In this document: in pieces, positions 1 through 64,000 of the stretch
Position numbering within the stretch: position 1 is the first letter of the stretch
Layout of the letters: the number at the start of each line of letters is the position of its first letter
The notes under the pieces: model-generated
What the model saw: the letters and a program-made list of their open reading frames with translations, nothing else
Database searches by the model: none
Told to the model about the DNA's origin: nothing
Assembly (NCBI RefSeq): GCF_021869535.1
Contig: NW_026262701.1
Location: 18,414,001 to 18,478,000 of the forward strand
Source: Mytilus californianus
Lineage: Eukaryota
Direction of reading: 5' to 3'
DNA: 64,000 bases
Translations under genes and position numbers: made by a program

Positions 1-153
1 TATAATAGTTTTTGAGATAATAGGCAAAACAACTATAATTAGTCAAACATCGTCATTTACTTGCAATAATCCCTTAAATGGTCATCCAATCCTTTTGATC
101 ACATTAGCATATTTGTAGATCTTGTATTGCTGATCATTTTTGCATTCAAACAG

Positions 154-1092
154 TTTTTGTCTCGCATTGACGGCCTCGTCAACAATGTATTAGTTTGTGA
201 TTTGGTCAGTTTATGGGGAACCACTAGTGGTAGATCAATGACATTTGGTATGCAGTTGTATTACCATTGGCACATCTCATTTCCATGGAGATTATTTGCC
301 CCGCCCCCTCAGTCATGGTCTATTCAGTGACTTTGAAACTTTTGCTTACTTAACATGTATTAGTTTAAACATGTGATTAGGTCATTTTATGAGGAAACAC
401 TAGTAGTAGGTCAATATTTGGTATGCAGTTGTATTAGCATTGTCACATCTCATTTCCATGGTCTATTGACTTTCAAACTTTTGCTTTAATAGTTTACGTG
501 TATTAGATTGTGATTAGGTCAGCTTAATGGGGAACACTAGTGGAAGGTCAATGGTATTAGTTATGTAGATGCATTAGCATAAGCACATCTCATTTTCATG
601 GAGATTATATGGCTCTGCCCCCTCAATCATGGTCTATTGACTTTGAATGTTTTGCATAGTTTACATGTTTGAGTTTGTTATTAGATCAGTTTTTGAGGAA
701 CCACTAATGTTAAGTCAATGGGATATTCGGTATGCAGTTGTATAAGTATTTGCAACTCTCTTTTACATTGAGATTATATGACCCCCATCCCCTCACCATG
801 GTTTATTGACTTTGAAACTTTTACATTGTTTACATGTTAAAGTTTGTGTTTTGGTTAGTGTAAAGGCACCACTTATGATAAGTCAATGGTATTTGGTATG
901 CAGTTTAATTTATAAGCATTGGCATTTCTCATTTCCTTGTAGGTTATTTTGTCCTGCACATTAGGTCATGGTTCATCGACTTTGAATGTTTTGCATAGTC
1001 AACATGTTTAAATATTGCCTTTTGGGTTCAATATTTGCATTATTCTACTAAAATTAAAAAAGGCGAGACATATCTCTATGTCAACAGTTTTT
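154..1092 (+). mobile_element. Helentron/HINE-like non-autonomous element, family A (~170-bp core repeats, about 5 units)
   Basis: 5' end TTTTTGTCTCGC. Core motif catggt(c/t)tattgact recurs about every 170 bp. 3' end AGGCGAGACATATCTCTATGTCAACAG followed by a T-run. A reverse-complement copy lies at 42976-45199. Confidence 0.65.
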
Positions 1093-1483
1093 TCTCTATT
1101 TAATAGTTTTAATATGATACGCAAAAACATGAATAATAGCCAAAAATTGTCATTTAAGGGCAACAATTCCTTTAAGGGGCATGAGCTGTCAAATTCTTGT
1201 TTATCTATTTGACTCAAATTCTCTTATTCGATTTATAACATACCTAAAACGAATATCCAAATTAAAAAGTATGAATAACCAATTAGCAATGCATGGACTC
1301 GCGATAATATGTATCAGCATTTCGTGTGTATTTTAGTCTAGACGCCATCTAATTAACCATCGAGATGACCTCCAAAAACTGCGGACGGTCATATTACCCG
1401 ATATAAACATAAATATAAATATATAGCGACCACGTGCAATTTGATTTTTCTATATATCTGTTTGATTTCATATTATAGGTTAA

Positions 1484-2421
1484 AATAAAATGCTCCACAG
1501 GGCGCAGCTTGGTACGACCGCTGTTCGAAGCATACCAAAGAACTCCAAAAATTCAATATTTGATGAAATCGAACAAAGTATAATTTTGGACCCTTTGGAC
1601 CTCAATGTTGACCAATTTGAAAACGGGGGCCAATATCCAAAATTTAAATACGTGGTAAGATTCAGCATATCAAAGAACCCCATATATTATTTATTTTTAA
1701 TTTTAAAGTTTAATTTTGGACCCCCCGAATTGGACCAACTTGAAAACTGGGCCGAAAATCGAAAATCTAAACCCATGTTTAGAATCAACATATCAAAGAA
1801 CCCCAAGAATTCGTTTTTGTTAATATCAAAATAAGTTTAATTTTGGACCCTGTGAACCAATTTTACAACAGGGCCCAAAATCAAAAACCTAAACACATGT
1901 TTAGAATCAACATATCAAAGAACCCCAAGAATTCTATTTTTGTTGCAATCAAACAAAGTTTAATTTTGGACCTTATTGTGGACCAATTTAAAAACGGGGT
2001 CCAAATCCAAATACACGGTTAGATTCAGCATAATAAAGAAACCAAAAAAAATCAAGACTTTGAATTAAACCCCATTGAAATTGGTCAAGAAATAAGCAAT
2101 TTATACAAAGTATTAGAAAAGTAATTTTTTGGCCCCTAGTTCTCCCAAAATCAAATAAAATCTTCCATTTGGTATGGAACCTTGTGGTACTATTTCATAG
2201 AGATTCATAGACTTATACTAAAGTTATTGTTCGGAAACCAAAATCCTTGTTTTTTTGCCCGATCCCAACCTTCCTTTTGAGGTATGGAACCATATGGTAA
2301 AATTTCATAGAGATCAATAAACTTATACACAAGTTATTGTCTGGAAACCAAATGTCTTCGGACAACCACGACATCGCCATATCATTAATACGGCCGCAAA
2401 AATGTTTCGGTCGTTTAAAAA
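1484..2421 (-). mobile_element. HINE-like element, family D, with ~123-bp core repeats
   Basis: Termini match those of 43005-44376 (3' GCGGTCGTACCAAGCTGCGCCCTGTGGAGCATTTTATT; 5' hairpin with ACGACCG subTIR). tcaaagaaccc recurs at 1671, 1794 and 1916. Confidence 0.65.
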
Positions 2422-3548
2422 TATGTTACTCATCGTTTTACCTGCATAAGAATGATTTTTTGTGGATCGAATCAGTCAACAAAATGGTTCACTTGTGTTC
2501 CACTGTCAATGTTGACATTCTCTTCCTTTTAATAGCTGAACACGCCTAATACATGCATACTGTGACCTATCTTTAGCTAATGGGTTAAATTATTGACTTG
2601 CAATACATCAAGCTAAGTTTTTGTGATTATTTGGACAAGTTTGGGCCAAACTGACTACTTATAACGAAATATTATTTCAAAATTCCGCTTATATCAATAC
2701 TTGAAACAAAAAGAATCGTATTTCAAATTTATGTTTAAATTGTAGCCATTCCTTCTTTTAGAAACACCCTTTTAGAAGTCATCTGATATTTTTGGACAGG
2801 AAGTAGGTAGATCTCGACATTCTAAGCATTTTAGCCCGCCCTGCAAGGTTTTCTCTATCTACAAGTATTATAGTTTTCAAGATATGACATTTAATACAGT
2901 TGACCCTTATGTTCTAATTATAGCAATGGTGGCCATGTTTGTTGACGGACAGGAATTAAAACATAGAGGCTCTAAAGAGCTCTAACCTAGGCCTATTTTG
3001 TATCAACAGTAGACTAGAATAAGTTTCATGACAAAAATCGCTTTCTATTTATCTTGTATTGCTAATCATTTTTTCAATTTACAATTTCTTTATTTTTTGC
3101 CCACAACACAAGAGGGTATAAAAAATTCGTCATTTAAGGACACTCCCTCCTATTTAGAATCTACTATCATCTTTGTCATTTAAAGTTTCTATCTATCTTT
3201 TATAGTTTTCAAGATAATAGTCAAAATCGTGAAAAAAATGGTAAAAATCGCCAATAAAGAGCAAGAACTCCAATAGCCGACTACGCAGTGTGGGTTTTGC
3301 TCATAGCTGAAGACCGTGCGGTGACCTATAGCTGTTAACTTTTATGTCATTTGGGCTCTGTTGGAGTGTTGTCTCATTGGAAATGATACCACATTTTATT
3401 TTTATAAGAAACTCAAATAATGAATCGACTAATGATTTTGACCGTGTTGACTTATTGTAGTTCTCGTCTTGCTGATCATTTTTGCTACACAAAGTGTCTA
3501 TCTATCTTTTAGTTTTCAAGATAATTGGCAAAACCGGGAAAAATTTGT

Positions 3549-4538
3549 AACAAGAGTGCACATGCTGAAATGTCTCGCCTGCTTTACTGATCATTGATTT
3601 TATGTTGAGTCATAAATATGAAGCTTTACTACAAGTATCACATAAACTTACTTTTATAACATGATCCAAGAAAAATGAGGCCAAGGTCAGATAAACCAAA
3701 CCGGAAATACATGTACACCTTACAATCATTCCATACACAAAATATAGTTCACCTATTGCTTATAGTTTCTAAGAAACAAACTTAACCAGGAAAATTTAAC
3801 ATTGACCAATGAACCATGCCAGACAGACATGTACACCTTAGAATCAATCTATGCATTAAATATAGTTGACCTATTGCCTATAGTATCCAAGAAACAAACT
3901 TAACCATGAAAATGAGGTCAAGGTCAGATGATACATGCCAGACAGACATATACACCTTCCAATCATTCCATACACCAACTATAGTTGACCCATTGCTTAT
4001 AGTTAAGAAAAAGACCAAAACACAAAAACTTAACACTGAGCAATGAATCTTGAAAATGAGGTCATGGTTATAGAAAACCTGCCAGACTGACATGAACATC
4101 CTAAAATATTTCCATACACCAAATATAGTAGACCTATTGCTTATAGTATCTGATATATGGACGACCACGAAAACTAAACCTTGTTCACTGACCCATGAAA
4201 TGAGGTCGAGGTCAGATGAAAACTGTCTGACAGATACGAGGACCTTGCAAGGTACGCACATACTAAATATAGTTATCCTATTACTCATAATAAGAGAGAA
4301 ATAAGCATTACAAAAAATCTTACTTTTTTTTCAAGTAGTCGCTGAACCTTGAAATTGAGGTCAATGACAATAGACATATGGCAGACGGAAACTTCATAAC
4401 AAAAGGCATCTATATACAAATTATGAAGCATCCAGGTCTTCCATCTTCTAAAATATAAAGCTTTTAAGTAGTTAACGCCGCCGCATCACTATCCCTTTGT
4501 CGAGCTTTCTGCGACAGAAGTCGAAGGCTCGACAAAAA
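3549..4538 (-). mobile_element. HINE-like element, family B (~147-bp core)
   Basis: Plus-strand ends AACAAGAGTGCACATGCTGAAATGTCTCGCCT and TGTCGAGC...GCTCGACAAAAA are shared with 50191-51852. Core is catgaaaatgaggtcaaggtcag. It splits an E-family unit with no TSD. Confidence 0.7.
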
Positions 4539-4773
4539 TCATCATTAAAGGGCAATAACTCTAATAAGGATTCGTCTGACAATTTCGGCCCTGTTGACTT
4601 ATTTGAAGATCTTGTTGATCATTTTTGCTATTTAAAGTTTCTATCTGTTTATGATTTTCAAGATAAAAGGCAAAAATAAAAAATATTGTCATTTTAGGGC
4701 AACAACTATAAGAAGTCAGCCAACAGTTTTGACATAAACGCACAATAGGAAGAGCTAAAAGTCAAAAGTAAAT

Positions 4774-5098
4774 GGGGAATGTATCCATGGGACACAGATG
4801 ATGCCCCTGCTTGCATACAAGTTTAATAACATTTGGTTGAGGCAAACTAAAGTTTGAGAACGGAAACGAAAAATTCAGCAATTTTTCCATTTGTAAAGGG
4901 GCATAACTCTAGAACTGTAAAAGTGACACCACCAAAATTTGTACTTGATCTGTGTTTTGTGGTAACAAGCATTGTGTACAAGTTTCATAACATTTGGTTG
5001 AGGCAAACTAAAGTTAGAGAAGGAAACCAATTATGGGACGTACAGACAGACAAGGGTAAAACTTAATGCCCCCTCAGCTATGGCGTGGGCATAAAAAA
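4774..5098 (-). mobile_element. HINE-like element, family C (161-bp core, about 2 units)
   Basis: 3' hairpin tgtatccatgggacaca at 4780-4796, subTIR atgcccc, 5' hairpin and GTCT/GTAC microsatellite, as in 63537-64000. Confidence 0.65.
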
Positions 5099-6152
5099 TT
5101 GTAAAATTTGTCATTTTAGGGCAATAACTCCTATAAGAAGTTGGCCAACAGTTTTCACATAAACGCACAATAGGTAGAGCTCAACATTTTTGCCAGTCAG
5201 TTTTCTCTATTTATAGTGGTTTTAAAAATGGACAAATCTTGCATTTTACCACTGTTCTATTTTTAGCCATGCCAGCCATCTTGGTCATCAGACATATTTG
5301 TTAAAATAGATACCACAATGATGATTGTGGCCAACAGAAGATGAAGACGGATGCCAAGTGATGAGGGCCAGGTGAGCTAAAAACACAAACTTTATACTAG
5401 ATACCATAAGGATCTTTCATCCCAAGTTTTGAAATTGAAGATCTTTGAAAAAGTTTAAGACAGACGTCAAGCAATAGCAATAGCTCACATTGTGAAAAAA
5501 ATTGTGAAAATTGTGAGTTTGGAGCAACAAATCCTGTAAAGAGTCATTGACAATTTCATTCATATTAACTTATTTGTAGATCTGGTGATCATATTAGCTA
5601 ATCCAAGTTTCTGTATATGCTTTATAGCTTTGAAGATTTTGAAATTAGATTACAAAAAAAAGAGTCAATATATTCAACAATCGTGTAAATTATACAACGT
5701 TCTAATAAGCCAACATTTACAAGATTGTTACACTGTCAGAGCTAAAATATCCCCATGGCAATAGATTTAATGGAATGTAAATCTACCACTTAACATCCGA
5801 CTAAGTATTACCAAAATTACTTAAACTCAAACTAAAAGCTTTAAAAAGATAAAAAACAACCAAACACAACAGGGACATGTCAGAACAACTACACATTAGA
5901 CAAAATATGAAAGGTATCCAACAATTTGACACTGACCTTTAGCCATACAAAAGGTGAAGGGCAAACTTTTGTAAACAAACATTTAGAAGTAATTTCTTTA
6001 CTATGTACAACATGAAATGAAATGAGATGATTTCTCTGACATAAAACATGTAAAAGTAAAAACATGATTTATAAATGGTCCACAAATAGTCTTTAAAATG
6101 ATAGTCCTGATACATTCTCTCTTCTCTCATACATGGATTGTGTTCTTTTCTT

Positions 6153-9100
6153 TTAATATCTGGGACCTCCTACAATCACAAAGATAAACAAAATGAAATC
6201 AACATGTGCTGCTTTAGCATCAGTAGATAAAATTATTTATGGTAAATGTATATATATATCAATGTATATGCCTAATGAATTCAACAATATCCTAGTAGTT
6301 TTCACTTTTAAATTTAAGAAGTCTATCAATTATTTATGGAATACATATATATATCAATGTATATGCTAAATGAATTAAACAATATCCCAGTAGTTTGCAC
6401 TTTTAAATTTAAGAAGTCTATCAACAAACAAATTAACAGCCAATTTATATATACTTCAGAGTTGCCACTACAGAACAGATCATAAAAGTGGTCATTGTTT
6501 TGTCATGTTATTCCAATAGTCTAACAGGTCTAACAGAGAGTACAGCCACTACATGTCACAAGTCATGACAGCATATACACCAATTTGTTTATATAGGTCA
6601 ACATATTTCAATCACACAAGATAACCCCATTAAAATTCAATTCTGAAAAGAGGAAATTTTACTGCATTTACAGGACCAACAAAATAGATCTAGCATTTTC
6701 CCATATTGTAAAATGTCGAAACTAAGCTTTCATACAATTTTTCTTTTAGAAAGTCTTCTGTACTCATATGAATGAGAATTCAGTTTTAATTAAAACATGT
6801 TATATTCAGTTAAATATATATGTTTCCATGGGAGATAATATAAAATCGTCGACCTTTTAAAATATTGATCTGATCTCCCTTTAAAAAACTTAACGACAAC
6901 ATATTTGAGCTTAAATGTATATTTCACCAAGTATTTATTAAATCTTTGGGGCATGCATAGAAAAACACTATTAAAAAATATCTTATAAAGTTATAAAGGG
7001 ACATAATTGAAGAACGGTAAAAGTGACAATACCCAAATTTGTACTTGATCTGAGTTTTGTGTATAAGTTTCATAACATTTGGTTGAGGCAAACTTGAGTT
7101 AGAGAACGGAAACGAAAAATTCAGCAATTTTTCCATTTGTAAAGGGACACAACTGTAGAACAGTAAAAGTGACACCACCAAAATTCAAACTTGATCTGTA
7201 TTTTGTGGTAATTAGCATTGTTTATAAGTTTCATAACATTTGGTTGAGGCAAACTTGAGTTAGAGAACGGAAACGAAAAATTCAGCAATTTTTCCATTTG
7301 TAAAGGGGCATAACTCTAAAACGGTTAAAGTGACGCCACCAAAATTCTAACTTGATCTGTGTTTTGTGAAAATAAGCATTGTGTATAAGTTTCATAAAAT
7401 TTGGTTGAGGCAAACTTAAGTTAGAGAACACAAAGTACGGACGGACAAGGATAAAACTTAATACGCCTCCACTACGGCAGGGACATAAAAACTTAAATTT
7501 GGAGATTTTTTTTATAGGTATTAATAAATTAAGACCTATAACTTTTCGAATGACTCTACAATATAAATGATGTGTTTAGACATTTTCCTAATAGCAATGA
7601 AATGGAATTCAAGTCTTATAGGATTGAAAGTATGCTTTATTTTATCACCTTGCACTTTGATGACTTGACTGTGGTTTTCTAAAACAGTTGGTTTAAATTT
7701 CTGACCAGTTGAACAGCTGGGTTTGATAAAACAATAGAATTTTGGTCAGAAATTGGAATGAACTGCAATAGGTGGAGAGCAACACTAAGTCTCAAGTCAA
7801 AGCAATTTTGATATGGCAAGTATAGAAACAAATAATGGACTTGTCAATATGTATTGTAATGACAATGATTACCTCTGTATCCTCCTCTCATTCCACCTCC
7901 ACCACCACCTCTGTATCCACCCCCAGGGGGTCCTCGAGGAGGTCCTGAAAGACAGCAAGTGAAAAATTATTAAGAATTAATGCTTAACAAAATGTCTACA
8001 AATAACATAGAATATGAAGAAACTCCAAGAAGTCCCTATTTATTCATCTAGTTTTTTATGCACAATTCTGGAAAAATAAATATATGAAATTATCATGCCA
8101 GGGGTATCATACTTCTGAAAGGGAAACATCACCATAGAACCATTTCAGCACTTTGGTCACAAAGGCAGTATAATTAGATAAAATGCAACTGTTTGTGTTT
8201 CAACCCAGCTCATATCATGGCAGACAGATGGATCATAAATTTACCCTTGCCCCAAGTGTGGTAGAAGTTTGTTCTGTCAAGGTTTTTTTGGGTTCCATTT
8301 TATTTTATTTATTTTTTTGTCAGGGGCATGTAAAAGGTTCATCAACTTAAATGGTTACGATAGAAAATATGGATCATTAATGAACCAAACAAGATAATTC
8401 AATAAAGAACATATCAACCATGATTTTTTGGGGCATGAAAGCTTAATTACATGTGCCTAGTATCCATCATTCACTCTATTTATACACCCTTGTAAGCAAT
8501 CATTTACCTCCACGTCCACCTGGCTGCATACTCTGATAGGATGGACCACCAACCCCTCGAGCTGGACCCTGCAATCCTGGTCCACCTCCACCACCTGGAC
8601 CAAGGCCACGTCCAGCTGCTCTTCCCATACCTTGACCAGGGCCGGCTCCAGATAAAGGAACTCTTGCAATACCCTCCTGTAAATAGAATAAAAAATAAAA
8701 CCTTGCAATTTAGACAAGATTTCCAAGTAAGCTGATTGCTTAGAATGTACATAGATGACTATCACTGTAGAAAACATCTATACATACATTTTACATTTAG
8801 AGTAACTATTATATAACTTTTTTCAATTACACTCTCTTGTGACATGTCTTAAAAGAATTTGCACATGTACATAGCATTACCAATTCAAAGCACCTATGGC
8901 TATTTGTATAAATATTTCTCTTTTTTTTATGTTATAGACAAAAAGAGAATGTGTTAATGGTTATCTGATTTATCCTACATTTTTCTTTATTATTGATTCC
9001 TTTAAAAACTTAAAAACATAGCAGTACTGTTGTAATTCCTAACTTGTTTCATCAAAATAAAAGACAGAATTGATCAAAAAACAATAAAACATTGCGAGTT

Positions 9101-12100
9101 TGTCCAGTAAAATTGTAAAGTACCTACATTATACTAATACTAGTACTGGAATCAGACCAAAATGCTTTGTGAGTGAGTTTGTCACATAAAATGCTGACCT
9201 ACATTAATTTACAATACTCTGTACAGTGTATTTACATACATGAATATGTATGCATTTCAATTGATATTTTATAGTGTGTCTTTCTATGTTGTTATGTTAC
9301 ACTACTATTTCAGGTTAGGGTGAAGGTTGGCACCTGTTAAAACGTTTAAACCCACTGCATTTGTTTGCACCTGTCTTAAGTCAGGAACCTGTTCCAGTGG
9401 TTGTCGTTTGTTGATGTGGTTCTTCAGTGTTTTTCGTTTCTCGTTTTTTATATAGATTAGACCATTGGTTTTCCTGTTTGAATTGTTTTACATTTGTCAT
9501 TTTGGGGCCCTTTATAGCTTGCTGTTCGGTGTGAGCCAAGGCTCCATGTTGAAGGCCGTACTTTGACCTATAATTGTTTACTTTTTACACATTGTGACTT
9601 GGATGGAGAGTTGTCTCATTGGCATTCATATCACATCTTCTTATTTCTATATGTTTCTCATTGGATCCTTTCTGAACTATCATTCAATGGAATGCATACT
9701 ATTTCAGATCTGACTGATAAAAACTCATGAATTATGACTGCCTTCACCAATTTTGTAAGCAGCACATGCGCCATTAGATTCAAAATAGATTAAATACGAC
9801 TTTATATTTGAATTTAATGCATCAGGTAAGAGGAATTGAGGGAGGTCACTTTCATTTTCCGAGGAAAATTTAACCATTCTTCATAGAAACTTTTCAATGA
9901 TTTGTTAGACCACTCAGGCAACTACATTTGTACAATTTGAATCGTAATGCACAGAACTTTTATAAAATGTATTCGCCAAGTTGACATCTTGCAGATTTGT
10001 ATACATGTCTTCTAGTTTTTTGTGTCTCATTGGTGTATACCCCAACTTCTCCTTTTACTCATATTTTAAATTTGTGCTACAGTAATATATAAATTTGTAT
10101 TTTACCTCTGCAGGAGGGGGCCCTTCAACGGTCATGGAAACTAGATGTTCTCCACGTAACAATACCAAGCCTAAAACTCTTTTCTCTTCTTTATCGCTTC
10201 CTTTAGAACTCTTTGGCTTGATTTTACGGAACTCATCACAGTCTCCCAAAATTAAGTTCATGTGCTTGTCAAAAGCTTTGAAGGTTCCTATAAATGTACG
10301 GCTATCCTGCAGTGTGCATCGCATCCTGTAGTTGACATGCTGCAACATCTTAGAACTCCTTCCTACAGTCTACAAAGAAAAACAACCATATAATTATGTT
10401 ATGACGAATAATGACAATCATTGAAAACATAATACGAGTATTGTTGCAAGACTATAAAATTTATACCCGTACATGGAATTAATCCACTGAAACACCCCTT
10501 AGCACATGCTACTGAACCATTATCTAACTGTTTCGGTGCTGATCTCTGAGGAGTACTAAATTCTCTGCTGAATGATTCTTGGAAGACAGGAACAAAGGTG
10601 TCTAAAGATCATGATGGTCTCCTTTTCTGACAGGAATTATCAAAATAAATCCATTTTACTTATTAACACCAATTTTGCAACCAAAATTTGTTTAATAGAA
10701 AGTTATTTTCAGATATATAGCTTTATCCTGTTCTAGAGAAATCTATACCAATGCGTTATTTTTGATGTAGTGTTTCCTGCAGATTTTGAAATGGTCAGGG
10801 TGACATTTAACTTGACAACCTTAATAGCTTCAAGGCCTATATATATACCATTACTGTTGCATATCTAACATGTAAATAAATAATACACATTATGACATGA
10901 AGTAAGATTTCTAATTTCGTTTTCTTTTTGTAATGAAGAAATAACTTAATTTCCACATAATACAAATCGATCATTCTGGAAATTCAGGTCAGTCAAATTT
11001 TACAAAGTTCAGTTTGAAAATTATTTTATTCTCTGCCAAAGTGAAGGATCTTAGGAAATCTGGGAAAACACTTTAAAAAAGAAATAGGTCATCAATATCT
11101 CGGATGGAATTGTTACTTATCTAATCATTACTTTTGAGGAAATACTTTGCACCAACAAGCACACAAAAGTTTTTGTATAATTTGTATATATGCAAATATT
11201 TCAAGCCGTCAGTGAAGATTTCATGGCAAATTTGAGAAATTCTCACTCAATCAATGGAGAAAAACGCCATCAGCGTTATGTCGTAGGAAGGCCTCACAGC
11301 AAAAAAAAATAAAGTAGCCATTCAAGACGTCATAATCATTTAAACAGACCTAGCAGGGTTTGAACTTTATTTATTTTTCAAGGAGTCATGTGGATCCCTA
11401 GTAAAATAGATTTTGGGACCCAAAGTAAATCTTAATAGCCCACAAAATTAATGGAAATTATGATTCTCAATAGAAGTGTTAACACCTAAGTTTCCTTTAT
11501 AAAAGTCTATAGAACTGAGGACCGGGGACTTGAAATATTAACTTTCATTATGCATAAAAATGATCTTGTTGATATGGTTTGTTTTCATTTTGCTATGTTG
11601 TGTCACATGCTATGAAATGCAGAGGTCGACTTAACAAAATTTAAAAGTATGGCCAATAGGGCCAGTTAGAGCGTCAATTTACTGGCCCAACTCAAATAAA
11701 ATTTGCCCTAATAATACTATCTAAGTGAAAATATAGTCAAATGTAATGGCCAATGGGGCCAGTAGTCTTTATGTTCCACTGGCTCTATCGAAATTCTACT
11801 GGCCTTGGGCCAGCGGGCCAGTGCTTAAGTCGACCCCTGAAATGTAGTGTATAGTAATGACAATGAAGATTTGATTTGAATTGAATTAAAAGATATTTAA
11901 ATTTTACAAATTTAAGCAACTAAAATCAATAAATTGAAACAATGCATTTGCATTGAAATATAATACATTTAATTAAGGGGATCCAACCAGATGTCTCTTT
12001 AAGGGTGTGGAATGTGTATTTTTCACTTTTTTTATCATTATTCTTGTCAGCTGTGTCATTCATAATAATATAAAGGATTTCATTCATAGTTGGTACGTAC

Positions 12101-13552
12101 AAAAATGTATCTGATCCTTGATTTGTATTAATTTCAATGGCAGACAAGGAAAATTTACAAAAAGAAACAGTGTTTTACAAGCAATTGGAAAGGAATATTA
12201 CCATACATCTGAGACGAATATAACCTCAGTGGTCATGTATCAGACCAAAACATTTCTACAACGAAGTTTGAAACTATAACATTCCAACAAAGCAAAACAG
12301 CCATAAGAGTTTGACACACATGCGTTAATGAAATCCAAGTTGTGAAAACGAAGCTTTTGATTAGGTGATCCTGGCTTGAGACTGGTACCCCCGGTGTATT
12401 TGTATATTCCGAAGGCATACTGAATATTTTACGAAGGGAACCAACCTTTCCAGGTCAAACTTCAGCTTTGCGTCAGACGAAAAGCGAGTTAGGATCCCAG
12501 GCTTCAGAAAAACATAACTGTTTTAAGCTGGTTTTCAGCAGATTATTGTTCATTTGAGCATATTCCAGTTACATATGTATGTAAACATACAAGTTTCTAT
12601 GAACTACACTCCCGATCATAAGAATCAAGGGATTTTAAAAATAATAATTTTCAAGCGCATTCTCCATGTGGGCTAACGAGATTACATAATTATGAGCCCA
12701 CATCAAAAAGCACTTGCATATGGCGAGTGGGCGACCACTAATTTCAAACCCTGCCCTAGAAAAAAACTGTCACTATACAATTACATTTGGTTGTCTGTCT
12801 TTTTTACCATGTTAAATTAACATTGGTTCAATCGATAAGTAGATGACATCTTAGTAGTCTGAAATATGCATGAATATTGCTGATACATTATAGCGAGTCT
12901 GCAATACTAATTGTTTCTTTTGGATAGGCCCCAGGAAGACCCTACAGAGAGCGAACACATATTTGGCCACTGAATAAATCGGTTTTTGCTCTAGCGTCTA
13001 AATTCATAAATGCTGAAATGCTAAGATGAAAAGCCAAAAACCCCGTATATCTAAGTCTTCTCGCACATCTTGAGCAAGAAGTTGAGGTGAGCACGCTACC
13101 GATGTTGTTCAAATTTCCTAAATTGACAAATTACTGCTTGCAAATTCAAGTGGTTTGCAATGTTAAAGAAAACGATTTTCTACAACAGAGTTAATCTTGA
13201 TCAAGAACATTTAAAAGGAAATGATGAAACAACTTCAGCGAAAATATCCAACACAAAATGGGGGTTCCATGCGCTCAAGCGTCTGTACTGTGGTTTAGTC
13301 TCAAGTCTATCGTCTTGGATATATATATAAAAGAAAAACAATAGGCATACACTTTATACGACATGAATAACATTTCAATATATGTTTAACTGCCTTGCTG
13401 TAATACATGTCTTTAAAGGGACTGTCACTACTTAACAAGAATTCACGATGAAAACAAATTAGCCGCCATAACAAAAAAATCATGCCGGTAGTAAATTTTT
13501 AAAGTGTGTTAGAAGTTATTGAAATATGCAAAACCAGAAATACCTGTGTCAT
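6153..13552 (-). CDS. SNRPB: Small nuclear ribonucleoprotein SmB/B' (~176 aa). Exons 13552-13544 (tentative), 10369-10106, 8676-8508, 7944-7873, 6169-6153
   Basis: Sm domain [49 protein letters not shown]...[18 protein letters not shown], then a Gly/Pro/Arg tail ending GGPRY*. All junctions are GT-AG with matching phases. The start exon is uncertain (alternative ATG|GT at 12810-12808). Confidence 0.93.
6990..7491 (-). mobile_element. HINE-like family C copy (about 3 x 161 bp) in SNRPB intron 4
   Basis: cata(a)catttggttgaggc at 7071, 7232 and 7393; 5' terminus at ~7460-7491. Confidence 0.65.
9270..9648 (+). repeat. Unclassified interspersed repeat (SINE-like or retroelement-derived)
   Basis: Blocks gcttgctgttcggtgtgagccaaggctc and gagttgtctcattggc...cacatctt recur at 46968-47098, 3280-3400 and 24150-24228, and in reverse at 27310-27482 and 22960-23170. 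Confidence 0.6.
11354..12753. mobile_element. Non-autonomous TIR DNA transposon in SNRPB intron 1
   Basis: TIR CAGGGTTTGAA / TTCAAACCCTG. Flanks acctag and ccctag look like a target duplication. Confidence 0.6.
11620..11839. mobile_element. MITE nested in the 11354-12753 element
   Basis: TIR CAG(A/G)GGTCGACTTAA, 5-bp TSD AAATG (11615-11619 and 11840-11844), internal ggcca/ggccag repeats. Confidence 0.75.
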
Positions 13553-13559
13553 TTTGATG

Positions 13560-13700
13560 ATTTGTTGTTGTACGATTAAAAACTGGTAGTTATCATTATA
13601 ATAAAATAATTTAGACGTCGATTAATTTAGATTAATGTAAGACGCCAGGCAAAAATATTCAAGACGGAAGTCGTCAGTATAGCGTTATCGCGCCACCTAT
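13560..13700 (-). promoter_or_regulatory. Probable SNRPB 5' UTR and core promoter
   Basis: CpG-richer patch with ETS-like CGGAAG just upstream of caaaATGACACAG|GTATTT. Confidence 0.35.
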
Positions 13701-14863
13701 GCCGGAAATTGTGCAGGTTTCCTTTCCTAGCCTGGGATCCTGGCTCATGGCTTACAGTGATGCGAAAAGGCTGGGCCAGGATGCCATGATATTCTGTTAT
13801 AATCTAAATTCCAAGTATATGTCCCCATTCAAATTCATTGATCGTCAAAAAAAAGGGGGGGGGGGGGGGGGGGTTCCGGACCCCCCTCCCCTGAATCCGC
13901 CACTGACTGTGTACAAAACGACCACGTTCAGTACGAAACGACCTGCACCCCAGCGGAATATAACAACTGAAGATTGGAATCATGATTCGGTTTAACCATT
14001 ATGTTAATAATAAATATTGACAGGTTTAAAAAAGAAAACAAAGGAACATTTAAACTCATCAGTCGAAAATAAAGTGACATGATTGTCACGCCATGACAAA
14101 AAAGGAAAAGACCAAAAGACAAACAACTATAATAGCATGAATAGTATACAAGTACTCAGTTATGATCAGTCCTTGCAAAATCAAAATGCAAACATACAGG
14201 AATCTTCTAAACCCAGTTTCTTTCGTCAAGTCTACGAAATGGGTCAGAGACCATCATATGTTGATTCACTAAACAATGTCAATGATAGAGCAGCAATATG
14301 CAAAATATGCATAAGTGCACATTCTTTAAGTGATTGAAAGGGGAAGACATCTTAACATTCCTAGAGAGGAAAGATACTGTCCTGTCTGTAAAAATATGGG
14401 AAATTGAGGATGAATAACATTTCTTATTACAATGCAATAGATTTACCTCAAAACGAGAAATATTAGAAAATAAAATAAATGTTATATTTAAAATACAGCG
14501 TAACATTACCACTTATGAAAAAAATATCTCTATTGATTAACAATAGCTCAGCATTATTACTTAGACTGTCTTCCTCTTTCATATCAGAGTGTCTAAATAT
14601 AAGAAATAGTGAACTAATATGAAACATCAATATGTAACTTTTCATTCTATCATGATATGTTATCTTATAACTTTTCATTCTACCATGTCAATTAATATAA
14701 TTATATGTATGTAATAGGTCTTAACCATTTATTGTTATTGAGTTTGTGCCAATAAAAATATTTGTATTTGTACAAAACACAACATAGAAACCTAAGACTG
14801 GGCAACACGAACCCCACCAAAGACCGAAGGGGTTGATCGAAACATAAAATTATGTCCACCATG

Positions 14864-14977
14864 AAATATTGTCCGGAACAATATTTCACTGTTAATTTCT
14901 GCCCATGACAATATTTCACTGTGAATTTCAGTCCATGACAATATTTCACAGTGAATTACTGCCCATGGCAATATTGC
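14864..14977. repeat. ~31-bp tandem repeat, probably subterminal repeats of a TIR insertion spanning ~14840-15607
   Basis: catgacaatatttcactgtgaatttc repeated 3-4 times; inverted gacaatatttcatg / catgaaatattgtc motifs at 15410-15590. Confidence 0.5.
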
Positions 14978-15715
14978 CTAATCAAGCTATTCTTCCCTGG
15001 GGAATCCACACGCCATGAAATTGTGAGTGTGTTTCTGAAATCTTTGGAATATTGTGCTTGAAAAGTCAGTTTGTGTATAACAGTGAAACGCTGCATCAAA
15101 TAATTCTTCTCTATGGTACGCAAGCATGAATCATGCCCATTTTATGTATATTCATAATTGATAAGAAATAAATATTTAACTTTAGTAAACAAACATATAT
15201 TTTATCATAAGCTAATTCCAAATTTGCATTCATTAATGATTAAAGATAAATATGTTAAGTGTACCATATTATACTGTTTAAATATAAGTAAAAATTAAAG
15301 TACTGACAATCACTTATAATATAGGTTTGTTATTATCAATAAAATAAAACACTTTGATAATGTCATTGTCCAAGTTATTAATTTTTATATTAAACCTCCC
15401 TATTTATAAGACAATATTTCATGACATTCCATCCATGAAATATTGTTTTAATATAAAAAAATGTAACGCTGGATAACCTCCCTTAAACATATGAAATTTG
15501 TCCTTCTCTGGACATTTTTTCATAGATGAGGATACAATGTCATGATACATAATCATGAAATATTGTCTTGAGGGACAATATTTTATAGGACAATACTTTG
15601 CTTTACATGATCTCTAGTGCTCCGGAAGGTTAAACAGATCCTGTTCCACATGTGGCATCCGTAGTGTTGCTCACGTAAGTACAAGCCCAGTGATAACTTT
15701 AAAATTTTCAAAAGG

Positions 15716-15912
15716 ATGATTTCAAATTAACCATGCACTTGGAACTCTTGGTTTAATAGCTTCCTTTTGAGCAGTGCTCTTGAAACCTCTATCAAGGAAA
15801 TCATGATAGGAAACGCAAGCCCTAACATATAGAATCAACTGGGAGATATATACTCTCCATATGCAGGAGCTGGTGCAATGTTGCTACATAGAAATGGAAA
15901 GTTCACAAATGG
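15716..15912 (-). pseudogene. Penelope-like retroelement RT C-terminal remnant
   Basis: Reads PFVNFPFLCSNIAPAPAYG, then after a frameshift YISQLILYVRACVSYHDFLDRG, a motif typical of Penelope-like elements. The adjacent repeat block (14770-14839 plus 15608-15680) recurs at 46690-46850. Confidence 0.6.
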
Positions 15913-17457
15913 GGGAACTAGCACAGGTGAACTCATGCAAGAGGTTTAGACTTGAAGCCGTCAATATTGAAGTTCTGCAACACCTGTCTGAAACAGTGGT
16001 TTCCAAACATAAGTTGTACAGAAGACGAAGTTTTGAAAGGAGTAGTGGATAAAGCTTCATGCGAACGAATGTGATGAATACACAATTGCTTTTGTATAAA
16101 TGATAGGTCATTAATAGAGACATCATGGAGAGTAGGTGATCGATGTATAATGTCGATGACGGAGACTTACCATGACTGCGTCTACGTCGAGGAGTCACTG
16201 AGAGTTGAAAATGTTCATCGCATTTACCGAGCTACAGGAAGGACTAAATATAATATTTATATACCATCAGTTTTGTCATTGCAATCATAATAAAGTTGAA
16301 AAAAGTTTTTACACATGGAAAATTTTCAGATGAAGTATGCAAAACGTCAAATTGCTGGTGCAAAGCAATTTTAAAAAGTTTTAATGATTTGCATTGTTGA
16401 TTGTGTACACCTTTGAAAACCAAAATCATTTGTTTCAGTGAAGATATGGAAGAACTTATAGAAATTTCAGAAAAAATATTTGCAACTTATAATTTATTGT
16501 TATGGTTCATAATTATCCTAAAAAAAGAGTCCATCAGGCACAAGAGCAATGATATCTGTGTTGATATCTAGACATGCCGAGTCTTCAACAATAAAGGTGG
16601 CTCTGGATAGGGATCTTCAATTGTGCACATTCTTTATTTTTGGGGTAATTTTCTCTATTCTTTTTTCCCCATTATTCCATATTTTTTATATTATAGCACC
16701 TCGTTTTTTTCTATTCTTAAATTTTTGGCCCTTTTTCTCTGCTCTGTAACCCCCCACCATAAGCAAGCCATCACATATAATAGACGCATGTTCTTTTTTG
16801 ACTTGGCCCGATTTGGTGGTGTCACATCTTACAAAGTCTCCATTCTATATAAATCTTAATAATTAATGAAAAACAACTCAAAACAATCCAAAATGGAATT
16901 TTCCATACTAGAAGGAAACATTTTTTTTAATTGGAAACAACCGGGCAATGTCACAGTCAGATAAATTCGTCCATATCTGAATTATATTGAAAATGTAAAA
17001 CTGAAGACAACCTGGTAAACTATAGGTAAATTCCATTCAAAATGATTGATTTTCGTCGAAATCAAATATTATGTCACTACAATAGACTTTAATTTTTGAC
17101 GGAGCACAATTCTTCTTGTAAAATACAGTCAGGTTCAATATTTGAACAGCGCGATATCCGTATATCTTTGAATGGAAGATTTAACATAATGCTTAAAGAT
17201 CAATATATGAAAATGGAATTGCCTCTTTTTTATTTTTTTTAACCTTTTCGAAGTAATTCAACCTGATTTATACAATCTGAAAATTTCTCCAAACTACAGT
17301 ATAGAAATAATTTTACACTACGAAATATACAGATGTGAGTGTTGAAAATTTCACTAAAATCTGGCAGACAGTTAAATAAACATTCGCCCCTCCCCAAAAT
17401 AGTACCAGCCTAAAAAGATAAAAAAAAAAGTGGCGAGTATAAACCCTTTGATTTCAC

Positions 17458-17493
17458 CATGGAAGTAATATTGAGTTCAATATTACTTCCATG
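17458..17493. repeat. Perfect 17-bp inverted repeat with 2-nt loop
   Basis: CATGGAAGTAATATTGA-gt-TCAATATTACTTCCATG. Confidence 0.9.
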
Positions 17494-18779
17494 ATTTTAC
17501 TAAGTCGTCATTTTATAAGATTTTTTTACGTTAACTTTTGTATTTTTGGTATATGATGGACGAACTGCATGACTTCCGGTTGTAATTGACTTGCCGAGAG
17601 ACTTATATCAGTACTTATACATTATACGTTGCAGATTGTGGAAGAATTGTTTTCAACGATTTTATATATATTTATGGAAATTCTTTATTTGACTATAGCT
17701 AGGCATAGTGTCCTCGAGCTATCAGGTGCGCGTGATTACCTGAACACTGAAGATAGAATCAAAGTGAACTTTGTATTGTTCGAATGCTGGTAATATTGTT
17801 TGTAAATGGTACAGTTGTATATCTCCGGGATCCCATAGTATTTTCTACGCCATATAAACATTAATCATAATATGCAAGTACCACCTGATGAAATCCCGAA
17901 GGTTTTGGTTTTAAAAATTTAACAAGTGGATTTTGTATGTTTTTGTTCTGACAATCTAATTAAAATATAGATCTCTAATTTCGTTATGCTCAGTTTAATA
18001 TATGAGCTTCGACGCGAGTTACGATAGATCTGGCTTCCGTTTCCAAAAACAATCGTTGTCTATTTTTTTCATTTGATTTCGGCCTGAATATGCATGATAA
18101 ATAAAGGATAAAACATGTCAATATATTTCAAAAATAAAATTGTAAAAAAATGGATAAAGATCTAGGTTCAATAATTAATGACAAGCAAAAGGGGACCGTT
18201 TTACAAAACTGTTCAGCTCGCGCCACCTTTCAGTCAAATAATGGAAAATCCATTATAATAACCTGAAAAACCTTTTGCCTCTTTATCTCATTTTTTGCAG
18301 ATAAGATCACAAAAGGAAATTCGTTAACCGCCCAACCCCCCTCAACCACATGCGCTTTTGGCTTCGACCCCTAGATTCTCTTTGTTTTTATAAGGACTTT
18401 TTTTTTAAAAATCTTTCTAACTTGACTTATCCTATTTTCCCTACCTACATTTTGTATTGCATTTGTCCATACAATCTTACGATAATTGTAGCCGTTTATA
18501 CGTGCTGTCACCTAACTCTGATTTTCCACTACCGTTATAATGGGATGGTATACATAGACAAGAGTGAGAAAAGGAAATAAAGTTGAAACATTATTATAAA
18601 AGAAAATTAACTAAAATATCTTAAACACAAAATATACCCCCATGCACCCTTTTTCCCGTTACACATGTTGCAAACTATTCATGATATATATATTACTTTC
18701 GAAATAAAAACGGTATAATATATGAGGTACGAAGTTTATATCGTATAATCTTAGTTCAATAGTCAATCTCTGGAATGTC

Positions 18780-18888
18780 AGAGTTTCACAAAAAAATCTC
18801 ACGACTTAAATTGATCGTAAGTCTTACACAATTCAGTATAGGCACTACTTACGATAAATTTTAGTCGTCAGATTTTTTGTGTGGCTCT
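18780..18888. mobile_element. Small fold-back MITE
   Basis: ~43-bp imperfect arms agagtttcacaaaaaaatctcacgacttaaattgatcgtaagt / acttacgataaattttagtcgtcagattttttgtgtggctct. Confidence 0.55.
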
Positions 18889-19499
18889 TGATTTATAATG
18901 CCACAATATTATATTAGTACCTATTGACCTCGAGCTCAGTGTAATAAGTACTCATTCATGTCGACATACTTTACCTTTACATTAATTCATATTAATTTTC
19001 AATAAATGCTTCGTAGTAATCTGTATGATAATGATATATATTTTTGGCTTTCAAAACTTTTGGTCACGATCGAGATCGAGCGGTTCATAGATGAAGAAGT
19101 TATTCCAGAAATAAGTATCATAAGCAAACAATCGATATGACCCGTGTACTATATTTTGAAGCTGTCCAACCCATGGTTCACTAATAACGTTCACTTCACT
19201 GAATCATTTTATATGCGGTCGGCTAAAATAAACATCATATATCTTTTGGAAAATATAATTTATTTAATAAAAAAAAAATCCTGGTCTTTGCACTGGAAGA
19301 AAAAAAACTAATAAAAACAAAGATCAAAAATCATTAATCAATAATGTTGTAAATAAATTACACATTGTTAGTTATTGCCATTGATCAGTTGCATTAAAAT
19401 TCCAATAAAAACAGGTGCCTGAATGACGTCGTCTTGACAACTAATGCAACAATCGATAGATGGCGCTGAAACAATTTGTTGCTGAAACTTGAAGGAAAC

Positions 19500-22400
19500 A
19501 TGGCTGAAAGTCTAAGAACGTCAGGAGTTAGGCAACGTTTAATTCAACCAGAAGCTGAAGATCCTGAGTGGGATCCATCGTTACCTTACGGAGGAAAAGT
19601 TTATTTAGCTAGAAAAAAGAAGCCGGACCCACTCCATGTCAGAATTATTGAGGTATTTACATTGTGTCAATAATAGTGTATTGTTTACTTATTTCTGACA
19701 ACTTTCCTTAAATCCACAACACCAACGCTCCATCTTTATTTTTCATTTTTTTTACCATTTTTATTATTGTAACACACATAGTAATATGTACACCTCGATC
19801 ATCATCCGATCCTGCACCACTGCCCTGCACTAACAGTCGGAACACTGAAACTTTTTAAAAGATCAAATTCAAAGATCACTATAGTCTTGCGTTAAAACTT
19901 AAATCTTGTTCAAGTTTAGGAAGGGATTGGTCATTTTCTGACAAAATGCAATCTGATTACTCACAAAACGGTTTCGGAAAAGGATTTTTTGTATCCACGT
20001 ATTTTTATCTTGGTTGTACATGTTTATCAAGCCATGTAATCAGCATTCCAATAGAGAACCAACTGTGCCATTTCTCTCGCCTATACCTGTACCTTTATTT
20101 GTATGAGTAGAGGCAGATTTTCACATGGGAGGTTTGAGAATAAAATGAAAAGCATATTTTACGCTCCGCAATAAAGATGTTGTAATTTTCCGGAAGCCTC
20201 TTAAGTTGATGGCATCTTTCTCATTGAATTTGAAAATAAAGGAACTCTAAAAGTTACCACATATATATACAGTTATTCGAATAACTGGTTTTTGTTTTAT
20301 TTCTCCAAATATTTAGATCTATTTGACAACATGCAGTCCATGCTGACTATTCATTTTTTAAGAAGTGGATGTCTGTAACATGTTTTAATTACTCATTTTC
20401 AAAAGTTGACTTTTTGTGGACGTCGCATGGCGGATCATGGCGACGTTTCCTTTGTCACAGAGTTTACTTGTGAAAACTTCATCAGATCTGCTGATATATA
20501 CTGTGAACGTGTTGTGTATATATAAATATATTGAGCTATTTTGAAAGACGTGCATAATGTCAAATCATAAAAATACAAATAGTAAAATTTGGATACTGTA
20601 ACATTAACGTGATAAAGGTCTGTTTCATTCCTTGACTGACGCACAACAATCGACAGTTAGTGTCTTTTATGAACTAACAAGACATACATGTAATCTCGTT
20701 CTTCTTACACGATTCCAATTGTTTTTACTTTTCCATATAATGTAGCAACTTTCCAGCAGCCCCTGATATTTCAGAGCATACGTTTTCCTATGGGAATTTC
20801 CTTGATAGAAAGTTGATGATCTCAACCAAGGTGCTTAACGATATCAGTATAGTTGAAGTATTTTCTTCGAAAGTTTTACTGATGGGCGCCATCATTACTT
20901 CGTTGACCGATACGAAAAATATGTGTCAAAGGTGACATTTTCAACTTGTTTTTTTTTCCTTAGTAGCAATCCTTAGCACCAAGTTTTCCCTTGTTATGAG
21001 ATGTATACCAAGCCATTATATATATATAAGAGCGAGAACTCTTTATCCTCCCGGAGTTCAACCCGATTATTTTACGGGTTTCGTGTTTGTTCCATCTTCA
21101 GTTTTGTGGACCTGTTTCAAAAAAAAATATGTTTGCCTTTTGTTTCATGGTGTTGACGGTCTGTCTACTTATGACTTTAATCCCATTTGAATCTTGTTTT
21201 GGTTTCCTTTAAACATTGTTTTGGTCCCCTCGGAATCTTGTTTGTGGTTCCTTTTGAAAGTTGTTTTGGTTTGTTGGAACTTTGTTTTTCCCCATTGGAA
21301 TCATTTTACTTTTTCAAGAGTTTTCATTTAATTCAAAAGCCATAAGAGAATAATGCATTTTTTTAAAAGTCAAGGTTAAGAGTGTCGTTAAATGATTGTG
21401 CATTGACGATCGTGCGATAAAAGTAGGATTTCACAATGAACGGAACATTCTTTTTTTCTCTTTAAGGAATGACTGTAATATTTTTTCTGTCTATGAAGAA
21501 ATAACATCAAAAATGTGGTGCACACTAAATAACCCGCGTAGCGTGTTATTTTAAAGTGTGCACCACATTTTTTATGTTATTTCGAATAGACAGAAAAAAA
21601 TATTACAGTCATTTCTTATAATTTAATTCTAAATTTCATTTTAAACCGGAGTAAACCATAAAACAACGTTGATGACGTCACGGTCACATGACAAAATTAT
21701 GTCTATGAACTGATAAACAAAACAACGTCAGCCAATCAGAAGACGCGTTACATCCAAAATTAAATTATTAAAGTATAGCGTATTTTTACATATATTTGCA
21801 CAAAACACGAAGGACATGTTCCGCTTCTGTAAAAAAAGATGATGCTATATGTGGCCAAAAGAAAAAAAAAAAACATGTCTTGTTCTCTATGTTTTAAAGT
21901 GGACATTTCTATTTTCTTACAGGCAATGGTTGTGATTGGGACTTTAATTTTTGCACTTTATGCATACTACTATTTCGATCACCTGCATTTCCACGTCACT
22001 TATGCATATGGATGGCTAGGTTATCCACAAGCTCAACATCAAGTCGGACAACGATATCTTCATGGTATGAACCAATTTCTTGTATTTAATTGATATGGAT
22101 AACAGGAGATTTTGTTTATACATCGATGAGATTGCAACACAATGAGACAAACAAAATACATCTCTTACAACAATCGTCAACAATACAGACTGTTGTTAGC
22201 TATAAATTTATAAAAGATATGAATACATTTAAATATAGATCCCAACAAAGATCTGTCTTCAACGCCAATTTCTCCAAATAAGAAAAGAATTATTAGATAT
22301 ATAAGACAAAACTGACGAGGTTTACACTTAGGATCGACACATGAATATATCAGGGGGTTAAAAAGGTATGGTTTGTTTTATTTAAATCCTTTTAGTCATG

Positions 22401-25389
22401 ACCAATTTAATGTTCCATTCTTCACAGAATGTGCACACCCAAATGAAGAAAAACTTCATATTTAATATAAAAACTCATATATACACATTGATTGATTTGT
22501 GTTTAAAGTCACTTTCAGCACTATTACGCTATTTGATGGCGGTCTGTTTTTATTGGTAGAGGAAGCCGGGGTGCCCGGAGGGAACCGCCAACCTTCGATA
22601 GGAAAACTGGCAATCCTAGTCAATTAAGCACCTGGTACATGCCGGATTCGACCTCACAACCTCAGTGTTGACAGGCTAGTGACTCAGTAGTTCGACTACT
22701 TGGACCACTAGGCCACCGAGGCCCCTTATACACATGCAGGGCCAGTGACATACGACTTTGATTTGTACGGCTCCATGGACTCGGATGAACCAAAACCGTA
22801 TGTAACCATTCCCTCTTCTGTGAGGACATGCATGCTAATTAACCCCAAAATTCGATTTTGTTGATAGAGCTCCCTCCAATATTTGTCACGAAAAAAACAT
22901 GATTTGAAAAAGACGGTTAGACCAAGTGACATAGACATGATAGAAGTTAAAAACCATGATATGTAACTGTATATACGACCTTCAACACTGAACAAAACCC
23001 GTACCAATCTAATAATATTCAGCTCCCGTGTTCAAGCTTTGCTTACAAGGTTTGTAAGCAAAGCTTGGATACAGGATCTGTATTTTAATTAGATTGAACC
23101 CATATCGCATAGTAAGCTATAAAAGGCCTGATATAATGACTAATGTAAAGCAATTCAAACGAGAAACTAACTGTCAATTAAATCCATACATAGCATACTT
23201 TTTATCACTTATTGCAACGACAGAACTTGGAATATAATTAGGCCTATCTGTCGGGATATAGTCGGTCGCATTAGCAATCCATTTCCTACCACTTGGATCG
23301 AAACTATCTCAAATTAGGCTTTTCTCAAAATCTTCTCGTCTGAAACGACTGATAAGACTTTAATCAAACTTTGTGTTAATGTTCCTTTGGTGAACTTGTT
23401 AATAAATCATATCCAAGGTTTTGATTCATCAAGAAAAAATTGCTGATGTTGCTAAAATAGAATAAAGGGGTCAAACTGCAGTAATGGACTTATGTCAGAG
23501 ATAGAGAAACTGCAGATTGGGAAATCTGTCAGGTTAAAAATGATGTACTTTTTAGTATTATTGCTTCCTCGTGTATCTGTTATCGAGCTAGGTGAGTCTA
23601 AATGTGTGTTTCTTTCAACAGGCAAAGGAGTAGACAAACACGAGGGCAAAGCTATGGAATGGTTTAAGTAAGTATATGATTATAGGTAGTATTAAAAATG
23701 TATAATACTGTAGTAATAAGTCATTGGTGATAGCGAGTATAAGGGAGAAGATGCTATGTCTTGAAGTATACTATTGGTCGTTAAGCAACCAATACTTATT
23801 AGCCTAAAGGTTTGGGGGTAGACAACATGTGTTCCAAACATATTTGAATTTTCATTTATGGCTTAAATCTTAAAGAATTAACGTGATCAACATTTAGGAA
23901 GTTTTGTTAAAATTATGAATGCGCAGTTCTTTGTTAAGCAATTAAAAGTCGCGTGTGTAAGCTTTAGACAAAATAAATGTTAAAGAACTCGTATATATGT
24001 ATACATCGCATAAAGTGCGCAAATAGAGAAAATAATCGATGCAGCATCTTATATCTCAAACTAAGATTATGATAAACAAACCAAGGTTACATAATTGTAT
24101 AGACTCATCGTTTGTTTACTCATAAATTTATTTCCAATTTTTATAGATTCGGGACCATTTAGAGCTTGACCTATATGTCTTTTTGTCGTTATGTTGTTGT
24201 CTCACTGGCCGTAAATCCCACATCTCTTTTACAGTGCATTCATAAGATATCGATCGGTTGTTGTGTATGGTACCGACAACGTGATACATGATTAAGTCAA
24301 TATAGAAACCCAGTTCCTTCTTTAAATGTAAACTAATTTAAAAAGAGAATTATGGTCCATTTATATGATATTGATTTCTGGTCTTTTTGTCATTTTATAT
24401 ATTCCTATTTCTTTGATTGAGTACTACTTAAATTTCTATACAACATCATACGTTAGGTACAATATATTCTGAATTTCTCTCCAACAGAAAGGCTGCGGAC
24501 CAAGGACATCCACATGCATCTTATAATTTAGCTATCGGTCATATGAAGGGGTACAAAACTGGACTTAAACCTGGGTAAGAAAACATAGTTGTTCAGATCT
24601 AAAACGGATGCAATAGTTTTCTTGTAAACTTTTAAAGTAACTTTAGCTAATGCATTTGCTAATGCATAAACCCATACTGATATGTATGTTTTAAATAATC
24701 ATTATAAGAGTGTCTGGACGGGGACCCCTTCATTATAAGAGTGTCTGGACGGGGACCCCTTCATTATAAGAGTGTCTAGACGGAGCCCAAGGGTCCTTCT
24801 TTTCTTTATTCTTTATTATTTATAAGAGTGTCTAGACGGGGCCCAAGCAGGGGTCCTTCTTTTCTTTATTCTTTATTATTTATAAGAGTGTCTAGACGGG
24901 GCCCAGGGGTCCTTCTTTTCTTTGTTCTTTATTTTTTATAAGAGTATCTAGACGGGGCCCAGGGGTCCTTCTTTTCTTTATTCTTTATTTTTTTATAACA
25001 TTTTTCTCTATTCATTATTCATGTTTGCCGATTATTCTATATTCTATAGATTTTAGCACCCCATTATTCTCTATTTTCTATTTTTTTTGCCTATTTTTTT
25101 TCTTTCTGCCCGTTATTCTATACTTTTTGTCCATTATTCTCTATTCTGTAAACCTCACCTAGACCCTCTTAAAGGAATTCCATAAAAGGCATATTCCAAC
25201 GGATAGAAATTATTTTAATTTTGAATAATAATTATGTATGGGAATTCAATACATTGCAAGTTATATATCTTTTTATATGTTGTTTTCAGAGAATCTCATC
25301 AGCTAATTGCCCATGCAGCTTCAAAGGGTGTAAAGGAGGCCCACAGGGTTTTGAATGAAGTTTGTGCACGAGGAGGATGTAAACATTAG
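19500..25389 (+). CDS. Uncharacterised single-pass membrane protein with Sel1-like repeats (175 aa). Exons 19500-19652, 21923-22064, 23622-23667, 24488-24574, 25290-25389
   Basis: The five exons splice in phase to 528 nt. Hydrophobic segment AMVVIGTLIFALYAYYYF; Sel1 motifs AQHQVGQRYLHGKGVDKHEGKAMEWFKKAADQGHPHASYNLAIGHMKG; ends HAASKGVKEAHRVL...GGCKH*. Confidence 0.85.
20735..20945 (+). pseudogene. Decayed Penelope-like RT remnant in intron 1 of the Sel1 gene
   Basis: Degenerate traces of CSNFPAAP, FLDRK, NQG and cttcgaaagttttac..gggcgccatcat...gttgaccgatacg (LRKFYGRHH..VDRY). Confidence 0.45.
21465..21617. repeat. Long imperfect palindrome (fold-back element)
   Basis: ~70-bp arms aggaatgactgtaatattttttctgtctat...tgtggtgcacact / agtgtgcaccaca...atagacagaaaaaaatattacagtcatttctt. 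Confidence 0.75.
22489..22726 (-). mobile_element. Full-length tRNA-derived SINE with V-domain-like core
   Basis: Minus strand has A box TGGCCTAGTGG, B-box-like GGTCGAATCC, core CTCCGGGCACCCCGGCTTCCTC and a (TCAA)n tail. 9-bp TSD TATACACAT at 22480-22488 and 22727-22735. Confidence 0.8.
24705..25172. mobile_element. MITE with six-fold reiterated left terminus, Sel1 gene intron 4
   Basis: taagagt(g/a)tct(g/a)gacgg at 24705, 24736, 24767, 24823, 24883 and 24939; inverted end tagaccctcttaa at 25160-25172. Confidence 0.6.
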
Positions 25390-28300
25390 AGTATACAATG
25401 TTTGTTACACAGCTATGCAAGAGAAATAAATTGATTTTAGTTAAAACTTTGTTAAACTTTAATGAATAATTGACCATCTGAACAGCCTTTTTAAACTGAA
25501 TTAACAATAATGGTTACAGTTCAAAGATTGTTTAAAAACCACAGTACATGGTAATCAATTATGTTTTCCCCATCTAAATAAGTCATTATATTGATTTGTA
25601 TAATTGTTAGTATTGATATTTCATGAGTTTTTATGCTTGTTATATAACTCGGGAACTTTATGATTCGACATTTTAGTGGTGGGTAATATACTATTCTAAT
25701 ATGCAAGGGTGGATTCCGGCGGCGCAGGGTGCACACAGCTCGCCTCACTAAAATTGAAAAAAAATATTGTTTTTGGCTTTAAACACCTCCAGCATATTTT
25801 GTTAGTGTCGCTCCCCCTCTAACCTCAAATACTGGATCTGCACCTATCTATCCATTGTATATATGTACCCAATAAGTATGTAAATTGTGTTTGCTTTAAG
25901 CAAATTTCTCTGGAATGACCATATAGATAAAGGATAAGTTGACCACTGTAAAATACATAGATGATAAAGAATATTTTTTTATCACAAAAATTATACATCT
26001 ATTGTTTCGGAAAATGTTTTTTTTTTTTTTTTGTTTACATCAAAATTACAACTCTATAAATATTGTACATGTGTTAATTTAAAAATGTTTCGTCTTTGGA
26101 AATAGAAATTTTATTTTTCATGTTTGCCTTGAGTCCTTTTGAAGAGAAGGGTCGGATAGATCATTTTTTTTTTGTTTATTATGTTGTTAGTTCGCTGTCT
26201 CAACATTTTTCTCTCGTCTCCTTTTATTCATTTATAAAAAATCAACTATAGATCTCCAATTTGGTATAACCGAGGTATTCTATTGAGACGAAATCAAATT
26301 TATTTGGATCATGATAAGTTCACTTTAGTGTAACTTACCATTAATGTACGGTACCAATATTTTCTATTATAATTATTGGCGAATATCACTGGAAACTTAA
26401 AATGTCAAGTTGTAGCTGTGACTATTATACTAACAGTATAATAGTCTCAGGTTGTAGCCTGCTATTCTGATTGTATCACTGCATGCTCGTTATTTGGATC
26501 AGGTATTAAACATTTTACAGATAACTTACAGAATGCCATAAATCATTATACTCGAAACACAGTTGTAGACTTGGAACCAAAGAATGCCCTGAACGACACA
26601 ATACTCTCAATTTGAAATACCATATGCAGATTTTAAATCGTATATTAGAGAATTATTGCTGTCAAATTTCTACTTTAAATAGTCTACTCTATTCGAAATT
26701 ATTTATGAGTAAATGATTTGGCGTTTTATGCGAGTGCTGATCCATGATGAGCGTGCTTATAGTGCTCATTTTTAAAAAGCATTTTGTATTCCTTCTATCA
26801 TGATTTATTGTATTTACTTGTATTTTATAAGTGCATTTGTTTCAGGATTATTATATTAAAAAATGGCAAAATCAGTAATACGTCCAAACTATAAAAGACC
26901 ATTCCAATCAATTGTCACGGTTTTTTCTTCTTTGTTTAAAATAGTTGGATATATATATATATAGTTGGTTTTATTACAAAAATATTACTGTAAATATTTT
27001 AGCATTATGTTGATAAATAAATATATCTATTTATTCTGTTTTTTATGTGTTTTTTTCTACCCTAAATATGTCAGTTTGAAATTTGATGTCATTTTAGCCA
27101 CTTTTAACCCTCATTTGCAAATGGATATGATATATGAGATTGGTCAGCGACTTCTTTATTTACCCGACATTATTAGTATTTCTTCTTATTCCAGGACTGT
27201 TATTTTTAGTAGCATCAACTCAAACTAATTAAGTGCAGACACAGAACTTTTGCGATTTTTTACCTGTAACAAGAAAGGACATTTGAGTTTAAGACACTAT
27301 AGAAAACATTAAGAAGATGTGGTATGATTGCTCTCTACCGGAGACCAAAGGACATAGAAGTTAACAACTATAGATCACCGCATGGCCTTCAACAATGAGC
27401 AAAACACCGGTACGGCAAAGTCAGTTATAAAAGGCCCCGAAATACAAATGTAAAACAATTCAAACGAGAAAACCAACGGCCTATGACTATGACTAAGGCT
27501 ATGGTCATTTGTGCTTTAATTTTGGTACACCTGAACTAAATTGACCGGGCATTTGTGCTTTTTATACCTATGAGATTTTACCTGTTATCTTAACAAACTT
27601 TATAAAAAAAATGGAAGATTTTCACATATTCTTTGAAAGTTCTTACGAACACACGACAAAATCAGAAAACAAATTATTCGGGTAAACGATTGCCCTGGAT
27701 TCTTCAAGCAGCTTTATATAATTCGTGGATTTAAAATCGGAAACTATAGCTCAGTATTCCTCTTGTGTCCATTCTGTTGCATGTATAATCCGAGGAATAG
27801 TACAATCATGGATCATCATCGTTTATAAGCTTGTTTCAACTTGTGAAGACCGCAAGTCGATTTTTTGACAACCTGCTGTTCATTTTCATGATGTTGACTT
27901 TTAGAAAAAGTCATGATTCACGGTTACATGTATATGAATTTACTTCCATCCACCTCCTCTAACACAGTAATGTATAGGAATGGTTTATAATAAGTCTTAT
28001 CTGTATTTAAATATATTAATGTATTTTGTTTTTGATATTTAATTTTTTTTTTTATACTTTTAATTATAATAACTCAAATGTTGTGTAAATAAAGCGCAAA
28101 TATCCTATCAAAAAGCGCAAACGTCCCGCGCTGTTAAGGACGAGAACAATTAAATAGGTAGCTATAGGCTCTGCAATGACAATGTGCATGGATAAACCAG
28201 TTGTAGGGTGGGAAAATTTTAAAATTTGGACAGCCATTGGGAAATAGGGTATTTTATATAAGAAGCGAATCTATATTCCAATCAGATTGATTGTCGGATT

Positions 28301-30199
28301 TGATAGGGACAGACATTTTATCATGGAAATGACTACCTTCAGAACCCACAAATAGTTTCTGCAAGAGTTTTTTTAACGTGCAGACTTTATGACATTTCGT
28401 TACACGAGGCATCATACGTGGATGTGTATTTATACATCCTGCACAACCTAGAGGACGACCCGGCCTTGCAGGGTAGTGGTAACCTTCAGTCGGAAAAACT
28501 GGGTTTATAAATCCAACGTACATGGTACAAAAGCTATACATGCAGTGAGACTGGGTATATAAACAATATACAAGGACTTTTCTTGTTTGGACTGGGGTAG
28601 TATGCCGAGAAAGTAATCTCCAGAGGCTCAACGGTCTCAACATATAAATTATAATAGCATTTTGCACCGGCAGTAAAATTTCTCCATGCATGAATAATTA
28701 TAATGCAATATCATGCTGTTTGTTCAAATGACCTATCGATTTCTTCAATTTAGGAAAATAAAAAAGTGATCAATTTGATTATAGTTACAAAATTATCGAC
28801 CACGCTTCCTGTTTTATTTAATCAGAAGTGTTTCTTCAAATCTGAATAGGGTGGCCTTTTTGCCGACAAACAATGTGCAATTATAAATGTTCACAATATA
28901 ATTCCCATTTCATCCTGTCATTTTGATCATATATAATTTAGACCTAAGCGAACGAATTTTCTTAATAAGGTTAATCGTATATTTATTGAAAGTATAGGAT
29001 CATCACTATACTTTTTTGAACGAAGACAAAAATCTGTTTCGGACTTGATGACCAATATAACATTACATGTATTTAACTGTCAGAGTGTATCGTCTGGCTT
29101 GGCATTTTTTCAAAAAAATATTGTGGGGTCTTTTCTGGTTGGATTTTAACCATGATGATATAAGCAGAATTATCACAGTTTTGTATATTTATTTGGTTGT
29201 ATTTTTGTTGTTGTTTTCTTTTTCTGATATATTTTTGGTTTAAGAAATTTGCTATATATTGACAGCCAATTTAAGTTATACAAAATATTATACGAGTCAG
29301 GAGAAAACTAAAACATATCAAGAAAAAACTATTATAATTGAAAGAATTCTTCGTCTTTCAACAACTGGTTTGTAAAAATCAAACCGTAAATGCCTTAAAA
29401 ATATATTTTGAAAAAAAAATGTTTTTATATGAGATATATAGCAAAAAATTGTAGGTGACGAATACTGTTAGCCATGTACTGTATATCTGACGTTATGCAA
29501 ACTCAGGCGACCCACACCCAAAGCTCCCTCTACAGTAAAAAAAATATATAACCTTTTGCACAAAAAAAAAGCATCAATTTTTCGCCTCGATCTGCTCGGC
29601 TCAATTTGTCTAGATCCAAAACATTAGTCACATGATATTTTTCCAGGAAAGCATTTTATCTGATGTAAATTGGCTTACTTCGGTTCTTTTAAAAATGAAA
29701 TTTTTCTTCATTATTTTTTGTGGGGAGGGGGTGAAATTGTCATATATTTGGAAGGGGGTTTTGAATAAATTTTCATTTTCAAAGTGGGTATTGAGATAAA
29801 AAAAGACTAATTCCGTAATTTTCTTCAAGGTCTCCCAATTAATGAAAATGTCCAGTCCTTACAAGAAGAACAATTTTCATTTAAAATTTCGCGCGCACCT
29901 GTCTTTTTAAACTGGTATCTTAATTTGTTTTAGTTCTAAAACCAGTAAAAGTAATTAGATTTCTTTTCCGAACAAAAGAAAACAAAACGACATTTTACAT
30001 TCTTATTTTATAAACATGAAAAAGAATTAGAAATATACTAGACTATACAATTTATAAATTACTTAAACGTATTTTTTTTGGAGGCTAAATTGTGATTAGA
30101 ACGGAAATCAAGTTGACGCATGTCAAATCGAACGTTGTAACCAAGGAAAGATATTTTTTCAACACAAGGTGATCTGCAACGTAAACAACACACAGAAAA

Positions 30200-33100
30200 A
30201 TGGTAAGAGTAACATAAATAATGTCTTCAACTTAAAATGATTCGGTAATCCATCTTCTTAAACCAAAGAAAGTTAGCTCGCAGATGATATGTTAAATAAT
30301 GAAAATAGGTGAAAACACAGACAAAATATAATTTCTGCACTTTCATATATTTATGACACTTTTAGGAGAAAAAATTCGCTGAGTTATTTGAATTGTTCAC
30401 TATTAGAGTCACTCGCACTTAATGACATACGATACATGAGATATTTAACATTGATTTTTACCCATGTTAAATTTTTATATATGTATCGACCATGCAACAT
30501 GTACATGTATGACTCATATTTCAATACTTTTCTGGAAAAATAATACACAATAAAACGAAAAAAGGTACCTTCAATCAGATTTTGTATAGTGATCAGTAGT
30601 CTTTACATTACATGTAGTTGCTAAATTGAAATTAAAGTAAAATAAAACTATTGTAAACAGGATAGAAAGCCTTAGATAACTTTTCTTCTGACATCAGATG
30701 GGTAAAGAAAAGTTCATGCATTTAATTTTTGATGACATCATTTGAAAAGCATAAGACATTTTTATAGCAAGAAAATGTGTCCATTGTGACACCATACCCC
30801 ACTCACACTATCACATAATTTTCCAAGTTCAGTGAACCATGAAATTTGGATTAAAATCCTATTACAGTGCATTCAGATATATCTGCACACCCAAGACTTT
30901 TGGCTTCACTTTGGTAATGTCATAAAACCAATAATCGGATAATATTGTGTAAACAAATTCAATGAAATTCATGACTTACTTTAATTTCATGAAATCTTCT
31001 TTTATGTATGGTTTCACCCTTAAGATTTTATGTAATGTCTCCAAGATTAGGGAAACTCCTGTTTTGACAGTTCAAATGTCTGGTGATTTGGCACATGCCT
31101 TCTAAGAATAGCTAATTTTGAATGCAGGAAAGATTTTCTACTTTGAAATGTAGTTCAGTTTGAACCAAACAGACTGCCAAGGATGCAGAGCAAAATTTAT
31201 TTTATTTTGATAAAAAATGACTTAAAATGAAACCAATTTTATCTAATGATGTAATTTTTTTATGGAAAATAGTTAAATATGGTTAATCATGGGATTGCAA
31301 TTATAAATTAAGATTGAACTTATCAATTTTTATCTTTGTTGTCCCTTTGGAAGACTAAAACAATTAGAAGAACGATTCTATTTGTTAAATTACAGATATG
31401 ACGATATCAGATAATGTGCGATATCACCAGCTGCACGTACAAAGGGGATTCCACTGTAAATCAGCATAGATTTTAACATATTTCAGTTTCATCAACATGG
31501 ATACTTTTTTATATTTCAAACTATTGCCTTCTATTTAGTGTCAAATATGGCTCTTTACAAACTTACTCCTTTATTATGTTTATAGTTCTTATTTATGAAA
31601 TCTCTACATCATATAACACCTTCATTAAATTACACATCTTATATTCATCTTTTATTATTATATTTCAGTCTGAAGTAGAAGAAACATTGAAAAGAATCCA
31701 GGGCCATCGTGGGGTCATAGGAACTATCGTTGTAAATATGGAAGGTATATTGCTTAGAAATACTTTGTTCAATGGGTGGTCAAATGTAATTATAGACATG
31801 TCAGATAGACCAGTATATATTGAGTAGTCATTTTAAACTGTGCATAATTTGATAACAAGATTTTTATGTTTCTCAAACATGTTTTGCAGTGCATGAATAT
31901 TTGCAGGATAAGCCAGAATTTCATAATTTTCTTAAACATGAATACATTTTGTCCTGATTTGTTCTCTTCTGACATGGATATTAAGTTTCTTTTATTATCA
32001 GTGGAATAACAATTTTTTAGTGAATGCCAGAATGGCTAAATATATATTATTAGAAGTAAGAAAATAACTTCCATCTTGACTGTAAAGAAGTGCTATTACT
32101 TCAATTAGAATTTCAACTCATGATGGTTTTCTTTTTGTTGGATGGAGTGTGCGCATGCGCCGAATTCGGACGTATCCTTTTTCATCTCCAAGAAAAGTCT
32201 TACTAAAGTTATTTGTATCCTTTGTAAAATTTATTTAAATCAATGTAAGTTGGGTAAAGGTGTTCCATTATCTATTACATTCATTGCAACATAAAAGTTA
32301 GGACCAACCAACATCAATCAACAACGAAATCCTGAGTTAGAAAGCGGTTACCTATGTAAACAAAGAACAAAATGGCGGCAAATACGAAATAGAAATCTGA
32401 CAGCTCGACAGTCAAGTGGAAGTTAAGAAAGGTGTGTAGGTGAGTTCATCTTATCACCACCTTCTTACACAGCCCAAAGATGTCACAACTAATTATATTT
32501 CTATTTTTATTGTCATTTGGATACCAACTATGTCTAGCCAAAATAACAGACCAACAAAATATTTTGACAAAATCAAAACAAGGGGAGCATATGTTTACCA
32601 TTATTAACAACTACAACCCAGAGTATATAAACCATTTTACCATCATTGACAACATTAGAACTGAAATACTTAGTATGAATGAGAGAAGATTAATATATCG
32701 TAAAATGATAAACCATCTCACCTATCTTTCAATGATACTAATTCTTATATCAAACGATGTAAATCTTAACCCTGGACCTGAATGTTCAAACACCAGTGGA
32801 ACTGTATATCCATGTGGCACATGCGACCAACCAGTTACATGGCAAGAACGAGGTATAGTATGCGATACATGCAACCAATGGTACCACATCAGTTGCCAGG
32901 CTATGCAAACTAAGTCCTACCTAGAACATGTGAATGACTCCGCCATTGCATGGGATTGCATTATGTGTAATTGTCCAAATTACTCCACCTTCTGCTATTC
33001 TTTGGTATTCAGCACTTCAAATCATTTCAGCATACTGTCAAATATATCCATCAGCAGTCCAACATCTAGCATCATAAAACCATTACATACTTCAACACCA

Positions 33101-36100
33101 GAACGGAAAACACAAAAGAAAAAGGAGCAAGAAGATTCAAATCCTAAGACTATTCGAGTATTAAATGTCAACTTCCAGTCAATAAGAAACAAACAAGGCG
33201 AACTTATAAATCTTATTGAAAGCACAAAACCAGATATAATTTTTGGAACTGAAACCTGGCTTGATTCATCAATAAAAGACTCGCAATATTTTCCAGATGG
33301 GTACAATATTTACAGAAATGACAGAAACTTAAGTGGAGGGGGAGTACTCATTGCCGTCAAAGACACATACATCACTTCATCAGTACCAGAACTTCAAACT
33401 GATTGTGAAATTGCTTGGTGCAAGATGGAAATTGTCGGGCATAAAACTGTCTATCTATCTAGTTACTACAACCCCAAAACATCAAACGAAAAGGGATATA
33501 ATGAATATGGAATAAGCATTGAAAGAGCCAGTAAAATACGAAATGCATTCATTATATCAGCTGGTGATTTCAACCTACCAGGCTGGGATTGGACTAACAA
33601 AGAGATCAAGATGCACACCCAATGTGCAACAAATCATGAAAAATTTGCTGATATATTGGATGATAATGGGATGGCACAGCTTGTAAATAAACCAACCAGA
33701 GGACCCAATACTCTTGATCTTGTTGTAACAAATCATCCTGAAAGCTTCATGAGAGTTGAAACCTTACCTGGGCTCTCCGACCATGAAATCATTTTCACAG
33801 AAGTTAATCTAAATCCCCGGAAATCTATTCAAAAACCAAGGATTATACCGTTATATAGAAAAGCAAATTGGGAGAATATGAAAATAGATATGAATAACTT
33901 ACACCATGATATCACCCTAATGAATGAACAAAAGGCAGGAGTAAATACATTATGGACACACTTCCAAACCAAACTTGAAGAGAGCATAGAAAAAAATGTA
34001 CCGAAAAAGACCGCTAGGAAAAAGGATGGTAGTCCCTGGATCACATCTGACATCAAGCGTCTCATACGAAAAAGAGACAGATGGTTCAAAAGAATGAAAA
34101 AATCGGGTAATGGAGGAGATAGAGACAAATTTAAAGAACTTAAGCGTCGTACACAGAGAGAAATTAGGAAAGCTTACTGGAATTACATCGACAGTATAGT
34201 TTCACCACCAGACCTAATTAAACCTCAAGAAAGACCAAACTGTATGAAAAGGTTCTGGACCTTTATAAAACACAAAAGGTCAGATGGGAGTAAAATACCA
34301 CCTCTAAAATCAAATGGAACTTTACATTCAGAGCCAACAGAAAAAGCAGACATACTCAATGGCCAATTTCAGAAAGCCTTTTTAGACAAAACCAGCATAA
34401 CAGAAAAAGAATTTCAAGAACAGTGTAACATGTCCGGAAACTTTGAACAAATCTTGGACATCAATATAACAGAAAATGGTGTGTACAAACTACTAAATAA
34501 CCTTAATCCAAATAAGGCAGCTGGGCCAGACAATATAACACCAAGAGTCTTAAAGGAACTTGCATTACATATAGCACCAATACTGACAACATTATTCCGC
34601 TGCTCATATCAGACAAGCGAAGTACCTTGTATTTGGAAATCTGCAAACGTCTGTCCAGTGTATAAGAAAGGGAAGAAATACGATCCGATAAATTATAGGC
34701 CTGTCTCTCTCACTTGCATAGCATGTAAACTAATGGAGCACATCATAACTAGCCATATCATGTCTCATGCAGATACTCACAACATCATGTATCCACTTCA
34801 ACATGGGTTTCAAAGGGGATTATCATGCGAATCACAACTGATTGAATTTATTGATGATGTAACTAAAAACTTAGATCAGGGGAAACAAACAGATTGTCTC
34901 ATAATGGACTTCTCCAAGGCATTTGATAAGGTTAGTCATAGCCTTCTCATCCACAAACTGAAGCATTATGGGATAACCGGTAAAACAAATGAGTGGATAA
35001 ACAACTTCCTCAGTGATAGAATACAGTCAGTAGTTGTAGAGGGTGAAACATCGACCTCCATACCTGTAGAGTCCGGCGTACCACAAGGATCCGTCCTGGG
35101 ACCTAGCCTATTTTTGTTTTATATAAACGATATGCCCCAGGGGATTCAATCAACTGTACGACTGTTTGCCGATGACACTATTGCTTATCTCACCATCTCA
35201 TCCAATGCAGATGCCGCAAACTTACAAAAGGACCTTGACCAACTGGCTGTATGGGAAACAACATGGCTTATGAAGTTCCATCCAGACAAATGTAATGTAC
35301 TCACCATCTCCAAGAAGCGAACTCCATCAAAGTACAATTACACACTACATGGCCATAACCTCGAACATGTAACATCAGCTAAATACCTGGGATGCACCAT
35401 TTCATCAGATCTTAAATGGGGGAAACACATAAGCTCCATCTGCTCCAAAGCCAACAACACCATTAGCTTCTTAAAAAGGAATGTTTACATCTCAAACAAG
35501 TCAATTAAAGAAAAAGCATACATGTCCCTCGTCAGGCCTACTTTAGAATATGCTAGTGCAGTATGGGATCCATACCAACAAAACGACATCCACAGATTGG
35601 ACATGGTGCAAAGACGGGCAGCAAGGTATGTTACTAACAGATATCACAACACCTCATCTGTTAGTAGCATGCTTGAACATCTTGAATGGTCTACCCTACA
35701 AGAACGAAGGAAACATAGCCGCTTAATAATGATGTATAAGCTACAAAACAACTTTGTCAAAATCGATACATCCAGTAAGCTAATACCGAATGAACGCCCT
35801 TCCAGAAATAATAACGAAAAGGCACTTAGAATACCATCGTGTAAAACAACTGTACGGAAGGAGTCGTTCTATCCCAGAACAATCAGAGAGTGGAACACCT
35901 TGCCCAACTCTACTGTCTCCGCCCTGAGTCCTGAATCCTTCAAGGCTCAGCTCCATCATTAGATTAAATGCCATGTTTTTAATTGCACCTGTATATATAT
36001 TAAATTGCACCCATTCTCTTTTTGTTTAATAAATTTCAAAAATATTTCATGCGCTCACTCCAAAATGTGGCAGAATAGTCAACCAGTTGACGGTGGCCGC

Positions 36101-38548
36101 TTACCGGAAGAAGAACCCACGGACTATGCCTATGGATGATAAAATCAGTAGTGTTTTTAAAGACCCAACACAAACATAAATGACTTTCTAAATATGCTAC
36201 AACAGTTTAAACATTACAAATGATAAATATAAATGCTATAAACTTAACTGAAATGCATCAAAGCATCTTAAGAGTATATTTTCAACAATTCTACATGAAG
36301 TGGGCTTCGTGTCTTTCAAAATACTTTTAATAACTGATTATTTGATATGATTGATAATGAAATTTAACAATCGATTATCAGACTTCAGTATTTACATAAT
36401 CAAGTTGATTGCTTCAACATGTTCAACTGGCCAATTCTTTGATTATAGTGGATCATAATATAAGATCATCTGTAAAGTTATGGTGTAATCTAAACCTTTT
36501 ATTGACTCATCGTTCCCCCTAAATGAAAACTGCTGTTCGGGAACAAAATATTATAAAAATCTCATGTGCAGAACGTACATGTGTGTCAACACATTGCATG
36601 AGATCAGACTGTGTACATCTAATTTTTGCATTAATAATATGTCATGTCTGTGAAAGAATAATTTATAAGTTTAGTACTTAATTTGCATTGCAAGGTATTT
36701 CATAATAAAATAGTTCATCCAAACACATGAAAGAATGTAGTACTTGTTTCTCATATCTGTCAGTTATTCAATTTAAAGTTTTACTTTCATATCTATGATT
36801 ATTAATGTACACTTAGGTGATTTCATATCTCTTGCACCTGTAAAAACTTGTGAAAAGAATTACAAATGTATGCATGAATTATTTTCAGGTATTCCCATTA
36901 GAACAACCCTTGATAACTCTACAACAGTACAGTATGCTGGTCTGATCACACAACTGACATCCAAAGCCAGAAGTACAGTTCGTGACATTGATCCACAGAA
37001 TGACCTTACATTCCTAAGGATACGATCGAAAAAACATGAAATTATGGTTGCCCCTGGTATGTGTATAGATTGTTTTAATGCATTTTACATGTACATCATT
37101 TACATATTTTGTCCCTATGTAGATATTTCAAAAAAAGATGACAGTATAAACATTCCTTTTCAATATTTGCGTTTATGGTACCATTCATGATTAGATGAAA
37201 ATATATTGAACACTGTATCATCATGTCAGTGGTTAAGAAATTTTGCATAATGTAATTATCAAAATTTGAAAAAGTCACTATCATACATTAGATTCTGATA
37301 TCATAGATATTATTTGCAAGTTTTTAAATGCTTCATAAGATGATCATAAATTTTGTCCACTTTTAGTTTATGCTTTACTTTATTAATTTGTTTCTCTTTA
37401 TAAACATACAAATTTAACAACTTACAACAAACTTTGCTAGTTAAATTAGTGGTTTATGTGCTTGCAAATGTGCTCTTGGTTTAGGTTATGTAGCTTTATT
37501 TATATTGTATTTGTGTGCACATACACATGACACATTTTAATCATATTTATAACACAGATTGTTTTTGTTTTTGCTTTTACTAATATTATTAACTCTAATC
37601 TGACAGATAAGATACTTTTACTAACCAGGACCAGGCTCACAGTAGATTAATTACTTTCTTTAAGAATTTATGTCTCAACACTCTATTGGGTTTTAAAGAT
37701 CGGACATCTTAACCTTTTAGCTTACTACTAATATTGTATTGTTGGTCAGCCTGAAACATGTCAGCTATTGTTAGTAATGTGTAATGTCAAAGTCGGTGTG
37801 AGCCTTACCATCATAGAGTTGTTATTCAATTTGTTTGGACAAAACATTTGGGGGGTTCATAAGACCAACTGCTGCTAGTGTTTTGATTCACATTACTCTG
37901 TATCAAATCATTGAACTCTCCCTTCATACTCCAAAAAGAGGTTATTCAATGGTTATATTTTAGAAAATAATGTTAATAGGTGTGTATCCAGAAATATTTA
38001 AAAGGGGATTTTGGTTGCTTAAAAGTGTGATTAAGAAGAAAATTAAAAGAGAGGGGGTTCAAACATCCAAAACCAACTCTCAACCAATTAATGATAATTT
38101 TAAATGTGTATAATATATGCTTACATTTGTAATGAATGGTGTTTTTAAACTTTGTGTGGCTGCTAAGCTAGATAATAAAAACTGTTATGCTAAGCTTGAG
38201 TTGAGTTATTTAATCTAATAAAACATCAAATAATTTTTATGCAAATTTATAAATTTATTATAATATAATGTAAATAATTGGTAAAACATTTAAAGACAAA
38301 ACAATAATATTTAAATATAATAAAATATATATATATATATCATGTATATCATGTCTATTAACCAAATGAACATATTAAAAAAATTATAAGAAATTATACA
38401 GTTAATGTAGAAATTAAATGCAAATTTTGTAGTGCACGATTTCAAAACTACTCATATTACTGAGAGCATTGCTTTAGATGTATATTTCTCTATTTATACA
38501 GAAAATGAATATTTGTTGATTGTCATCCAGAATCCTGATGCGGTGTAA
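30200..38548 (+). CDS. DYNLRB: Dynein light chain roadblock (97 aa), isoform A. Exons 30200-30202, 31669-31744, 36889-37056, 38502-38548
   Basis: M|[26 protein letters not shown]|[55 protein letters not shown]|[15 protein letters not shown]. Canonical splice sites and roadblock signature. Confidence 0.93.
32100..36115 (+). mobile_element. Non-LTR retrotransposon (L2/Daphne/Crack-like group, clade inferred), apparently full length, in DYNLRB intron 2. 5' boundary approximate
   Basis: One intact ORF, 3' UTR stem GTCAAC-ca-GTTGAC (36078-36091) and GAAGAAGAA tail (36107-36115). No TSD found. Confidence 0.85.
32480..35962 (+). CDS. LINE polyprotein (1160 aa): signal peptide, hydrophobic segment, 2A-like NPGP, PHD finger, APE endonuclease, reverse transcriptase
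   Basis: PHD C-x2-C...C-x2-C...H-x2-C...C-x2-C. APE motifs LNVNFQS, GTETWL, GDFN, LDL and SDH. RT motifs [36 protein letters not shown]; C-terminal WNTLP. Confidence 0.95.
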   Translation: MSQLIIFLFLLSFGYQLCLAKITDQQNILTKSKQGEHMFTIINNYNPEYINHFTIIDNIRTEILSMNERRLIYRKMINHLTYLSMILILISNDVNLNPGPECSNTSGTVYPCGTCDQPVTWQERGIVCDTCNQWYHISCQAMQTKSYLEHVNDSAIAWDCIMCNCPNYSTFCYSLVFSTSNHFSILSNISISSPTSSIIKPLHTSTPERKTQKKKEQEDSNPKTIRVLNVNFQSIRNKQGELINLIESTKPDIIFGTETWLDSSIKDSQYFPDGYNIYRNDRNLSGGGVLIAVKDTYITSSVPELQTDCEIAWCKMEIVGHKTVYLSSYYNPKTSNEKGYNEYGISIERASKIRNAFIISAGDFNLPGWDWTNKEIKMHTQCATNHEKFADILDDNGMAQLVNKPTRGPNTLDLVVTNHPESFMRVETLPGLSDHEIIFTEVNLNPRKSIQKPRIIPLYRKANWENMKIDMNNLHHDITLMNEQKAGVNTLWTHFQTKLEESIEKNVPKKTARKKDGSPWITSDIKRLIRKRDRWFKRMKKSGNGGDRDKFKELKRRTQREIRKAYWNYIDSIVSPPDLIKPQERPNCMKRFWTFIKHKRSDGSKIPPLKSNGTLHSEPTEKADILNGQFQKAFLDKTSITEKEFQEQCNMSGNFEQILDINITENGVYKLLNNLNPNKAAGPDNITPRVLKELALHIAPILTTLFRCSYQTSEVPCIWKSANVCPVYKKGKKYDPINYRPVSLTCIACKLMEHIITSHIMSHADTHNIMYPLQHGFQRGLSCESQLIEFIDDVTKNLDQGKQTDCLIMDFSKAFDKVSHSLLIHKLKHYGITGKTNEWINNFLSDRIQSVVVEGETSTSIPVESGVPQGSVLGPSLFLFYINDMPQGIQSTVRLFADDTIAYLTISSNADAANLQKDLDQLAVWETTWLMKFHPDKCNVLTISKKRTPSKYNYTLHGHNLEHVTSAKYLGCTISSDLKWGKHISSICSKANNTISFLKRNVYISNKSIKEKAYMSLVRPTLEYASAVWDPYQQNDIHRLDMVQRRAARYVTNRYHNTSSVSSMLEHLEWSTLQERRKHSRLIMMYKLQNNFVKIDTSSKLIPNERPSRNNNEKALRIPSCKTTVRKESFYPRTIREWNTLPNSTVSALSPESFKAQLHH

Positions 38549-39810
38549 AAGTTATCTCCCATAAGTATACAAGGTACTTGAACGGATGCTTGCAAAATTG
38601 TATGACATTTCAATTTTTGAGAATGGGCAATTGTTTCCTAAAGTTTTGGTTTACAATCAGTTATGCTTGTAAAAAATCCTGTTTTCCTTATGTTGATTGA
38701 CTCTAGTTTTTTTTTTTTGGTTTGAAGTCTTATTTTGTTTATTTTATTATCATGATTATTGCTGATTGCAAATTGGAGTTTTTCTATGGATTTAAGTTAG
38801 TTTCGTTCTTTTGTTCAGTAATCTTTTCTTATTCTTACATGTCTATAATGATATGAAAATTTGAACAGTTTATGTTAAGACATGGATTGTTTTGGTTATG
38901 ATACTGTAGTTAATTTTAATTAGTTTTATAGTATGCATGCATATTTTCTTACATTTCTTGCTCTGTACAGAAACTTACTGCTTACAGATATACACATTGT
39001 AAACTAATTACTTCACAGCTAACTCTCATAAAAACAATTTGTTTTTATATACACACGTCACAATTTATATTTATGCACACACACTTTTCTACATCTTTTT
39101 ATCCTTATCCTAACCTAAGGATAGAGTTATGCACACACATTTTGCTTCCTCTTTTTGTCCTTATCCTAACTACAGCTTATTTTCAGGTAGAGACATTAGT
39201 CAACACTACATCTCATTTCTTATCATGCATGAGATGCTTAGATTCATAAGGTACACAGTGTCACTAGTTGCCATCTGACATACTATCTTTCACAGAAAAT
39301 TTATAATTGTTCAGAGAGTGTTCTAGTTCATATTAAGACACTAGAAAAAAAATTCCTATTCAAAATTATCCGGAATCCCAATGTGTCCTTTTGTATGACT
39401 GAAAAAAATAAATGTATGCACTAATGTGTTGCTCTTTTAAATTAATAGTCTTGTTCTAAAATACAAAAAATTATTAGAAGAATTTTCTCCTGAGGACGGT
39501 TTTAAAAGATTTTAATGGGACAACTCACTATTGAAACAACACAGTGATGTTTTAAACTGAAGATAATAATGTTAGAGTGAATAATGTAAACATGGTAAAC
39601 AGACTAATTTTATTTGACTCTTCAGAGTTGAGATAAAGAATGTATAAAGAATCTCACAACTTACACACATTTAAAATCAATGTAGCACTTAACCTGAAAT
39701 AAATTACAAAGTCTACTCAAATTATTCTAAGACAGACCTTACTAAGGTATTAATTTTAAATACAAGTTATGAAATACAGTTGCTGAATAATATATTGTTC
39801 TCTATTTCAG

Positions 39811-39857
39811 AAAAGGAATATACATTGATCTGCATACAATCACCATATGACAATTAG
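39811..39857 (+). CDS. DYNLRB: DYNLRB alternative terminal exon B (EKEYTLICIQSPYDN*)
   Basis: Acceptor ttctctatttcag; same phase and same 47-nt length as exon A; homologous peptide; AATAAA at 40080-40085. Confidence 0.8.
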
Positions 39858-40844
39858 GCTGTGGAACTTACATCTGGAACAAAACTTTGAATATTTCTTG
39901 TTTTAATGTTATATATATATGTACAATTTGTCTAATGTATTTACGTTTTTCGACTTTGTGACCAAAATTAAGCATTAATTTACTTCATCATTAAAGATTA
40001 TTTATTGGTCCGTATGTGAATTTTATCATTATTGAATACACATATAAAAATAAGTTTTCTTGTGTTTTTGTATCTAGCAAATAAAATAATTTATCAAGGC
40101 ATGACAAAAATATTAGTTTTCAAGTAATATTATTTATGGAGGTTTTCATCAGCACTAAAAGTTTGACAAGAATAGGTCAGCTGAAGTCTGCCTCTGTGTG
40201 CATGATTTTCTCACTGTGTTGAAGACCCATTGGTGGCCTGGGGCTGTTTTCTGCTCTTTAGTCAGGGTTGTTATCTCTTTGACACATTCCCCGTTTTCAT
40301 TCTCAATTTATCAATGTTTTTTTTAATGTGTTTTTGTAACAACTTGTTACCAATGCTAAAACAAATACTACATATGATTGAAACCTTACTTAGATATGGT
40401 CACATTTAATGAGAGCAAGATCCCTATTGATTTTGAGGTCACTGATGACTGTTTAAGGTCAAGGTCATAGTTGCTGAAATAGATTTGTGTTAGACAATAT
40501 TACTGTCTAAAATCATAACAGAAAATAATCATACACCTTAAAGTAAACAGAAAACAAAACTATACCACCAGGTCACTAAAAGCTTTTTTGATGGAAAAAG
40601 GAGGAGGGGAGGGGGGGGGGGGGTAATGCTATGTATAAATGTTTTGAATGTATAATTAAAATTGAAGCTTCCATGTTTTGAAAGTAATCTGGAGATATGG
40701 TCTGTGGAAAAATAAACTGCCTAAAAAATCTTAACTGGAAGAGCTTGTATTGTAACTACACATTTAAAGATTTCTTATTTGGCAAAACATACAAATAGAA
40801 AATTGACAGAGACAAACTATGCAATCTGAAATTTTGTACATTTA

Positions 40845-41072
40845 GGGAGCTGCCATTTGATTTTTATGGGGGGCTAGGATTAAAAATTTTGTCCTGGTTT
40901 TTTTTTAAGTTGTAATGTCTGTCCTGCCTTTTTATTTTTCACTCTATTCGGTCCTGCCTTTTTTTTTACATAAATTGTAATCCTGCCTTTTTTTTTTACT
41001 CAAAACTCCTGTCCTGCCAATTTTTTTCAAATTTCATCCTAGCCCCCCCATAAAAATCAAATGGTAGCTCCC
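40845..41072. mobile_element. MITE with ~37-bp TIRs, Kolobok-like
   Basis: GGGAGCTGCCATTTGATTTTTATGGGGGGGCTAGGAT and its inverse; flanks TTTA / TTAA; internal gtcctgcctttt repeats. Confidence 0.7.
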
Positions 41073-41214
41073 TTAACTGGCTATTTTACTTTTCTACATT
41101 CTACCACTCGTATATAGTTTTTGTCTAGCCTGTGGTATGGGTCCCAGAATGTGAGAGACAGGGATTACAATGTGAAGCAAGCTATTTGTATAAATCTTTA
41201 TATTTCAGAAGATA

Positions 41215-41899
41215 TAAGATCTGGAGGCTTCATACCTTGTATGCAGATACCTTATGTTACCAAGTTTCTCACCTATTATGAGTAATAGGATAAGTATACT
41301 TGGTGTATGGGATCCTTGCAAATCATCTTGTTTTCCAACAGGGTTCATATGACCTTCATTGGTTAATGTCAAGTTTTTGTGGTTTTCTCGGTTACTTTAA
41401 ACAATAGGTCAACTAGTGTATGGAATGATTGAGAAGTGTACATGTCTGGCAGGGTTCATATGACCTTGACCTCATTTTCATAGTTCATTTGTTTAAAATA
41501 AGTTTTTGTCGATTGGTTTGATTCTTATGTACTATAAGCAATAGGACCAATATATTGGGTGTATTGAATGATTGCACTGTGTACATGTCCATCTGTCCGG
41601 GTTCATATGTCCTTGACCTCATTACATTGTTCACTGTTAAGTTTATGTGTTAGTCTAGTCTATTTTTCAGGTACTATAAGCAAGATTACCACTATATTTG
41701 GTGTATGGAATGATTGTAAGGTGTATATGTCTTTCTAGCATAGTTCATCTAACCTAGATCTTATTTTTATGGATCTATGATAATGTTGAGTGTATGTGAT
41801 ACTTGTAGTAAAACCTTTCATCACACAGACTTTCAATATAAATTCTATCATGATCAGTACTGTTAAAGCAGGCAAGACATTTCAATGTGTGCACTCTTA
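41215..41899 (+). mobile_element. 5'-truncated HINE-like family B copy
   Basis: atgaccttgacctcatttt cores; 3' end GGCAAGACATTTCAATGTGTGCACTCTT. Confidence 0.6.
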
Positions 41900-42975
41900 T
41901 CACTAAAATCCAACAAGTGTACCTCAAGAAATCATACAGAAACAAATTGCACTTCATATTTTTATACACCAGGCTACAAAGCAGCAGGGGTATATAGTCT
42001 CATACACCTGTATGTGATCTTAGATCCCAGATGCTTAATTGGACACTTTATATCACATTGCAACCATATAGTGAGAGAAACTCCCAATTGATTTGATATG
42101 TTGCTACAGAAAAATTGAAATTTAATTATCGCAAAATTGATTCATTCCTATTTGTCATTAATTCTTGTTCTCAATATACCCTGTTTAATAATGTCTAAAT
42201 GTAAGTCAAGACATTAATCAGACTTGACTTTGTCTCTGCAAGGATTTGTACGGAAATACTATAGAAATACTATAGAAATACTACAGAAATACTTAGTCTC
42301 TGTTATCTTTTATTTCAAGTTTAATAGGATGGATGCGGTCAACTTTAATAGTCACCAAACCATGTATTATTTGTGAAGAAAATGAGGTTTGGGATAACAC
42401 CCCTTGAACATTACATGTGATTGAAACAAAACTTAAATATATGCACCAGTATTTATTTTGGGATCACTGAGTAAAAGATCAAGGTCTATAACACTAGAAC
42501 TTTTCATTGGACCGGAACCAAATTTACAGTCATATAATGAGTGAAAGATTGCTTTTAATTTTGAAATCACTGTGTCAAGGATTAAAGTACTGGCAAAAGT
42601 TACAAACAAAGAGATAAAAAATTAGTGCAGGAAAAAAGTTGCCAAATTATAACTCTGGAACGTTACATGAGATTGGAATCAAACTTAAAATATATGGTCA
42701 CATAAAATGAGTGAAAGATCCCTTATTCATTTTGAGGTAACAGTGTCATTAGTCAATATCTTGTGAAACAAGTGCAGAAAGGGTGTATTCAGATATTAAC
42801 CTGGCATGGAATTGCAATAAAATATACATACACGTACATGTATATTGAGGAGGGTATTTTTATTGCATTTGAAGTCAATGCTTCTAAGGTAAAGGTCATG
42901 TTAAATAAATATTAAAAAAATATTACAGAAAACTGTTTCCCAGATACATGTAATAACCTCATAACCTTGTATAGT

Positions 42976-45199
42976 AAACTGTTATCACAGAGATATGTCT
43001 CGCCTTTTTATACGACCGCAAAAAATTTTTTGTGGTCGTATATTGGTATGACGTTGGCGTCGACGTCGTCGTTGTCTGAAGACACATTAGTTTTCGCACT
43101 CTAACTTTAGTTTAAGTGAATGGATCTCAATGAAATTTTACCATAAGGTTCAATACCACAAAAGAAAGGTGGGGATTGATTTTGGGGGTTATGGTACCCA
43201 CAGTTTAGGAATTAGGGGCCAAAAAGGGGCAAAAAATAAGCATTTTTGTAACTTCCAGACATAACTTGTGTGTAAGTGTATGGATCTCTCTGACATTGTA
43301 CCACAAGGTTCCATATCACAAAGGGAATGCTGGGATTGATTTTGGGGGTAATTGTGTCCAAATTTTAGGAATTAGGGGCCAAAAAGGGGCAAAAAACAAG
43401 CATTTTTCTAGTTTCATGACAATAACTTGTGTGTAAGTGTATGGATCTCTCTGACATTGTATCACAAGGTTCCATATCACAATGGGAATGCTGGGATTGA
43501 TTTTGGGGGTAATTGCCTCCAAATTTTAGGAATTAGGGGCCAAAAAGGGGAAAAAAACAAGCATTTTTCTAGTTTCATGACAATAACTTGTGTGTAAGTG
43601 TATGGATCTTTATGAAATTGTACTACAAGGTTCCATATCACAAAGGAAAAGCTGGAATTGAGTTTGGGGGTAATTGCCCAAAAAGTTTAGGAATAAGGGG
43701 CCAAAAAGGGGCCAAAAATAAGCATTTTTCTAGTTTCCAGACAATAACTTGTGTTCAAATGTATGGATCTCTCTGAAATTGTACTGCAAGGTACCATACC
43801 ACAAAGGAAAGGCTGGGATTGATTTACGGGGTAATTCCCTCAAAATTTTAGTAATTAGGGGCCATAAAAGGGCAAAAAAACAAGCATTTCTCTAGTTTCA
43901 GGACAATAACTTGTGTGCAAGTGTATGGATCTTTATGAAATTGTACTGCAAGGTTCCATATCACAAAGAGAAAGCTGGGTTTGAGTTTGGGGGTAATCGC
44001 CCCAAATGTTTAGGAATTTGGGGCCAAAAAGGGGCCAAAAAACAAGCATTTTTCTAGTTTCCAGACAATAACTTGTGTTCAAGTGTATGGATCTCTCTGA
44101 AATTGTACTGCAAGGTACCATACCACAAAGGGAAAGCTGGGATTGAGTTTGGGGGTGATGAATCATAAGGGGGTTCAAAAAATAGGTTAATTAAAATTTT
44201 TTAAGTTCTTAGACCACTTTCATTCTGTGTGAGAAACCTATGCTGTGTCAAATATTTAATTACAATCCAAATTCAGTGCTGTATCAAACTTGAATGTTGT
44301 GTCCATACTTGCCCCAACTGTTCAGGGTTCGACCTCTGTGGTCGTATCAAGCTGCGCCCCAGCGGAGCATTTTATTGTAATTTTGATAATGCAAATGTTG
44401 AAATTAAAATAGCAATACTTTAACATGTAAGTTATGCAAATATTCAAAGTCTATGAACCATGACTGAAGGTACATGGCTAAACAATCTCCATGGAATGAG
44501 ATGTGCCAATGCTAATACAACTGCATACCAAATACCATTGACTTATTATAAGTCGTTCCCTTTAAACAAACCTAAACACAAACATTAACTTGTAAACTAT
44601 GTAAAAGTTTCAAAGTCAATGAACCATGATCAGGGGTGGGGCTATATAATTTCCATGGAAACCATGACTGAGGGGGCGGGGCCAAATATTCTCCATGGAA
44701 ATTAGATGTGCTAATGCTTATATAACTGAACACCAGTTAACATTGGCCTACCACTAATGGTTCCCCTTGAACTGACCTAATCACAAACTAATACATGTTA
44801 ACTTAGCAAAATTTTCAAAGTCTATAGACCATGACTAAGGGGGCGGAGCCAAAAATTCTCCATGGAAATGAGATATGCCAATGCTTATACAACTGTATAC
44901 CAAATATCATTGACCTACCACTAGTGGTTCCCCATAAATGGACCTAATCACAAACGAATACATGTAAACTATGTAAAGTTTCAAAGTCAATAGACCTTGA
45001 CTGAGGGGGCAGGGCCAAATAATCCCCATGGTAATGAGATGTGCCAATGCTAATACAACTGCATACCAAATATCATTGACCTACCACTAGTGGTTCACCA
45101 TGAACTAGACCTAATCACAAACTAATACATTGTTGATGTCGCCGACGCCGGAAACAGCATACCTATGTCTCGCTTTTTGACTCCGTCAAGGCGAGACAA
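42976..45199 (-). mobile_element. HINE-like family A copy interrupted by a family D element
   Basis: 3' terminus at 42976-43004; ~170-bp cores at 44420-45130; 5' hairpin TGTCTCGCTTTTTGACTCCGTCAAGGCGAGACA at ~45166-45198. Confidence 0.65.
43005..44376 (+). mobile_element. HINE-like family D element with about 6.5 x 161-bp core repeats
   Basis: 5' hairpin TATACGACCGCAAAAAATTTTTTGTGGTCGTATA, CGT microsatellite, ataacttgtg about every 161 bp from 43261, 3' subTIR GTGGTCGTAT plus hairpin GCTGCGCCCCAGCGGAGC. Sits in a T-run with no TSD. Confidence 0.75.
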
Positions 45200-45343
45200 T
45201 AAAAACCAACCAAACAAATATGGTCACATATAATGAGAGGAAGATACAGATTGATTATGAGGTCAATATGTAAAAGAGAGGCGAAAGATACTAGAGGGAC
45301 ATTCAAACTCATAAGTCGAAAATAACCTGACAACTCCATGGCT

Positions 45344-46663
45344 AAACTAGAGGCTCTAAAGAGCCTGTGTCGCTCACATTGGTCTATGTGCATATTCAAC
45401 AAAGGACACTCTCCAACATTGTAGACGAGACTAGAATTCATGAGAAAAATCTCTGTTTTAATGATCTTGTATTGCTGATCATTTAGTCTGATTATTTTCT
45501 CTCTATCTTTAGTTTTTGCTCAAAACACAAAAGAGGGTAAAAAAATCCTCATTTAAGGGCAATCACTCCTTTAAAGAGTGATAGTCTACTAACTGTATCG
45601 GCCAAAATTTGACTTGTTAGTAGATCTTGCCTTGTGTCTATTTATGTATTATAATATTTATCATATATGGTAAAACGCAAAAAAAAGGTAAAAATCGTCA
45701 TTAAAGGGCAATAACTTCAATAATGAGTCTTTTGACAATTTCCTCCATGTTGTCTTAATTGTAGATCTTGTCTTGCTTATCATTTTTGCTAACTTAAGTT
45801 TCAATCTATCTATTATAATAATTTTTATGATACAAGACAACAAGAGGCTCTCAAGAGCCTGAATCGCTCACCTGTAATTTTTTGCTTAAATCTTTCATCA
45901 ATGATTATTTTTGCTTTTCGATATATATTAATGAGTGGCTTAAAAATGCCATTTAAAAGTTCTTTGTATCTGTCATATTTTCTTCAAAAGCAAAAAAATG
46001 CATGTTACCCCTATGTTCGATTTAAGCCATAGTGGCTATGATTCATGACGTACAAGGAAATATAAATACAAGATACTCTGAAACTCTTTCAAGATGAACA
46101 AATTGTGAAAAATTGTCTTTAATTGGCAATAACTCCTTAAGGGGTCAATTGACAATTTTGGTCATATAAACTTTTTCGTAGATCTTACTTTGCTGAACAT
46201 TTTTGCTGTTTACAGTTTATCTTTATCTTAAATAATATTCAAGATAATAACCAAACACTGCAAAATTTTCTTAAAATAACAAATTTGGTGGCAGCAACCC
46301 AACAATGGGTTATCATATTCAACTGAAAATTTCAGGGCTGATAGAACTTGACCTAATGAACACTTTTACCCCCCATGTCAGATTTGCTCTAAATGCTTTG
46401 GTTTTTGAGATATAAGCCAAAAACTGCATTTTACCCCTATGTTCTATTTTTAGCCATGGCGGCCATGTTATTAGATGAATATCAGTAAATAAAACACAAA
46501 CTTTATTCTAGATACCCTAAGGATCATTCATCTTAAGTTTGGTTGGAATTGGTTCTGTAGTTTCAGAGGAGAAGATGTTTGAAATAGTTTACACCAGACA
46601 GACGAAGACAGACGCCAAGTGATGGCAAAAGCTCACAGTTCCTTTGGAACGATGAGCTAAAAA
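45344..46663 (-). mobile_element. HINE-like family E: two head-to-tail copies
   Basis: 3' termini (AGGCTCTAAAGAGCCT-type hairpin plus GCTCAC subTIR) at 45344 and ~45839; one 5' terminus AGCTCAC...GAGCTAAAA with (GAC)-rich microsatellite at ~46600-46663. Confidence 0.65.
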
Positions 46664-48988
46664 GACCGACAGACAAACAGTAGTACACAGAACACAACAT
46701 AGAAAACTAAAGACTGAGCAACACGATCCCAACCAAAAACTGGTGGTAATCTCATGTTCTCCGGAAGAGTAAGCAGATCCTGCTCCACATGTGGCACCCG
46801 TCGTGTTGATCATGTTAGTACAAACCCGGTAATAAGTCAAATTCCATAGGTCATATTCAGGAAAAGGGGGGACAGGATTGTAGTTACAACATTAGGAACT
46901 GAACAAATCCCTTATCATCTGTGAAACGGATATTCTATAAGGTCATGGTTACTAAAAATAAACTTAATAGCTTGCTGTTCAGTGTGAGCCAAGGCTCTTT
47001 GTTGAAGGCTGTACTTTGACCTATAATTGTTTATTTTTTACACATTGTGACTTGAATTGAGATCTGTCCCATTGGCGCTCATACCACATCTTATTTCTAT
47101 TAAATAAGTTCAGAAACTTTTTTTTCTATGGTAAAATCCTCTGGCACAAATTAGAGTCTACAAATATCATAAATTCTGTTTATTTTATAAATATTAACAT
47201 ATTTGATCCTAGTAATGCATACAGGAAAAAGAAGAATAACTAGAAAGAATTTTAGAACACAGGCAGTGTAACTTGAAATTGAAGTTTACATACGTCATAA
47301 TGTACACATGTAAACAAAAGTTGTTTGGCTCAAAATAAAATAAATTTGGCTGTTTAATCTTGACTGTAAATCTTTACCATTTTAAATTAATGTGCTGAAT
47401 TTTGATGGTTTTTGATAATGTAGTTAATAAATGCAAAACTGTTTTCTATCCAAGGTTATACAGGCTGACTAGATAGAATTAATAACAAAAATACTTAAAT
47501 TACTATTGATTTTAAACATGAAAACGATATTTAATGGATGAACACATCTGTTATCAATGTTTTCTCTTTTACTTAAAACAATAAAAATGTTCCCATACAT
47601 GTATCATTTAAGGTCAAGAGGCTGTCAAAATTACTGCTGAACAGGTTTTCTTTCCATTAAATGAGTGTCATTGTTAAAGAAATCAAGGGCATACCCCCTA
47701 ATTGGAAATTGTTATCACATAAAAATGACGTAAAAATTCATTTTTCAACCAATGCAGGACTTTAACTCCTAAACAGCAAAAGTGTAAAATTATTTATGAA
47801 CTTTACCTAACCTTTTGTCATGAAACAAGATATAATTGTAATGAAAAGGTCAAACAGTTATTGCACTGAATTAAGGTGCTATCCAATCAACCAGAATAAT
47901 TGTGATATTTATATAAGTCCCATAAGAAAAACAAATGGTTCTCTCAGATCCAGAGGGGTTGTTCTGGGTGTTGAACCCCCTCCCCCTTTTTAGTTTGACG
48001 ACTCATGCTTTTGTATGGGGACATATGGTTGGAACCCTCCTTTTTTTATATTATTTGCAAGTGTTGGAACCCCCTTTTTAAAAAAATGGCTGGTTCTGCA
48101 CCTGTTTCCTGTTGTCTTGATTCCTGAGAAAATTAGTTATTAAAAAGAAAGGGGTTAAAAGAAGAAGTGAGGATGCTATGCAGGCAAAAAAAATAATTAT
48201 TTAAACTGTGTACAAGTTTCTCTTCAACAAATAGGTTCTGATTTTTCAGATAATATACTAACCTTAATTCAAATTTTTAAAGAATATGAAAAAAAAAAAA
48301 GAAAGATCCCCACAACCTATTATAGACTGCTGCTTTTTCATTCTTGAATTTTTAAAAGCCTCAATTTTCATCACCATTAATTTTCTTAGCACCATTGTTA
48401 AATTAATAGAATTACACAAATGAGACCAAAATGGTGCTTAATGTTAAAGAATGGTTATATTGGTGATACATCCTATTTCCATTTTAACTAATCATGATGT
48501 TACCAAAAAATGTATATGTGAATAATAAAAATCTGGTCCAAAATTGTTTCCTGATTCTGAGAAATATGATTAACTCTTTATAAATTTTTCAAGTTATTAC
48601 AATGTATTTAAATATGAAATTCTAACTTATAAACGTAATATCTCAAACATTTCAATACTGAGTTGAAGAAATGCAAGCCTTAGAAGCTCAATTTGTGTCA
48701 CCTGCGGTCTCAAAATTATATAATGGTTAAGTCCATGGTTTGATAAGGTAAGCTAAATATGTGCAAGCTAAATGGAATTCTGTATCTAGACACTGCTAGG
48801 AGACACACAAATATTATCTAGATAACATAATAATATGCAAACATATCATATGCTCAATTGAATTAGCTTGACTTTCCACAATTGCAGCTATCTGTTTTTA
48901 AATACATCAAACATGTCAAATGTCTTGTATAGTTCATGATTTTCAAAAAAACATTTGGATAATTTATCAAACTTTTGTACAACAATAT

Positions 48989-49766
48989 AGAGTTCACACT
49001 AGGACATTTATATCGATTTAAACTAGATCGGTTCACTTTAGATCGGTTTAAGGGCTAATGTGAATGCTTTTGATCGATCTTTAATCGGTCTAAACTAACA
49101 CACCAAAAGAGGTAGTTTAGTTTGAATCGATCTAAAGATAACCGATCTAACTTTAAATGTGAACGCAAAGATCGGTTTAAACTAGTGAGATTGAATCGAA
49201 AATAATATATGTGTATGTATAGCGACAAAACTACAAGTGTAATAACATAACACCCCAGTATATATCGGTGGTTCGTTGTTTAACCAATATTTCTCTGTTT
49301 AAAAACAGACCTTGTGTACATGCAAGTAAAGACAAACGGACAAAAAGTTGTCTTTGCCGTACCATAAATTTGTGTGTCTTCTTTTCTTCTGTTGTTTTTG
49401 TTGTATTTTTTTCAGAACCGGAGCATTTCTTCCTTGCTACAGTTTTTTGTTTCAAAATTAATGAAAACTACAAGAACACAAGTATCAAAATTTGAACTTG
49501 TGATTCAAGAGAAACAATAACTTCATCCATTTTTTTTAACAGTGTGTTTCAGTGTACCAACACATAAATTTGATTAATTATTTCTATTTATACACAATGT
49601 TTACAGTTTTACAGGTCAATTGCATTTTTAATTGTAGTGTGAAAGCAGTGGTTCAGATTAGATCGATAGAGATCATTATGATTAAAGATAATGTGAACGC
49701 TAACTGGTTTTATTTAGATCAATTCAAATTAGATCGATAAAAAAAAATGCTAGTGCGAACTAGGTC
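48989..49766. mobile_element. TIR MITE, PIF/Harbinger-like (classification tentative)
   Basis: AGTTCACACTAG / CTAGTGCGAACT ends; many subterminal agatcg(g/a)t and aatgtgaacgc motifs. Confidence 0.5.
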
Positions 49767-50190
49767 TTATATGTTAAATTGACTTAATACAAATACATGA
49801 CATATGATATGGTTGTAGGTTTGTTTATTTATTCTACATTTATCCTACATTTGACAAATTTGATTTATGTAGACCATATCCTATTGTAAATCTGCTGTAA
49901 AGTTCTGTTCAATAATTTGTATATACATTAAAATGATAGGACTTCTAGAAATCTGTAAACTTATTTTGCCTGTCCCTAAATAAATATTGTCAATCAAAAA
50001 TGAGGAATTATCTCCCTTTGCACTTAATTTGTATGTGCTTTTAATATCAAAAACTGTGGAAAACAGACATCCACTGTATCTGTTCAGCCTTTCCACATAC
50101 ATTTTTAAATTACTAAAAATACAGTGTGAACAAAAACTCTAAATTAGGAAACAGATGAGTCATTGATGAAGGATTCCCATAGAGAGGTTA

Positions 50191-51852
50191 AACAAGAGTG
50201 CACACGCTGAAATGTCTCGCCTTCTTTACTAACCATTGATATTATGTTTATAGTCCTAAATATAAAGCTTTACTACAACTATCACATACACTTAAAATGA
50301 TCCAAGAAAATGAGGTCAAGGTCATATAAACCAAACAAGAAATACATGTACACCTTACAATCATTCAATACACTAAATATAGTTGACCTATTGTTTATAG
50401 TTTCTAAGATACAGACTTAACCAAGAAAACTAAACATTGACCAATGAACCAATAAAATGAGGTCAAGGTCAGATGAACAATGCCAGGCAGACATGTAATA
50501 CAGCTTGCAATCCTTCCATACAACAAATATAGTTGACCCTATTGCTTATAGTATTAGAAAAACAGGCCAAAACACAAAAACTTAACACTGAGCAATGAAC
50601 CGTGAAAATGAGGTCAAGGTCAAATAAAACCTGCAAGACTGACAGGTATATCATAAAATATTTCCATACACCAAATATAGATGACCTATTGCATAAAGTA
50701 TTAGAAAAAAAGACCAAAACTCAAAAACTTAACTTTGACCACTGAACCATGAAAATGAGGTCAAGGTCAGAAGACACCTGCCAGCTAGACATGTACACCT
50801 TACAATCATTCCATACACCAAATATAGTAGACCTATGGCATACAGTATAAGAAAAACAGACCAAAACACAAAAACTTAACTATAACCACTGAACCATGAA
50901 AATGAGGTCAAGGTCAGATGACACCTGCCAGTTGGACATGTACACCTTACAGTCCTTCCATACACCGAATATACTAGACCTATTGCTTATAGTATCTGAG
51001 ATATGGACTTGACCACCAAAACTTAACCTTGTTCATTGATCCATGAAATAAGGTCGAGGTCAAGTGAAAACTGTGTGACGGGCATGAGGACCTTGCAAGG
51101 TACGCACATACCAAATATAGTTGAACTATTGCATATAGTATTAGAAAAATAGACCAAAACTCAAAAACTTAACTTTGACCACTGAACCATGAAAATGAGG
51201 TCAAGGTCAGATGACACCTGCCCGCTAGACATGTACACCTTACAATCATTCCATACACCAAATATAGTAGACCTATGGCATACAGTATAAGAAAAACAGA
51301 CCAAAACACAAAAACTTAACTATAACCACTGAACCATTAAAATGAGGTCAAGGTCAGATGACACCTGCCAGTTGGACATGTACACCTTACAGTCCTTCCA
51401 TACACCGAATATACTAGACCTATTGCTTATAGTATCTGAGATATGGACTTGACCACCAAAACTTAACCTTGTTCATTGATCCATGAAATGAGATCGAGGT
51501 CAAGTGAAAACTGTCTGACGGGCATGAGGACCTTGCAAGGTACGCACATACCAAATATAGTTATCCTATTACTTATAATAAGAGAGAATCTAACATTACA
51601 AAAAATCTTAAGTTTTTTTTCAAGTAGTCATTGAACCATGAAAATGAGGTCAAGGACATTGGACATGTGACTGACGGAAACTTCGTAACATGAGGCATCC
51701 ATATACAAAGTATGAAGCATCCAGACCTCCCACCTTCTAAAATATAAAGCTTTTAAGAAGTTAGCTAACGCCGCCGCCGCCGTAGCCGCCGCCGCCAGAT
51801 CACTATCCCTATGTCGAGCTTTCTGCGACAAAAGTCGCAGGCTCGACAAAAA
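50191..51852 (-). mobile_element. Full-length HINE-like family B element with a 440-bp higher-order repeat
   Basis: Same termini as 3549-4538; (GCC)n microsatellite at ~51770-51797; monomers at 50757, 50904, 51050 and 51197. Confidence 0.75.
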
Positions 51853-52293
51853 CATATCAATATACCTGTACATTTCTTTCATTTATTTGAACATTAAAAC
51901 AATGTAAATAGACCTGCTAATTAATTCGTTTTCAATGAACTTTTAACAATCTACGATTCTTTTTTACCTATCACGATAAAATGTGAAAATCTTCCTGAAC
52001 AATATTTATTCTTCTTGTTTTTAAAGTAGTACAAGCTGAAAAAATTGCATGGTTTATAAGGTAGTTTTGTGCATTATAATATTCCTAATTGAATCTATAA
52101 ATACTACTATGCAAAAAAAATTTGGATAATCAGAATCTTATATAAATGAGTAATTTCATCTTAGATGTCTTATCTTAAGTAAATGTATGAAGACTTTCAA
52201 AACAAACACAGAATAATTAGTGATGAGGCACAAATAACAAACATGTCCGTTTCACAAATGAAATTACAACATAGACTATCTAATCTATAAGTA

Positions 52294-55200
52294 TCATGTC
52301 GATCGGTCCAGATATTCTGCTATTTGTAAATTTCTCCAGTCTTTAGATAGATCATCAAAATGGTTATCAAAGTCAACTAACTGTCTGTAGGAATCCGGTG
52401 TAGATAATAACATTCTGCTTAACTCTAGTGTTTCTTCATCTGTTGTCGGTCTACAATGGATACATAATTATGTTACTTCTTGTACAAGTGTGTAAACTTC
52501 ATTTGAATAATCGTATAGTTTTCACCTACCTCATTTTTGTGAAAGAGTTTCTTTTAGATACCTAAATAGATATCTCAATCTTTCCATAACTTTAATTCTA
52601 CATACAGCCAATATCATCTTTGATAGATAATTGATTTATGACTTCATCCAATTGCAATTTACAAAATTTCATTCTTGCCAGCACCCTTTTAACAGTATCA
52701 CCAGAAGTTTTATAATTTGGATTTTTTTTCATTTTGTTTGTTTACACATCTAAATTTTGTATGTGTTTGTAGCCATATAACATGTAGTTAAACACATTAA
52801 TATTACTTTAGATATCAATAAACATATGATTTCAAAATGGAACTATACAACTATACAACTGCAATTTTAACTGTTTCTTAAATCTTTGAAGAGTTGGAGA
52901 ATTTAAGATGTGAGCCCCCTTCTGAATCATCAAATTGGTTTATGTCAAGAGACATGTCTAATTGTTTTTAATTGATAAGATGAAGGACTTCCCGTTACGA
53001 ATTTCCTTGGAGTTCGGTATTTTTATTATTTTACTTTTAATGTCAAGAGACATGTTAATTGTTCATCAGTAGCAATACTATAAGGAAACTAAACTAATGA
53101 CACAGTCACACAATGAACACCTGAATTAACATTTGTCCAATTGTATGAAAATTTCAGTATTTCTATACCTTTTATCAGTTTTGCACCAATTTGTTTCTTT
53201 AAACGTGTATATATTGTAAGCCTCTGACACTGCTAGCGGAGATACTTTATTATTATCAACCTGAAAAACAAAATCTTACATTGAAACAATTCATAGTATT
53301 ACATCTTGGACATTATCACATAATTCCCAAATTTATCCAACATTAATATCTTTTTCTAAACTAAGACGCATCATTTGTATATGCGATAATATATTGGGAA
53401 AAGTTTCATGCTAAAGTTTACATCTATTTGTATCCACTTAATTTTTAGAGTCTGTTCTTGCACTAAAAAATGTGTTGCCTTGTAGAACATTTTTTTCATA
53501 TTGTTTCTAATTGTCAAGACATAATTGACAAACTAAAATATTTCATTTTTCTTTTCAAAAATCATAATTCAATATTCAAAGTCCTACATTCTTTATCAAA
53601 TAATTGAAATCCTTTTACTAACAAATGATCGATAAATACTCACTATAAAAATACAAGTCCTTTTACTAACAAATGATCGATAAATACTCACTATAAAAAT
53701 ACAAGTATCAGGGTTATTGTCGTAGATTCTTTTTCCTATTATTTTTGCTGCATTATTTAATCTGAAAGTTGAATAAAGTTATATTTTAAATTTCTAAGTA
53801 AATTTTCCACACAATAAAAGTAAATATATCAAATAGGTTATTTATAATATAGCAGGTATTTTCCGTGTTTAGAGTAGCCTTTTATAAAAGCATATACTTT
53901 TTGTGATCCCAAAAATATTTCAAAGTTGGTTACCATGATTACTAGATACTTTTGTAAACAGGAAGTCATGAGTTTGACTTTATGAACAGACAAAGTGCCC
54001 TGTTTGATAGAAAATTGTATCACATGAACAAAAATTTAAACTTCAAATATTTTATTGCGTTCATAATCATGATAATTGCATTTATTGATTAACAGGCCAT
54101 TAAAAATTTTCCAATGAACGAAAGGAGCTCCTGTATTACTGAGATATCACTTTAGTTTACCAAGAAATCCACACTTACACATTATCATCAAGGTTTTCAT
54201 TGGCTTGATAATATCCTGCTATCACACATCCTATACTCTTACTGTAGGCTTCAATCTGAATATACAAAATTAAACTAAGGTTAGATAACAAACTATGTTG
54301 CAGTGGCGGATCCAGAACTTTTCATAAGGGGTGCCCGCTGACTGACCTAAAGGGGGGGGGGGGCTCCAGTCATGCTTCAGTGATTCCCTATATAATCAAC
54401 CAAATTTTTCCCAGGATAGGGGGGCCCCCCCTGGATCTGCCTATGTGTTGTGTATTTGCATACCAACTAGCATTCATGACGAGAATAGACAGCTCAGCTT
54501 ACAGTATTTTTTATTTAATTTAAGCATTTTTTGGGTAATATAGATGTTTCTCTACTGAGCTGCATACTGAGCTGCAGTGAGGTAATACCAGAAAAAAAAC
54601 TATAGATATTAACTCTCTAACATGTTCTAGCCAATGCTAATCTTGGGGACATTACTGAAAAGTTGTATCAACAAAAAGACAGTCATTTCCCTTTAACATT
54701 GTTATTTTTTCAATGCATAAATTTTAATTAGGCCAATATGTCTAAAATGTTGTGTCCACGAGGATGAATCCATGAATAGTGTCACATTAAACTTTAATGA
54801 ACTTTTTATAGATTAACTGAAGTATTGTATTTGTCTTTAAATGCCTGATAAAAATTATGAAAACATATTGAAGTTATACTTTTAAAAATGACAAGAACAG
54901 TGGGTTATAAATTAAACATGTATATGACAGCAACTCAGTAGTTTCAGAGAAGATTTTTCAAAATCTTGCCTATCAGGATCAAAGGATGATATTCATTCAA
55001 TTTGATATTAATTTTGGAAATTTTATTGACAAACTATAGTTATTGTGACTGCATATTGATCAATGTCAGCTGAATGAATATGAATGTCGAAGTCTCATTT
55101 TAAAGAATATGCTTGGTTATTCTTTAAATGAGGTTTATATCTGTGTTTTGGAGTATTTTGGGTAAATCTATCATGTCTATGTATGGACTTAATCCCTTTA

Positions 55201-58019
55201 AGGATTTTCTTATGCCATTGGCAAGAACTATATTGATCTAGAAAGTAGTTGTCCTTCATGATTTTTTCATTGTTTTTTTTTGTATTCAAATTACAAAAAG
55301 AGGCACAGATTAGACGATGACGACGACGACGACGACGATGATGATGATGATGATGGATGGCTGCTTAACGTCCAGCAGCAAATTAATATGTATATTCATA
55401 ACCACGATAATGAGAACATATTAATGTAATATGAATATTAACCCTGCTTTATACCAGGCCGTGACGGATTTTTAACATGCTAGTTCACAAGGTAACAGTC
55501 TGCAGGAAGACATGTATAGAGTTCGCGAAAACTTATTTTGACCCGTCGGTCATGGGACCGACAAAGCATGATTATTTGTCAGTCCTACAAAATCTGTCAA
55601 TTTTATCCTGAAATAAAATTAATAACATATTTTATGTAAAAATAACTTTATTAATATTAGTTTTATTCTTTGCACCCACAGGCAAATCAACAATGAAGGA
55701 CCAGTTCAGGTCTTCTGATTGTTCTTATTTAAAGTCATCTTCACTATCCATTTCATCATCTGAATCATTTTCTCGGCTGTTACAGTATTTGTTTGCTCCA
55801 TTGTAGGGTTCAATCTCGGATTGTTTGCCAGGGATGGCTCTACGAACAAATTTAGTTGGCCACGTGTAGATCGCTGCTTTGGTTTGTTTATAATAAATCT
55901 GTAAACCAGTACCGGAAATTTACAGCGGGTACATCTGATAACCGATGTAAACACTTATTGGAAACAGTTGTGGTACATCTAATAACCCATGTAAAAAAGT
56001 GCCGAAATTTGCACTACAACGGCCGTTTTTACATCGGTCATCGGGACCGGCACTAGCCTTCAAAATACTAGTCCGAGCCTTATTTTGACCGACAGGACCG
56101 ACCATTTTCGCGAACTCTGCATGTCACTTTAACCCGGAAACACTGTTCTGACTCCGAGCGGCCAGTCTTTGCTCTTACTCCTTTATGCCGCATGCTTAGC
56201 AGAGAAGCAGCTTACACCAATTTTAAAGTCTTTGGTTTGACCATCTGGCACTTGAGGCGAACACGCTACCAACAAGGTGGTATCACAGATTAGAAGGACA
56301 AAATTATAGTTTTGACAAAATGAATCTATAACCATCTTTTAAGGTTTTTTTTATAATTTTCCCCTATTCTAAAAGGCTGTAAAAGGCAACTGCTCGAGGT
56401 AAGACAGTTGGAAAAAATTTCCCTGAATATACTTTATTGAGTTTTTTTGGAGTTCTCAAGAAATCATTGCACCCCATTAACTGATTATATACAGGGCTCA
56501 CACTACTTCTGAATCATAGGGAGAAGTGACTTCTCTTTTTGAAACTGATAGGGAGAAGTGGTGAGATTTGAAAGAGAAGTGCTCCTTCGCGAGATGCGCT
56601 ACAATGTTTTGATTTTACTATAGTATAAAGGGTCATATGTAAATAATGTTCTTTTTATATTGTTTAATTCATATCTGAGTATACAATTAAATTAACAGTT
56701 CAAATTCAAAGTTGTTTAAGTTTAGGTTCTTGTGAGAACTACCAACTAAATATCTAGCACTAAAAAGAATTTTTTTTATGTCAAAAAGGTCAAGAAGTTA
56801 TAAAATATGAATTACAATTCAATTAAAAACTTGTTTATCATGTTTATAAGATTCAGTGTTTCTCATCAAAAGATATACAAAGTTAAGCTGGGCCATAATA
56901 TATTGATATTATTGGTTAAGCAACTTTATTCAATATTTTGAAACAATCCATATAAATTATATGGAATAATATACATTAATCAATTAGATCTAACCAAAAG
57001 TCTGTTAATGCGTGTGGAATGTGTAATTTTTCCTTTTGGGATCAATATTCTTCAGTCAGCTGTTCCATTCATGCGTCCGTAGTTATTATTGTAAAAATAC
57101 GGATTTCCGTCATAGCTGGACCGGTTCCGATCCGTAGTTAGATAATGGTTAATGGCGGACGAAGAAAATTTACAAAAATAAACGATGTTTGACAAGCTAT
57201 TGGAAAGGAATATGAAGTTTTTAATGCAATAAATGGATTAAACATTTACTGGAGGCAACTTTTATCACTTTCAAATGAAGTAACAACTTATTTTGCTGCC
57301 GAAAGTTAGATTGATGTACGCTCTCTGAGTAACAAGTACCGGTAGTGCATGCAGTGATTAAAAGTTGTCTTTTTATTAAATAACCTGCTACACACTGTAA
57401 ATTCAATGCTTAAACCTCGTTTCTTAAGAAAATGAATCATTTATGTCTGAATTTCTTTAATAATCAATAAATTGAAAATGTCCGATGATGAAAGCGACTG
57501 AAAGCGAGTATCATCAACAACAGGGCGACTTGTTTTCGCTTTTTAGGGTCGGGCAAAGCGAAGTGACGGATGGGAAAGCGACTTCTTCGCCCTAGTCGCC
57601 TGGTAGCGTGAGCCCTGATATATGAAATGTAAGAATGTGAATAATATATTCAAGCGATAAAATATTTATCCAGATTTAACCCTGAAACACTAGAAGTCCA
57701 GTGACTTTAAAATCATGAACGATTAATTAAATCCTTAAGTTGGTCACATTAACCGACAGCAATGTAACCAAAGAGATTCCCAAGAGTAAAATGTCTAATA
57801 TAAACAGATGAACACCTGCAACAAAGCAGCCTCCAGCATCGGTGCTATACTCAAAGACAAATGAAACAGTGGAATACAGTCAACAAATCGTATGTTTTTG
57901 TGATCTTTGTGTTTTGGTTCTTCAGCTAGAAGTACACCATTGACAGCACAATGTGGATATTTAGCTGCATGAAGTAAAATCTTGCAGTAAGCTGTGCTTG
58001 TTAAAAATAAATCCGCCAT
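52294..58019 (-). CDS. EMC8: ER membrane protein complex subunit 8/9 homolog (199 aa). Exons 58019-57816, 54255-54179, 53761-53692, 53260-53169, 52450-52294
   Basis: [53 protein letters not shown]. 600 nt in phase, all GT-AG. Confidence 0.93.
54301..54445. mobile_element. G-rich MITE in EMC8 intron 1
   Basis: TIR CAGTGGCGGATCCAG / CTGGATCTGCCTATG; 5-bp TSD TGTTG. Related partial copies at ~13850-13894, 25704-25846 and 47945-48103. Confidence 0.7.
55313..56275 (-). mobile_element. tRNA-derived SINE (Meta-domain-like) split by a TIR element
   Basis: Minus head TGGTAGCGTGTTCGCCTC, core TGCTTCTCTGCTAAGCATGCGGCATAAAGGAG, (CAT/CGT)n tail at 55313-55360. Confidence 0.55.
55517..56119. mobile_element. 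Non-autonomous TIR element inserted in the SINE
   Basis: (T/C)AGAGTTCGCGAAAA TIRs, ggaccgac subterminal repeats, catgt duplicated on both flanks. Confidence 0.7.
56492..57617. mobile_element. Non-autonomous TIR element in EMC8 intron 1
   Basis: TIR CAGGGCTCAC(A/G)CTA; flanks ATATA / ATATA; subterminal gcga motifs. Confidence 0.7.
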
Positions 58020-58478
58020 GCTGGATGGCTTTCAGTTGTCTCTTTATTTAACGTAAATTACCACGATGTTACTAGAAAGTTCCGAACGGTTTTAAAAATG
58101 TCAGCGCCCAGTGTCCACCCACTTATTTATTAATTTGGTAAAAAAGACAGTTATTCACAAATTATCAATGTTTATAAAATGTTTTAATGCAGCTGCAAGA
58201 CCTGCAAGTGTAAGTTGTGAAAGCGGACGAAGTACACATTTGTATAATACTAATACTTCTGATAAAAAAATTATATAGACAATAGACAATATTTATTACT
58301 ATTAGCACAAATACATTTACATTAAATGGTTATGGCATTCAGTATGGAGACAATAAACTGATAATAATTAAATTGACTATAATTAAATTAATTTAGAGTG
58401 ACAGTGGCATTCTCACGAAAAAAAGAGACTATAGATATGTGTGTATCGACAGTTAATACAGTATTAATGTTCATGAAC

Positions 58479-59429
58479 GGGTGCAGATCGTTTCATAACC
58501 TGGTCGTTTCGTAACTAGTCGATTCACAACTAGCTAGTTCATTTTTTAACTGAAACGTTTCGTAACCTTATAACAATATTCAATAACATGTAGGTTATGG
58601 AAATAATGTTGAATAAATATTTCGTTTAAAAATAATAAATAGACTTATTGATGTATATATCCAAAGGTAAACTAAAAAGGTACATGTATCAGCGTGTTAG
58701 GTCCCGCTACATATAAGTACGCATATTCTCATTCAGGGATAAATATACTCAAAACCAGATGTCATGTAGTACATTGTTAAGGAGATGTGCTTTTGTTTGC
58801 TGCTTCTGCTGCTCCGGCCAACTAAGACTTTGTTTCCTGTTTAAACCAGGTTTTTTTCAGATGAAAAATCAGGCCTTTATGCCAGTATAAACATGAAAAC
58901 AAAGGACAACATAGTGAAGTTAATGTTCTAAAGGAAGACGATTAACAACAACAAAAAACGCCGGTCCCCAGCCCGCGTGAAAAGGAGGAATGTTATTCAA
59001 TAATTGCATGTAATAGTAAGAAAAAAAAGTAGAAAATATTTTTTTTTTTCAGATCATAAGCCATTTTTTTAATCCTCTTCTTAACCACTTTACACCTAAT
59101 TACTTTTTATCACCTGTCAATAGCTGTCATAAAACCATTAAGCGTAATCACCAATTAGCCAAGAATTTAAAATTTTAAAAATTATTATTATTAGATTCAC
59201 AGTTTGATCATTTTTAAGTATAAATAACACGAACAAAACTCAAGAAATTTATTTTGGCTTCAATATATAGACAATTTTGGGAGATAAACACTTCCAGAGA
59301 CAAAACTAATAGAGACACACTTTATAACCATATATAATTACACGAGGTACGAAACGTCTCGGTTACAAATCAACCTAGTTACGAATCGACCAGGTAAGAA
59401 ACGACCAGGTTACGAAACGACTAGCATTC
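58479..59429. mobile_element. TIR element with subterminal GGTTACGAAACGACC repeats
   Basis: Inverted repeat arrays at both ends; 8-bp TSD TCATGAAC (58471-58478 and 59430-59437). Confidence 0.7.
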
Positions 59430-59790
59430 TCATGAACATAAAAAACAAAAAATAAGGATACATATTAAAAAAAAATATAAATTACACAGATGTTCTCAAT
59501 AAAAGACAATCATTAATAAACTTTATAGTGATTTTTATAATGACTGGCAAACTGCTATTTAAAAGTGTGGTCATATGCCTCAGTGTTATAGCTGAATGCA
59601 ATTTTATAAAATTGAAATTAAAATTAGTATTAATATTTTGTATATACATGATATAGGTATCCCTCAATATATATAAATGATAATAAGACTGGTTACCTTG
59701 TGGACTAACATGTTAAAAACAGGCTCCAGCTCAGCATGTTGATCTACATGTATTAGTTCAAATAGTGGTTCATCATTGGTTATATAGATC

Positions 59791-60103
59791 TCGTAGGTAC
59801 TTGGGGACTGGACAATTTTTTTTGGCCCTTCCCCTTTTTTCCAAAATCCGTTATTTTTTCGTTTTCTATTAATTTCAATTATTTTCGCGTTTTTCTGTAT
59901 TATAAGAACATAGATCTTCTTATATCTATATAGATATACTACAAATAACTTGTATTTGCTGTTTACTATCCACGGCGGTCACTGATATATAGAATTTATG
60001 ACCGCTGTTGATAGTAAACATGGACTTGATAGTAAATAACAAATACAAGTTATTAGTAGTATATTTATGTTCTTATAATTGTCCTGTCCCCAAGTACCTA
60101 TGA
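59791..60103. mobile_element. MITE with 27-bp TIRs and an inner fold-back
   Basis: TC(G/A)TAGGTACTTGGGGAC(T/A)GGACAATT TIRs; TAGATC on both flanks. Confidence 0.75.
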
Positions 60104-60291
60104 TAGATCAATATCAAATTAACATGTTCTTGTCAAAATATGCATGATTGTTGTATTTGCCACAGAACGTTATACATCAACCAGGGACAGTCTATACTAG
60201 TTGTCCCTGCATCAACCCATAATCATCCTCATCAAAGTTCATATCAGTTTGAGGACTATTTTGAGGCTCTGCCCAATAGGTCATGGTCCAG

Positions 60292-61229
60292 GGTATCGGG
60301 TCTGTTCGCGCCCAATACACGTTCGCACACTACACTTTGGCACCCCACACGTTCGCCTCCTGAGTCAGTTCTCACCCTACACGTTCGCACCTTTTTTTTA
60401 ATTCAAAAACCTGATGAATTGTTTGATGCTTTTTAGATGTTTATATCAAAATATTGTTCATAATTAAAATTTCGGGAATTGTTTTTAAATTGATTTGATG
60501 ATTAATTATTATATGTTAATTATGTATGATTACTGTTAATATGGTTTTTATGCAGCTAAACTTGGTGTTATTGTTATGTGTTTGAAAATCGTAATTGTTG
60601 TTTTAACTAGCTTTGATGTGAATTCTGCATATAGTTAGTATGTATTTAGCTTGGTATGATAAAAACAATGAAGATTCAAAATGTTATTGTTGTTGAGTTT
60701 AATAGCGGTTTGGTATCTTAACATTAAAATAATATTCAACACAAAAAACCTTTTTAGAAATTTTTTTTTATTTTGAAACAATGAAAAAAAAAATTTGTAG
60801 CAACACACTAACCAAAACACGTTTAAAAAAATATTCAACACAAAAAACGTCACTTTATTTTGAAACAATGGGAAACAAATATTATTTATAGCAATACACT
60901 ATAAACCAAAACACGATTAAAAAATATTTAACACTAAAAACGTCACTTTATTTTGAAATAATGAAAAAAAAAACTATTTATAGCAATACAATAACCAAAA
61001 CACGATTAAAAAATTATTTTAAAAACACAAAAATCTATTTTAAAAAGTCACTTCATTTTGAAACAATGAACAAAAAAAATATTTATAGCAATACACTAAC
61101 CAAAAAAACGATTGAAAAATTATTAAACACAAAAAACAATAAAAAGGGTGCAAACGTGAAGGGTGCGAACGTGTAGGGGGCGAACCTGAATGGGAGCAAA
61201 CGTGTTTTTGGGCGAACGGACCCGGATTC
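60292..61229. mobile_element. Mutator/MULE-like non-autonomous element
   Basis: ~100-bp TIRs built of cacgttcgc repeats; 9-bp TSD ATGGTCCAG (60283-60291 and 61230-61238); internal ~100-bp AT-rich tandem repeats. Interrupts a family A-like remnant. Confidence 0.75.
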
Positions 61230-61807
61230 ATGGTCCAGCGACTTTGAATAATTTAGCAATGTTGCTGTCTATCAGATTGTTTTTTTTATGAGTTTTCTGC
61301 TGACAGGCAAGACATATCTCTGTGTCAACAGTTTATTATTATAAAGTTCCAAATCTAAAAATGGATAACAGGCATTGTTTTTGTGTAAATATATATCTAA
61401 ATCTATAACCTTTCAGAATGTCAAATGAATGTACATGAATTCAGTTGATGATAATTATTGGTGTTAAATGCCATGTTAACATTTGTTGTTAACTGTTCAC
61501 TCCCTTATGAAAGTTTATTTAAAAAAAAAGGTAAAAGAAGGTTTGAATCTGTAGCTTGAAGTTCAAGGTTATGAGCTCTATACTTAATCTTTCAGGTTTT
61601 TCAAGCAACTGTCAAGACGATGAGCAACATTAATTACATTGTTGGTTGGATATATTGGTTATGTCCTTGTAGTTTTAAAGAGTTTTCTCATCTATTTGAC
61701 ATACTCTAGAGATTCCTTTCCACTCCTCTTGATATGAAGAATTCATGGTACAATGTATTGAAACAGTTATCATGGTTATAACCATTTTTTATTTGTAGTG
61801 AAGAAAA

Positions 61808-63205
61808 ATGCAATGGTTGAGGCAGAGCCATGGTTTGACGTTAGCTGTGATGGCAGGAGTTATGGCTTCCTTAGGATCAACGTTTGCTAAGTTGGCTATG
61901 AGTGGAGATATCGTACTGTCTTATTGTCTACTCTTAGTAGGAAATCACAAGTGTCAACAGGTAAGCTGTTAAACATGAAGTCCATCACAATCTTTACCAT
62001 CCATCTTCACTATCCAGAACTGGATACGGATATTGATGAATTGTTATAAGAGAATTTATAGGATGTTCAGTAAAGGTTACCTGGAGAATATAAAGTAGAT
62101 GGCAATCTCATTTTTAGCCAATGATAACATGAGGGTAGGTATGCCCTTTACTGTCAGACGTCAAACGGTCATTTTTCGGCTACCACTAGCGTCAAATTGG
62201 TTAAATTTAAAATTTTACTGTGATTCGTCACAATATCCTTATCGTGCTTCATTAGAGTTCTCAAATAATTACCGTTACTGTTATTTTTGGAATAAAATTA
62301 ACGTGATTCGTCAAAATCAGTCGAGTTTTTTATCGTCTTAAAGAAAGTGTACATTTTATCGTCATGCACAAAAAATTACCGTTAACGTCATTTGGCAAGA
62401 TTTTTTACCATTATTTGTCATGAAGGTGCCCCCATTACGACCCTCTAACATGGGATGGACTAACAAATGCTAAAAATGGTCTTTATCAATATAATGTAAG
62501 TTCCACTGTAAATTCAGAAATAAATGTTTTATTTTAGATTTTAAAAACAATTTGGGTCATCAGAAACTACATTTGATTGATCTTTTAGTAAATTATGTAA
62601 TTAGTATGTTCACGTTGATATGGGTCCATGTTGTAGATTTTCTGATATTCCTTATATAAAGACTTGTTAACTGTTGCTTATAGAGTACTGCAGTTCTTTT
62701 CACCACAATTCCTATGAGAAATTTAATTATAACTGCATGAGGATCAATTTTACCTGCAAGTTTATTTATTATTTAATTCGAAAAGTGAGGATATTGGTTG
62801 CATGTACATGTGTACCTGTAGTCATGGTAGCGGCACTGTGGGACTTTTTAAAGTTTTAATTTTTTTTAAAAGAAAACAACATATTTAAGCATGATTAGGT
62901 ATTCAAAATTTTGTATCTAAGTGATGTTCTCATAATATTTGTACATCAGGTTTTTTCATATTCTTACAAGATATATCTATTATACATATACAACATGTAC
63001 AAGTGATTATTTTCATGTATGGTATTTGTTGTGTAATGGTGTGTACTCTAATTTTCAGATTAGTGTGTACATACAAGTGATGTGTTTCCTAATGATATTT
63101 GTATGTAATGGAGTGATGTGGACCTTCTTCACTAGATCTTTACAGTACTGTTCATCATCAGTGGAGGCTACTGTAACTAATACAGCTTCTAATTTCTTGT
63201 TCACA
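61808..63205 (+). CDS. TMEM42: Transmembrane protein 42, 3'-partial. Exons 61808-61960 and 63059-63205
   Basis: LAVMAGVMASLGSTFAKLAM and VCNGVMWTFFTRSLQYCSSSVEATVTNTASNFLFT match the TMEM42 family; phase-0 GT-AG junctions; remaining exon lies beyond the window. Confidence 0.85.
62131..62445. mobile_element. Degenerate MITE in a TMEM42 intron
   Basis: GAGGGTAGGTATG / CATTACGACCCTC ends; internal cgtca repeats. Confidence 0.35.
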
Positions 63206-63536
63206 GTAAGTAAAATATATATGATATGTCAATCATCTGAAATTTGGTATCCACGGCTTGTAAATTACATTTAGGCAGTACTATCATGATCACAGACCAA
63301 TGAGATTTTTATTGTCCATGAAATTATACTTTTATGAAAAGTGAAAACAATTATTAAAGACAATTAAACACTCTATTATAGAGCAATAATGTTAAAAGGA
63401 ATTCAAGAAAGAAGAAAACACATATTATTCTCTGAAACTGCTTTGACAGCATTAACCAACATTGTCAGGAATAATTTATAGACAGATTTTGTCTCTCCTT
63501 GACGGAGTCCAAAAAAATTGAAAAATATTATCTAGG

Positions 63537-64000
63537 TTTTTATGCCCCCGCCGTAGCGGTGGGGGCATTAAGTTTTACCCTTGTCCGTCTGTACGTACGT
63601 ACGTACTTCCCAAAATTGGTTTCCGTTCTCTAACTTGAGTTTGCCTCAACCAAATGTTATGAAACTTATACACAATGCTTATTACCACAAAATATTATCT
63701 AGGTTTTTATGCCCCCGCCGTAGCGGTGGGGGCATTAAGTTTTACCCTTGTCCGTCCGTACGTCCCAAAATTGGTTTCCGTTCTCTAACTTGAGTTTGCC
63801 TCAACCAAATGTTATGAAACTTATACACAATGCTTATTACCACAAAACACAGATCAAGTTTGAATTTTGGTGGCGTCACTTTAACCGTTCTAGAGTTATG
63901 CCCCTTTATAAATGGAAAAATTACAAAATTTTTAGTTTCTGTTCTCTAACTTAAGTTTGCCTCAACCAAATGTTATGAAACTTATACACAAGGCTAATTA
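63537..64000 (+). mobile_element. HINE-like family C element (runs off the window) with duplicated 5' end
   Basis: Hairpin ATGCCCCCGCCGTAGCGGTGGGGGCAT, GTAC/GTCC microsatellite, 161-bp cores. Confidence 0.7.

Follow-up and report, generated by a model that had tools for sequence, protein, structure and literature searches.

Results

Organization of the Roadblock gene

The window (the whole analyzed stretch of 64,000 nt) matched the Mytilus californianus assembly GCA_021869535.1 at 100% over 29,658 bases. It contained a gene for a Roadblock/LC7 dynein light chain, with five exons on the + strand. The start codon (ATG, 30200..30202, + strand) formed the 3′ end of exon 1 and was followed by the donor GTAAGA; the gene model for protein P0002 starts at L010:10001, which corresponds to window position 30200, and the letters were checked. 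Exon 2 (31670..31745, + strand; 76 nt) encodes 25 residues and the first base of a Gly codon, comprising helix 1 and strand 1, and its end was spelled by the unaligned read ends before exon 3. Exon 3 (36889..37056, + strand; 168 nt; IPIRTT...HEIMVAP) encodes strand 2, helix 2, and strands 3 and 4. It was covered by RNA reads at a depth of approximately 110-130, with the first mates on the minus strand, the pattern expected of + strand RNA in a stranded library. Exon 3 ends in phase 1 at the donor G/GTATGT; the phase-1 donor placed at 37056 by the first-pass annotation was found as described.

Two homologous coding segments of 47 nt, 38502-38548 and 39811-39857, lie downstream in the same phase; an AG acceptor precedes each of them, and the pyrimidine tracts of the two acceptors are alike. 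Their positions and translations agreed with the first-pass annotation, which had taken the first segment for a terminal exon of 47 nt. That part of the description did not hold: exon A is 72 nt long (38502..38573, + strand) and is spliced onward. It is a cassette that encodes (E) plus 14 residues, reaches a TAA stop codon at 38546-38548, continues for 25 nt more and ends at the donor AAG/GTACTT, whose GT (38574) directly follows the exon; it yields protein P0121. Exon B (39811..40100, + strand; 3′ end approximate) is the terminal exon of both transcripts. When exon A is skipped, it codes for (E)KEYTLICIQSPYDN, stops with TAG at 39855-39857 and yields protein P0002; the exon carries the poly(A) signals ATTAAA (39990) and AATAAA (40080). 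P0002 is the protein that showed 100% identity to a RefSeq entry of M. californianus.

No further ORFs of at least 60 aa were found from exon 3 to the end of exon B, except two chance ORFs where exon 3 ends. A candidate third, decayed copy of the exon at 39347 (KKFLFKIIRNPNVS) was rejected; its BLOSUM score of 25 fell inside the background range of 17-29 that unrelated positions of other loci gave, and no reads covered it.

Splicing of exons A and B

Junction counts and read depth were taken from one stranded RNA run of M. californianus. Exon 3 was joined to exon A (37056>38502) in 36 reads and directly to exon B (37056>39811) in 101 reads, and exon A was joined to exon B (38573>39811) in 37 reads. 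The number of reads leaving exon A for exon B was therefore approximately the number entering exon A. These junctions support the earlier proposal that a single Roadblock gene produces its last strand in two versions, using homologous duplicated exons. Both exon 3 junctions were also present in contigs from a closely related sister species, and one contig of 73 nt from that species (38501-38573) terminated at the exon A donor. Exon A accounted for approximately 26% in the raw-read run, was not assembled in run X5, and reached approximately half as judged by sister-species contig depth, although contig depths are a poor measure of this share.

The two segments had further been proposed to serve as alternative terminal exons, each bringing its own 3′ UTR. 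The AATAAA motifs invoked for this, at 39407, 39698 and 40080, are all present in the sequence. However, read depth behind exon A in the M. californianus run was 0 in 38657-39019 and at most approximately 1 up to 39503, indicating that the motifs at 39407 and 39698 were unused in these data. Depth over exon B fell from 57 to 6 past 39987 and to 0 past 40108, coverage stopping after ATTAAA (39990) and AATAAA (40080), both within the exon. Because no reads lay over the proposed 3′ UTR of exon A, both mRNAs end in exon B with one common 3′ UTR. The claim of separate 3′ ends was thus contradicted: exon A is an internal cassette, and the 3′ end of exon B serves both transcripts.

Strict mutual exclusion was not observed in the mRNA, in which 37 reads linked exon A to exon B. 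Exclusivity arises at the protein level from the stop codon inside exon A, so no special mechanism against double inclusion is needed.

Products of the two splice forms

The two isoforms differed only at residues 83-97, which comprise strand 5 with its preceding turn and the short tail at the C terminus; the isoform in which exon A is skipped ends ...APEKEYTLICIQSPYDN. Within Mytilus, 7 of 11 core residues were identical between exons A and B, the differences were few and mostly conservative, and the core strand of the A type fitted the animal consensus. The mussel protein is a single domain of 97 aa (approximately 96 aa expected for the class). Both isoforms were full Robl_LC7 domains (Pfam PF03259), scoring 87.6 bits for B and 87.8 bits for A (cut-off 23; profile positions 2-91 of 91). 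The match to solved structures gave E = 6e-51 for DYNLRB2 (9fqr, 8j07) and E = 8e-46 for Drosophila LC7 (3l7h/3l9k). The best protein-search matches were dominated by near-identical vertebrate proteins.

AlphaFold2 models predicted the same fold for both isoforms (H2-12, E17-24, E29-32, H36-56/59, E69-72, E77-83, E86/87-92), at moderate confidence given the mean pLDDT of 71 and 74 for the two models. In both models the elements follow one another as helix-strand-strand-helix-strand-strand-strand, and residues 86/87-92 form strand 5.

Conservation and age of the exon pair

Orthologous loci with the pair in the same order, A then B, were found in Crassostrea, Sinanodonta, Mercenaria, Solemya and the limpet Lottia; Ylistrum (a scallop) and Dreissena were represented by annotated proteins only. 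A search with a permissive pattern and sliding BLOSUM scores, covering the intron and 2-6 kb downstream, returned no A-type exon above background in Octopus, Lamellibrachia (an annelid), Branchiostoma (amphioxus) or the second Roadblock gene of Mytilus.

The A peptide was identical between mussel and oyster at 15 of 15 residues, and the five DNA differences over the 15 full codons were all synonymous. Among six molluscs, dN was 0-0.38 and dS was saturated for both exons. Copies of exon A differed from each other at 8.2 sites per 33 nt, whereas A-to-B comparisons gave 13.0, and among 64 within-species label swaps the true A/B labelling and its mirror took the two top ranks. Residues specific to each type were kept apart across bivalves and Lottia, both at residue 84 (N or S versus K) and in the tail (Ala-Val/Ala-Ala-type versus other tails). 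The purifying selection on both exons that the first-pass annotation had proposed is supported by this conservation across bivalves and Lottia.

A GT occurred 25-35 nt past the A stop codon in five of five bivalves, although some of these sites were weak. Use of exon A as a cassette was seen in Mytilus; the donor after exon A in the other bivalves is predicted from sequence. In Lottia, there was no good donor near the A-like stop codon, and an AATAAA lay approximately 90 nt behind it, so that exon A could be genuinely terminal in that species.

Status in catalogues and literature

Both isoforms were annotated in RefSeq/GenBank for other Mytilus species and for Crassostrea virginica, the A-type isoform was annotated for Ostrea edulis, and a de novo transcriptome of oyster contained both. 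The M. californianus catalogue seems to lack the A form, and the name of the RefSeq protein carries no isoform label. The first-pass annotation knew of no description of this arrangement. Its statement stands for the literature that we searched, in which no description of C-terminal splice forms of Roadblock was found, but it does not extend to sequence databases, which already annotate both isoforms in other species.

Discussion

The mussel Roadblock pair is a real, conserved, and otherwise ordinary tandem exon duplication. Our preferred explanation, which we hold to be probable as a whole, is a Roadblock/LC7 gene whose last coding exon was anciently duplicated in tandem, before the split between bivalves and gastropods, with exon A now a cassette bearing its own stop codon, exon B a shared end, and the choice between them proposed to tune the partners of the protein. 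When exon A is included, the protein stops within it and exon B serves only as 3′ UTR; when exon A is skipped, exon 3 joins exon B, which supplies the last coding segment. Roadblock holds the two dynein intermediate chains together. Under this explanation, the fit of the Roadblock dimer to cytoplasmic, intraflagellar or axonemal dynein intermediate chains would be tuned by the alternative segment in a tissue-dependent manner. The two isoforms may differ in function, perhaps along the division between ubiquitous and ciliary/testis use that the first-pass annotation proposed.

The arrangement resembles several known systems. Tropomyosin, ion channels and Dscam have mutually exclusive exons, which are tandemly duplicated and alternatively used. 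Mussel exons A and B are likewise neighbouring, homologous exons in one phase that specify a single structural element, and each protein contains only one of them; the arrangement is old and conserved. Unlike those exons, mussel mRNAs that contain exon A also carry exon B, and exclusion occurs only in the protein.

Vertebrates need two non-redundant Roadblock paralogs, and the splice isoforms of the mussel would be analogous to DYNLRB1 and DYNLRB2 if tuned as proposed. In both cases an organism has two close Roadblock light chains, and the mussel protein is approximately 85% identical to the vertebrate ones. However, DYNLRB1 and DYNLRB2 come from two genes, share 75% identity and differ along the whole chain, whereas the mussel gene varies residues 83-97 only. 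Moreover, Mytilus has a separate Roadblock paralog (P0018, locus L009) with only a B-type end besides the spliced gene, which weakens the earlier suggestion that one gene takes the place of paralogs. In mouse, expression of DYNLRB1 and DYNLRB2 is mutually exclusive (mitotic versus meiotic cells) and their functions are non-redundant (PMC10042829; PMC10886578).

Dynein subunit diversity from splicing is itself established for the intermediate chains, in which it is used tissue-specifically (PMC2908135; PMC10886578). Like the Roadblock isoforms of the mussel, these variants add to the variety of dynein subunits, but intermediate-chain splicing alters the disordered N-terminal region, upstream of the Roadblock site. 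A 2024 review of dynein mentions no Roadblock splice isoforms (PMC10886578).

Other explanations of the exon pair were weighed against these data. An arrangement of A and B as alternative terminal exons, in which exon A has its own 3′ UTR and uses the poly(A) sites at 39407/39698 while exon B uses the one at 40080, is barely credible in Mytilus, even though the motifs do occur at those positions and the layout in Lottia would allow it in some species. Depth behind exon A was zero or nearly so, the reads into exon A were matched by reads from A to B, and the short sister-species contig halted at the A donor. An unproductive exon A of the poison type, which would only lower Roadblock output through a premature stop codon and whose peptide would have no role, is also very improbable. 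Such an exon would, as exon A does, introduce a stop ahead of an exon junction, and the DNA of exon A was more conserved than that of exon B even at silent sites, which is common in regulatory cassette exons. Against this, the A peptide is the same in mussel and oyster, with silent DNA changes only, dN is far below dS in the six molluscs, the core strand fits the animal consensus, and the A-containing mRNA makes up approximately a quarter of steady-state transcripts. Furthermore, the A stop codon lies 25 nt before the last junction, compared with the more than approximately 50-55 nt associated with nonsense-mediated decay, and the GT sites of the other bivalves lie similarly close to the stop. 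Since the stop codon is so near the last junction, the A form should escape decay, although the 50-55 nt rule derives from vertebrates and may not hold in molluscs.

More weight, although still well short of an even chance, goes to the possibility that both isoforms are made but interchangeable, kept by neutral subfunctionalization of expression or by tolerance of both skipping and including exon A. The conservative nature of the few A/B differences and the equal fit of the two isoforms to the Pfam model are consistent with this, as is the similar dynein-dynactin motility given in vitro by vertebrate DYNLRB1 and DYNLRB2 (PMC10886578). However, the separation of residue 84 and the tail by type in bivalves and Lottia is difficult to account for unless each copy has been under its own selection.

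Under the preferred explanation of two isoforms tuned to different partners, the dimer contact, expected at helix 2 and strand 3, is encoded by the shared exon 3, and A/A, B/B and A/B dimers should consequently all be able to form. A more specific proposal is that the splice forms allow distinct dimers, with A/A or B/B serving the symmetric intermediate-chain pair of cytoplasmic dynein-1, and A/B serving the asymmetric axonemal or intraflagellar pairs; we regard this as improbable. Two different Roadblock-family chains, LC7a and LC7b, do occur together in the axonemal dynein of Chlamydomonas and Tetrahymena (PDB 7kzm chains I and J; 9e5c). They are a precedent for non-identical Roadblock partners, whereas A/B pairing in the mussel is hypothetical, and unlike mussel A and B they are encoded by separate and far more divergent genes. 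If the proposal were true, the C-terminal tail together with the turn that leads into strand 5 would be the part of Roadblock that chooses which dynein to join.

For annotation, the locus shows that a coding cassette exon with its own stop codon near the donor is easily taken for a terminal exon or for one that triggers decay. For the biology of dynein, the mollusc versions, kept by selection and differing only within a stretch of 15 residues, are a much narrower natural experiment than the vertebrate pair, and they point to strand 5, the preceding turn, and the tail as a small testable segment for dynein biochemists.

Structure and splicing of the Roadblock gene

The Roadblock/LC7 dynein light chain gene of Mytilus californianus is on the + strand of the window, of which positions 20200-49857 showed a 100% match to a 29,658-base locus of GCA_021869535.1 (JAKFGE010000005.1). 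The start codon (30200-30202) stands at the end of exon 1 and is followed by GTAAGA; exon 2 (31670-31745), exon 3 (36889-37056, with a phase-1 donor), cassette exon A (38502-38573), and terminal exon B (39811 to approximately 40100) follow on the same strand. On checking the sequence, the coordinates, phase, translations, and AATAAA positions of the first-pass annotation were all right. Intron 2 holds a long intact LINE-type ORF (32444-35959, +, the same strand as the Roadblock gene) of approximately 1,170 aa, with endonuclease and reverse transcriptase motifs.

RNA was mapped to window positions 36600-40200, using one same-species raw-read RNA-seq run and the contigs of three other runs. The raw-read library was stranded, with nearly all first mates on the minus strand, as expected of a + strand transcript. 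Exon 3 was joined both to A (37056 to 38502, GT..AG; 36 reads) and to B (37056 to 39811; 101 reads), as the first-pass annotation had predicted, and A was joined to B by 37 reads (38573 to 39811), so that approximately as many reads left A for B as entered it. Read depth behind exon A was 0 at 38657-39019 and at most approximately 1 up to 39503. Because of the A-to-B junction reads and this lack of depth, exon A (donor AAG/GTACTT) is a 72-nt internal cassette; the proposal of alternative terminal exons thus held for the alternative joining to exon 3 and failed for the terminal position of A. Every transcript ended in exon B, with coverage falling past ATTAAA (39990) and stopping past AATAAA (40080). 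The AATAAA signals at 39407 and 39698 showed no use in the RNA data examined, and the distinct 3′ UTRs and separate poly(A) sites once assigned to A have to be abandoned.

Inclusion of A was approximately 26% in the single same-species raw-read run. Both exon 3 junctions were also found in a sister species (organism B, approximately 5% intron divergence), where a 73-nt contig (38501-38573) ended at the donor of exon A and the k-mer depths of contigs, which are weak evidence, suggested roughly half A-inclusion. The sole form assembled from run X5 joined exon 3 to B. The A:B ratio may therefore vary between samples, as far as contig depths can indicate.

Sister-species contigs also spanned intron 3 unbroken into exon A (37452-38530) at approximately 2–4% of exon depth; approximately 5% of their letters differed from the window, compared with 1–2% in exons. 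Unspliced precursor RNA or carried-over DNA seems to be their source. Two length variants were seen in the 3′ UTR of exon B, namely, 2 bases absent in an AT run at 39910 (37 of 67 same-species reads) and 1 base absent at 39946 (41 of 50); both are probably alleles.

Predicted products

The stop codon of exon A (TAA, 38546-38548) is 25 nt upstream of the A donor. When A is included, the protein (P0121) ends in the A-type tail and B becomes 3′ UTR; when A is skipped, the protein (P0002) ends in HEIMVAPEKEYTLICIQSPYDN. In M. galloprovincialis, P0121 is listed as "isoform X2"; further Mytilus accessions also carry it. Both isoforms matched the Robl_LC7 profile over its whole length (87.8 and 87.6 bits, cut-off 23) and the solved DYNLRB2 (E 6e-51). 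AlphaFold2 models of moderate confidence gave one common fold for both, with strand 5 at residues 86/87-92; in these models, the alternative part (residues 83-97) therefore comprises strand 5, the turn that leads to it from strand 4, and the tail, in agreement with its earlier placement in the terminal-strand region. The two Mytilus segments differ by N84K, L87T, V90C, N93S, and the last three residues.

Conservation of the two exons

Orthologous loci were fetched via annotated proteins and then scanned for A-type and B-type exons. The pair was found in four further bivalves and in a limpet: Crassostrea virginica (A, 15 aa; B, DKEYLLICIQSPHE), Sinanodonta woodiana (A, 15 aa; B, DKEYLLICIQSANE), Mercenaria mercenaria (A, ESDYMLITIQNPAAV; B, 15 aa), the protobranch Solemya velum (A, DSDYLLIVIQHPDAAI; B, DKEFLMICIQSQTERTPC), and Lottia gigantea (A, 15 aa; B, EKDYLLICVQNPEN). 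In every one of these species the A-type exon lay upstream of the B-type exon, with the same phase-1 donor before both. Since both segments have orthologues in other molluscs, their likeness is real and not due to chance. No A-type exon was found in the single genomes scanned of Octopus vulgaris, the annelid Lamellibrachia, and Branchiostoma, nor in the second Mytilus Roadblock gene (L009, Mytilus sp., GCA_963676685.2, 11184-15901), the product of which (P0018) is 87% identical and which has the same intron positions and a last exon of B-type only.

The mussel and oyster A peptides were identical, and the five DNA differences over 15 full codons were all synonymous. For A and B exons alike, dN was 0–0.38 and dS was saturated, which upholds the suggestion of purifying selection on both. 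Mean differences per 33 nt were 8.2 for A vs. A, 11.2 for B vs. B, and 13.0 for A vs. B, and, of 64 within-species label swaps, the correct labels and their mirror image separated the two groups best. Repeated duplication or homogenisation of A and B does not fit these counts and the label-swap result; the sequence comparison fits a single duplication that predates the bivalve–gastropod split, after which each copy came under its own selection. Divergence at silent sites is lower in A, as expected for a regulated cassette exon. Set against the animal consensus, the strand core is retained in A and the initial D/E-K in B, and, judged from sequence, neither is simply "the" ancestral copy.

Each of the five bivalves has a GT 25–35 nt past the A stop, so the cassette layout, with read support in Mytilus only, is probably general in bivalves. 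In Lottia, no close donor was evident past the A stop and an AATAAA lies approximately 90 nt past it; the limpet A could therefore be a terminal exon. In Solemya velum (L004 1821-1865), an additional B-like exon copy (DKEFLMICIQSQIE, then a stop) precedes the Roadblock start codon by approximately 8 kb. Its acceptor context matches that of the genuine exon B, and the copy may belong to a segment that was duplicated locally.

A Sel1-repeat gene is directly upstream of Roadblock in Mytilus (window 20200-25389), Crassostrea (L001 6384-7734), and Sinanodonta (L002 1-2942), so the neighborhood is conserved among three genera. MATCAP is downstream in Lottia and Mercenaria. Approximately 3 kb downstream of Roadblock in Crassostrea virginica, on the same strand, is the start of a dynein heavy chain gene (4,678 aa; DHC_N1, DYH2-5-8_CC; L001 18469-25414). 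Self-comparison of the window showed tandem repeats at 43102-44156 and 44661-45130 (offsets of approximately 160 and 167 bases, 86–87% identity).

Relation to known systems and proposed mechanism

The mussel pair belongs to a well-known class, that of tandemly duplicated exons that are used alternatively; exclusivity is here set by the stop codon in the upstream copy, whereas the usual class relies on mutually exclusive splicing. A parallel can be drawn with vertebrate DYNLRB1 and DYNLRB2, which are non-redundant and whose expression in mouse testis is confined to mutually exclusive cell types (PMC10042829; PMC10886578). Full-text literature searching turned up no description of splice isoforms affecting the Roadblock C-terminus, and a 2024 review of dynein non-catalytic subunits gives only the paralogs for Roadblock (PMC10886578); the splice pair is therefore classed as undescribed in the papers found, although of a known class. 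The first-pass annotation, which knew of no description, was thus right for the papers searched, but both isoforms were already in databases (GenBank VDH93954/VDH93955; RefSeq X1/X2 for C. virginica). An Ostrea edulis entry is an A-type isoform (X1). The M. californianus RefSeq entry is named without an isoform label, so the A form is probably unannotated in this species.

Splicing from exon 3 is a two-way choice: its donor joins either the A acceptor, 1.4 kb downstream, or the B acceptor, 2.75 kb downstream. The outcome is two stable mRNAs that share a 3′ end and encode proteins differing at 15 residues. The A form would be spared nonsense-mediated decay by its short stop-to-junction distance, if the 50–55 nt rule, which is a vertebrate rule and may not hold in molluscs, applies. 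In solved Roadblock dimers, the dimer contact consists of helix 2 and strand 3. This contact would be encoded in the shared exon 3, so that all three pairings (A/A, B/B, and A/B) should be able to form. Differences in the turn, strand, and tail may tune how well each isoform fits its intermediate chains or other partners, across dyneins or tissues.
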